A stretch of 32,000 bases of DNA. Origin: an uncultured archaeon. Lineage in GTDB: Archaea > Asgardarchaeota > Thorarchaeia > Thorarchaeales > Thorarchaeaceae. The stretch covers positions 167,208 through 199,207 of the forward strand of contig CAYHAA010000004.1 in the NCBI GenBank assembly GCA_964354495.1, in the 5' to 3' direction. A program made the translations under genes and the position numbers. How positions within the stretch are numbered: position 1 is the first letter of the stretch; each line of letters opens with the position of its first letter. Below, in pieces: positions 1 through 32,000 of the stretch. The notes below the pieces were generated by a model. The model did not search any database and was not told the origin of the DNA. It was given only the letters and a program-made list of their open reading frames with translations.

Positions 1-414
1 CCCACACGTATTGATGTCGAGCGACGAATAGAGGACTTGAAACTATGTGACAATGTACATCTCTTGGGTGTGAAAAGCAACATGCAGGAAATCATGTGTT
101 CCTCTGACATCTTCTTGCTCAATTCGACACTTGAGGGAATGCCTCTCACGCTCTTGGAGGCCATGGCATGCAGCCTTCCTGTAATCACAACACCTGCAGG
201 CGGAATTCCTGAGCTCGTTCGTGCAGACAAAGATGGAATTGTCACGAAGGGCTTCGAGCAGGAGGAGTTTGCACAGGCAATTCTTCACCTCCTTGAGAAT
301 GAGGGCGAAAGAAAGAGACTGGCAAAGGCAGGTCGACAACGTGTCAATACTTTTGACTCCAACAAGATTGTTCCTATGTACGAGAATGTGTTCAACGAAG
401 TCGTCAAACGTTGA
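1..414 (+). CDS. Glycosyltransferase family 4 (GT-B), 5'-truncated by window edge; BshA-like by context
   Basis: Frame is open from base 1 (PTRIDVERRIEDLKLCDNVHLLG...). GT4 C-terminal E-x7-E signature EGMPLTLLE, followed by AMACSLPVITTPAGGIPELV. Its TGA stop overlaps the next gene's TTG start (TTGA, 411-414). Confidence 0.9.
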   Translation, partial: PTRIDVERRIEDLKLCDNVHLLGVKSNMQEIMCSSDIFLLNSTLEGMPLTLLEAMACSLPVITTPAGGIPELVRADKDGIVTKGFEQEEFAQAILHLLENEGERKRLAKAGRQRVNTFDSNKIVPMYENVFNEVVKR

Positions 415-2144
415 GGAGGACGTATATCGTGAAGCCGAGCGTCTATGATGTGTATCACGACTTCATCTGGAAAGGGAAAGACACTAAGCTCGCTCAGATA
501 CTGTATGATAGTCCGCCGCTCACAATGAATGGGATATGTAATCGAGTGCCAGAGCTCATGAAGAAGTATGAGAAGACTCTCTGGCATATTGACGAACGAA
601 TGAAGCTTCTTGAGAGAACTCTCATCTCCTCAAATCGGGACCTTGGATGCCTCACAGAAGACACCAGGTCCAGTATCAGGTCTCTGAAGAACGGAGCCAT
701 TGAGTCAGCACACCAGACTGTGGTTCTGGGGGGTCCTGTGTATGTCCTGAACAAGGCAGCAACAGCAAAACGACTTGCCAGTCTATGCGCTGAGAGAGGA
801 CTTGACCTTGCACCCTTCTTCTGTCTTGCGGACTATGACGTTGTTCAGCCAGAACTCACGAATATCCGTCTACCTGTACTGGGTTCAGAGTGCACACTCG
901 TGAGCATCCCAGTGCCTCAGGGCTATGAGAACTCACCAGTGAGTGTGCTTCCCCTACCAGCGAGAGACTGGTACAATCAGGTTGAGGACGATATCAGAAC
1001 AACTTACAGGCCGATGTTCAAAGCACTAGAGGGACCTTCTAGAACGCTTCTAGATGAGCGGCTTGAGCAGGCCTTGTCGATTCTTCGTTGGAGTTACACC
1101 AACTCCACAACTCTGGCAGAATGGGCAGCACGAACACTGGGCAGGCTGTTCAATATAGAAGGCGATTTGGGCATCCCACTGCTCTTAGCATCTTCTGAGG
1201 GTATCAGAGACCTTCTTGTCGAGGGCCTGGAGTTCCTTCTGGCTCGTGAGAACCGGGAGAGATTCTTGGCCACGTTCAATGAAGTGACCACACTGATCGA
1301 GGAGAAAGGATACAACCCTGGAATTGGTTTCAGAGGAACTGATTACGTGCCATTCTTCTATGATTGTCCCGGAGAAACCTGCAATAAAGCAAGGACAGAA
1401 CTTCACTATGAGGACAGAGGGACAACTGCGCTTCTCACTGGAACCTGCCCGTCCTGCTCTGAGAAGATTGAGATTGAAACATCCGCAGATACACCATATC
1501 TCGGTGATATTGCTCGGAGTATCTCGCTACGCGTGGACTCTAGACAACTTGCAATCGACTCAATAATACCGACCGTCACCCACGTCGGTGGTCCTGGTGA
1601 AACAGCATACTATGCACAGGTGATACCCAGTGCGCGAGCGATTTCGGCTCCGTTCCCAATGTTCGTCAAGTATCCCAGAGTCTACTTCAATACGCCCTGG
1701 AATGAGCAATTGGCAAAGTCACTCGAAGAGAGAGAGATGCCAGTCCTTCAGAGAAGGGACTTGTTCAATATCATGGGGAAAGTCTCGAAATACAGAAAGA
1801 AGAACCAAGTTGATGAGATGAATCAGGAACTTGAGAACCTCGAGAGTCTGATACTGGAGAGTCACGCCGAACTCAATAACAGACTCAGAGGAATAGAGCC
1901 AATAGTTGCTGACAATTCAAGAGAAGAAGCAGCCACTCATCTTGGCCTCAAGATGGATCTAGAACGATATCTTAGTTGGGCCTTTGGCCAGTTCGCCGAG
2001 GGCAAACTAGGACAAGAGTCTTCATGGTCATGGATCGAGTGGGCCATCAATTCAGGCTTCAGTGATCTCTTTGGCCCTTATAGCCGTGCATACCTTGGTC
2101 AGATGAAGATTGGCGGCACCATCTTCATCAATTTCTCATTATGA
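411..2144 (+). CDS. bshC: BshC-like protein (bacillithiol cysteine-adding enzyme family) with Cys4 insert
   Basis: BshC-type motifs in the expected order: HQTVVLGGPVYVLNKAATA, PFFCLADYD, RQLAIDSIIPTVTHVGGPGETAYYAQV, a C-terminal coiled coil and GQESSW. Length 577 aa. Confidence 0.75.
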   Translation: MRRTYIVKPSVYDVYHDFIWKGKDTKLAQILYDSPPLTMNGICNRVPELMKKYEKTLWHIDERMKLLERTLISSNRDLGCLTEDTRSSIRSLKNGAIESAHQTVVLGGPVYVLNKAATAKRLASLCAERGLDLAPFFCLADYDVVQPELTNIRLPVLGSECTLVSIPVPQGYENSPVSVLPLPARDWYNQVEDDIRTTYRPMFKALEGPSRTLLDERLEQALSILRWSYTNSTTLAEWAARTLGRLFNIEGDLGIPLLLASSEGIRDLLVEGLEFLLARENRERFLATFNEVTTLIEEKGYNPGIGFRGTDYVPFFYDCPGETCNKARTELHYEDRGTTALLTGTCPSCSEKIEIETSADTPYLGDIARSISLRVDSRQLAIDSIIPTVTHVGGPGETAYYAQVIPSARAISAPFPMFVKYPRVYFNTPWNEQLAKSLEEREMPVLQRRDLFNIMGKVSKYRKKNQVDEMNQELENLESLILESHAELNNRLRGIEPIVADNSREEAATHLGLKMDLERYLSWAFGQFAEGKLGQESSWSWIEWAINSGFSDLFGPYSRAYLGQMKIGGTIFINFSL

Positions 2145-2176
2145 TTGGGCACAAACACAGGAGTTCCAGTACGGGT

Positions 2177-3448
2177 CTAACCAAGCTCTTTCGACAATAG
2201 ATGCCCAAGTCGCGTAATTCCTTCAGATATGATATCAGGAGGAGCATAGCAGAAGCCAAGTCGCATAGTATTGCCTTCTGGCACACTTGACTCCAGGTCA
2301 TTACCATCAGCTGTGAGCTTATGTCCAGTGATAGGATAGAAGGGGCCTCCAGGTACATAGAGCACTTCATTGGGCATTGCTACATCTTGCATGAACTCAC
2401 TTGAGTTGAAGTCAGGATTCTCGCTCTGCCACCAGATGAAGAAACCTCCGGTCGGGTCGCTGCGCGTCCCGGCTGGAAATGAGTCGTCTATTGCCTTTGC
2501 CATTGCCGCACACCTCTTTCTATACAATGGAATGGCAACTCTCATGGCATCGTCGATATGTTTGTTGTAGTACTCATCAAGGATACGTTGGGCAAACGTC
2601 GCAGTACACAGGTCAAGGTAACCCTTGTCTTTGAGAACCTGCTCTCTGACATTATCTGGCAATACTGAATACCCAACTCTCAAGACAGCTGCCTCCTTAC
2701 TACTTGTCCCAAGGTAAGCAATTCGAGAGTTGTCCTTGTCGAGGGTCTTGATGGCCTTGGGATTGTCTTTGAACTGAATCTCAGCATAAGCAGCGTCTTC
2801 AATAACGAGGATGTTATGGTTCTCACAGATATCGAATAGAGCTCTACGTCTATTCATAGGCAGAGTTGTTCCCTTCGGATTGTCGCTGTCAGGAACAACA
2901 TAGAGCAAGTCAGGATTCTTACCAAATTTGATCTTCGAGAGGTGAATAGCTCGTTCAACAAACTCCGGGATGATTCCTTTGTTGTCGGTGGGCACAGTAA
3001 TCACTCTTGCACCAAGCTTCACAGCAGGAACAAGAAATCCGAGGTATGCGGGAGCCGGTGTGATAATGACATCGCCGGGATCTATCATTGTGTCCAACAG
3101 GGCATAGAGCGCCTGCTGCGACCCATTGGTAATGGATACTTGTTCCCATTGGGTTTCGCAATCAATAGGTATCTTGCGGACCTTGCACAGTCGACGGGCT
3201 AGCGTCTTGAGGAACCATGGTTGGCCACCCGTTGGACCGTAGTTCAGATCATCCAGAGCCATCTGTGGGTCTTTTTTATACATGACACTCAATTCAGCCA
3301 TGATGTCAGCGAAGATGTCAGTAGGGATGATCCCGGGCTTTCCGCCAGCAAAATAGTACTTGACCTTGTATTTGAGAAGCGCACGTATTTGAGATTCCTC
3401 AACAAAAGAAGTCCAGGTTGCAAAACCGTAGCAGTTATCTTTTGCCAT
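2177..3448 (-). CDS. PLP-dependent class I/II aminotransferase (LysN/ARO8/MocR-catalytic-like)
   Basis: Motifs ITNGSQQAL, NPKGTTL and IEDAAY; PLP-lysine region GTSSKEAAVLRVGY; PTGGFFIW; NTMRLGF. Confidence 0.9.
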   Translation of the reverse strand: MAKDNCYGFATWTSFVEESQIRALLKYKVKYYFAGGKPGIIPTDIFADIMAELSVMYKKDPQMALDDLNYGPTGGQPWFLKTLARRLCKVRKIPIDCETQWEQVSITNGSQQALYALLDTMIDPGDVIITPAPAYLGFLVPAVKLGARVITVPTDNKGIIPEFVERAIHLSKIKFGKNPDLLYVVPDSDNPKGTTLPMNRRRALFDICENHNILVIEDAAYAEIQFKDNPKAIKTLDKDNSRIAYLGTSSKEAAVLRVGYSVLPDNVREQVLKDKGYLDLCTATFAQRILDEYYNKHIDDAMRVAIPLYRKRCAAMAKAIDDSFPAGTRSDPTGGFFIWWQSENPDFNSSEFMQDVAMPNEVLYVPGGPFYPITGHKLTADGNDLESSVPEGNTMRLGFCYAPPDIISEGITRLGHLLSKELG

Positions 3449-3636
3449 AGGCTCTCACCAAGAGAATTGATCACGATACTGCGGAGAAGCATGAACACTT
3501 CTGTACATGAATAGAGAGCGTCATCCTTTAATCGTTTCTAACGAAGTAGTCTTCCAGACGCTCTCTTTCGAGCCATGATGTACGGAAGTGGTCGTCCAAT
3601 CAACACATGTACACTACACCTGAATCATGAAACGAA

Positions 3637-4437
3637 CTAACGAGTTTCGGCGGCTAGAGCAGCGGCAGCAGCTGCCGGGTCAGGAGCCTCGACGATGGAT
3701 CGTGCTGCAATGATGAAGTTCGCACCCGCTTCAATTGCATCACGGGCACTGCCGCCCTGAGCACCGACGCCCGGGCACATGATGGGTATCTCATCTCCGA
3801 GTACTGCCTTGACTTCCCGAATTTTCTCAGGATAGGTGGCACCCACAATGACACCGTCTACGTCCCAGAGCCGGGCTTGACGTGCAAAGCGCAGATAGAG
3901 CGGTTCAGGTTTTCGTGACCTCTCATCAGCAGCCACGGTCAGGCCATAACCATCCTTCGCACCAGCATGCGACATGTAGCAGAGAGTGATGACGCCTCGT
4001 TTTCGATTGGTCGCCGCTTCAAACACACTGTCGAGACCGCCTTCCATCCCAATGAAAGGACTGACAATGATTGCATCGAAACCAGCATCAAAATAGTATT
4101 TCGTAATCACCCTGTTTGTGTTCTCGACATCGTTCAATTTGCAGTCAATGATTGCTGTCAGACCCTCAGCATGGATCTTATCGACCAATCGTGGAATGGC
4201 ATCATAGACTCCAAGAGGTAGGACGAGGTGTCGGTTTATCTTGAACGCAACTGCATGTTCTGCAGTCTGTGAGATAAGACGCAGTGCCTCCTTCTCTAAT
4301 CGGTCCTTCTCAGCCTTTATGCCAGCAGCATCTTTGCCGGTCATATTCGCGACCAGATCCAGACCGACAATCAATTTGCTCTTCTTCACGAAACTTGTGG
4401 CTGTGAGCTTTCGCTTGTACACGTGGTTCACTCCCAT
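3637..4437 (-). CDS. pyrF: Orotidine-5'-phosphate decarboxylase
   Basis: LIVGLD, FKIN, catalytic DCKLNDVENT (D-x-K-x-x-D), VIVGAT, PGVGAQGG, IIAARSI. Confidence 0.95.
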   Translation of the reverse strand: MGVNHVYKRKLTATSFVKKSKLIVGLDLVANMTGKDAAGIKAEKDRLEKEALRLISQTAEHAVAFKINRHLVLPLGVYDAIPRLVDKIHAEGLTAIIDCKLNDVENTNRVITKYYFDAGFDAIIVSPFIGMEGGLDSVFEAATNRKRGVITLCYMSHAGAKDGYGLTVAADERSRKPEPLYLRFARQARLWDVDGVIVGATYPEKIREVKAVLGDEIPIMCPGVGAQGGSARDAIEAGANFIIAARSIVEAPDPAAAAAALAAETR

Positions 4438-4492
4438 ATTCCAATGAATGCTCAGTACTTCAGAGTGTTACCAATTCCTATGAGGCGCTTCC

Positions 4493-4505
4493 AAATAAAT
4501 TCTCG
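4493..4505 (-). promoter_or_regulatory. Putative BRE/TATA for pyrF
   Basis: Minus strand reads CGAGAA-TTTATTT about 55 nt upstream of the pyrF ATG. Confidence 0.45.
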
Positions 4506-4532
4506 TTCGCTGGATTCTGCACGTACCGGCGA

Positions 4533-4545
4533 CGCAAACTTATAT
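4533..4545 (+). promoter_or_regulatory. Putative BRE + TATA box for the 346-aa membrane protein gene
   Basis: CGCAAAC-TTATAT matches the archaeal BRE/TATA pattern, about 35 nt upstream of TTG 4581. Confidence 0.6.
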
Positions 4546-4580
4546 CAGACTCCGCCATTTGAAAGAACGGAGAAGCAAGA

Positions 4581-5621
4581 TTGAGTCCAGATTGGTTGAT
4601 GTCAAGGCTGACTGTTGTATTGATTGCCATAGCCGGTCCTATCTATTTCTTCTTGCTGATGCTATTCATCCCGCAGATGATGCCCTTTGCTGATTCGTTC
4701 TTTAATCTGCTTTTTCACTATCTTGCAGCACCTATCGTCTTCTCTTTGCCCTGGGTGGGCACAATCTATTACCAGCGGTACAGGCTAGCAAATACTGCCC
4801 ATATCATGGATGAAACCATCACCGCAGTTCCTCTCAGATGGAGAATGTTCTATGGAGCAAATGCTCTCTTTGTCCTGATGTTGTTCGTACTGCCCATGGC
4901 CACACCTGTTATCGCGATTATAGAAGGACTCGTTGTTGCTGTGCATGTGTTTCGTCTCATTGGCCTTGGTAAGCTGGGAGGTGGCAAGCCAGCTGCTTTC
5001 CTTGGCATCATCGTGGCACTGGCGCTCATCATACTTCCAGCACTCGTGATGTTTGTGTTCATTCCTGGCTATATGGTCGTATGGAACACGATTCTCCAGA
5101 CATGGACTGATTTCTGGCTGGATGTCACATATGGTGTTGCGCAGTGTCTCGTGAATGCCCTCAGCTTTGGTGCCCCTGTCTATTTCATCTACTATGGTGC
5201 TCAGGAGTATGATAGAGGGCTCTATGGGGAAGTGTACACAAAGACGCCGACAATTTGGATAAGACTGGGAGAACTCATCATCTTCTCCATATTCCTGGTG
5301 ATTTACCTACCGCCAATACCAACACCTCTTGGAGTCGTCCCTTTTCTGGGGCTCTCATTCCTCTTTCAGGACTACATCAACTGGATTTCTCTTGTAATAG
5401 TATCCATCATGGTCCTAGTTAAGATAGTTCTCAGGGTCAAGAGAGACAGCACAATGGGCGGAGCGACTAACATCATTGTTATCGGACTGTTTCTCGTAGT
5501 TGAGCTCTTCAATAGGACTGACTTCTTCCTGAAGACCTCGGTAATCCTGTTGGCATTCATTGTCTATGCGGCGCTCGCAATCGCAAGCTATCTCAGAGCC
5601 TCTCCAAGAGAGCTTTACTAA
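4581..5621 (+). CDS. Hypothetical polytopic membrane protein (about 9-10 TM segments)
   Basis: 346-aa ORF made largely of hydrophobic stretches of about 20 aa; has its own promoter; no recognised motif. Confidence 0.8.
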   Translation: MSPDWLMSRLTVVLIAIAGPIYFFLLMLFIPQMMPFADSFFNLLFHYLAAPIVFSLPWVGTIYYQRYRLANTAHIMDETITAVPLRWRMFYGANALFVLMLFVLPMATPVIAIIEGLVVAVHVFRLIGLGKLGGGKPAAFLGIIVALALIILPALVMFVFIPGYMVVWNTILQTWTDFWLDVTYGVAQCLVNALSFGAPVYFIYYGAQEYDRGLYGEVYTKTPTIWIRLGELIIFSIFLVIYLPPIPTPLGVVPFLGLSFLFQDYINWISLVIVSIMVLVKIVLRVKRDSTMGGATNIIVIGLFLVVELFNRTDFFLKTSVILLAFIVYAALAIASYLRASPRELY

Positions 5622-5659
5622 GATTATAGAGTGGCTGTACTGAAGTGCCTCAATACTGA

Positions 5660-6019
5660 CTACATATTAATTATATCGAATTTCTTGGTGAGCCGAATGA
5701 TGGGGAGAAAGACCGTCATCGGTTCGGACTCCGCAAACGTGTCAACAAACTCGATAGTCTCTTTTGGTCTGCCCTTATACGCAATGAAGTTGCCCTTCGG
5801 GGGTCCGTCACCCTCTGCATGAACCCAGAGAGGCAATCCATACATCTCATAGTATCCATGATTGGAGATCAGGGTCCCATAGATATGCTTCCCCTTGTGT
5901 TCGAAATATAGCATACTCGCAGGTCGTTCTCTCTGCGACCAAGAGACAAGCATTCTTACCAGATCAATCATAGAAGCTATCTTCATGTTCACAGGGGGTC
6001 GAATACTATCACTGCTCAT
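5660..6019 (-). CDS. Small conserved archaeal hypothetical protein (alternative start ATG 5986)
   Basis: Pattern KHIYG..YY..YGLPL...PII.L recalls small uncharacterised crenarchaeal/TACK proteins (from memory). TTATAA at 6056-6061 lies upstream. Confidence 0.7.
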   Translation of the reverse strand: MSSDSIRPPVNMKIASMIDLVRMLVSWSQRERPASMLYFEHKGKHIYGTLISNHGYYEMYGLPLWVHAEGDGPPKGNFIAYKGRPKETIEFVDTFAESEPMTVFLPIIRLTKKFDIINM

Positions 6020-6055
6020 TTCTCTCGCGCACCGATTCGTATTTCGTTCCTATCC

Positions 6056-6061
6056 TTATAA
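6056..6061 (-). promoter_or_regulatory. Putative TATA box (palindromic CTTATAAG)
   Basis: TTATAA about 37 nt upstream of ATG 6019. Confidence 0.5.
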
Positions 6062-6093
6062 GAACAAGCATTATGATAAACTGCATTGCTCAT

Positions 6094-8397
6094 TCAGCCA
6101 GAGGCATGAAGGGCAGCTCGTATCTTGTCAGCAATGGAGATGACTGACTTTCGGCTGGCACCAACAATGACAATTGGCAAGCTCAATAGCGACTGGCTAG
6201 TGGCAATCGAAAACACTATGCGAACACCCTCTCTTCGATAGCAGACAAAAGTGAAACCATCTTCATGAATCATCTGCTCAATCTCTACCCCGGTAGAGCC
6301 TATTGCACCTGCAGCGAAACTGATGAGACGTGACGCATCACCATCTTCGCGGTTCACAACAATGGTATCTCGAATGTCATGCTCTGAAGAGAAGAGAAAA
6401 CCATGGGATGCCGAACTATACAGAACCTTCCTTGTTATTGCCTTCGAGAGAAGGTCCTTCGAAACCGGGCCAAATGCCTTCACGAGTACCTTTGAAGAGT
6501 CAAAGTCAGAGATTCTGATTGCTTCAATCTCAACTTCGGAAGGTATGACCTCATCTGTGATGACAGGTTCCTCAAGGCGAGGCGATGGTTCATCGGTGAT
6601 GGAGAAGCCCTGCTTCTGGTGATCAAAGAGGGTCTTGACGTAGTCTCGCATCCACTCATCGAGAAGCAGCCAGTCCTCTTTGCTCAACTTCAGGGGAGGT
6701 CGAGGCACCTCTGGCAACTCCTCAGCAAAGGCCTCTTCCGAGCCCTCGTACTGCTCCTCTGATTCCTCAGTCGGCTCAGCCACCTTGTCCTCTTCGGACG
6801 GCGTTGTTTCCGCGGGAGTCTCCTCTGGCATTAGGAGATTGACAGCTTCAAAGAGACCCGATAGTCGATCTGTGCCACCATGTTGTGAGAGCCGCGGACG
6901 GACTTGTATGATGAAACCGCGCCTGTTCTCAGTGGCCTGATCGAAGACTAGGGCAACGCCTTGCGGAAGACCGCTGATGAACGCCTTGTCACGGAACTGC
7001 TCTGGCATCACAGCTGGAGCTCGATGTTGTAGAGCTCTAATGTCATCATCATGGGACAGTGAGTGTGAGATGATGATATCTGCCTGTGAGATTGCTTCAT
7101 CTGAGACTGCTGACGGTTGCTGTGTGCACAGGACAAGACTACAGCCAAACCTTCGTCCAAGCTTTGCATAGCCTACAATCGCATCCTTGGCAGGGGTGGC
7201 TCCTGACCGTGGCACAAGTGTGTGTGCCTCATCAATGATTAGCCACGTGGGAGGCAGTTCTTCCCGTGCACTGGTACCTTCATCAGTCCAGGCCATTCGA
7301 TAGGTCAGGACTTGACGGCATAACATGTTTGTCAGAATCGCGAGCACGGCTTCAGCATCTGAACCAAGAGGTGCAACATCAATGACTGTGATTTGCCCTG
7401 CAACAGATAGATCCTGAGCGCTTGTGCCGCCAGGATTGAAGACTCCTAGTCTATCTGCACGCCTTAGCCTCTGGATAATAGCAGTTCTTGAGGCAGGCTT
7501 GTAGAACTCAACAATGGTTGGATTGGACTCGACACAGCTGATCATATCTGTGATGCTGAAATCCCGCTTGAGCTGCACATGCTCTCCAGACTCGAGAGTG
7601 TATCCCTTTCGCACAGCGTCCAAGGTCTCAGCTATCAGGTTCTCCATGGCAGTACTGAGTGTGCCGCCTTTCTCCAGCACATATCCCCAATCTGAAACGG
7701 AGAGCTCTCGGGGTCCAATGGACAATGGAAAGAGACGAGCTTTTTTCTTCACCTCATCAGGGAGTCCAACGTATGTCCTCCGAGGGATGTAGACATTCAC
7801 TGGGAATCCCTTTGCCTCATAGCCCCACTTCTTGAGAATATCTGCCTGCTCGTCATTTGGATCGACCATCTGTCGAAAGACATCTACTGTGTCCACAATG
7901 ACTGCAGCAACCTCAATCTCTCGACGCTCCATGGCTAGGGCAAGTTCTTCAGCAATGATTCCCAGCGTATAGCTCTTACCTGATCCCCTCTTTCCTGCAA
8001 CAAACATGACATGAGGTTTCATGAGGTCAAGCTTCACTGGCATCCCCATGAGGGAGGTCAGAACATCATCGGAGGTCTCTGTGATACCTCCTATCATACC
8101 CAGACCGACAGAGTGGTATTTTCGATGGAATGACTCGGAACGGCCAAGGACTACTCCAACGCTGAGGTCGATGTGCAGGTCGAGAAGGTCACCTACGCGT
8201 GGATGGTATGGTAATACGGACTTTGGAAGTAGGTCAATTGGTCTATCTGAATCTCGCCGACTCTCGGGATCTTCTTCTTCTGGCGTGTCTGGATTTCCCG
8301 GTTCGTTCAACTGTGCACCTCCTGACGACTCTGTCTTGACCTCGGATAAAGCTTGGCTTGATAGTGTCTTGACGCGCGATTCGTACCCAGAATCCAA
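6094..8397 (-). CDS. HerA/FtsK-superfamily (DUF87-type) P-loop ATPase with acidic linker and extra C-terminal domain
   Basis: Walker A GKRGSGKS preceded by PHVMFVA, Walker B LIIDEAH, GRRFG arginine-finger region, TQQPS, QADIIISH. TTG start, bounded by an in-frame TAG at 8410-8412. Confidence 0.85.
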   Translation of the reverse strand: MDSGYESRVKTLSSQALSEVKTESSGGAQLNEPGNPDTPEEEDPESRRDSDRPIDLLPKSVLPYHPRVGDLLDLHIDLSVGVVLGRSESFHRKYHSVGLGMIGGITETSDDVLTSLMGMPVKLDLMKPHVMFVAGKRGSGKSYTLGIIAEELALAMERREIEVAAVIVDTVDVFRQMVDPNDEQADILKKWGYEAKGFPVNVYIPRRTYVGLPDEVKKKARLFPLSIGPRELSVSDWGYVLEKGGTLSTAMENLIAETLDAVRKGYTLESGEHVQLKRDFSITDMISCVESNPTIVEFYKPASRTAIIQRLRRADRLGVFNPGGTSAQDLSVAGQITVIDVAPLGSDAEAVLAILTNMLCRQVLTYRMAWTDEGTSAREELPPTWLIIDEAHTLVPRSGATPAKDAIVGYAKLGRRFGCSLVLCTQQPSAVSDEAISQADIIISHSLSHDDDIRALQHRAPAVMPEQFRDKAFISGLPQGVALVFDQATENRRGFIIQVRPRLSQHGGTDRLSGLFEAVNLLMPEETPAETTPSEEDKVAEPTEESEEQYEGSEEAFAEELPEVPRPPLKLSKEDWLLLDEWMRDYVKTLFDHQKQGFSITDEPSPRLEEPVITDEVIPSEVEIEAIRISDFDSSKVLVKAFGPVSKDLLSKAITRKVLYSSASHGFLFSSEHDIRDTIVVNREDGDASRLISFAAGAIGSTGVEIEQMIHEDGFTFVCYRREGVRIVFSIATSQSLLSLPIVIVGASRKSVISIADKIRAALHASG

Positions 8398-8593
8398 GAA
8401 TGTGGATTCCTATGAGAATGTGTCCGCAGTAACATACCCGTTCCTACAATTATCTAGTAAAATCATTCGCCTTTCAAGTCCTACTCGTGAATGACAATCT
8501 CGATTCAGACTGGTAACTATTAATGTTACAGTCTTCCAATGGAAATGGTAGTTTCAGCAAGACTCAAAACGCAATCCGATTAGAGAGCCAGTC

Positions 8594-9418
8594 ATGCAAG
8601 ACCTGATTCAGGACGGAAGTTTTGTCTACATATTTCTTGATGCAAAGCGAAATTGGATTCGCAAAGTCCAGGCTGGAGAGAGCTTCCACTCAAATAAGGG
8701 ACTCATCAAGTACGACGACATCATTGGCAAGCCCTACGGTATCAGGACTGTGAGCCACTCGGGTGTTGTCTTCCAGGTGCACAGACCAAGCCCAACTGAT
8801 ATTCAGATATCTATGGGCCGAAACACGCAGATCATCTACCCAAAAGACGCGGGCACAATCCTTGTTGAGGCAGGTATTGGTGCAGGTTCACGCGTTGTCG
8901 AGGCCGGTACAGGCTCAGCTGCACTCACCGGTATGCTGGCACGAGCTGTGGGTCCGACAGGCCATGTCTACACCTATGAGATTCGAGAAGACATGTTCCA
9001 GGGAGCAAGGAAGAATCTGGAGAAATTCGGACTGACTGAGAATGTCACCCAATACAACCAAGATATTCTTCAGGGCATCAAGGAAGAGGATATCGATGCC
9101 GTCGTGCTGGACTTGGCAACACCATGGGAAGTCGTCGATGAGGCGCATAGAGTGCTTAAACCGAGTCATCACCTAGCAAGCTACAGTCCTACGATTGAAC
9201 AGGTCATGAAGACATGCACTGCCTTGGCTCGTGATGGAAAGTGGGGCATGATTAAGACGCTAGAAATCTTTGAGCGGGAGATCATGGTCAGAGAGAACAA
9301 GACCCGACCAACCACGTGGATGGTCGGACATACAGGGTATATGACATTTGCACGTAGTATGATAGAGCAAGAGGAGTACAAATCTTCAGAGTCAGTTCGA
9401 CAGGAAACAAAGCCTTAA
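8594..9418 (+). CDS. trmI: tRNA (adenine-N1)-methyltransferase (TrmI/GCD14)
   Basis: TQIIYPKD, SAM motif VVEAGTGSAALT, TYEIRED, VVLDLATPW, YSPTIEQV, VGHTGY. Confidence 0.93.
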   Translation: MQDLIQDGSFVYIFLDAKRNWIRKVQAGESFHSNKGLIKYDDIIGKPYGIRTVSHSGVVFQVHRPSPTDIQISMGRNTQIIYPKDAGTILVEAGIGAGSRVVEAGTGSAALTGMLARAVGPTGHVYTYEIREDMFQGARKNLEKFGLTENVTQYNQDILQGIKEEDIDAVVLDLATPWEVVDEAHRVLKPSHHLASYSPTIEQVMKTCTALARDGKWGMIKTLEIFEREIMVRENKTRPTTWMVGHTGYMTFARSMIEQEEYKSSESVRQETKP

Positions 9419-9440
9419 GTGCGCCCATTCCGTCTAGCTT

Positions 9441-9477
9441 GTTGTCGATTATTGTCGACGGTTGTTGATATTGATGA
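9441..9477. repeat. Helically phased imperfect direct repeats (TTGTCGA-like, 10-bp period)
   Basis: TTGTCGA at 9442 and 9452, TTGTTGA at 9462, TTGATGA at 9471, in the trmI to small-ORF spacer. Confidence 0.6.
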
Positions 9478-9503
9478 CTTATCGGCACAAGCGGGACCCG
9501 TGT

Positions 9504-9806
9504 ATGAAGAACGCCAAGGAAATCATTGAAGACATCCTTCGGGCGAAAGATGCTGATTACGATCTGACAGTTTCATCGCACAAGGGTTACTCTCTAAAGC
9601 GAAGGGATATGGTTCATAACGAGAATGGATCGAATGTTTTAGAGAGCGATGGTGCTAGAGAATGTACAGACCTCGATGAGATGGGGAACTACCGACCATG
9701 TCAGGAGATTGACTTTGAGGTCATGGAAGTCAAAGAGATCTTCGAGAAGAAGAAGAAGCGGAGAAACTACATCGAGTTTAGAGAGGACCATGTGAAAGCC
9801 AGATAA
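9504..9806 (+). CDS. Hypothetical protein (about 100 aa, charged)
   Basis: Co-oriented ORF 12 nt before the next gene. ATG 9504 is preferred over the track start at 9462, whose extension runs through the repeat array. Confidence 0.6.
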   Translation: MKNAKEIIEDILRAKDADYDLTVSSHKGYSLKRRDMVHNENGSNVLESDGARECTDLDEMGNYRPCQEIDFEVMEVKEIFEKKKKRRNYIEFREDHVKAR

Positions 9807-9818
9807 GGAGAGGATGGA

Positions 9819-10193
9819 GTGTCCAACAACCACGATTTTGAAACGCTTGAGAAAGAGGTTCGAGAACTCAAGAAGACTGTCTACAGTCTCAAGAATACAG
9901 TCATTGAGCTCACAAACCAGCTGGAGTTGAGTGGCGGAGCCTCACCATATGAAGGCGGGCAGTACAGCATATTCACCAACAAATCCAACACGCTTGAGGG
10001 TGACGTGAGCTGGAACAGACTTCTCACTCTACTGAACAATGCTGAGCAAGGTCTCACTACGACAGAACTTGCAAAAAGATGGGGAAAGTCGAGGACGCGC
10101 ACAAGTGAGGTACTGAATAAGCTGGCTGATGATGGCCAGATTGTCAAGTATAGAGATGGTCGGTTGATTCGATTCCGACCAGCTGAAGACTAA
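9819..10193 (+). CDS. Coiled-coil + winged-helix DNA-binding protein (putative regulator)
   Basis: N-terminal heptads LEKEVRELKKTVYSLKNTVIEL; C-terminal wHTH LTTTELAKRWGKSRTRTSEVLNKLADDGQIVKYRDGRLIRF; AGGAG RBS upstream of the GTG start. Confidence 0.8.
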   Translation: MSNNHDFETLEKEVRELKKTVYSLKNTVIELTNQLELSGGASPYEGGQYSIFTNKSNTLEGDVSWNRLLTLLNNAEQGLTTTELAKRWGKSRTRTSEVLNKLADDGQIVKYRDGRLIRFRPAED

Positions 10194-10388
10194 TCTATGA
10201 CTGTCGTTTCAGGACTGCTTCAGGGTAAGAGTTTTCCCTCTCAAAAGAGGAGAGCGTGCTATTGCTCATGGTAAGTCATCAGATATGACTCAGAAGACAG
10301 TAGGCGCTACTTTCGTTTGGCGTAAGTACTCTTAAGTAAGTGCTAAGCTATTCACGCATGGGCAAGACTCATCTAGGAGGACCCATGA

Positions 10389-12713
10389 TTGGCCAATGCT
10401 CTACCCGGCTCCGAGAAGACAGATAGCACGCCTATCGAAGACGCTACAGTCTACACAAGTACGTTGTTTGAACTGAACCTAAAGGCGCAGGATGCTGTGA
10501 GGGACTTTGCTCTTCATGATATTGATGATGAGGAAGGCCTTGAGAAAGATCGTATTGCCATGCACGATGCATTCACGGAACTATATGATAGTGTAGCAGC
10601 ATTCGGTGAGCAGGTCATGATGGGAGACTTCGACATGGCCTACCTGAGGAACCGGATAGCAGAATCTGAGGGGGAAGTGAAGCAACAGCTCGAGACTGCA
10701 GTCGAGGAGCTCACTGCAGAGAACCAAAAAAATCTGGGAGATGTATGGATGGCAAAGGTCCTGGCATGGCTGCATCAGGCAGCTGCTGCAAGTGGACCAT
10801 TCGTAGAGAACGAACATGATGACAAGCATCGTAGTGCGTCAAAGTACCTTGCGCGAGTGTACACAATGCTTGAGAAACCCTTCTCAGCAATTCCACAGAA
10901 GGTGGACGGAACACAGAAACTTCGGAGGGTCGCCCTTGGCTCTCAGGCGTACAATCTCTTGAAAGAATCATATGAAGAGAACGACGCGGAGTTCACATCA
11001 ATTCTTGGAAATAACAAGAGCGCTGAGGCTGAATTCTATGACGAGTTCCTAAACGAATTGATTGGTCAAGAGAGCACATTTCGACAGGCCTTCAATCCGT
11101 TTGATGAATTAATCTGGAGAGACATTCTCAGCTCCTTCATCTTTGAACAGGCCACCGATCTGTACAATGAGGCCATACCACTCTTCTCAAAGATCCGGGA
11201 ATACAGAGAAAAAGTTTCAACAATGAAGTCGTGGAAGAGCAATACAGCAGGTCTGAGTGAGGTCTATCTTGCAATGACCTATACCGACATTGCAGATGCG
11301 CAAATGAGAGCCGGTAACCTGGAGGATGCAGCCAAGCTCTATTTGGTCGCCTCAGAGGCCTTTGGGAGAGCTGAGAAATGTTTCAGAGAGGTCATCGCAC
11401 TTCATCCAAATGCTGAACAATCCAAATTCGACAAAGAACAAAAGAAGGCGCTGAGCTTATTCTGCAGTGCGGAGGCATTGGTGCAGAGTCTCACCGAGCT
11501 CATCAGATACAACAACAAGACAGCATCGAAGGACGCACTGAAGGAGATCTTCAAGAATCTCAACAAAGCCGAAAAACTGGAAAAGACAAGAGAGCTAGAA
11601 GGTGCAATCAAGGAGGAGCTCAAGACATTCACTTTTGTTGAGGGCCTCCTGAAGAAGAAAGGTGATGACATCAGTGGAATCATCGATCAAATCGACTTTG
11701 CCAAGGACTTGCGAAAGACAGGCCTGATTCAAGATATCAGCAAGGCCCTGGACGAGGCTGGGGGTCTAATGAGTAAGAAACCTGCAGACTCATTGGATTC
11801 CATCAGAGAGGCTCTCAATACTTTGGGAATTCTCCTCAGCCTAGAACCCGAAGATGAGGAAGTCGGCAAGTTGAGGAACAAGACGCTGGCTCTTCTGAAC
11901 AATATCAAGTACATGATACAGTTCCAGCTCAGCTCTCAATTGCAGCATGGTGTCAAGTTTATTCTCTCTCGGATTCTGGAGAATCTCCATGCAGAAGAGG
12001 CGGCGTCCTACTACAAGGTGATTGGGGAAGACCAGAACTGTGAAGAGCTGAAGGACCTTGGCAAACTGGCACTCGCCACAGCATTTGCCTCAGAGGCGCA
12101 GGTCTATTCGCGTCAATCTGACCAATGGGCATTCCGAGCACAGATTGAACGTGTGAATGCCTTTGAGAAGCTAAAAGACGAACTTGCTATTCTTGAAGAA
12201 GAGGATCCCGTTGAAGGCGCCATGGAAACGCATGATGACACTATCAACAAGATCAAGCAGACTGTCGCATCCTTTGAGGCGGCAGCAAATGAACTGAATA
12301 GTGTCAAGGGTGCTGAGATTCGAAACAAGAACAATGTTGAGACTCAGGTGAAACAGCTTCAGGGAGTAGTCATGAAGTTCAGAGGAGACCTCTCGAGACT
12401 AGAGGGAGCAAAGAGCGACTTCATGGCAGAGTACATGTTTCGGAAGGGAGAGAAGTCCAAGGCCAAAATCCACTATACCGAAGCCAATGACCAGCTGAGA
12501 GAAGCAGTAGGTAATTACACTGTTGCGGCACAGGTATTCCAGCAGGTCGGCGATGCTCAGTCAGCACAGACTGTGGATGGGAAGGCAAAGACCACGGACT
12601 TGCTAGCACGCAGCATCTGGGATAATAGACAACGGATGGACCAGGACCAAGAACCCACCCAGAAAGGGAATTCTGAGCTTGCAGCTCTGTACCTTGCGAC
12701 GAGTAGTCAGTAG
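10389..12713 (+). CDS. Large all-alpha (TPR/solenoid-like) hypothetical protein, 774 aa
   Basis: Ala/Glu/Lys/Leu-rich helical pattern with TPR-like segments (e.g. DAQMRAGNLEDAAKLYLVASEAF). AGGAGG RBS 8 nt before TTG. Confidence 0.8.
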   Translation: MANALPGSEKTDSTPIEDATVYTSTLFELNLKAQDAVRDFALHDIDDEEGLEKDRIAMHDAFTELYDSVAAFGEQVMMGDFDMAYLRNRIAESEGEVKQQLETAVEELTAENQKNLGDVWMAKVLAWLHQAAAASGPFVENEHDDKHRSASKYLARVYTMLEKPFSAIPQKVDGTQKLRRVALGSQAYNLLKESYEENDAEFTSILGNNKSAEAEFYDEFLNELIGQESTFRQAFNPFDELIWRDILSSFIFEQATDLYNEAIPLFSKIREYREKVSTMKSWKSNTAGLSEVYLAMTYTDIADAQMRAGNLEDAAKLYLVASEAFGRAEKCFREVIALHPNAEQSKFDKEQKKALSLFCSAEALVQSLTELIRYNNKTASKDALKEIFKNLNKAEKLEKTRELEGAIKEELKTFTFVEGLLKKKGDDISGIIDQIDFAKDLRKTGLIQDISKALDEAGGLMSKKPADSLDSIREALNTLGILLSLEPEDEEVGKLRNKTLALLNNIKYMIQFQLSSQLQHGVKFILSRILENLHAEEAASYYKVIGEDQNCEELKDLGKLALATAFASEAQVYSRQSDQWAFRAQIERVNAFEKLKDELAILEEEDPVEGAMETHDDTINKIKQTVASFEAAANELNSVKGAEIRNKNNVETQVKQLQGVVMKFRGDLSRLEGAKSDFMAEYMFRKGEKSKAKIHYTEANDQLREAVGNYTVAAQVFQQVGDAQSAQTVDGKAKTTDLLARSIWDNRQRMDQDQEPTQKGNSELAALYLATSSQ

Positions 12714-12720
12714 ATGACTG

Positions 12721-14892
12721 CTATTGATAGGCGTAGACGGGTTGTGCTGACTCGATTTTCATTTGGATCGTATGGATACGTCTTGCCCGGAAGGGCATGA
12801 ACTCGACACCGCCTGCATGGTAGAACTTACTGAACCATTCAACATAGTGGAGCCTCAGAGTGTGCATGAACCCTAGCAGACCCTCCAGAAGCCCCACAAT
12901 GAATGTGCCCATGATGGCACCCAGCAATGGGAGGCTGGCAGGCACATGCTCCCCTTCAACAATGAACTCATGAGGAATAATCTCCACCCCAAACAACTCC
13001 AAGGCAGGGAATGTGATTATGACCACCGCAGGCAACATCTCGATGAATACGGAGCTCAGAATGACATGGACCGTGTTCAGGGCGAAGATACGAGCATAGC
13101 TGACAGTGTGACTGATCATGCCAATTGCATGTTCTAGGAAAGCTACCATACCTTCCATTCCAGTCAACATAGAAGCAACAGCCATGATGGCAAAAGGAAT
13201 GATGAAGAATGCTATTGAGAAGACCATGGGAGAGAGCGGCAAGGCAGGATATACTCCATTATTGCCTGTTCCATATCCTATACCTGCAATCGGTATCCAG
13301 AGATACACATTGTCTGTTGTACTGAACCACTTACCAACACTGTTGTAACTCACTCCAAATAGCAGGTTGACAAAGCCAATGTAGAGAATAAGATATGAGG
13401 CAGCAGCGATAGCTTCTTTGTAGCTCTTGTGCTTCAACTTGTTATAGAGATTGAGAACGATTCCCAGAGAGAGATGAATCGCGCCAACCTCGATTGAGAG
13501 CTTCAACATGTGTGAGTCTCTGTAGGGATTCTTCACACCATCAATTGTATGAGCAAACGTCTGCCAGAGTGGTTCGATGACGGTCTCAGCGCCGAAGAAG
13601 CTGCCGAATAAGAACCCGCCAATCGTTGCAGCGATTCCCATCATAATCAGCCCCTCAGCTCCATTCTGGACATATCCCATAATTGCACCCCAGCTCTGAC
13701 CCTTCCTCTTGGCCCGCAAAGCGATCAGTCCAATGAGTATTATTAGAGGACCCTGACCTGCATCAGCAAAGACAAGACCAAAGATGATTGGAAATGTTAG
13801 CCACATGATTTTGGTTGGGTCAAGATCGTGCCGGGAGGGAACACCAAATGACTTCACAACATCCTCGGTGGGTGCCATGAAGGAGGGGTTCGAAAGACAG
13901 GTCGGTGCTTCATGATCTGCGAATTCGGGCTTGTCAAAGGTCACTTCCAGAGCTGCACCCACGCTGGCGCGAAGAATCGGTTCCAACTGGGACTCCCTGC
14001 TCTCTGGAATCCAGCCCCACATCTTGATGGACTGGTCTGTGTACACAATATATCTTTTGACCTCAATCCGTCTTCTCTCAACATCAAGAGCTTCCCATCC
14101 ACCAAGAATTCTGCGGCCCCACTCACGAGCAATAGTCTTCTTTCTCTGAGTCAGGTTCTCAATCTCTTCCTCCAGCTGCTGCACTCGCTGGTCTGCATCT
14201 TCAACAATCTGCTCAGGTCTGCCACTCTCACCCTCCGGAATTGTGAATGCCTCGAACTCCAGAGCAGTGAGGATTCTCTCTACAGCATCTTTGAGCTCGA
14301 CCGGGACTGTAATGACGCAGGCATAGGCACCGCTTTTCAAGGAGTATGTACTGAGAGTGAAGGCGCCTTCGGTCACCTCTTTGAGGCTCCACTCGAGTTC
14401 ATCTTGCCTCCCTGATGGGACCAGTCCTGCAGTCGTGAACGTGAATTCTGTGGTACGAATGAGGCTCGGGTCGATTCCAAGAGGTTTCAGAGAGGTGGCA
14501 ACAGCCTTGATTCCATTCTGACGTTCTGACTCAGTTCGAGCAACAATGAGCCCAGTGTCAAGCTCAAGGGCCTCGCTCTCAACCGCATCGATCACTTCGG
14601 ATGCAATCTTGAGGGAGTTCTGAATTGTCGAGTCATCGATCTCCAGGACTTTGCCTGAACGTCCCTCTTGAGAGAGCTCGAGCGTACTGACAATCTTCTG
14701 CAGTCGATCCAGCAAGCTGAACGCGGTCTCCTCTTCTTGAGTCCTCTTTGCTTCAGCAAGACCGGCTTGGCGTCGTACGTCAATGAACTCGAAAGACCCA
14801 AACTCTTCGAGGGCGAGCAAGACACGGCGCTCTAGGTCTCTATGGGACACCACCTTTGCAACAATCATCTTCTCAGGACTCAGGAGACCCAT
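12721..14892 (-). CDS. atpI: A/V-type ATP synthase subunit I (a)
   Basis: IIFGLVFADAGQG, essential Arg in SHTVSYARIFAL, and HTLRLHYVEWFSKFY..GG..F.PF. Start refined to ATG 14892 (MGLLSPEKM), with GGTGA RBS 5 nt upstream. Confidence 0.95.
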   Translation of the reverse strand: MGLLSPEKMIVAKVVSHRDLERRVLLALEEFGSFEFIDVRRQAGLAEAKRTQEEETAFSLLDRLQKIVSTLELSQEGRSGKVLEIDDSTIQNSLKIASEVIDAVESEALELDTGLIVARTESERQNGIKAVATSLKPLGIDPSLIRTTEFTFTTAGLVPSGRQDELEWSLKEVTEGAFTLSTYSLKSGAYACVITVPVELKDAVERILTALEFEAFTIPEGESGRPEQIVEDADQRVQQLEEEIENLTQRKKTIAREWGRRILGGWEALDVERRRIEVKRYIVYTDQSIKMWGWIPESRESQLEPILRASVGAALEVTFDKPEFADHEAPTCLSNPSFMAPTEDVVKSFGVPSRHDLDPTKIMWLTFPIIFGLVFADAGQGPLIILIGLIALRAKRKGQSWGAIMGYVQNGAEGLIMMGIAATIGGFLFGSFFGAETVIEPLWQTFAHTIDGVKNPYRDSHMLKLSIEVGAIHLSLGIVLNLYNKLKHKSYKEAIAAASYLILYIGFVNLLFGVSYNSVGKWFSTTDNVYLWIPIAGIGYGTGNNGVYPALPLSPMVFSIAFFIIPFAIMAVASMLTGMEGMVAFLEHAIGMISHTVSYARIFALNTVHVILSSVFIEMLPAVVIITFPALELFGVEIIPHEFIVEGEHVPASLPLLGAIMGTFIVGLLEGLLGFMHTLRLHYVEWFSKFYHAGGVEFMPFRARRIHTIQMKIESAQPVYAYQ

Positions 14893-15045
14893 TGTCATCA
14901 CCATAGTCACAGCCGCGCTTACAAAACGCAGGGCTGCGTGAGTGTTGGCTCGCTCAAGCCTCAATAAATACCCTTTGTGACAGGTCAATGTTTATCTAGG
15001 GTTTGGTCAGCAGAACTCACAATACGATGTCTGGAGATTTGACCC

Positions 15046-15369
15046 TTGTGCGCAGCCCATGAAGACATAGACCAAATCAATAAGAGTGAAAAAGCAGCCC
15101 GAGGTAGGATAGAGGAGGCAGAAAAGTGGGCTCGTAGTATACAGGAAGAGGCAGACAAAGAGGCCAATGCCCTTATAGCAAAGGCTGAACATGATGCAAA
15201 GAAGAAGGCCACGAAAACACTCTCTGGGATTGAAGGAAAGAAAGGAGAGATAGAGGCAGCAGTCCTCAGCGACGCCCAGCAGAAGATTGACGTCCTTCGC
15301 AAGAACGCCGAGAAGAAGAAGGCCAAGGCATCAGAAGCGGCACTGAAGATATTGATAGAGGAGGCCTAG
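15046..15369 (+). CDS. atpH: A/V-type ATP synthase peripheral stalk subunit H (G)
   Basis: 107-aa A/E/K-rich coiled coil (EKAARGRIEEAEKWARSIQEEA) directly before subunit E; GGAGA RBS before TTG. Confidence 0.8.
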   Translation: MCAAHEDIDQINKSEKAARGRIEEAEKWARSIQEEADKEANALIAKAEHDAKKKATKTLSGIEGKKGEIEAAVLSDAQQKIDVLRKNAEKKKAKASEAALKILIEEA

Positions 15370-15373
15370 AGAT

Positions 15374-16000
15374 ATGAGCGGAATCTCCAATATCATCGAC
15401 ATCATCAATACAAAGACGACAGAGAAAGAGAATGAGATAATCCAAGAAGCAGAGAGGCATAAACGCCTCAAGCTCGAGGAGGCTGAGAGAAGGGCAAGTG
15501 AGGCTGCTGATGTAATCACGAAGAAAGCAGAACTTCAAGCTAAATCAGAGCTGTCCAGGTATGAAGCAAGTGCCAAACTCAAGTCCAAGTATCAACTTCT
15601 CAACTCGAAAGAAGCATTGATTAAAGATGTGCTCAGCACAACCATACAGAAACTAGACAGCATTGTAGGCAAGGCAGAATACAAGAGAGTGCTCGCAAGA
15701 CTGGCAATTGACGGAGGAATAGCCCTCCACGGAGACGCTCTTGAGTTGGTCCTACCAAAGAATCACGCAGCCTATCTTGACTTGGCAGAGATTGAGACAG
15801 CTGTTTCAAAAGAAACTAAGAAGAAGACTAAGATGTCCATCTCAAAGGAGAACGTTCGATCCAAAGGCGGTCTCATTATCAGGACACCAGACTCAAAACG
15901 CCTTGTGGACAACACATTTGAGGCAAGACTAGAACGCTTGGAAAACAAAGCGAGAGTTGAGATTGCCAGTGTTCTATTCAAGACTGATGATAAGAAGTAG
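15374..16000 (+). CDS. atpE: A/V-type ATP synthase subunit E
   Basis: N-terminal coiled coil plus the C-terminal signature GGLIIRTPDSKRLVDNTFEARLE. Confidence 0.93.
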   Translation: MSGISNIIDIINTKTTEKENEIIQEAERHKRLKLEEAERRASEAADVITKKAELQAKSELSRYEASAKLKSKYQLLNSKEALIKDVLSTTIQKLDSIVGKAEYKRVLARLAIDGGIALHGDALELVLPKNHAAYLDLAEIETAVSKETKKKTKMSISKENVRSKGGLIIRTPDSKRLVDNTFEARLERLENKARVEIASVLFKTDDKK

Positions 16001-16041
16001 AGTGTGGAAGATCCACCTCTACTACTCAGTGTCAGTCTTTT

Positions 16042-16443
16042 CTAAGCAAGAACTGTACTAATGAGTCCTATCAGAAGAAAAGCAATGACGAATCCGTAAA
16101 TAGCCACAGCCTCAATGAAGACAACGTAGAGAATACTCTTGCCGAAGGTCTCTGGCTTTTCCGTGATTGCTCCGAGAGCTGCTGCTGAAGCAGTTCCCAT
16201 TCCCAGGCCAGCGCCGACACCGGCTAGACCCAGAGCTAAGCCCGCTCCAATCGCAAGACCCATGATGGCCAGACCGGCATCCGAGATAACTTGAAGCATC
16301 TCAAAGCCTGTGTCAGGGACTACTCGTAATGCGCTCAAAGAAGCTGATCCATCAATTATAGCTAGTAGCAATACTCCTAGAGCTGTCACTATTGCACCCA
16401 AGCTGAACAAGACCAGACTTGCAACGCGATTGTCGATTCTCAT
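16042..16443 (-). CDS. atpK: A/V-type ATP synthase proteolipid subunit K (c), single hairpin with extra N-terminal TM
   Basis: GLAGVGAGLGMG, AITEKPETFGK, ion-binding Glu in FIEAVAIYG. Start refined to ATG 16443 (GGAGGA RBS 7 nt upstream). Confidence 0.93.
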   Translation of the reverse strand: MRIDNRVASLVLFSLGAIVTALGVLLLAIIDGSASLSALRVVPDTGFEMLQVISDAGLAIMGLAIGAGLALGLAGVGAGLGMGTASAAALGAITEKPETFGKSILYVVFIEAVAIYGFVIAFLLIGLISTVLA

Positions 16444-16461
16444 TTGATTTTCCTCCAACTC

Positions 16462-17523
16462 TCACAAGATTGTTATCATTCGTCTTATTGTTTCGGCAGA
16501 CTCGCCTCGTTCAATCCCAACTGCAATGGATCGAATATTACGAATCTCATATTGTTTGAGACTAAAGAATCCAATGATTGTGCCCAGATGAAATGGAAAG
16601 GCAGTCATTAGTCTTTTGATTCCCTGAGCTATGTAGTCCTCAATGGCTAGTTCTACGTTTCCCAAATCATTGGTGTCCTCATAGAGCCTTGCAAGGCGAC
16701 CTCCTAGCTGTGCAAACCGTGTGGAATCGAGTTTCGCAAGCACTTCCCTCCATGTTCGCGCATTCAGAATAGACTCTGTGAGTTCACGTGTCCGGGAAAA
16801 CCTTACAAGCGATAGCTCCAAGGCGCGAGGTTTTAGCTGAAGCAATACAGCTCGAAGCCCGGTCAGAACACTTCTAAGAGTCACTCTGGAATCGATGATG
16901 TCAAGAACTCGGTCTTGCTCATCATCTGAAAATCCCTTTAGTGCCTCAAGCATATTCCGAAGATACCACTCCTCGACGGCAACCTCAAGAGGTGCTGTCG
17001 AGTCGAACTCCTGATAACTTGGAACGCGCGTAAGAAGTGCAACCTTCAGATCCCACTGAGGAAGAAGGTCAATCATTCGCTGAATCGAGCCAGAGTCCAC
17101 GAGCGTCTGGAAGAGGGCTGCCTGTACCGGAGATGTGGGAACTGAGAACCTCAGAATCTCATCCTTTTCAAGGCCAACATGGAGACCCCGAAGGATTGAC
17201 TTGATACTCTCTGCGAAAAACATCTCCAGATAGGCATCCACAAAGTGCTGTACTTTTCCAGTCAGCGATCGCGACAGACTCGAGCTCACATCAGCAAAAT
17301 CCTGAGAGAGAATGAGACCAAGCTCGTCAAGACTTGGGACTGAAGTCTGCGAGTGTTTACTCATGATAGACCCGTAGTAGGTCCCTGACAGTATCTTGAT
17401 GAAATCCGGATAACTGCTAGCTTGGAGTAGACTCTCATATGTGCCAATCGTCAGAAATCGAGACTTCATGCCTCGAATCCGCGCATTGACAAAACCATAC
17501 TCTCTAGCAGCTCCTGACGACAT
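16462..17523 (-). CDS. atpC: A/V-type ATP synthase subunit C (d)
   Basis: YGFVNARIRGMKSRFL at the N-terminus; FFSLKQYEIRNIRSIAVG at the C-terminus. Confidence 0.92.
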   Translation of the reverse strand: MSSGAAREYGFVNARIRGMKSRFLTIGTYESLLQASSYPDFIKILSGTYYGSIMSKHSQTSVPSLDELGLILSQDFADVSSSLSRSLTGKVQHFVDAYLEMFFAESIKSILRGLHVGLEKDEILRFSVPTSPVQAALFQTLVDSGSIQRMIDLLPQWDLKVALLTRVPSYQEFDSTAPLEVAVEEWYLRNMLEALKGFSDDEQDRVLDIIDSRVTLRSVLTGLRAVLLQLKPRALELSLVRFSRTRELTESILNARTWREVLAKLDSTRFAQLGGRLARLYEDTNDLGNVELAIEDYIAQGIKRLMTAFPFHLGTIIGFFSLKQYEIRNIRSIAVGIERGESAETIRRMITIL

Positions 17524-17584
17524 CGCAATATTTCCTGTCGATTCTCAATCTGATGAAGACTGATGTGCTGACAATACAGGCACG

Positions 17585-17592
17585 ATATAAAA
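17585..17592. promoter_or_regulatory. Putative bidirectional TATA box between atpC and the 4-TM gene
   Basis: ATATAAAA on plus / TTTTATAT on minus, in the divergent spacer. Confidence 0.5.
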
Positions 17593-17666
17593 GTGGCGAA
17601 CGCGCAAAGCAGCGCTCTTTGTAGAAGAGTTCAAATAATGAACTGCTCACAGGTTCACTGGTCATT

Positions 17667-18251
17667 ATGACAGAGAGTGGAGTATCAACGCACAGGCCTG
17701 AAGACTATGTCAATCTTGGTAGTGTATTCAGGAACTCTGCAACAATCACCTTCGTTGTTCAGATAATAGCAGTCATAATAATGGTAGGTGCACTAGCAGC
17801 CTATGTCATAGGAGATGTCTACTTCGCCCTATCAGAAGACTTGCAGATACTAGCACTCCTTTTTGGAAGCATAATAGCACTGGTTGTGTTTTTGGCTGCA
17901 ATAAGTGCATTCGTCAGATTCTCAAGGAGGATTGGCGACGCAGTGGTCGGTCCAGGAATTGAAGAGGTTCGAATGGACACGCCAAGAGTGAAAGCGGTGG
18001 TCATCCTATATGGACTCCTTGTTGCGCTGATGGGCATTACAGGATTCTATGCGTGGTATCTGATTGACACAAACTACCTCGTGGCCTGGGCTGCATCTTA
18101 CCACTCCATCTCGCTCAGAGTGTTCGGTCTCGCACTGGGCGCGTTCTTCATTGCGCTGCTCATTCAGATCATCGTTGCCGGAGTGGGAAGAAGTGCGACA
18201 AAGGTAATCATCGAGGTCCTTGATGCAGACGACTCCGAGTTCACTGACTAG
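17667..18251 (+). CDS. Hypothetical 4-TM membrane protein
   Basis: Four hydrophobic segments forming two hairpins; acidic C-terminal tail. Confidence 0.8.
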   Translation: MTESGVSTHRPEDYVNLGSVFRNSATITFVVQIIAVIIMVGALAAYVIGDVYFALSEDLQILALLFGSIIALVVFLAAISAFVRFSRRIGDAVVGPGIEEVRMDTPRVKAVVILYGLLVALMGITGFYAWYLIDTNYLVAWAASYHSISLRVFGLALGAFFIALLIQIIVAGVGRSATKVIIEVLDADDSEFTD

Positions 18252-18252
18252 T

Positions 18253-18570
18253 TCACTCGGAAGACTCCTCATCAATATCGAAGACAACATCCTCAAGTAT
18301 CTCTTCCATTGGAGGCATGTACTTAGGTCGTTCAGTCTGTTTCTGGTCGATGCGCTCAAGGTACTCAATTGTCTTAAAGACACTATACACTCCGAAGGCA
18401 AATCCAAAGAGAGATCCCAGAATAGCGCCCCATGTTGCCCCTGAGGGGCCTGCAATCGATTGCCCCAGAATCTGACCGACCAATAGAAGAGCGACCACAG
18501 AGCATGGAAGCTCTGAGGCAACTGCAATCCAAGGACCCACTCCTCCAAAGCCGCTGGGAGACTCGTTCAT
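18253..18570 (-). CDS. AtpZ/AtpI (ATPase gene-1)-like 2-TM protein
   Basis: A..EL...V....L.G...G then W GAILGSLFGFAFGVYSVFK matches the Gly-patterned hairpin of the ATPase gene-1 family; adjacent to the ATPase cluster. Confidence 0.6.
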   Translation of the reverse strand: MNESPSGFGGVGPWIAVASELPCSVVALLLVGQILGQSIAGPSGATWGAILGSLFGFAFGVYSVFKTIEYLERIDQKQTERPKYMPPMEEILEDVVFDIDEESSE

Positions 18571-18676
18571 GCCTGAACTGAGGACAGGAGTTTCGAATAT
18601 CCGTTTTGGTCATGATTAAATACGAATATTGAGTGTCTTTCGTGAGGAAATAGCGCCTCAGACATGAGGGAACATA

Positions 18677-19963
18677 GTGAATATTTCAGTGAATTACGGT
18701 AGTAAGAAACTCGAGCTGCACATCCCTGACTCCAATTTCGGTGGGAAGATTGAACCAAAGCAGCTTCATCCTATTTCAGATGAGATGCAGGAACTGAAAC
18801 GAGTCCTTGACAACCCGCATGGCAAAAAGCTCTCAGAACTGGCGAAAAAGAAGAGTGTGTGCGTTCTTGTTGAGGACCATACACGAAACGCACCGTATCA
18901 GGCAATGATCAACTCAATTGTCCCTCGGCTCGTTGGAGCTGCGCAAGTCCAGTTCATCATCACTACCGGTACACATGAGGTGGATCATCCCACCAATCAT
19001 GCAATAGTGGAGATGATCCGGAAGGCAGCAAAGGACTGCAAACTAGCCAAGTATGACATCCTCATACATGATTGCCATGCCAAGAATGTCGTCAATCTAG
19101 GAAAGACGAGTAGGGGAACTCCCGTCATCATCGACTCCGCAGCTGCGGGGCACGATGTCTATGTCAGTCTATCAGACATGAAGGCGCACTACTTTGCAGG
19201 GTATTCGAACGTTGTCAAGAACTTCCTGCCAGGAGTCTGTTCCTTCAAGACAGTTGAGGCAAACCATTCCATGGCGCTCGACCCGAGGTCCACATTTGGA
19301 ATACACCCCTTCCATCCAGACCCAACACGACGTGATAACCCTCTGGCTGATGATATGAGAGAAGCGATGGGAATGATTGCCAAAAAGAGCAAGGTATTCG
19401 TGCTTGCAGTTGTATCAAGCAGCAGAAAGGTGACCTGGGCAGACGCAGGGGAAGTAGAACCCGTCACGGCAGCAGCTATGGAGTATCTTGACGAAACAGC
19501 AAGCTTCAGGGTCACACCATGTCCGAGAATCATTGTTTCACCGGGCGGTTACCCAGAGGACAAGAGCCTCTATAATGCTCAGAGGGCCATTGAGCTGACC
19601 AAGAACGCAGTTGCTGACAAAGGGGAGATACTCTTCCTAGCCGAGTGTCGAGAGGGTGTGGCTCCAGAAGAGGCGATTGAGAACTTCTACAACAAGCTCA
19701 AGGCGCCCCTTGATGATGTGATAGCCTCCATCAGCGGAACATACCATCTATACGAGCATAAGGCCTACAAGTTTGCAGAGCTCATGAAGCGGGTTGCCAG
19801 AATTAGAATGTTCACGGATCTTGACAGGAACACCGTGGAATCAGTTCATCTTGAGAAGACAGATGATCCACAGTCCGTGATCGATGAATGGGTCTCTGCA
19901 GATCCGCTTGGCAAGATTCTTGTATTTGACCAGAGCAACAAGATTGCAGTCTACGCAGACTAG
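18677..19963 (+). CDS. LarA-family (nickel-pincer-dependent lactate racemase-like) protein
   Basis: EDHTR, TGTH, HDC, HYFAGY....KNFLPG, ANH and PGGYPEDKSLYNA correspond to LarA catalytic and cofactor-attachment motifs. Confidence 0.88.
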   Translation: MNISVNYGSKKLELHIPDSNFGGKIEPKQLHPISDEMQELKRVLDNPHGKKLSELAKKKSVCVLVEDHTRNAPYQAMINSIVPRLVGAAQVQFIITTGTHEVDHPTNHAIVEMIRKAAKDCKLAKYDILIHDCHAKNVVNLGKTSRGTPVIIDSAAAGHDVYVSLSDMKAHYFAGYSNVVKNFLPGVCSFKTVEANHSMALDPRSTFGIHPFHPDPTRRDNPLADDMREAMGMIAKKSKVFVLAVVSSSRKVTWADAGEVEPVTAAAMEYLDETASFRVTPCPRIIVSPGGYPEDKSLYNAQRAIELTKNAVADKGEILFLAECREGVAPEEAIENFYNKLKAPLDDVIASISGTYHLYEHKAYKFAELMKRVARIRMFTDLDRNTVESVHLEKTDDPQSVIDEWVSADPLGKILVFDQSNKIAVYAD

Positions 19964-21480
19964 TCTTCAGTCCACTTGATCTTGGATACTGCCCCGTAGA
20001 GCGCTTTGAAGGCCTCAAAGCCCCTCTTGTAGACATCAAGGGTTTCCGCTCTCGGATTCAGCGGCGGTAGAGTATCTACCATCTCTTCAGACGCCTTGAC
20101 GACTGACTTGAAAACGCCAATCCCCTTGAATGCAAGTATTGCTGCGCCAACTGCAGTTGCCTCGTCCATCTTGGTCCGAATGACCGGAGTCCGCAAGACA
20201 TCTGCCTGAATCTGCATCCATACCTCGCTTCGAGCAGCCCCTCCAGTCACCCGAACTTCCTTTGAGGGAAGGCCGAGCTCTCGCATCACTTCAACATTGG
20301 TTCGGATTTCGTAGGAGACCCCCTCGAGAATGGCACGAATCAGATGAGCACGAGTATGGCCCAGAGCAAGACCAGCAAAGATGCCCCTAGCACGGGGATT
20401 CCAGTTTGGCGCTCCTGCACCAACGAAGTGCGGAATGTGAATAACACCTTCTGATCCAGGAGCAATTTCGTCGGCTTCAGCAGTGAGGACATCATAGGGG
20501 TTGACGCTCTTCTCATCGGCAATCGCCATCTCCTCGCTCCCAAGATTATCACGGAACCACCTCAGAGCGGACCCGGTCGTGAACATGCTCGCCTCCACGA
20601 CATAGGCATTGGGAACAACGTGACGACTACAGAGGACTCTCATTGCGGGATCAAGACGGACAGTCTTTGAGTGGGCAAGCAGGAATGTGCCAGTTCCCGT
20701 GGTTGACTTTATCATGCCCTCACGGACCACACCGACTCCCAAGGCTGCGCACTGCTGATCGCCGCCACCAGCCACTATAGGAGTTCCTGGCCTCAGGCCA
20801 GTCTCTCTTGCTGCAACATCTGTGAGCTCGCCCACAAGGGAACCAGACTCAACCGGCCTAGGAAGCTTCTCAATTGGGATGTCGAGAGTGTTCAGCATTG
20901 TGTCTGACCAAGCACCTGACCTAACATCTAAGAGAAGTGTCCTGCTTGCATTCGAATAGTCTGTGACAAGTTGTCCTGATAGTCGATAGATGAGGTAATC
21001 ATGCACCAGAAGGAATCTATCTGTGGCATCGAAAACGGGCTTTTCATGCGCACGAATCCAGAGCAACTTGGGTGCAGTGAAATACGGGTCGATAGTGAGC
21101 CCTGTCACAGCGTACACCTGAGCAGGAGTGATCTGTTTCCGTATCCAGTCACACTGTGGTATCGTGCGTCGGTCCTGCCAGACGATAGCATTTCGTAATG
21201 GCTTCCCATTCCCATCAATTGGGACAACTGTCTCACGCTGGTTTGTGACACTGATGCCCACAATATGCTCAGGACTGATGTTGTTTTGTCTGATGCACTG
21301 CTGGATTGTCAGACAGGCCTTCTCCCACCAGCTCTCAGACCTCTGCTCGACCCAAGAGGGGTGGGGAAAAAGTGACTCATACTCTGCATAGGCCTTCGCA
21401 ACGACAGTCCCGGACTTGCCAAAGAACATGGAGCGGACACCGGTCGTTCCTGCATCAATGGCTAAGACGAGTTCAGTCAT
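19960..21480 (-). CDS. FGGY-family carbohydrate kinase, glycerol-kinase-like
   Basis: AIDAGTTGVRS, TNQRET, WQDRRT, DPYFTAPK, TDYSNASRT, GDQQ, VTGGAA. Start refined to ATG 21480. Confidence 0.9.
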   Translation of the reverse strand: MTELVLAIDAGTTGVRSMFFGKSGTVVAKAYAEYESLFPHPSWVEQRSESWWEKACLTIQQCIRQNNISPEHIVGISVTNQRETVVPIDGNGKPLRNAIVWQDRRTIPQCDWIRKQITPAQVYAVTGLTIDPYFTAPKLLWIRAHEKPVFDATDRFLLVHDYLIYRLSGQLVTDYSNASRTLLLDVRSGAWSDTMLNTLDIPIEKLPRPVESGSLVGELTDVAARETGLRPGTPIVAGGGDQQCAALGVGVVREGMIKSTTGTGTFLLAHSKTVRLDPAMRVLCSRHVVPNAYVVEASMFTTGSALRWFRDNLGSEEMAIADEKSVNPYDVLTAEADEIAPGSEGVIHIPHFVGAGAPNWNPRARGIFAGLALGHTRAHLIRAILEGVSYEIRTNVEVMRELGLPSKEVRVTGGAARSEVWMQIQADVLRTPVIRTKMDEATAVGAAILAFKGIGVFKSVVKASEEMVDTLPPLNPRAETLDVYKRGFEAFKALYGAVSKIKWTED

Positions 21481-21537
21481 GGCGGACACGTGTCTTCTCA
21501 GAGGATAGCATCCATGATATGAAGGCATCGAGAACGG

Positions 21538-21825
21538 CTACTTGTAGGACAGCTCTGTTTCGATGACCTCTAGGATGGACCGTCGAGGGCCTATACACTC
21601 CATCTTGAAGGCATGGTCGTTCTTGAGCCGTTGTTCGAGCCTCATGGCATCACTCCGGTTCTTGCACTCAGTGATGTACACAACATATGCGGGCCTATGC
21701 ATGCGGAGATAGGCTGCAGAACGGGAGCTGTCTGACACGTGCTCGCTGAACCGACGGGCAAGATTATTGGTCATCCCAGTGTAGTAGGTTCCATCCACAG
21801 TTTCGACAATATACACAAAATGCAT
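21538..21825 (-). CDS. GIY-YIG nuclease (UPF0213/YhbQ-like)
   Basis: FVYIVETVDGTYYTGMTNNLARRFSEH, with the conserved Glu in AMRLEQRLK. Confidence 0.9.
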   Translation of the reverse strand: MHFVYIVETVDGTYYTGMTNNLARRFSEHVSDSSRSAAYLRMHRPAYVVYITECKNRSDAMRLEQRLKNDHAFKMECIGPRRSILEVIETELSYK

Positions 21826-21847
21826 GACTTGTTCAAATGGTCACACA

Positions 21848-21855
21848 ATATAAAA
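21848..21855. promoter_or_regulatory. Putative bidirectional TATA box
   Basis: ATATAAAA between the divergent GIY-YIG gene (23 nt from its ATG, leaderless spacing) and the epimerase gene. Confidence 0.5.
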
Positions 21856-21901
21856 TAGATAAAGACGATGGAGAGAAAGAGTTACAAGGTGACTCTAGCC
21901 T

Positions 21902-22870
21902 ATGTCGAAAGAAGAAATGACAGGCACAGTGATTGTGACAGGAGCAGCTGGATTCATCGGGAGCAATCTTGTAGATCTTCTCCTCTCCAGAGGATACGAC
22001 GTAATAGGGATTGACAACTTCAGAACTGGAAGTAGAGAGAATCTTGCAGAGGCCATTAAGAGTAGACAGTTCCAACTGATTGAGGCGGATGTCTCAGATG
22101 ATAGCTTGATCAATAGAGTCAAGGAGAAAGTGGATACGGTATTCCATCTTGCCGCAGTCTCATCAGTGAAGCAGTCCTTAGAGGACCCCATCTTCGTCAA
22201 TAGAGTAAATGTCGCAGGCACACTCAATGTCTTTGAGATGGCACGCAGGTCAGACGCGCGGAGAATCGTCTTTAGCTCGAGCGCAGCAGTCTATGGCGAC
22301 CCAGAATCGATGCCAGTCCGCGAGGAATTTCCCTGCACTCCACTCAGTCCGTATGCAGCATCCAAGATGGCGGGAGAGCTCTATCTCCAATCCTATAGCA
22401 CATCCTATGGTATCGGAGGCACAATTCTCAGATACTTCAATGTCTTTGGACCGAGACAGGTATGCTCCGAGTATAGCGGAGTGATCTCAATCTTCATCAA
22501 TCAGGCACTCGGAAATAGACCCATAACGATTGAGGGAACCGGAGAACAGACTCGAAGTTTTGTCTACGTGGATGATGTAGTATTGGCGACCCTGCAAGCC
22601 GCTGAAAAGCCAAGTGCAGAGGGCATGATATTGAATCTTTCAGGAACTGAGTCTATCTCAATAGCTGATCTGGCGCAATCTATCAAGAGGAATGTCAAAG
22701 GTACTAAGTCCAAGATCGTTCATGTCAGTCCCAGGGCTGGCGATGTCAAGGACAGCATAGGCAGCATCGAGAGAGCCCAGAAGATACTAGACTTCAATCC
22801 CGAAACTGGACTGCTCAGCGGGCTCCGGAAGACCATTCGGTGGTATAGAGCCCGCAAGCTTACATTGTGA
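21902..22870 (+). CDS. NAD-dependent nucleotide-sugar epimerase/dehydratase (extended SDR, GalE-like)
   Basis: VTGAAGFIG, HLAA, SSSAAVYG, YxxxK in PYAASK, RYFNVFGPRQ, RAGDV. Confidence 0.93.
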   Translation: MSKEEMTGTVIVTGAAGFIGSNLVDLLLSRGYDVIGIDNFRTGSRENLAEAIKSRQFQLIEADVSDDSLINRVKEKVDTVFHLAAVSSVKQSLEDPIFVNRVNVAGTLNVFEMARRSDARRIVFSSSAAVYGDPESMPVREEFPCTPLSPYAASKMAGELYLQSYSTSYGIGGTILRYFNVFGPRQVCSEYSGVISIFINQALGNRPITIEGTGEQTRSFVYVDDVVLATLQAAEKPSAEGMILNLSGTESISIADLAQSIKRNVKGTKSKIVHVSPRAGDVKDSIGSIERAQKILDFNPETGLLSGLRKTIRWYRARKLTL

Positions 22871-25800
22871 CTGTGATGATGAGGTTGAACTGGTCGACCA
22901 CACCTTCCTCAGTTCTCAGAACGACCTGCACAATGTATTGTGCAACTATCAGGCCTTCTGGCAGGTACACCGCCATCTTTGGCGATGTTCCATAGAGGTC
23001 TCCAGCCCCAAGGTCTCCAATGTCCAACGTGTATGTCGTATTTGAGGCTGTGATGATGGGTGTGACCGTAGAGCCATGCCAGAGGAGTGAGAAGTTCCCT
23101 GAAGGTGGTACAACAACATCAAGGTACAGGTGACGACTGACATTATCGTTATTGCGCATGAGGGTCACTAGGCTCGTGAAACCCCCGGAGTCTATTGTCA
23201 CCGGACTGAACATGACGGATTCGAATCCGACTTCGCCTTCCTCTATCGTACTCTGGTTCAGGAGCCCGAACATCTTGTAGTAGGCTTCGATAACATTCGA
23301 ACCAAGCTCCACTCGTTCCCCCGTCCTAGCATCAACAAGGCCCACTCCGCCGAGTTTCTGGATGACCCTGTCCGTGGACGTCTCCACCTCTAGGAAGACA
23401 GGAACGATGAAGAATAGGTCACCGCCAAGATGATACAATAGTCTGTTCCCATAGCGGTGTGCACCCCACAGTTGGAGTTGCGTCCTGACCGCATCATTGG
23501 TCTCAAAGGCCTGTTGGGCAGCTATCGGACCCAGCCAACTGGAGGCACCACTCTCTCCAGCCCGATAGAACGTGAATTCACCGAACCGCTGATTACCACA
23601 GCCCATGATATAGACGCCGGCCAGATTGTGTGCGGATAGTGCGGAGGATGCAATCTTGAACTCTGCGTTGTGGTATGCAATGAAGCGTTCCTCGCCCTCG
23701 ATGTTCATGAGAACGTAACGAGTATCAGAGTCGTCGGGCTTCTGATGAAAATCGACACCATCAAGCCAAGTATTTGGATTATCAACATGGTAGATGTACG
23801 CTATGTCAAGCTGGCGCTCGTAGAGGTCCTCAGGCCACTTCATCTGCGACTGAAGCCAGTCAGGGGTCACTTTCCAGTCATAATAGCTCTTGTAGGTCGC
23901 ATCCAAGAAGATGTCTTCACCCGTGACAGGCGACTCGTAGAACTCCAGTTCACCGGTCTCTACATCAACAAGGACCAGTCCTAGGAATCGCATATAGTGC
24001 TCATGGGCGTAGCCAGTGGACAAGTGATAGTCAATGTAAATCGACATCGCATAGCTTATTCCACCATTGGGGTCGACCACAATATACGGATCGGAGTCAA
24101 CCGACAGCCCCTGAAGCATTATGGATTCTACTCTTGAGAGAGCATCCCTCTCCATAAGAATATCCATATCTCGACCGAGGTATGACCATGCCTCAGGACC
24201 CATAGAAAAGAGATAGAAGAATGACTCAAAACCCCTGAGCGTGTAGTCGGGTGAACCAGCAAATGATTTGTTTCCAACCTCTTCAAAATTGGGAACATTC
24301 ACGAACACGTTGTCTCTGAAGCCATTGCCCTCTCCATAGTAGAAGCCGACCTCTTCTGTTCTATTGAGCAAGGCGATATAATTGGCGTCTTCCACAATCT
24401 CCCCGCTGAATGCATCAAGAATGATCATCCCCTCTGTATGCGTGTAGATGATGAACTCGTTGATGAAATTGGTTCTTGTGGCACTTGTCTCGAATGTGAG
24501 CGGAGCCAGCCAATACTCATGGCCCTTCAAGAATACGATATCGGAGTCTGCCAACTGCATCCAGTTAGCTCCTATCTGATTACGCATCCGCAGATAACTA
24601 GCAGTCTGATCCCATTGGCGGACAGTAGTCAGATACGCAATCTCGCTCTCAGGAGTGGCATTCGATGTCAGGGCATCAATCGACTTAATCTCGAGGTTGT
24701 TGAGGCCCGCAGCCCAGTTTGTGATATCAATCTCCTTAGTGGTCTCCAGATTGAACCTCCAGTCCACATACTTGTCGCCATTCATCTGAATTCCGTAGTA
24801 GAAAGCCTGGGTCACCGGAAGCAGCACAACAAGGGCAATAAGGACGACGGACAGAATGGCGAAGTTGCGCGGAGACCCTCCAATGGGCAGCATCCGTTCA
24901 ATCTTGAGCCGCCTGAGCTCGCCTGCAATGTGAGTGCGATCCTCCATGAGATTACCAACACGCGTTCTGTACTCATCAGCTGTGGAGGCACCAGACTCGT
25001 ACTCCTGGCGGAGAGAGAGAAGCTCACCCTGGAGTCTAGCAAGGTCACCCTCTAGTGAAGCAATCTTTGACTTCAAGCGCTGCCGTACGTCACCAGAACG
25101 GACACGAATCACCATAAAGGCAAATGACCCAAAGAGACAGGCTCCTAGGGCAATAATCATGGCAAGATATGTCATCCAGGTTCCCGCATTCACTGTCCAC
25201 ATTGGTACTCCAAGTATCTCAATGACGAGTGCGAGTGCAGCAACAAGAAGGCCCTTTGAAACAACCACGAAGATATCCCGGCGCTGCAACATCAGGTCTG
25301 TGATGATACTGAGGATGAGCCGCGCAGCGGTGGCAATGACCAGCGTCGCAATTAGACCGAGGTACAACTGATAGGCCTCCATCGCAGGAATGAGTGACAT
25401 AATGGAGTCTGCGGAGGTGCCGGGAGCAAAGGGAAGCACAAACAGTGTGGTGAGCTGGCCGGGGGATATCGAGATAGAACCATCTACTACCAACATCGTG
25501 AGAAAAGCAACATTCTGCCCTGTGATCGAGTACCCTCCTGTCGATACATAGAAGAGAAAGAATCCACCAAACTCAAGAAACCTCCAAATCAGGGCGGTCC
25601 TGTTGTCCAGCTTCTTGAGCACGGGACCCGCCTGTGAGACCGCAGTTACGAAGGAGAGAAAAGTAGACCGGGACCAGAGGGTAACAAGGCTACTGAGGAT
25701 TGCCAGAAACAGGGAGGCTGTGAAGACGTTGTTCTGAAGCGTCCAAGTGTCCCAGAAGTTGACACCAGCCTTCGCGTTGTACATACTGATGTTGATACTC

Positions 25801-25892
25801 TGGCCGAGCAGCCATCCGTACACAGTACTGAAGACAGCCACAATGACTGCGGCTATCACAGCAAGTACAATGATCATTCGGAGAAGTTTCAT
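22860..25892 (-). CDS. UPF0182 (COG1615)-family membrane protein with coiled-coil insert and C-terminal Ig-like domain
   Basis: N-terminal multi-TM region, then UPF0182-type motifs TTVRQWD, YTHT.G, Y.GE, DPYIVVD, WPEDLY..Q and YHV.NP. Start refined to ATG 25892 (GAGGTG RBS). Confidence 0.8.
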   Translation of the reverse strand: MKLLRMIIVLAVIAAVIVAVFSTVYGWLLGQSINISMYNAKAGVNFWDTWTLQNNVFTASLFLAILSSLVTLWSRSTFLSFVTAVSQAGPVLKKLDNRTALIWRFLEFGGFFLFYVSTGGYSITGQNVAFLTMLVVDGSISISPGQLTTLFVLPFAPGTSADSIMSLIPAMEAYQLYLGLIATLVIATAARLILSIITDLMLQRRDIFVVVSKGLLVAALALVIEILGVPMWTVNAGTWMTYLAMIIALGACLFGSFAFMVIRVRSGDVRQRLKSKIASLEGDLARLQGELLSLRQEYESGASTADEYRTRVGNLMEDRTHIAGELRRLKIERMLPIGGSPRNFAILSVVLIALVVLLPVTQAFYYGIQMNGDKYVDWRFNLETTKEIDITNWAAGLNNLEIKSIDALTSNATPESEIAYLTTVRQWDQTASYLRMRNQIGANWMQLADSDIVFLKGHEYWLAPLTFETSATRTNFINEFIIYTHTEGMIILDAFSGEIVEDANYIALLNRTEEVGFYYGEGNGFRDNVFVNVPNFEEVGNKSFAGSPDYTLRGFESFFYLFSMGPEAWSYLGRDMDILMERDALSRVESIMLQGLSVDSDPYIVVDPNGGISYAMSIYIDYHLSTGYAHEHYMRFLGLVLVDVETGELEFYESPVTGEDIFLDATYKSYYDWKVTPDWLQSQMKWPEDLYERQLDIAYIYHVDNPNTWLDGVDFHQKPDDSDTRYVLMNIEGEERFIAYHNAEFKIASSALSAHNLAGVYIMGCGNQRFGEFTFYRAGESGASSWLGPIAAQQAFETNDAVRTQLQLWGAHRYGNRLLYHLGGDLFFIVPVFLEVETSTDRVIQKLGGVGLVDARTGERVELGSNVIEAYYKMFGLLNQSTIEEGEVGFESVMFSPVTIDSGGFTSLVTLMRNNDNVSRHLYLDVVVPPSGNFSLLWHGSTVTPIITASNTTYTLDIGDLGAGDLYGTSPKMAVYLPEGLIVAQYIVQVVLRTEEGVVDQFNLIITVTM

Positions 25893-25954
25893 GTAGTCCA
25901 CCTCGTTGGTCCTAAGTCTATCGGATTCCGTTTCACCCATATGAGCCTAACGTT

Positions 25955-26461
25955 TCATGAGCTTTCTAGATAATGACGCTGAGAACGAAGAGCATAGGAG
26001 TGTTCATCCATGGCTCTCGAGACCGCAAGAATGCCATTCAGATGGTCGAACTCATGCTGAAGAAGCTCGGAGAGATCATCTGCTAGTTCCTTTGACTGTC
26101 GGTGCCAGTGCTCATCCCTGTACTCGATAGTACAGGAACGATGCCGCAGTACTCGCACAAGAAGATCAGGGAAGCTCATGCAGTCATCCCATACTTCAAA
26201 CATCGCACCACTCAGATTCTTCAAGACAGGGTTGATGAAGACTGTAGGCTTGTCAATGTGCATGTAGATTAGCCGCTTCATGACACCAATTTGAGGTGCT
26301 GCAATCGCTCGTCCGGCACCGTATCGGATCCGAAAGGCCATCATGGTGTCATGAAGATCTTGTATAATGGGTCTCAGTGACTCAAGTTCGGACTGCTTGA
26401 CATCTTCTGATACCTTGTACAGCTGAGGGTTTCCAAGGAGTAGAATCTCTCGTGCGGTCAT
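25955..26461 (-). CDS. def: Peptide deformylase (variant motifs)
   Basis: GRAIAAPQIG, FINP, DDCMSFP (metal-ligand Cys), QHEFDHLNG. Start refined to ATG 26461 (MTAREILLLGNP). Confidence 0.88.
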   Translation of the reverse strand: MTAREILLLGNPQLYKVSEDVKQSELESLRPIIQDLHDTMMAFRIRYGAGRAIAAPQIGVMKRLIYMHIDKPTVFINPVLKNLSGAMFEVWDDCMSFPDLLVRVLRHRSCTIEYRDEHWHRQSKELADDLSELLQHEFDHLNGILAVSRAMDEHSYALRSQRHYLESS

Positions 26462-26559
26462 CAACCTTGGATTGGAATTCGCATAGTTAAGAGTATGACT
26501 CAACGGTCCATCTGCTCTCAGTCGATAACAATATCAAGTAGGGAACATGGTGGAGAGCT

Positions 26560-27387
26560 ATGGCACGTTCTCTCAGGTTTGTTTGGCTGTTGAAAAAGAC
26601 GTTCCCCGGTAGAAGGCTCATCGCCAAGATGACCAAGGCGCCCCTGTTGGGAAGAGCAATCGACAAGATGCTCTTCGATGGCGATGATATCATGTACCTT
26701 CCAAAGGACAGTGTCGTCCAGAAGACTATTCAGATTGGGAAGACACTGGAGAAACCTGAGGAGATAGCTCTCCCATCAGAGATTATACACCACTTCATCG
26801 ACAAAGCAACCTTTCACTGGATCATGAACTTCTGTATCTGCCGTGATGCCTCCAAGTGCAAAGACTACCCCATCGAGTACGGCTGCTTGTTTCTTGGAGA
26901 GGCTGCAAAGGACATCAATCCAAAACTGGGCCGTGAAGTGACCAAAGAGGAGGCTCACGAGTATCTGAATAAGTGCCGCGATGCCGGGCTTGTTCACCTC
27001 ATCGGTCGAAACAAGCTCGATGCAACATGGCTCGGAGTGTCACCTGGTGACAAGCTCCTGACGGTGTGTAATTGCTGCCCGTGCTGTTGTCTATGGAAGA
27101 TACTGCCTGACCTGAAATCAGAGATTGGCAGGAAGGTCACAAAGATGCCAGGGGTCGATGTAAGGGTCACTGATGCCTGCGTTGGCTGTGGAACCTGTAC
27201 TGAAGGAGTCTGCTTCGTAAATGCGATTGCACTGGTTGATGGCCGCTCAGTGATCAGTGACCAGTGCAGAGGGTGTGGCCGTTGCGTCGAAGTCTGTCCG
27301 GAGTCAGCAATCGAAATGACCATTGGAGACATGGACTTCGTGCGTAGCTCTGTCGATAGAGTGGACTCAGTTGTGGATGTGAAGTAG
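26560..27387 (+). CDS. 4Fe-4S ferredoxin-domain protein
   Basis: CICR...C, VCNCCPCCC, and two ferredoxin motifs (CVGCGTC...C and CRGCGRCVEVCP). Confidence 0.88.
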   Translation: MARSLRFVWLLKKTFPGRRLIAKMTKAPLLGRAIDKMLFDGDDIMYLPKDSVVQKTIQIGKTLEKPEEIALPSEIIHHFIDKATFHWIMNFCICRDASKCKDYPIEYGCLFLGEAAKDINPKLGREVTKEEAHEYLNKCRDAGLVHLIGRNKLDATWLGVSPGDKLLTVCNCCPCCCLWKILPDLKSEIGRKVTKMPGVDVRVTDACVGCGTCTEGVCFVNAIALVDGRSVISDQCRGCGRCVEVCPESAIEMTIGDMDFVRSSVDRVDSVVDVK

Positions 27388-27476
27388 TACATTTCCTGCT
27401 TGTGGGTAACTTTTTTACATGAGCAAAAGTGGGCCCACACTCAATACAAGGCTCGGAGCCTCAAGTGTGTGGTAAA

Positions 27477-28817
27477 ATGGTCACCAAGATTACTGTCGTC
27501 GGTCTAGGATATGTGGGGATTCCCTGTGCAGCACTCCTTGCAGATGTGGATGGGTTTCAGGTCACAGGACTCCAGAGACGCTCGAAAAGGTCAGGCTGGA
27601 AGATCGACCATTTGAATGCAGGCAAGTCTCCCTTTGAAGGAGATGAACCAGGACTGAATGAACTCGTAGCACGGGTTGTGAAGAAGGGTACATTCAGGGC
27701 AACTGATGATGTTGAGGTGCTGAAAGATTCAGAGGTCATCCTCATCGATGTGCAGACTCCTACGGACGCAGACCATATCCCGCAGTACGACTCTCTCAAG
27801 GAAGTATGCAAACAGATCGGAGAGCGACTCCAGAGAGGCACCCTTGTGGTGGTAGAGTCCACTGTTGCGCCAGGAACCACTCAGAACATAGTCCAGAAGA
27901 TAATCGAGGAGCAGTCTGGAATGACAGGCGGCAAGGACTTCGACCTTGCATTTGCCTACGAACGTGTCATGCCGGGGAAGCTCATTCATAACATTGTGAA
28001 CTTGCCCAGAATCGTTGGAGGAATCACACCCAAGAGCGCTAAGCGCGCCGAGGAGATGTACTCGAAAGTCGTGAAGGCAAAGATCCACGTGACCGATGTT
28101 CTCACCGCGGAGCTCTCGAAGACCATCGAGAATGCTTACAGGGACGTGAACATTGCCTTTGCTAACGAGATGGCTCTGGTCTGTGAGAACCTGGGGGTCA
28201 ATGTCTATGAGATCATCGAACTCGTAAACGAACTTCCCAGCAGAATGATGCACATCCCGGGAGCTGGGGTTGGAGGGCATTGCCTACCGAAGGATAGCTG
28301 GCTCCTAAGATATGGTCTCAACAAATATGGATTCCATAAGATGGAGCCGCGATTCATCACACTGGCGCGGGAGATCAATAATCATATGCCAGTACATATG
28401 GCACTCCTAGTGGAAGATGCCCTCAAGAAGAGGGGGAAATCAATCAAGGGTGCGACAGTCACAGTCCTTGGTGTAGCGTACCTTGAGAACGCTGATGACA
28501 CGAGAAACACTCCCGCGGCCGCATTCATTGCAGCCCTAGAGGAGAAGGGAGCGAAAGTGGTCCTGCATGACCCATACGTCCGAGAGTGGGACTTTGGACC
28601 TCATGTGATTGAACGCGACCTTCGAAAGGCAGCCAAGAACTCAGACTGTCTCGCTCTGGTGACGAAGCACAAGGACTACTTCAAACTCGATTTTGATAGC
28701 CTTCGAAAACTCATGCGTACACCTACATTTGTAGATGGACGAAATGTCTACAATGAGGAAGTTGTGACTGCGAAGGGCTTTGAGTATAGGGGAATCGGAA
28801 AGGCAGGCATTGAATAG
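27477..28817 (+). CDS. Nucleotide-sugar 6-dehydrogenase (UDP-ManNAc/UDP-GlcNAc dehydrogenase, WecC-like)
   Basis: VGLGYVG, VESTVAPGTT, ERVMPG, AELSKTIENAYRDVNIAFANE, catalytic GGHCLPKD. Start refined to ATG 27477. Confidence 0.92.
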   Translation: MVTKITVVGLGYVGIPCAALLADVDGFQVTGLQRRSKRSGWKIDHLNAGKSPFEGDEPGLNELVARVVKKGTFRATDDVEVLKDSEVILIDVQTPTDADHIPQYDSLKEVCKQIGERLQRGTLVVVESTVAPGTTQNIVQKIIEEQSGMTGGKDFDLAFAYERVMPGKLIHNIVNLPRIVGGITPKSAKRAEEMYSKVVKAKIHVTDVLTAELSKTIENAYRDVNIAFANEMALVCENLGVNVYEIIELVNELPSRMMHIPGAGVGGHCLPKDSWLLRYGLNKYGFHKMEPRFITLAREINNHMPVHMALLVEDALKKRGKSIKGATVTVLGVAYLENADDTRNTPAAAFIAALEEKGAKVVLHDPYVREWDFGPHVIERDLRKAAKNSDCLALVTKHKDYFKLDFDSLRKLMRTPTFVDGRNVYNEEVVTAKGFEYRGIGKAGIE

Positions 28818-28849
28818 TCGATGCTAGATTCGACACTGCCTCAATGATC

Positions 28850-28871
28850 CACCTCCTAGAACTGGGAGGTG
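28850..28871. terminator. GC-rich hairpin between convergent genes (possible terminator/processing structure)
   Basis: CACCTCC (28850-28856) pairs with GGAGGTG (28865-28871), extendable by T-G and A-T pairs around a GAAC loop. No U-tract follows. Confidence 0.4.
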
Positions 28872-28883
28872 CTCAGGACCTGT

Positions 28884-30125
28884 CTATGCGCCGTATTTGC
28901 CGATATAGCCAGAGTACCCAAGAAGCAGGGGCAGAACATCCATTCCACGGATAGTACCCAGACCACCCATTGCGGCATCAATCTCAGAGAATCGTTCCAC
29001 TGAATCAGGACGCATGAAGTCGGCCCATAGGACGAGAGGAACTGGGTCACAGGAGTGCTCCTTCACAGTCACAGGGGATGAGTGATCTCCGGTCACTGCA
29101 ATTACTATCTTGTCACCGACAGCCTTCAATATCTCTCCAACCAGAGCGTCCGTACGCTCGATTGCTAGAATCTTCTCTTTTGCGTTGCCATCGTGGCTGG
29201 CATTGTCTGTTGCCTTGATATGTACGAAGATGTAATCATAGCCGGACTTGATGCACTCGATGGCCTTCATGGCAATATTGTGGAAGTTGGTGTCAATGGT
29301 ACCAGTCTGTCCCTCCACTGGGACATGCTCCATGCCAACATACTTCGCGGTGCCAATATAGAGAGCGCCGCCAGCAATGACTGCTGCCTTGATTCCGTAC
29401 TTGTCTTTTAGCGTGGGAATCTCACCATGACGCCCGGGTCCTCTGAGCAGTATCGCATTAGCTAGAGGCGCGCAACGCTTCTTTCGCTCCTTGTTCAGAG
29501 GTAAGTCCTTCATCCGTCGATTAGCTTCAATCATCAGTTTGTTGACGATATCAGCAGTCTTCTGTGACTCAGGACTGAGAGCTTTACATGTGAGAATCTT
29601 CTTTCCTTCCTCGTGGGGGTCGACATCAGTGATGTCCGGGTAGAGACCAGGACCTCGAAGTACAAGAGCACCCCTGTGTTCCACGGTGGGAAGAAAGCAA
29701 ACTTGGACATCGTCGATCTTAATCCCATCGATTGCCGTCTGCAGGGCTGCCTGTTCCTCAGGGGTAAAGAAGCGACCGGCCCTTCTGTCGGTCACGACCA
29801 TCTTTGAGTCCACACTCGCAAAATTGGACCGGAATGCAATGTCTCCAGGTCTTGATTCAAGTCCCGAACCAAGGACCTCAAGAGGCCCTCGACCGGGATA
29901 ACTGCCATGAGGGTCATATCCGAATAAGGCGAGATGTGCAGTGTCAGAGCCAGGAGTGATTCCAGGTCCGATGACATCTATCAGAGCATTCTGACCCTCC
30001 CTTGCCAACCGGTCTAGGGTGGGTATCTTTGCAACCTGAAGGGGAGTCTTGCCACCAAGTTCAGGAGTGGGACGGTCGCCTAGGCCATCCATGACAACGA
30101 AGACTGCCTTGCGTTTGCCACTCAT
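28884..30125 (-). CDS. apgM: 2,3-bisphosphoglycerate-independent phosphoglycerate mutase, archaeal type
   Basis: DGLGDRP, PGSDTAHL, GRGPLE, AFRSNF, HIKATDNASHDG, VTGDHSSP, H..DPVP. Confidence 0.95.
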   Translation of the reverse strand: MSGKRKAVFVVMDGLGDRPTPELGGKTPLQVAKIPTLDRLAREGQNALIDVIGPGITPGSDTAHLALFGYDPHGSYPGRGPLEVLGSGLESRPGDIAFRSNFASVDSKMVVTDRRAGRFFTPEEQAALQTAIDGIKIDDVQVCFLPTVEHRGALVLRGPGLYPDITDVDPHEEGKKILTCKALSPESQKTADIVNKLMIEANRRMKDLPLNKERKKRCAPLANAILLRGPGRHGEIPTLKDKYGIKAAVIAGGALYIGTAKYVGMEHVPVEGQTGTIDTNFHNIAMKAIECIKSGYDYIFVHIKATDNASHDGNAKEKILAIERTDALVGEILKAVGDKIVIAVTGDHSSPVTVKEHSCDPVPLVLWADFMRPDSVERFSEIDAAMGGLGTIRGMDVLPLLLGYSGYIGKYGA

Positions 30126-30128
30126 AGA

Positions 30129-31427
30129 CTAGTATCTCCTCCAGGCAATCTTGTACTCTGAGCTTGGATAACCACACTCACCGCCTAGAAGGTCGTAAAT
30201 CTCGAGCAACCTGTTGTACTTCTCTACTCTGTCACTCCGTGCTGGTGCGCCAGTCTTGATTTGCCCGTTGGAGAGGGCAACTGAGAGGTCAGATATGAAG
30301 GTGTCACCGGTCTCTCCGCTTCTGTGGCTGACCACAACAGCCCATCCAGCCTCGTTCGCAAGCCGGGCAGCCTCAATCGCTTCGGTGATAGTTCCAATCT
30401 GGTTCACCTTCAGGAGAAGGGCTGTGCCTGCTCGCTCCTCGATTGCATGTTTGACAATCTCAGGGTTGGAAACAGTCAGGTCATCAGTGACCACCTGTGT
30501 CTTCGTGCGCTTGACGTAGGCGGAGAAGTCTTCAAAGGCCTCCTCATGGAAGGGGTCCTCCACGGTTGAGAGTGGATAGGTCTTCTCCAGATCAGTATAG
30601 AACTCGAGAAGCTCTGATGGCTTAAGCTGCTTTCCGTCTATCGTATACTTGCCTTCTTCGAAGAATGAACTTGCAGCTGCATCAATACCCAGCACCACAT
30701 CCTTCTTCGGTCTGTACCCAGCCTCCTCAATGGCCCCAACAATCGCATCAAACGCATCAGCGGTGGACTTCAGACCAAAGCCGCAGAAACCACCTTCGTC
30801 GCCGACATGTTTGGCCATCCTGCCATATTTCTTAATCATCATCTTTCCAAGGGTCTGATAGACCTCACTTATGCACCTGAGACCCTCGGGATAACTCTTG
30901 GGGCCCACTGGTAGAATCATGAACTCTTGGATTGTCAGGTCGTTCCCAGCATGCGCACCGCCGTTGATGACATTGGACATAGGAACCGGTTGTAGGTACT
31001 TGACCGGCTTTCCAATCACCTTTGTCCTCAGATACTCGAAAGGCTCCATCTTGAGGTACGATGCCGCTGCAACAGCAGTAGCCATAGAGACCGAGAGAAT
31101 GGAATTGGCTCCAACTTTCCCCTTCCCCTTGCTCGGGTCAATGGCCAAGAGCGCTTTATCAACAGCATCCTGTGAGAGTGGGTTCACGGTAACCATTGCC
31201 TCAGCAATAGTGGTGTTGACATGCTTCACTGCACGCGTAACGCCCTTGCCGCCGTACCGCTTGCCGCCATCACGAAGCTCCACTGCCTCATTTGTGCCTG
31301 TCGAAGCGCCACTGGGAACTCTGGCAGTACCTATCGCGCCGTTGGATAGCACCACCTTGGTCATCAGAGTTGGGTTTCCACGTGAATCAAGAATCTCGAT
31401 AGCATGGATCTTCGTAATCTCTACCAT
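30129..31427 (-). CDS. eno: Enolase
   Basis: EILDSRGNPT, PSGASTG..EA.ELRDG, GDEGG, LLKVNQIGT, SHRSGET, KTGAPARSDR. Start refined to ATG 31427 (GGTGA RBS). Confidence 0.97.
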   Translation of the reverse strand: MVEITKIHAIEILDSRGNPTLMTKVVLSNGAIGTARVPSGASTGTNEAVELRDGGKRYGGKGVTRAVKHVNTTIAEAMVTVNPLSQDAVDKALLAIDPSKGKGKVGANSILSVSMATAVAAASYLKMEPFEYLRTKVIGKPVKYLQPVPMSNVINGGAHAGNDLTIQEFMILPVGPKSYPEGLRCISEVYQTLGKMMIKKYGRMAKHVGDEGGFCGFGLKSTADAFDAIVGAIEEAGYRPKKDVVLGIDAAASSFFEEGKYTIDGKQLKPSELLEFYTDLEKTYPLSTVEDPFHEEAFEDFSAYVKRTKTQVVTDDLTVSNPEIVKHAIEERAGTALLLKVNQIGTITEAIEAARLANEAGWAVVVSHRSGETGDTFISDLSVALSNGQIKTGAPARSDRVEKYNRLLEIYDLLGGECGYPSSEYKIAWRRY

Positions 31428-31593
31428 CTTGGTCACCAGAACAGCATAATCATACTGCTGAATCTGAGAAACTCTGTAGCTTCTTTAATCTATGCTCATG
31501 TATGTGGATGCGACCTGCAAATGACATACACGTTCAGAGGATAAGCTCTATTATGGCCTGCATGTTCAGACAGGATAGCAGGTGGAATGACTG

Positions 31594-32000
31594 ATGGTCT
31601 TTGATACGCCCAATTCCAAGATTGTATGTACTATTGGTCCGGCATCCAGCTCGAAGGCTGTGCTCACAAGGATGATAGAGGAGGGCATGGACGTGGCTCG
31701 TCTCAACCTCTCCCATGGCGACCATGCGACAGTGAAGAGCGTCTTTGAGACGATACGGTCAATCGATGAGACTATACCGATTCTCTTCGACCTGCAGGGA
31801 CCTAAGATACGAATCGGTGAGATGAAGGCACCTGTTACACTCGTCTCTGGGAATGAATTCACCCTCTCCATTGAGGACTTTGTTGGAGACGAGACCAGAG
31901 TGTCCATCTCATACAAGAGCCTGCCAAAGGATGTCAAGAGGGGAAACATCATTGCTCTCAATGACGGCATCGTGAGGCTGAAGGTCAAGTCTGTCAAGGG
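31594..32000 (+). CDS. pyk: Pyruvate kinase, 3'-truncated by window edge (absent from the ORF track)
   Basis: Manual translation from ATG 31594: MVFDTPNSKIVCTIGPASSS...DVARLNLSHGDH...LFDLQGPKIRIG...ALNDGIVRL. GGTGGA RBS at 31581-31586. Confidence 0.96.
   Translation, partial: MVFDTPNSKIVCTIGPASSSKAVLTRMIEEGMDVARLNLSHGDHATVKSVFETIRSIDETIPILFDLQGPKIRIGEMKAPVTLVSGNEFTLSIEDFVGDETRVSISYKSLPKDVKRGNIIALNDGIVRLKVKSVK

Follow-up and report, generated by a model that had tools for sequence, protein, structure and literature searches.

A conserved Cys4 motif in an archaeal-type BshC-like protein is predicted to form a zinc ribbon resembling that of class I lysyl-tRNA synthetases

The window analysed in this work, a stretch of 32,000 nucleotides from an uncultured archaeon of the Thorarchaeaceae (contig CAYHAA010000004.1, positions 167,208 to 199,207), opens with the 3' end of a bshA gene, which is followed by a gene encoding an archaeal-type BshC-like protein:

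1..414, + strand: bshA, encoding a GT4 glycosyltransferase, last 137 codons (3' end); assigned through TIGR03999 and Pfam
411..2144, + strand: archaeal-type BshC-like gene; assigned through PF10079, the profile match to 4WBD and the AF2 model
413..419, + strand: Shine-Dalgarno-like GAGGAGG, 9 nt ahead of GTG 429; evident from the sequence itself

The complete bshA gene (L002:11248-12414) encodes a product that reaches 386 bits against the NCBIfam BshA equivalog TIGR03999 (cut-off 274) and contains the Pfam domains Glycos_transf_1 and Glyco_transf_4. Its stop codon, TGA at 412-414, overlaps TTG 411, the listed start of the BshC-like ORF, which spans 577 amino acids from this codon and 571 from GTG 429. 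The latter is probably the true start, since GAGGAGG is situated at 413-419 and most homologs are 571 amino acids long; the alignment with these homologs begins at query residue 8. Residues are numbered here from TTG 411, and a start at GTG 429 would lower every residue number by 6. Upstream, a gene for a PIG-L deacetylase diverges from the bshA/BshC-like pair, its product scoring 80 bits with the BshB1 model, below the cut-off of 182. The locus therefore combines bshA with a nearby bshB-type deacetylase gene, the linkage looked for in a bacillithiol pathway. A bacillithiol-type thiol pathway would be the likeliest role of the BshC-like gene, because this gene follows a BshA equivalog and has a PIG-L deacetylase gene diverging upstream. 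A search of the same genome (97.7% complete) for bacilliredoxin (PF06491) found none.

The BshC-like protein matches PF10079 (UPF0747) with 54.3 bits (cut-off 27) over residues 51-419, and it was also recovered with this model in the genome search; with the BshC equivalog TIGR03998 it reaches 64.9 bits, well under the cut-off of 265.8. It exhibits the same full-length architecture as Bacillus subtilis BshC (YllA, the bacillithiol "cysteine-adding enzyme"; 4WBD), comprising a Rossmann core, connective peptides and a C-terminal coiled coil, although the identity between the two sequences is only about 16-17%. The AF2 model of the whole protein (pLDDT 95.7) was aligned to 4WBD by VIA over 469 residues (model 9-575) with a Z of 38.3, and the family profile matched the 4WBD sequence with an E of 1e-101 along chain residues 3-539. 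Moreover, the BshC family motifs QQ/HQ..GGP, NK, D.D, GPGE..Y and QE all occur in the protein. Across 66 archaeal and bacterial sequences Q102, K115, D143 and G394 are invariant, and G108, E148, E397, Y400, Q535 and E536 are at least 90% conserved; the query carries every one of these residues. We assume that its chemistry is the same as that of bacterial BshC. The suggestion in the original prediction that the enzyme might ligate a different substrate is not borne out for this gene: it is coupled to a BshA equivalog beside a PIG-L deacetylase gene, and both this bshA/bshB context and the retained family-invariant residues counter such a reading.

The + strand of this gene does encode the originally described Cys4 peptide YVPFFYDCPGETCNKART...LLTGTCPSCSEKIEI, with Cys codons at 1365, 1380, 1446 and 1455. 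The features of the region, together with a motif further downstream, are as follows:

1344..1484, + strand: predicted zinc-ribbon subdomain, residues 312-358; from DSSP on the model
1365..1367, + strand: Cys319, predicted Zn ligand 1; invariant in the close (120/120) and distant (27/27) homologs; corresponds to LysRS-I ribbon Cys 1
1380..1382, + strand: Cys324, predicted Zn ligand 2, with the Cx4C spacing of this lineage; in 120/120 close homologs
1392..1394, + strand: Arg328, in the strand after knuckle 1; common to zinc-bearing and Cys-less BshC
1446..1448, + strand: Cys346, predicted Zn ligand 3; invariant in the close (120/120) and distant (27/27) homologs; corresponds to LysRS-I ribbon Cys 3
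1455..1457, + strand: Cys349, predicted Zn ligand 4; in 120/120 close and 26/27 distant homologs; corresponds to LysRS-I ribbon Cys 4
1587..1610, + strand: GGPGETAY motif opening the second Rossmann half; G394 is invariant, with E397 and Y400 nearly so

The protein contains nine cysteines, and the clustering of four of them within 31 residues is, by composition alone, only mildly unusual; we judge the cluster to be real because of its conservation. All four cysteines are kept in every member of a set of close homologs (n=120, 55-93% identity), as the original prediction required, and at the remaining five positions (Cys 43, 80, 126, 138 and 161) Cys is found in as few as 1 and at most 93 of these 120 sequences. 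In a distant set of 27 full-length archaeal representatives (26-38% identity), the second ligand is a Cys in 18, is found as CxxD in 7 and is a later His in 2, so that knuckle 1 takes the form CxxC, Cx4C, CxC or CxxD or includes His; eight of these distant members have CxxC, as in class I lysyl-tRNA synthetase (LysRS-I). The replacement of Cys by Asp or His is seen in one clade. Cys, Asp and His are all zinc ligands.

In the AF2 model, DSSP assigned strands to residues 315-318, 328-335, 339-345 and 352-358, giving the order strand, knuckle 1 (C319...C324), two strands, knuckle 2 (C346-x2-C349) and strand. The zinc-ribbon pattern C-x4-C...C-x2-C, with a strand before and after each knuckle, was found by DSSP both in this model and in that of the subdomain folded in isolation (pLDDT 88.7). 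The best structural match of the isolated subdomain was NrdR residues 1-45 (Z 4.4, rmsd 2.0 over 42 residues), and it also matched other solved zinc ribbons, namely ZPR1 (Z 4.3) and Pol I A12.2 (Z 3.3-3.4), with all Z values below 5, as expected with a 62-residue query. Judged from the models, the four cysteines most likely constitute a structural zinc site at the periphery of the protein. Arg328 is at least 90% conserved in the 66 archaeal and bacterial sequences and invariant in a ribbon alignment of 58 sequences.

The original prediction had regarded this segment as an insert, with a Cys4 site not known from bacterial BshC. The Cys4 site is indeed missing from bacterial BshC, being present in none of 73 bacterial-type representatives, and the ribbon segment of the B. 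subtilis protein (4WBD) contains no Cys. The segment itself, however, is not an insert, as an equivalent beta subdomain, about 11 residues shorter and devoid of Cys, is found in bacterial BshC (median segment length 34 residues in bacterial-type and 45 in zinc-bearing proteins). What distinguishes the archaeal-type subdomain from that of the 73 bacterial-type representatives is thus the conserved Cys4, or Cys3 plus Asp/His, site. Asgard BshA and BshC homologs were mentioned in a 2020 review, and our literature search found no paper describing a zinc ribbon in archaeal BshC-like proteins.

The structure search of the model against LysRS, MshC and BshC placed LysRS-I from Pyrococcus horikoshii (1IRX; Z 24.1, rmsd 3.1, 300 residues aligned) directly behind 4WBD (Z 38.3), with the rest at 12.9 or below. 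All the other synthetases and MshC obtained Z values of 10.7-12.9, about half the 1IRX score, and Foldseek returned the same order as VIA, with an E of 1.9e-8 for 1IRX. Of the 322 residues that make up 1IRX chain positions 3 to 324, where its ribbon also lies, 300 were aligned. On the evidence of the model, LysRS-I is the nearest structural relative of BshC by a wide margin over MshC and CysRS. When the isolated subdomain served as the query, which is too small for a decisive mapping, 1IRX ranked only 19 in Foldseek with a weak E of 0.78 and was absent among the best 50 VIA matches listed (all Z ≤4.4).

The likeness of the Cys4 motif to the LysRS-I zinc ribbon, already pointed out in the original prediction, is upheld by the sequence reads and by hhalign. 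The ribbon reads WWPAMVYCPEH...YKCPEGH...LRWRVDW in 1IRX, which has been counted among zinc ribbons (PMC5906684), WYPASVVCPEC...FECKSCG...LVWRVDW in the LysRS-I of the same genome, and DYVPFFYDCPGETC...GTCPSC...SLRVDS in the query. A CxxC...C..C ribbon was found at the corresponding place in 30 of 30 Asgard LysRS-I sequences. In LysRS-I as in the query, the ribbon is located just ahead of the second Rossmann half and is flanked by (W/Y)xP...C before and RVD after, whereas knuckle 1 is CxxC in LysRS-I (CxxH in 1IRX) and Cx4C in the query. The comparison of the archaeal BshC-like profile with the LysRS-I profile by hhalign gave an E of 2.8e-5 and a probability of 74%, in a register where the first, third and fourth ribbon Cys of LysRS-I are paired with C319, C346 and C349 and the P-F/RVD flanks also align. 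This match was lost when the ribbon cysteines were masked or the ribbon was deleted (probability 2%), and the profile of bacterial-type BshC gave no match to the LysRS-I profile (probability 0.2%). Sequence homology to LysRS-I outside the ribbon was dropped as a candidate, since masking in hhalign located the signal in the ribbon only, and the sequence match may in part reflect Cys-Cys scoring between unrelated ribbons. By position, GGPGETAY would be the equivalent of EPAGKDH of LysRS-I, two motifs that hhalign did not align with confidence. A literature search, conducted over papers other than the BshC structure paper, found none that names both BshC and lysyl-tRNA synthetase.

The query nevertheless differs from LysRS-I in several respects. 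HIGH and KMSKS are not found in it, the HIGH position being occupied by AHQTVVLGGP and no KMSKS-like loop being present, and searches of the protein with PF01921 and TIGR00467 (lysS) gave no match. In addition, the helical anticodon-binding domain of LysRS-I is absent, with the C-terminal coiled coil of BshC in its place, and the structural alignment is confined to 1IRX residues 3-324. MshC (3C8Z) and CysRS resemble the query in their class I Rossmann fold and in an analogous role, the addition of cysteine to a glucosamine-based precursor, but they are structurally far more distant from it than LysRS-I (Z 10.7-12.1). Bacterial GluRS, which belongs to a different family and matches the query structure more weakly (Z about 12-13), is likewise a class I Rossmann enzyme whose connective-peptide region bears a small Cys/His metal site, namely in the SWIM-type subdomain (acceptor-binding domain). 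According to work cited in PMC12088422, the ligands of this GluRS zinc subdomain have been lost in many lineages with retention of the fold.

Because the motif resembles the LysRS-I ribbon, three of its cysteines being aligned by hhalign, and the model, when compared with the synthetases and MshC, is by far closest to 1IRX (Z 24.1), the proposed link between BshC and aminoacyl-tRNA-synthetase-like enzymes is reasonable; the accompanying term "ancestral-like" expresses a preference of parsimony and goes no further. In an unrooted tree, zinc-bearing and Cys-less proteins are split by one branch with an SH-aLRT of 100. A second group of BshC-like proteins (P0191/P0249), deeply separate from the first, also carries the ribbon.

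Our preferred reading, to which we assign a probability of roughly 0.7, is that the Cys4 motif makes up a structural zinc ribbon that came from a LysRS-I-like ancestor and lost its ligands toward bacterial BshC, in an enzyme that is an archaeal-type BshC. The ribbon is probably an inherited structural metal site, because it is located where LysRS-I has its own ribbon. As modelled, a small beta subdomain of three to four strands, placed in the connective-peptide region directly before the second Rossmann half, would be held together by two Cys knuckles and would be the zinc-bearing counterpart of the shorter, Cys-less one of bacterial BshC. We infer that the ribbon was most likely inherited from a LysRS-I-like ancestor and that the metal ligands disappeared on the branch leading to bacterial BshC. 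Its likely function would be to keep the strand bearing the family-wide conserved Phe315 and Arg328 rigid at what is predicted to be the rim of the catalytic cleft. The protein would carry out the final step in making a bacillithiol-type thiol, its gene being clustered with the divergent bshB-like deacetylase and the coupled bshA. The ribbon probably stays outside the chemistry and implies no change of substrate, as four protein ligands would leave no coordination site for a substrate. Most likely the zinc site is an ordinary structural one and not a mark of a new reaction.

A different history would make the ribbon a convergent, lineage-specific gain on an existing hairpin, for instance for stability, and its likeness to LysRS-I a coincidence. 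The restriction of the LysRS-I sequence similarity to the ribbon, the Cx4C of knuckle 1 against the CxxC of LysRS-I and the unrooted state of the tree would accommodate such a gain, which is nonetheless improbable in view of the equal topological position in the nearest structural relative, the common P-F...C and RVD flanks, the presence of the ribbon also in the deeply separate P0191/P0249 group and the CxxC of eight distant members. As for function, LysRS-I is among the synthetases that require tRNA for amino-acid activation, and in both GluRS and LysRS-I the zinc domain of the connective peptide is turned toward the acceptor arm of the tRNA. Given that LysRS-I, with its tRNA-dependent activation, is the nearest structural relative of BshC (Z 24.1), the ribbon could be envisaged as a surface on which an RNA or a protein partner docks; the enzyme would then require tRNA, or take Cys-tRNA for the "activated cysteine". 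The GluRS zinc domain, placed within the acceptor-binding domain by references cited in PMC12088422, points in this direction. So does the state of the BshC reaction, whose in vitro activity has not yet been shown and whose "activated cysteine" is assumed (PMC5790435, PMC4360819), together with an active site described as open to a partner. We consider such docking unlikely, however, since the ribbon is acidic rather than basic (net charge averaging -3.5 for the Thorarchaeota family and -1.0 for distant members), Cys-less bacterial BshC functions in vivo, the anticodon-binding domain is absent (the 1IRX alignment ends at residue 324) and a conserved adjoining partner gene is absent.

Zinc-Cys4 redox switches are known, as in Hsp33 and RsrA, and four thiolate ligands in an enzyme of thiol-redox metabolism, with some variation in ligand chemistry where one clade has Asp or His in place of Cys, might suggest that oxidants release the zinc and thereby alter the activity of this thiol-buffer enzyme. 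We find this quite unlikely, as an equal ribbon is found in LysRS-I and in glycan-cluster relatives without redox context, which fits a plain structural site. In MshC and CysRS, a zinc in the active site binds the substrate thiol and selects cysteine, and cysteine addition is also the reaction expected of the query, a precedent for recognition of the substrate through its cysteine thiolate. It is very improbable that the ribbon works in this manner: all the predicted ligands lie in the peripheral ribbon, leaving none of the coordination free, the cysteines outside it (43, 80, 126, 138 and 161) are not conserved, so that no active-site zinc of the CysRS/MshC type is apparent, bacterial BshC has no such site, and the fold of the query resembles that of LysRS-I far more than those of CysRS and MshC (Z 10.7-12.1).

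The structural zinc ribbon that we favour belongs to a large archaeal BshC branch, from Asgard archaea and Bathyarchaeota, which is now defined together with its conserved predicted metal site. In bacillithiol synthesis, BshC stands for the only step with chemistry yet to be worked out (PMC5790435, PMC4360819). The relatedness to LysRS-I and the archaeal branch offer a concrete evolutionary origin for it, as well as more synthetase-like enzymes for reconstitution, with or without tRNA. A bolder proposal holds that the zinc-ribbon branch retains an ancestral LysRS-like tRNA-dependent architecture, that BshC-type enzymes activate or receive cysteine with tRNA or use Cys-tRNA, and that Asgard archaea make a bacillithiol-type thiol. 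We hold this combination to be unlikely; if its tRNA-assisted part were true, it would account for the BshC reaction having escaped reconstitution since 2010 and would turn the archaeal zinc-ribbon enzymes into a tractable entry point. The findings at this locus add to the evidence for a bacillithiol-type thiol in some Asgard archaea; we know of no measurement of such a thiol in any archaeon. The P0191/P0249 group is found in glycan gene clusters with no redox context and may act on another amino sugar. In a Bathyarchaeota member of the family, the neighbouring genes encode PIG-L, GT4 and thioredoxin-like proteins and two DinB_2 proteins.

The BshC-like protein is encoded by an open reading frame in which the cysteine codons fall at exactly the positions originally given:

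411-2144, + strand: BshC-like ORF, listed TTG start, 577 aa
1365, + strand: Cys codon, C319 (ORF translation)
1380, + strand: Cys codon, C324 (ORF translation)
1446, + strand: Cys codon, C346 (ORF translation)
1455, + strand: Cys codon, C349 (ORF translation)

The true start is probably GTG 429, because a GAGGAGG sequence lies 9 bases upstream (413-419) and most homologs have 571 aa, their alignment beginning at query residue 8; residues are numbered in the 577-aa frame throughout. The protein matched the Pfam BshC Rossmann-like domain PF10079 (54 bits, cut-off 27) and fell far under the NCBIfam BshC equivalog (65 bits, cut-off 266), while a profile of its archaeal and bacterial relatives aligned with the full length of Bacillus subtilis BshC (4WBD; E 1e-101). 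Its closest homologs are named Thorarchaeota, those at 26–38% identity Promethearchaeota, Ranarchaeia, Harpocratesius and Bathyarchaeota, and bacterial-type BshC appeared in the homolog search only at E 1e-13 or weaker. The gene was found in 11 of 41 sampled genomes of the phylum, including 5/5 of the query's family.

C319, C324, C346 and C349 were all invariant in 120/120 homologs (55–93% identity), among which the five other Cys positions of the query hold Cys in just 1 to 93. The cysteine cluster is real. Among 27 distant full-length representatives, C319 and C346 were each found in 27/27 and C349 in 26/27, the second ligand being Cys in 18 (CxxC, Cx4C or CxC), Asp in seven (CxxD) and a later His in two; Cys, Asp and His are all zinc ligands. 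The Asp and His variants were confined to one clade of the maximum-likelihood tree (P0129, P0131, P0134, P0136, P0139, P0140, P0144, P0146 and P0149). P0144 also lacks the fourth Cys, and its metal site, judging from the sequence, may be degenerating.

An AlphaFold2 model built with a 66-sequence alignment (pLDDT 95.7, pTM 0.94) placed a strand at 315-318, the C319/C324 knuckle, strands at 328-335 and 339-345, the C346-x2-C349 knuckle and a strand at 352-358, an order that in the model is the zinc ribbon pattern. Folded in isolation (pLDDT 88.7), the subdomain had solved zinc ribbons as its top structural matches, all with low scores, as expected at 62 residues: NrdR residues 1-45 (Z 4.4, rmsd 2.0 over 42 residues), ZPR1 (Z 4.3) and Pol I A12.2 (Z 3.3-3.4).

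Structural comparison of the whole model ranked 4WBD first (Z 38.3) and the Pyrococcus horikoshii class I LysRS (LysRS-I; 1IRX) second (Z 24.1, rmsd 3.1, 300/322 residues aligned between chain positions 3 and 324), above GluRS, ArgRS, MetRS, CysRS and MshC (Z 10.7-12.9). Foldseek gave the identical order (2e-19 for 4WBD, 1.9e-8 for 1IRX, others above 3e-3). The aligned stretch includes the ribbon of 1IRX, which Kaur et al. (PMC5906684) count among zinc ribbons; the fold nearest after 4WBD carries its ribbon at the position shared with the query. The ribbon regions are also alike in sequence:

1IRX: WWPAMVYCPEH...YKCPEGH...KLRWRVDW
LysRS-I of the source genome: WYPASVVCPEC...FECKSCG...KLVWRVDW
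Query: DYVPFFYDCPGETC...GTCPSC...SLRVDS

The ribbon was present in 30/30 Asgard LysRS-I sequences. With hhalign, the archaeal BshC-like profile matched LysRS-I (E 2.8e-5, 74% probability, 203 columns) with C319, C346 and C349 on ribbon Cys 1, 3 and 4. Masking the ribbon Cys or deleting the ribbon reduced this match to 2%, ribbon and flanks alone gave 64%, and the bacterial BshC profile did not match LysRS-I; it is thus the ribbon that carries the sequence link, and the argument for shared descent with LysRS-I depends mainly on the modelled fold score and the shared ribbon position. Our literature search did not find BshC and lysyl-tRNA synthetase together, and the fold relation may already be published.

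A Cys4 site occurred in the matching segment of 0/73 bacterial-type BshC representatives, and in B. subtilis BshC the segment is free of Cys. The original prediction was thus right about the bacterial absence, as about the LysRS-I resemblance, but its description of the ribbon as an insert did not hold: the beta segment is present in bacterial proteins too (median 34 residues versus 45 in the ribbon-bearing type), with Phe315 and Arg328 conserved in both kinds, and the inserted-domain reading was dropped. In a quick, unrooted maximum-likelihood tree of 63 representatives, one branch (SH-aLRT 100) divided all zinc-bearing proteins (28 archaeal-type proteins and the separate pair P0191/P0249) from all Cys-less ones. 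LysRS-I, the only plausible outgroup, likewise bears the ribbon, so loss on the bacterial branch requires fewer steps than two to three independent gains. We infer that the metal ligands were lost on the bacterial BshC branch rather than gained repeatedly.

The ribbon, predicted from the model to bind zinc, most plausibly plays a structural role: four protein ligands leave a substrate no place, the Rossmann signature motifs lie elsewhere in the protein, the ribbon is acidic rather than basic, and bacterial enzymes function without it. The proposal that the ligase uses a different substrate found no support, given that all BshC-invariant residues are kept and that the preceding GT4 gene, whose 3' end overlaps the gene start, passes the BshA equivalog cut-off (386 bits versus 274). 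A PIG-L deacetylase (best match BshB1, 80 bits, under cut-off) diverges from this pair, and an archaeal GlmM gene lies further upstream. From this context, the query most likely catalyses the final step of a bacillithiol-type thiol pathway. Bacillithiol and mycothiol S-transferases belong to the DinB_2 superfamily, of which the source genome holds six paralogs, candidate thiol S-transferases, with no bacilliredoxin (PF06491) match. A Bathyarchaeota contig also shows a thiol-type neighbourhood around a ribbon-bearing BshC-like gene, listed here with the six source-genome paralogs:

L035:4291-10518: PIG-L, Amidohydro_2, BshC-like, Thioredoxin_9, GT4, two DinB_2, then MerR/GyrI-like regulators
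C21:33551-33919, C2:105448-105804, C3:204827-205195, C22:2445-2792, C11:54471-54815, C10:18141-18503: DinB_2 paralogs, source genome contigs

On the other side of the BshC-like gene, two genes have no evident link to the thiol genes:

2177-3448, - strand: class I/II aminotransferase, converging on the BshC-like gene across a 32-base gap
3637-4437, - strand: OMP-decarboxylase-family gene, following the aminotransferase

The P0191 cluster and P0249 form a separate BshC-like group (519-544 aa, CxC...CxxC ribbon) with no Pfam match. One member, P0283 of the P0191 cluster (L037:6001-7635), lies in a glycan gene cluster between two PIG-L deacetylases, its other neighbours being WbqC, DegT, hexapeptide and GNAT acetyltransferases, a GT2 and a flippase. 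Rather than synthesizing a thiol, this group may join an amino acid to a deacetylated amino sugar.

Amino-acid activation by LysRS-I, as by some other synthetases, requires tRNA, and the close fold relation suggests, by analogy and with low probability, that BshC-type enzymes could depend on tRNA or Cys-tRNA. Published work on BshC has yet to reconstitute the reaction and assumes an activated form of cysteine as donor (PMC4360819, PMC5790435). The only LysRS found in the source genome is its LysRS-I (L003:1459-3132, contig C1), which passed the archaeal lysS equivalog at 409 bits; no class II LysRS scored above cut-off there. This enzyme has DMSTS at the expected KMSKS place, leaving the loop without Lys, and DM(S/K)T(S/H) was seen in many Asgard LysRS-I sequences.

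Follow-up and report, generated by a model that had tools for sequence, protein, structure and literature searches.

A predicted TBP-like C-terminal domain on an Asgard-specific HerA/FtsK-type ATPase

The HerA/FtsK-type ATPase gene and its neighbours

The window analysed here is a stretch of 32,000 nucleotides from a genome of the Thorarchaeota, which makes the host an Asgard archaeon, as the original prediction had allowed. Its minus strand, on which all of the features described below lie, carries a gene for a HerA/FtsK-type ATPase (6094..8310), recognized from the list of open reading frames, the translation, and Pfam. The longest open reading frame of this gene spans 6094-8397, and the residue numbering used throughout (1-767) is counted from that frame (P0001). 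The first residue of the homologues corresponds to the residue encoded at 8310, 29 codons inside the longest frame, where a TTG codon follows just behind GGAGGT, implying that the real protein consists of 738 residues. The ATPase core (residues ~60-523; 6829..8220) contains a Walker A motif, AGKRGSGKS (7972-7998), and a Walker B motif, WLIIDEAH (7222-7245), both invariant in 23 homologues. The DUF87/HerA central domain (PF01935) was matched in Pfam at 34.3 bits compared to a cut-off of 23.2, and a sequence search of the PDB with the core returned HerA chains only (E 6e-10 to 7e-3). A DUF87/HerA domain together with intact Walker A and B motifs, as found likewise in the HerA/FtsK translocases (PF01935; PDB 4d2i, 8xau, 7f6d), places the protein in the HerA/FtsK superfamily. 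Motors of this superfamily are usually hexamers and work on DNA.

The ATPase does not qualify as the canonical archaeal HerA of HerA-NurA end resection. All NCBIfam equivalog models scored well short of their cut-offs (at best 50.8 bits, compared to 800; NF040937, 36.5 bits against 800; NF040819, 22.8 bits against 970), and the neighbouring genes that were inspected included none for NurA, Mre11, or Rad50. These neighbours encode TrmI, a 119-aa protein, a membrane protein, and PyrF. The gene for the 119-aa protein (5660..6019) lies directly downstream of the ATPase gene, and the same arrangement recurs at 12 more Thorarchaeal-family loci and in a single genome of the sister family (33-97% identity). 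This conserved neighbour has no Pfam match and is a candidate partner of the ATPase.

Fold, tether, and distribution of the tail domain

The stretch at 6094-6376 consists of the stop codon and the last 93 codons of the 6094-8397 frame. The protein ends in ...SRKSVISIADKIRAALHASG, matching the ending read in the original prediction, which had proposed by eye a beta-alpha-beta4-alpha order for the last ~94 residues. AlphaFold2 bore out this order, with four or five strands in the central run. Residues 620-767 (30-row alignment) were modelled as a single compact domain with a mean pLDDT of 93.5 and a pTM of 0.89, in which a strand (675-684) and a helix (688-700) are followed by strands 705-712, 715-722, 725-729, 732-734, and 737-746 and a terminal helix (749-765). 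An earlier AlphaFold2 model of residues 560-767 contained identical secondary-structure elements. In the model, the domain is a two-layer alpha/beta sandwich with an antiparallel sheet and two helices packed on it, which assigns it to the TBP-like fold class, a class of folds and not a homologous family.

The folded unit is larger than the stretch originally flagged, comprising about 148 residues (620-767; 6097-6540). Ahead of the KA1/TBP-like core (residues 674-767; 6097..6378; pLDDT 93-98), which corresponds to the flagged stretch, the N-terminal part of the domain (residues 623-673; 6379..6531) is modelled as an extra strand and two helices (647-660 and 662-668). The most conserved residues of the domain all lie in this added part: in 28 sequences from Thorarchaeota and other Asgard lineages, R656 (6430-6432) is invariant, and Y660 (6418-6420) and L668 are nearly so. 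R656 and Y660 are located on one helix, and their conservation could just as well point to ligand binding or to an interface with the ATPase as to docking of a protein partner. Further polar residues conserved in Thorarchaeota are H665, R676, and R726.

Between the core and the tail domain lies a region in which two variable linkers flank a conserved island. The first linker (residues 524-560; 6718..6828; alignment columns 527-575) is acidic and rich in Glu and Pro, and its length and sequence vary even among close homologues; the second, shorter linker (residues 607-622; 6532..6579) also varies in the alignment, and both have a pLDDT below 50. The island (residues 561-606; 6580..6717) carries LPEVPRPPLKLSKEDW..., a motif invariant in 23 homologues, and contains a helix (573-594) modelled at a pLDDT of about 70. 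The original description of the domain as flexibly tethered thus holds, since two acidic segments of varying length, residues 524-560 and 595-618, have a pLDDT below 50 in the model. The models and alignments indicate that the tail domain hangs on a tether of ~100 residues that is mostly acidic and disordered. The LPEVPRPPLKLSKEDW island is absent from the tails of the three deeper-branching relatives that were read (G313, G324, and G311, representing two genera of the Thorarchaeal family and one sister-family genome), and it is not present in the tails of non-Thorarchaeal orthologues either.

Of the 85 genomes of the Thorarchaeal family, 73 encode the tail domain, in every case as the end of an open frame of 690-775 aa, and the 11 genomes without a match to the ATPase also lacked the domain. 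Conservation on this scale implies that the tail region is more than a chance extension. It occurs in a single copy in the Thorarchaeal genome. A search of 1.84 billion representatives yielded 12 significant matches (E <= 1e-10), all of them members or fragments of this ATPase family, and each of the seven that were read through contained the family motifs of the ATPase. Likewise, 23 of the 24 matches in a profile search of longer proteins contained PF01935, and the remaining one was a 271-aa fragment. No other HerA protein in these searches had the C-terminal module. In other Asgard families, orthologues of the ATPase core show 36-42% identity over about 440 residues (E 1e-68 to 1e-90), in contrast to about 1e-12 for ordinary HerA paralogues. 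The tail domains of the Thorarchaeal protein and the orthologues could be aligned to each other by hhalign (96.4%, E 1e-9, 115 columns). Thus, as judged from sequence comparison, the tail domain is homologous across Asgard lineages and is restricted to the C-terminus of one Asgard-specific HerA family.

Comparison with KA1 domains and adaptin platforms

The original prediction likened the tail to KA1/TBP-like domains and regarded its fusion to a translocase as eukaryote-like. The assignment to a fold class stood, supported by AlphaFold2 and the structural matches, but kinship to KA1 was not supported. The best 50 matches in a wide structural search included 14 KA1-type domains, 4 matches to PGM domain 4, and 3 adaptin/COPI platforms; TBP itself was not among these 50. 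Matches to PGM domain 4, a MoaD-related C-domain, KA1, and the adaptin platform reached Z 6-7.5 with an rmsd of 2.2-3.7 Å, and the range over all structural matches, Z 5.6-7.5, corresponds to the stated background of the tool. The same level was reached by unrelated bacterial and archaeal proteins and by one de novo design, and the earlier model (560-767) gave the same picture. With bacterial and archaeal proteins matched equally well, a eukaryote-like character is not supported. Foldseek comparison with the PDB, which had been proposed as a check, returned nothing at E <= 0.001 for either model. In the ESM Atlas, matches by shape included a DUF3568 cluster (TM 0.48), and the best match by features (0.87) lay under the lead level of 0.9. 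Because all of these structural likenesses are at background level, the fold tells little about function.

Sequence searches gave a similar result. The KA1 family PF02149 matched neither the whole protein (E <= 0.01) nor any of 28 domain sequences (E <= 10), and a genome-wide scan with PF02149 produced nothing above the cut-off, its only match (14.1 bits) being to an unrelated 28-aa frame. The PDB profile search with the tail domain gave nothing meaningful (best E 0.31), PF12092 did not match it at E <= 10, and NCBIfam contained no named relative.

Compared to the KA1 domains of MARK/PAR-1, SAD/BRSK, Kcc4, and Chk1, the tail domain has the same order of elements (strand, helix, four to five strands, helix) with one additional short strand, and KA1 chains superpose on it over 83-95 residues (Z 5.6-6.9). 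When the comparison included the C-terminal domains of AMPK/Snf1 alpha and SOS2/CIPK (PF02149; PDB 1ul7, 6c9d, 5iri, 3ost, 5wi2, 3t4n, 2ehb), 81-107 residues could be superposed (Z 5.6-7.5; rmsd 2.4-3.9 Å). Identity in the structural alignments is 7-17% over this set, in which no Pfam or PDB profile match was obtained, and 12-17% to the KA1 domains of MARK1, MARK3, and SAD-B, not above that of unrelated matches. As in the KA1-type kinases, the domain forms the very end of the protein and follows a disordered linker. However, KA1 is an appendage of Ser/Thr protein kinases, whereas the Thorarchaeal domain sits on a HerA-type ATPase in which Pfam found no kinase domain, and it adds to the KA1 arrangement a strand and two helices that bear the conserved residues of the family. 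The platform of adaptin and COPI appendages belongs to this class of folds as well (alpha-adaptin 1w80, Z 6.8; gamma-COP 1r4x, Z 6.6), and the layout, an ear on a hinge, is similar. These appendages consist of an Ig-like beta-sandwich followed by the platform, in contrast to the Thorarchaeal tail, which has the strand and two helices instead of the Ig-like part.

ESCRT-III linkage of orthologues and the role of the tail domain

In 13 of 17 non-Thorarchaeal genomes or loci, representing at least seven families, a Snf7 gene lies within about 1.5 kb of the orthologue of the ATPase, and in 10 of the 17 the orthologue is flanked by ESCRT-III (Snf7) genes on both sides. At one locus (L028), genes for Vps4, Vps25, and ubiquitin-system proteins also lie beside it. 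The Thorarchaeal protein is an orthologue of these ESCRT-III-embedded ATPases with a homologous tail domain, but its gene has left the ESCRT-III locus: both Snf7 genes of the Thorarchaeal genome are on contig C1, the ATPase gene is on contig C4, and no ESCRT genes were found within 6 kb at a syntenic Thorarchaeal locus (L002). Any link of the Thorarchaeal protein to ESCRT is therefore carried over from the orthologues. Two further differences from the ESCRT-linked orthologues are the gain of the LPEVPRPPLKLSKEDW helix in the tether and the downstream gene, which encodes the 119-aa protein in Thorarchaeota compared to a helical protein of ~350 aa at the ESCRT-linked loci. The 346-aa membrane protein encoded near the Thorarchaeal ATPase gene was rejected as a counterpart of this helical protein (BLASTP E 6.1). 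An apparent 1169-aa Snf7-HerA fusion in one genome (G125) was likewise rejected, as its open frame spans a gap or masked stretch of 379 N, and a SHOCT-like C-terminal hairpin seen by eye in orthologues of families f15 and f16 was unconfirmed by Pfam.

TBP-fold domains resembling adaptin appendages recur in archaeal ESCRT loci, and the appendage has been called a protein-interaction hub (Makarova et al., 2024; PMC11188069). The tail domain fits the same theme as the DUF3568/arCOG08177 'Meth_adaptin' proteins described there, a TBP fold encoded with ESCRT genes, by way of its orthologues; unlike those proteins, it is fused to a motor ATPase, an arrangement absent from that account. The terms 'HerA' and 'DUF87' each occur 0 times in the text of that paper. 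In a limited literature search, which is not proof of absence, we came across no published account of Asgard ESCRT loci that features a HerA-type ATPase. In the Asgard ESCRT literature searched, Vps4 is the only motor described, and the HerA-type ATPase goes without mention.

We favour, with middling confidence, the reading that the tail is a TBP-like, family-specific domain that most likely docks an ESCRT-associated motor to a protein partner. The last ~148 residues would form a globular TBP-like domain with two extra N-terminal helices on an Asgard-only branch of HerA/FtsK-type ATPases, and a hexameric ATPase ring would bear six ears on hinges. The partner might be ESCRT-III, a protein that works with ESCRT-III, or, in Thorarchaeota, the 119-aa neighbour. 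That the tail domain binds a protein, and which one, we infer from the fold, the tether, the restriction to one family, the spread as a core gene, the homology of the tails, the linkage to ESCRT genes, the precedent of appendage-like domains in archaeal ESCRT loci (PMC11188069), and the charge of the core. On this evidence, a partner-targeting module, one of the roles considered in the original prediction, is the most plausible reading. When a complex was predicted between a tail domain and the ESCRT-III protein encoded upstream in one genome (G300), the score was 0.21 against a mark of 0.32, which speaks neither for nor against binding.

The tail could instead act as an autoinhibitory or regulatory lid that closes over the ATPase ring, either in cis or onto a neighbouring subunit, and gates its activity. 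In MARK1, SAD, and Chk1, the kinase domain is controlled in this way by KA1, and the structural matches include KA1-autoinhibited MARK1 (6c9d_B, Z 6.4) and a SAD-B AIS-KA1 fragment (5iri_B, Z 6.6). Such a role would agree with the finding that the tail domain never occurred apart from this ATPase in our searches and with the extreme conservation of the ATPase as well as of the tether motif in Thorarchaeota. Nevertheless, we consider a lid unlikely, as a tether of ~100 residues exceeds what a simple lid needs and the matches to autoinhibited kinases are only at background level.

It is quite improbable that the tail is a nucleic-acid-binding module that feeds the translocase with DNA or RNA. 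In METTL16, a KA1-like domain binds U6 snRNA in such a way, and TBP binds DNA. The METTL16 KA1 complex with U6 snRNA was among the structural matches (9m86_C, Z 6.0), the DNA-directed activity of HerA/FtsK motors and the placement of the invariant R656 and the nearly invariant Y660 on one helix would suit this role, and Loki ESCRT-III binds DNA in vitro (PMC11791191). However, the net charge of the domain as a whole is negative or neutral in most members (pI 5-6.5 typical), the strongly acidic tether is unfavourable, and TBP is missing from the best 50 structural matches.

A further proposal, made originally, is that the tail is a true KA1-type membrane-targeting domain. Such a domain would attach to anionic lipids and carry the motor to the membrane or to the scission neck of ESCRT-III. 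The KA1 topology, the place at the very end of the protein following a disordered linker, the 14 KA1-type domains among the best 50 structural matches, and the membrane work suggested by ESCRT-linked orthologues are consistent with this proposal. Lipid-binding KA1 domains are strongly basic. In contrast, the tail core, judged by its bulk charge from sequence, which would not reveal a local basic patch, is neutral to acidic, with a net charge of -7 to +3 and a pI of 4.5-6.8, in 24 of 28 relatives, and the Thorarchaeal core (residues 674-767) has a net charge of -1 and a pI of 6.1. The binding of acidic phospholipids put forward originally is therefore without support from the sequence. In addition, the Z scores of KA1 are tied with those of unrelated folds, Pfam contributes no KA1 match in the protein and none above the cut-off genome-wide, and the terminal-helix motif S....IA.KI...L, cited initially as a likeness to MARK kinases, is unconserved across the family outside the Thorarchaeal subgroup. 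We regard this reading as very improbable, and we think that the tail domain would not bind lipid in the manner of KA1. For 6094-6376 alone, the fold call made by eye was right, and a lipid-binding, eukaryote-like KA1 function is not supported. Least probable of all is a small-molecule sensor regulating the motor through a helix-grip or MoaE-like pocket that the domain would build with its extra helices for a metabolite or lipid tail: R656 and Y660 (with Thorarchaeal H665, R676, and R726) could line such a pocket, and matches of 98-107 residues were obtained to START/Bet v 1-type PYR1 (Z 6.7), MoaE (Z 5.7-6.0), and the SOS2 regulatory domain, but the rmsd is high over these longer alignments (3.2-3.9 Å by VIA; 7-11 Å by Foldseek) and no ligand-related gene is linked.

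Docking to a protein partner, our preferred reading, can be extended to a more specific and decidedly unlikely proposal, in which the tail is a docking ear that recruits a second, HerA/FtsK-type motor to Asgard ESCRT-III, where it might clear or pump DNA at the scission neck. FtsK acts on DNA in this way at the bacterial septum. If such recruitment took place, the tail would represent an archaeal precursor of the appendage-on-a-hinge design seen in the trafficking adaptors of eukaryotes, and Thorarchaeota would keep the same machine despite the drifting apart of its genes. Research on the ESCRT systems of Asgard archaea treats them as the root of membrane remodelling in eukaryotes, and many Asgard lineages encode, between two ESCRT-III genes, a conserved putative ring translocase with a domain of the adaptin-platform class predicted to be tethered by a hinge. 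The predicted fold and the family-wide homology of the tail domain are new here, and they provide a testable handle on how the motor may be recruited and on whether DNA handling is coupled to ESCRT-III; such coupling would fit the reported binding of DNA by Loki ESCRT-III (PMC11791191).

The HerA-type ATPase and its tail domain

The longest ORF of the ATPase gene (P0001; 6094-8397, minus strand) ends in ...SRKSVISIADKIRAALHASG, as the original prediction had it and as translation confirmed; the stop codon and final 93 codons make up positions 6094-6376 (minus strand), the core that had been read as a KA1-like module. The protein scores 34.3 bits with Pfam DUF87, the HerA central domain (cut-off 23.2), HerA chains are its only sequence matches in the PDB, and it aligned over its full length with 22 homologues, several of which carry the NCBI name Thorarchaeota. 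The longest ORF starts at TTG 8397. Because all homologues start at the residue encoded by TTG 8310, just behind GGAGGT and 29 residues inside the long ORF, the first 29 codons (window 8308-8397, minus strand) are probably untranslated and the true product probably has 738 residues. Residue numbering follows the long ORF throughout, although the product is shorter.

Based on the homologue alignment and the AlphaFold2 model, a short, acidic N-terminus precedes an ATPase core (residues ~60-523) whose Walker A (AGKRGSGKS) and Walker B (WLIIDEAH) motifs are invariant. An acidic Glu/Pro linker of variable length (residues 524-560) follows, then an island invariant in 23 homologues (LPEVPRPPLKLSKEDW... 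and amphipathic helix 573-594; window 6580-6717, minus strand), a variable second linker, and a conserved C-terminal region (residues about 623 to 767). Three deeper-branching relatives read, from two genera of the Thorarchaeal family and from the sister family, lack the island, as do all other Asgard orthologues; it has the look of a recently acquired short linear docking motif. In an AlphaFold2 model of residues 560-767, the linkers have pLDDT below 50 and everything from about residue 640 onward exceeds 90. These variable, acidic, low-pLDDT linkers bear out the predicted tether.

Residues 620-767, modeled from a 30-row alignment including more distant relatives (mean pLDDT 93.5, pTM 0.89), are predicted to form a single 148-residue domain, of which the 6094-6376 stretch encodes only the back two thirds. 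Strand 623-626 and helices 647-660 and 662-668 lead into strand 675-684, helix 688-700, strands 705-712, 715-722, 725-729, 732-734, and 737-746, and helix 749-765, in agreement with the order first seen by eye (strand, helix, four to five strands, helix). In a joint alignment of Thorarchaeal and other Asgard members, R656 alone never varies, and Y660 and L668 almost never do; these three residues belong to the helices ahead of the core.

When residues 585-767 were run with HMMER against 1.84 billion representatives, 15 proteins were returned (12 with E ≤ 1e-10). Seven of the matches were read and are fragments of the same ATPase family, carrying its motifs; the three weakest are giant unrelated proteins. 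Across 400 Asgard genomes searched in six frames, the tail region occurred in 73 of 85 Thorarchaeal-family genomes and weakly in the sister family, always inside a 690-775-aa frame, and in no further family; it is single-copy in the window's genome. Clear orthologues of the ATPase core occur in other Asgard families (36-42% identity, E 1e-68 to 1e-90, frames of 880-1170 aa), compared to about 1e-12 for ordinary HerA paralogues. Each of the nine orthologue tails read contains a domain of the same pattern, and profile-profile comparison of the Thorarchaeal and orthologue tail domains gave 96.4% probability (E 1e-9, 115 columns). A profile search among longer proteins yielded 24 matches, 23 with PF01935 and the other a same-family fragment of 271 aa; those that bear a name are Thor-, Hel- and Hodarchaeota. 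Together, the HMMER, six-frame, and profile searches imply that the tail domain is a constant feature of a single Asgard-specific ATPase family; no other architecture was seen. The confident tail-domain model, its true boundaries, its conserved residues, and its homology across the whole family are new here.

In two Asgard families (f15 and f16), the homologous domain is not terminal (relatives' loci L015:2373-2714, plus strand, and L016:1360-1704, minus strand) and is followed by a linker rich in Pro and Lys and then by a helical hairpin of ~50 residues. This hairpin appears SHOCT-like by eye, a resemblance left unconfirmed by the lack of a Pfam match.

Fold class and resemblance to KA1 domains

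The predicted fold class (KA1 or adaptin platform) was right, because both types are among the best 50 matches in a VIA-align search against 48,161 PDB representatives. Fourteen are KA1-type: Snf1/AMPK alpha C-terminal domains (3t4n, 4eai, 4cfe, 2oox, 2y8l), the kinases Chk1 (5wi2), SAD-B (5iri), MARK1 (6c9d), MARK3 (1ul7), and Kcc4 (3ost), METTL16 (9m86, 9u48), and SOS2/CIPK (2ehb, 2zfd). Three are adaptin or COPI appendages (1w80, 3h1z, 1r4x), and four are domain 4 of phosphoglucomutases. The best Z was 7.5, falling to 5.6 at rank 50, and the 560-767 model gave the same picture; VIA-align itself gives 7 to 8 as the usual best Z for a model that lacks a clear relative. Comparable Z went to a Thermus MoaD-related protein (7.4) and the spermine synthase N-domain (7.1), and aIF2-alpha, Pcc1, and a de novo design (6.8) scored alike. 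With bacterial and archaeal proteins scoring equally well, "eukaryote-like" is wrong as a specific label for the fusion.

Neither model gave a Foldseek match at E ≤ 0.001, the best rows being the SOS2 regulatory domain (7.4e-3) and MoaE (7.9e-3). Searched at E ≤ 10, the tail domains of 28 family members matched no Pfam family, the best E in a profile search of all PDB sequences was 0.31, and the KA1 model hit nothing above cut-off anywhere in the genome. Kinship with KA1 is therefore unsupported at these background-level scores, and the likeness of the modeled domain is one of common shared architecture rather than evidence of descent. The proposed MARK-like motif of the terminal helix is only partly conserved even in Thorarchaeota (conserved positions D757, I759, R760, L763) and absent in more distant members.

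ESCRT linkage and proposed role

More interesting than the KA1 reading is the bearer of the tail domain, an ESCRT-associated HerA-type motor of Asgard archaea. The ATPase gene lies between two Snf7 genes in a Helarchaeote, and in another relative's locus (L028) Vps25, Vps4, Snf7, the ATPase, and a 344-aa protein are encoded in that order; genes for small-GTPase, RING, ubiquitin, E2, and E1 proteins follow within a few kb. When Snf7 positions in 15 further genomes were added, a Snf7 gene was within about 1.5 kb of the ATPase in 13 of 17 places, spanning at least seven families, and Snf7 genes flanked it on both sides in 10. Pfam scans confirmed the Snf7 genes at L028, L031, and L032, with Vps4 beside them in two of the three. 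In the window's genome, the ATPase gene is on one contig and the two Snf7 genes are together on a different one. An apparent 1169-aa Snf7-ATPase fusion in one genome (G125:C123) is false, as the frame runs through 379 N (L031:4498-4876); such gaps can mislead automatic "open frame" length tallies.

In at least two families, the gene of the ESCRT-linked orthologue is followed by one for a ~350-aa all-helical protein without a Pfam family (L032:4182-5249, minus strand, 8-nt overlap; L028:8633-9667, plus strand, 7-nt gap; also L015 and L017/L034). The two copies compared are 36% identical, and the protein is unrelated to those encoded beside the Thorarchaeal ATPase gene.

HerA/FtsK translocases form hexamers; here, each subunit would bear a compact domain on a ~100-residue disordered acidic tether. 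According to Makarova et al. 2024 (PMC11188069), archaeal ESCRT loci repeatedly encode TBP-fold domains resembling the platform of the adaptin appendage, as in DUF3568/arCOG08177, "Meth_adaptin", and Asgard Vps28-C proteins; they describe the appendage as a protein-interaction hub, and a HerA-type ATPase is unmentioned. Shape matches of the tail-domain model in the Atlas include a DUF3568 cluster (TM 0.48). Given this recurrence, this match, and the hinge layout, the tail domain is most likely a docking ear tying the motor to a protein partner; binding is what we infer beyond the observed fold, tether, distribution, and linkage.

Among four rivals, the best placed is that the tail domain may cover the ring as an autoinhibitory lid, in the way that KA1 inhibits its kinases; a module that binds nucleic acids ranks second. 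A true lipid-binding KA1 domain ranks third. KA1 domains that bind acidic lipids are strongly basic, unlike the 94-residue core, whose net charge is -1 in the window protein and -7 to +3 in 28 relatives (pI 4.5-6.8 in 24 of 28), values that describe bulk rather than surface charge and are compatible with a local patch. The acidic tether adds further negative charge, and the predicted acidic-lipid binding is unsupported by these values. A small-molecule pocket ranks last.

Candidate partners and the Thorarchaeal neighbourhood

Such a docking ear could have as its partner ESCRT-III, a protein associated with it or, in Thorarchaeota, a 119-aa protein of no known family encoded 74 nt downstream of the ATPase gene (5660-6019, minus strand). 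In the window and the syntenic locus L002, the order is a divergent TrmI methyltransferase gene, the ATPase gene, the 119-aa gene, a convergent 346-aa membrane protein gene, and pyrF. All Thorarchaeal loci whose flanks are long enough, and the sister family, have the 119-aa gene after the ATPase gene (33-97% identity), including 12 further Thorarchaeal-family loci read and one sister-family genome. In one relative's genome (G324), it is better conserved (68% identity) than the tail domain (about 31%). The gene for the 346-aa polytopic membrane protein (4581-5621, plus strand; no Pfam match), convergent to the ATPase/119-aa pair, is kept in place in seven further close-Thorarchaeal loci (73-94% identity).

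Follow-up and report, generated by a model that had tools for sequence, protein, structure and literature searches.

Dedicated assembly helpers are known for the F-type rotary ATPases (UncI/AtpI and AtpZ/AtpQ/AtpR) and for the eukaryotic V-ATPases (Vma21, Vma12 and Vma22). To our knowledge, no assembly helper has been described for the archaeal A-type enzymes. UncI is a protein of four transmembrane (TM) helices. It assists c-ring assembly, as has been proposed for AtpR (PMC2881411, PMC4154653), and bacterial operons pair the four-TM AtpI with the two-TM AtpZ (PMC4453477). The hairpin protein Vma21 faces the cytosol and, in immature V0, binds around the c-ring (PMC13142848). The sole tested function of a member of the AtpZ/AtpQ family (PF09527, ATPase_gene1) is that of Bacillus AtpZ, and it has to do with acquiring Mg2+, not with assembly (PMC4453477). 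The same source cites Hicks et al. (2003) for an enhancing effect of atpZ on Mg2+ acquisition by B. pseudofirmus OF4, a phenotype tied to alkaline conditions (PMC4453477). Our literature search found no paper on an AtpZ/AtpQ-family gene linked to an A/V-type ATPase.

The window analyzed here is a stretch of 32,000 nucleotides from a genome of the Thorarchaeaceae (Asgard) that is 97.7% complete. This genome encodes one rotary ATPase, of the A/V type, with a single A and a single B subunit gene, and therefore no F- or N-type enzyme. The catalytic A and B genes lie on another contig than the rotor and stator membrane genes, which occupy the window. These are atpI (subunit I, equivalent to V0 a; 12721..14988, minus strand; V_ATPase_I, E 5e-41), a probable atpH for a G-like stator subunit (15046..15369, plus strand; V-ATPase_G_2, E 0.0076, 92 of 104 positions covered), atpE for stator subunit E (15374..16000, plus strand), atpK for the proteolipid c subunit (16042..16458, minus strand) and atpC (subunit C, equivalent to eukaryotic V0 d; 16462..17523, minus strand; PF01992 vATP-synt_AC39, E 6e-48). 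AtpK has one canonical hairpin, which carries the ion-binding Glu, and in front of it an extra conserved hydrophobic helix at the N terminus. A minus-strand ORF that overlaps atpH (14985-15326) is probably a shadow ORF; it had no tblastn match in related Asgard loci, in searches from which the plus-strand atpH ORF was left out.

Beyond atpC lie two further genes, which the first-pass annotation took for candidate dedicated assembly factors of the enzyme. P1 (17667..18251, plus strand) encodes a four-TM protein of 194 aa, starts 143 bp from the start of atpC and is divergent to it. P2 (18253..18570, minus strand) encodes a two-TM glycine-zipper hairpin of 105 aa and is convergent with P1. Their stop codons, at 18249-18251 and 18253-18255, are indeed 1 nt apart. 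Both ORFs are real and are conserved at the protein level, with 258 database relatives for P1 and 137 for P2. The assembly-factor proposal is supported for P2 and not for P1: P2 belongs by transitive homology to PF09527 and is linked to atpC, atpK and atpI across Asgard lineages, whereas P1 has no UncI, Pfam or fold match and has a paralogue elsewhere.

The glycine pattern of ATPase gene 1 that had been read in P2 was borne out. Residues 16-66 align to positions 2-53 of the 54 in the PF09527 model (E 1.7e-4, 22 bits, below the Pfam gathering cut-off of 26.6 bits), and G32, G36, G52 and G56 are invariant in 20 Asgard orthologues. Sequence searches with P2 recovered, at E 1e-9 to 1e-13, its orthologues from Jord (f15), Freyr (f16) and f32. 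These score 27.0, 31.0, 32.8 and 33.3 bits against PF09527, with one Freyr protein at 26.0, and the Jordarchaeales orthologue is named 'AtpZ/AtpI family protein' by NCBI/PGAP. Because P2 itself falls below the cut-off and several orthologues lie above it, membership is by transitive homology, and the sequences support P2 as a divergent member of the AtpZ/AtpQ family. The nearest clusters to P2 in a language-model comparison were all bacterial PF09527 clusters. Proteins of the Hodarchaeota-labelled, Heimdallarchaeota-labelled and f29 genomes reach PF09527 solely via our in-house profile A1 and are missed by the Pfam model alone. Glycine-zipper hairpins are low-information sequences, and PF09527 matched weakly in 12 of 14 control genomes. 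A second weak PF09527 match in the Thorarchaeaceae genome, on contig C15, was rejected as spurious, as it belongs to a YdjM-family protein.

The AlphaFold2 model of P2 (pLDDT 85.7) is a two-helix hairpin (residues 8-40 and 42-80) with a short tail helix. From this model and the positive-inside rule, applied to the basic residues at both hairpin ends in the orthologues, both ends of P2 are predicted to be cytoplasmic. Each of its helices has a GxxxG motif. In the Thor proteins there is a Thor-specific long acidic C-terminal tail with a conserved Y-M-P-P-x-E-E-I-x-E-D-x-x-F motif, and the Jord and Freyr orthologues have a different long charged tail. Fold searches with P2 returned noise-level or generic helical and glycine-zipper matches, and a shape search yielded glycine-zipper clusters only. 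The P2 profile searched against solved structures gave weak or noise matches (best MscL, E 0.0016), among them no ATPase protein and no Vma21. Complex prediction of P2 with three copies of the K hairpin, run without controls, scored 0.03 and is given no weight for or against an interaction.

The P2-like gene is widespread in Asgard archaea. Profile A1 found matches in 139 of 400 Asgard genomes, Hodarchaeota- and Heimdallarchaeota-labelled genomes included. By family, the counts were 78/85 for Thor, 17/19 for f14, 6/22 for the Heimdallarchaeota-labelled f11, 3/3 for the Hodarchaeota-labelled f28, 4/4 for f29, 4/5 for Borr (f30) and 3/3 for Atabey (f4). The A1 E-values for f14, f5, f15, f16 and f32 are partly circular because the profile contains members of these families. 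In the largest family sampled, f22, which has the ATPase, only one of 135 genomes had a match, weak (E 6.6e-4) and of unchecked context, and no match was found in the families f8 (0/31; with f22, the two largest sampled besides Thor), f10 (0/12), f13 (0/12) and f21 (0/14). The P2-like gene is thus dispensable for some Asgard enzymes. When the P2 profile was searched against a protein database, the matches listed were all from Thor. Beyond the Asgardarchaeota, the profile matched in none of 38 classical I-K-E-C-F-A operons of archaea and bacteria. These are the loci holding I, K and C genes among 80 AtpA-centred loci, a sample skewed to Methanobacteriota and Clostridia, by which absence from other Archaea is not established.

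Synteny had been put forward as a check on the first-pass annotation, and for P2 it held: of the 15 non-Thor families in which the profile matched, 13 have the P2-like gene adjacent to atpC, atpK or atpI or no more than a few kb away. Its commonest neighbor in these lineages is atpC. In at least eight families that did not enter the profile build, the sole genome-wide match (in f6, the best of two) is near one of the three genes, and we roughly estimate the chance of each such placement at about 1 in 1000. With Z for the P2-like gene, the order is I-Z-C-K in f29 and Baldr (f5) and Z-C-K in Freyr, Z and C lie within about 25 nt on the same strand in Hod (f28), and I-C-K is convergent with Z in Heimdall (f11) and Borr (f30). 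In f6, P2-like copies flank the K genes. The K genes of f14 encode 15 and 8 hairpins, and the P2-like gene is still directly upstream of atpC. Within the Thorarchaeaceae, P2 was near these ATPase genes in 10 of the 11 loci sampled, with P1 alone between them. Exceptions include two Thorarchaeales genomes (G320 and G311), where P1 and P2 are paired away from any ATPase gene, and the two f9 genomes sampled, in which no ATPase gene was found adjoining the match. That the genes stay close together while their order shifts points to selection and not to inherited synteny.

Analysis of P1 gave a different result. Its AlphaFold2 model (pLDDT 81.6) shows four long helices, and its family is small and restricted to Asgard archaea (23 clusters at 50% identity among 1.84 billion proteins). 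The two hairpins had been thought to be a pseudo-duplication, but their similarity is at chance level (half-versus-half BLASTP E 0.64; hhalign E 0.15, probability 0.4%, 14 columns). In the model, each half is built alike from a short strand and two helices, and an ancient duplication may lie behind them. The suggested kinship with UncI/AtpI found no support, as neither P1 nor 12 relatives matched PF03899 even at E <= 10, and P1 matched no Pfam family at that threshold. The Vma12/TMEM199 model PF11712 matched in only 2 of 13 family members, at a noise-level E of 3.2. Fold searches gave no match, the weak V-ATPase c rows being insignificant, and a profile alignment of the hhalign type gave no significant homology between P1 and P2. 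As for context, a P1 paralogue in the same genome (G000:C19) has unrelated neighbors, and most Thor genomes have a second paralogue in an unrelated context. P1-like genes of Atabeyarchaeia (Atabeyarchaeum) and f14 lie far from ATPase genes among unrelated neighbors, and those on two metagenome contigs also have unrelated neighbors. No linkage of P1 to the ATPase was found outside the Thorarchaeaceae, and the idea that P1 is a conserved part of ATPase operons did not survive these comparisons. P1 is a separate, Asgard-specific membrane protein, and its position is a Thorarchaeales-specific gene order and not evidence of ATPase function.

Based upon these observations, we consider it probable, with moderate confidence, that P2 is an AtpZ/AtpQ-family accessory of the A/V-ATPase membrane sector (subunits I/a, C/d and K/c) in Asgard archaea and a candidate assembly helper. 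The glycine faces of P2 would pack on the glycine-rich helices of the K proteolipid, or at the interface of the K-ring with C and I, during biogenesis. P2 may thereby aid the module of rotor plus subunit d in its formation, its stability or its joining with subunit I, and it would take no catalytic part. In one family the whole ring lies in a single K polypeptide of 15 hairpins and the P2-like gene is kept before atpC, which makes assembly or stabilization of the ring with its partners likelier than the setting of c-subunit stoichiometry.

Compared with described proteins, P2 is closest to AtpZ of Bacillus pseudofirmus OF4 and to AtpQ, the 'gene 1' product of N-ATPase operons. It shares with them the Pfam family, the size class and a glycine-rich two-TM hairpin, and P2-like genes likewise adjoin or form part of a rotary-ATPase cluster, where they often come first in their unit. 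In contrast, the partner of P2 is an enzyme of the A/V type, with C/d, K/c and I/a adjoining, and not an F or N type; the long acidic YMPPxEEIxED tail of the Thor proteins and the other long charged tail in Jord and Freyr also set the Asgard proteins apart. UncI/AtpI (PF03899) and AtpR (PF12966) are, like P2, small hydrophobic non-catalytic proteins of ATPase operons, and P1 has four TM helices as UncI does, but neither model was matched by P1 or P2, and the conserved membrane-embedded Arg pair of AtpR is lacking. P2 had also been called analogous to Vma21 (PF09446). The likeness in size (about 80-100 aa) and in the predicted two-helix hairpin with both ends cytosolic stands, and Vma21 is tied to a V/A-type proteolipid ring and subunit d just as the Asgard gene has atpC (d) and atpK (c) for neighbors. 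However, the VMA21 model PF09446 found nothing at the P2 locus in five Asgard genomes (Thor, Hod, Heimdall, Freyr and f29) and noise elsewhere (best E 0.07), and Vma21 was absent from the best 50 Foldseek rows for P2. The comparison is thus one of analogy only, and the ER-retrieval signal of Vma21 is not applicable to P2.

Other readings of the locus must be weighed against a helper role for P2. Structural subunits are usually encoded inside the operon, close to their partner genes. The position of the P2-like gene between atpI and atpC in f29 and Baldr, and its distance of about 25 nt from atpC in Hod, would suit a permanent small subunit of the Ao membrane sector built like V0 e/f, which are small two-TM hairpins bound to subunit a. 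The gene also directly follows atpI in some Asgard lineages and is retained even where one polypeptide makes up the K ring. Subunit e appeared among the best 50 Foldseek rows for P2, only at noise level (E 2.7), but the subunit e model PF05493 had no match at the locus in the five Asgard genomes. Further, in Thor, Heimdall and Borr the P2-like gene forms a transcription unit of its own, often a convergent one, many ATPase-bearing Asgard lineages have no detectable copy, and we know of no PF09527 protein that is part of a purified bacterial F-type enzyme. Taken together, a permanent subunit seems rather unlikely. Shared Pfam membership with AtpZ, the Mg2+ phenotype in B. pseudofirmus and the family name, putative Ca2+/Mg2+ transporter, raise the thought that P2 is a small Mg2+/Ca2+ uptake channel, as proposed for the Bacillus protein, which supplies Mg2+ for MgATP and does not act on the complex. 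P2 has no conserved acidic or polar pore residues, its invariant positions being the four glycines, and the tight, repeated linkage is to rotor and stator membrane genes and not to the A and B genes on their separate contig. With the Bacillus phenotype tied to alkaline conditions as well, we regard a channel as improbable.

A two-part chaperone system for the c-ring and Ao, in which an AtpI/UncI-like P1 joins an AtpZ-like P2, is very unlikely. Almost all Thorarchaeaceae and the one f2 genome retain the convergent pair, including genomes whose ATPase genes lie elsewhere, both proteins end in an acidic tail containing Phe, and the pairing of bacterial AtpI with AtpZ offers a precedent. Against these stand the failure of P1 to match PF03899 or any other family or fold, the paralogues of P1 described above, and the Atabeyarchaeia and f14 genomes, which hold both families with their genes far apart and P1-like genes not near the ATPase. 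Since P1 and P2 are paired in one order only, inherited gene order explains the pairing. We give hardly any credence to the view that P2 is an unrelated, generic glycine-zipper protein whose Pfam match and position beside atpC are coincidental. Its sub-threshold score and the shape-search results would fit this, as would the 20 aligned members, which were matched at least as often by PF13488 (14), PF05433 (13) and PF13441 (11) as by PF09527 (11). It sits poorly, however, with orthologues above the PF09527 cut-off and with the ATPase-side placement in families that did not contribute to the profile.

An AtpZ/AtpQ-family gene accompanies the c-ring, d and a genes in most Asgard lineages, including the groups placed closest to eukaryotes. 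P2 is a concrete and cheaply tested candidate for an assembly factor of archaeal A/V enzymes, and its gene could be of use when Asgard ATPases are produced in other hosts for structural studies. The finding raises the questions of whether rotor hairpin chaperones are older than the split between F- and A/V-type enzymes or were recruited by transfer from bacteria, and whether Vma21 is a descendant or a convergent replacement. A further idea, which we hold to be improbable, is that the Asgard hairpin is the true evolutionary forerunner of Vma21 and that AtpZ/AtpQ and Vma21 form one ancient family of rotor-assembly hairpins. Genomes labelled Hodarchaeota and Heimdallarchaeota do carry a P2-like gene, which immediately precedes atpC. 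If this idea were true, the archaeal ancestor of eukaryotes would already have had a dedicated assembly chaperone for the proteolipid ring and subunit d of its A/V-ATPase.

P2, the 105-aa two-TM protein, is by transitive homology a divergent member of the AtpZ/AtpQ family. It covers nearly the whole Pfam ATPase_gene1 model (PF09527) at 22 bits (E 1.7e-4), below the curated cut-off of 26.6 bits, and since the model finds weak matches in 12 of 14 control genomes, this match is weak alone. A P2 search of 400 Asgard genomes retrieved orthologues far beyond Thorarchaeaceae, at E 1e-9 to 1e-13, in the families labelled f15, f16 and f32. Four of the five proteins from these families that were tested against PF09527 scored above the cut-off (27-33 bits), and the remaining one, a second Freyr orthologue, scored 26.0 bits. 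Family names were obtained by exact sequence identity for f15 (Jordarchaeales), f16 (Freyarchaeum), f5 (Baldrarchaeia), f11 (Heimdallarchaeota), f28 (Hodarchaeota) and f30 (Borrarchaeum); f4 is Atabeyarchaeum. Bacterial PF09527 clusters were the only nearest clusters of P2 in a protein-language-model search. A1, our alignment and profile of 20 P2-family sequences, contains four invariant glycines, which make up one GxxxG motif per helix. AlphaFold2 models P2 with confidence as a hairpin whose tail includes a short helix. In f32, two tandem P2-like genes lie beside a K-I-C cluster (fetched locus L050:9901-10649, +), and both encoded proteins have a C-terminal zinc ribbon (CPxC...CPxC; UPF0547, E 7e-8) fused to the hairpin.

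The A1 profile matched 139 of the 400 Asgard genomes. Matches were present in 78 of 85 Thorarchaeaceae genomes (f1) and in f14 (17/19), Jord (4/5) and Freyr (5/6); for these last three families, as for f5 and f32, the A1 E-values are partly circular because A1 contains their members, and the single-sequence P2 search is the fair figure. The profile also matched all genomes of Atabey (3/3), f9 (3/3), Hod-labelled f28 (3/3) and f29 (4/4), as well as f6 (3/4), Borr (4/5) and 6 of 22 Heimdall-labelled genomes. A single weak match (E 6.6e-4) was found among the 135 genomes of f22, and none in f8 (31 genomes), f10 (12), f13 (12) or f21 (14).

The window lies on contig C4 of an assembly 3.3 Mb in size and 97.7% complete, whose nearest protein relatives are labelled Candidatus Thorarchaeota. 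P1, the 194-aa four-TM protein (17667-18251, +), and P2 (18253-18570, -) are encoded convergently with one base between their stop codons, and 143 bp separate the P1 start from that of the divergent atpC (16462-17523, -). Beyond it are atpK (16042-16458, -), atpE (15374-16000, +), a probable atpH (15046-15369, +) and atpI (12721-14988, -). A 113-aa minus-strand ORF (14985-15326) that overlaps the candidate atpH on the plus strand is probably a shadow ORF; its Ac45/VOA1 TM match is weak (E 0.03). In the 138-aa Thor K subunit, the canonical hairpin is preceded by an additional, conserved N-terminal hydrophobic helix plus linker; this extension, also present in one Heimdall-labelled genome, could be signal-like or a third TM segment. 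Membrane and stator genes are separate from the head genes in this genome: atpF-atpA and atpB are on contig C20 (L081:6345-11139) and are the only PF00006 genes genome-wide, which indicates one rotary ATPase, of the A/V type. Between atpA and atpB are a uracil-DNA glycosylase gene, overlapping the end of atpA, and a 174-aa ORF; atpD was not recognised directly after atpB.

The first-pass annotation had proposed that P1 and P2 are AtpI/AtpZ-like, Vma21-analogous assembly factors of an archaeal A/V-ATPase. For P2, conserved linkage to atpC/K was borne out across many Asgard families, in varied orders, when ATPase genes were mapped on 40 loci fetched around A1 or P2 matches. In Thorarchaeaceae, the block atpI, H-E, K, C, P1, P2, LarA-like gene and FGGY kinase is kept in 10 of 11 loci; its P1-P2-LarA-FGGY part lies away from ATPase genes in genome G320, and likewise in the only f2 genome. 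Outside Thor, gene order varies while proximity stays. The P2-like gene is followed by atpC and then atpK on one strand in Freyr, and is directly upstream of atpC on the same strand in f14, Hod f28, one Atabey genome and one Jord genome, the two being divergent in another Jord genome. It is in-operon as I-Z-C-K (Z being the P2-like gene) in Baldr and f29, where about 17 nt separate it from atpC, and convergent on atpK after I-C-K in Heimdall and Borr. Two copies flank the K genes and atpC in f6, and in f33 the gene sits between two side-by-side I-C-K or I-K-C membrane-sector clusters (L069:5689-14470). In two Atabey genomes it precedes atpC by 3.5-4.4 kb. The mapping detected no ATPase gene on the 10.5-kb fetched stretch of the single f31 match, 0.3 kb from its start, or in the fetched f9 locus, where trmI adjoins the P2-like gene. 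This tRNA methyltransferase gene (GCD14 family; 8594-9418, + in the window; also on loci L056-L059, L063, L064, L072 and L075) lies at most a few kb from atpI in a wide range of Asgard families (Thor, f4, f6 and f29). In f4, f6, f11, f28, f29 and f30, the genome's single A1 match (the better of two in f6) is beside ATPase membrane genes, and since none of these families contributed to A1, their placement independently supports both homology and a functional link.

As far as a biased 80-locus sample goes, the ATPase link is specific to the Asgard-type arrangement, because A1 matches were absent from two sets of control loci. At the ATPase loci of five f8, f13 and f22 genomes, no small two-TM ORF matched A1, and all such ORFs there were low-complexity frames of spurious appearance, located apart from the ATPase genes. 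Of the 80 loci centred on A-subunit relatives, 38 carry I, K and C in classical order (Methanobacteriota, Thermococcus, Woesearchaeota, Methanosarcinales, one Hodarchaeaceae genome, Clostridia and other bacteria), and none has an A1 match at E <= 0.1. The Hodarchaeaceae locus (L141:4240-8372) is a classical euryarchaeal-type I-K-E-C operon adjoining atpA; its K is a four-TM double hairpin, and it lacks a P2-like gene. This suggests two kinds of A/V-ATPase cluster in circulation among Hod lineages.

P1 fared differently. It is an Asgard-specific membrane protein whose family comprised only 23 clusters when 1.84 billion representatives were searched exhaustively by profile; genome searches found P1-like genes in Thor (80/85), f2, Atabey (3/3), f14 (18/19) and one f22 genome. 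Mean column identity within Thorarchaeales is 62%, with a conserved Q/E in helix 1 and Q in helix 4, and the model is four confident helices. The pseudo-duplication of its hairpins was not upheld, the internal repeat being non-significant, and the AtpI/UncI- or Vma12-like role proposed for it found no backing: Pfam gave only noise at E <= 10 (Vma12 at E 3.2), fold searches gave no match, and distant members (Atabeyarchaeum and two metagenome contigs) have unrelated neighbours and no adjacent P2-like gene. P1 and P2 showed no relatedness. Most Thor genomes have two P1 copies, the second in the source genome (C19:23649-24200) lying among aminotransferase, HAD hydrolase and hypothetical genes. 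P1 adjoins P2 and atpC within a single taxonomic order only, an arrangement indistinguishable from inherited gene order. Both proteins have an acidic C-terminal tail in which a Phe is conserved (P2, 18253-18330, E-E-I-x-E-D-x-x-F-D; P1, 18190-18251, L-D-x-D-D-S-E-F), and a conserved 774-aa TPR-like solenoid gene (10389-12713) flanks atpI in the Thor block; that the solenoid reads these tails is pure speculation.

Other AtpZ/AtpQ-family members are encoded in F- and N-type operons. We favour P2 as a putative assembly or stability factor that would act on the ring, d and a module, by analogy with such operon company and with precedents from other systems. UncI/AtpI, unrelated to the AtpZ/AtpQ family but similarly placed, assists c-ring assembly, and AtpR is proposed to do likewise (PMC2881411, PMC4154653); eukaryotic Vma21, a hairpin whose ends are cytosolic, surrounds or contacts the periphery of the immature V0 c-ring, binding around it (PMC13142848). 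The same reading is suggested by the tie of the Asgard gene to atpC (d homologue), atpK (c) and atpI (a), not to head genes, and by glycines, suited to helix packing, being the only invariant residues of the family. P2 resembles Vma21 in size, topology and genomic company alone. The VMA21 model found nothing at the P2 locus in genomes of Thor, Hod, Heimdall, Freyr and f29, and Vma21 was not among the matches of a sequence profile search of solved structures, nor among the best 50 Foldseek matches of P2. For hairpins so short, homology is conceivable but unlikely.

That P2 is a permanent small subunit comparable to subunits e and f of V0 is a less likely alternative; the subunit e model found nothing at the P2 locus in the same genomes. 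An Mg2+ channel is a further, also less likely one: AtpZ of Bacillus pseudofirmus is reported to improve Mg2+ acquisition (PMC4453477). For the favoured assembly or stability factor, a role confined to oligomerising c-subunits is unlikely, because f14 keeps the P2-like gene directly upstream of atpC while its K is a single polypeptide of 15 (L052:1475-4918, +; 1147 aa) or 8 ATP-synt_C hairpins (L053:13224-15155, -; 643 aa), a whole or half rotor ring per polypeptide. These giant proteins are reminiscent of the multi-hairpin K of Methanopyrus kandleri.

The family resemblance is already present in automatic annotation, as 'F0F1-type ATP synthase assembly protein I' on some Thor proteins (JGI) and 'AtpZ/AtpI family protein' on Jordarchaeales ones (NCBI/PGAP). 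Full-text literature searches found no link of AtpZ/AtpQ-type proteins to A/V-type ATPases and no description of Vma21-like factors in archaea. What emerges is that, in the archaea closest to eukaryotes, an accessory-protein family already known elsewhere is linked to another class of rotary ATPase.
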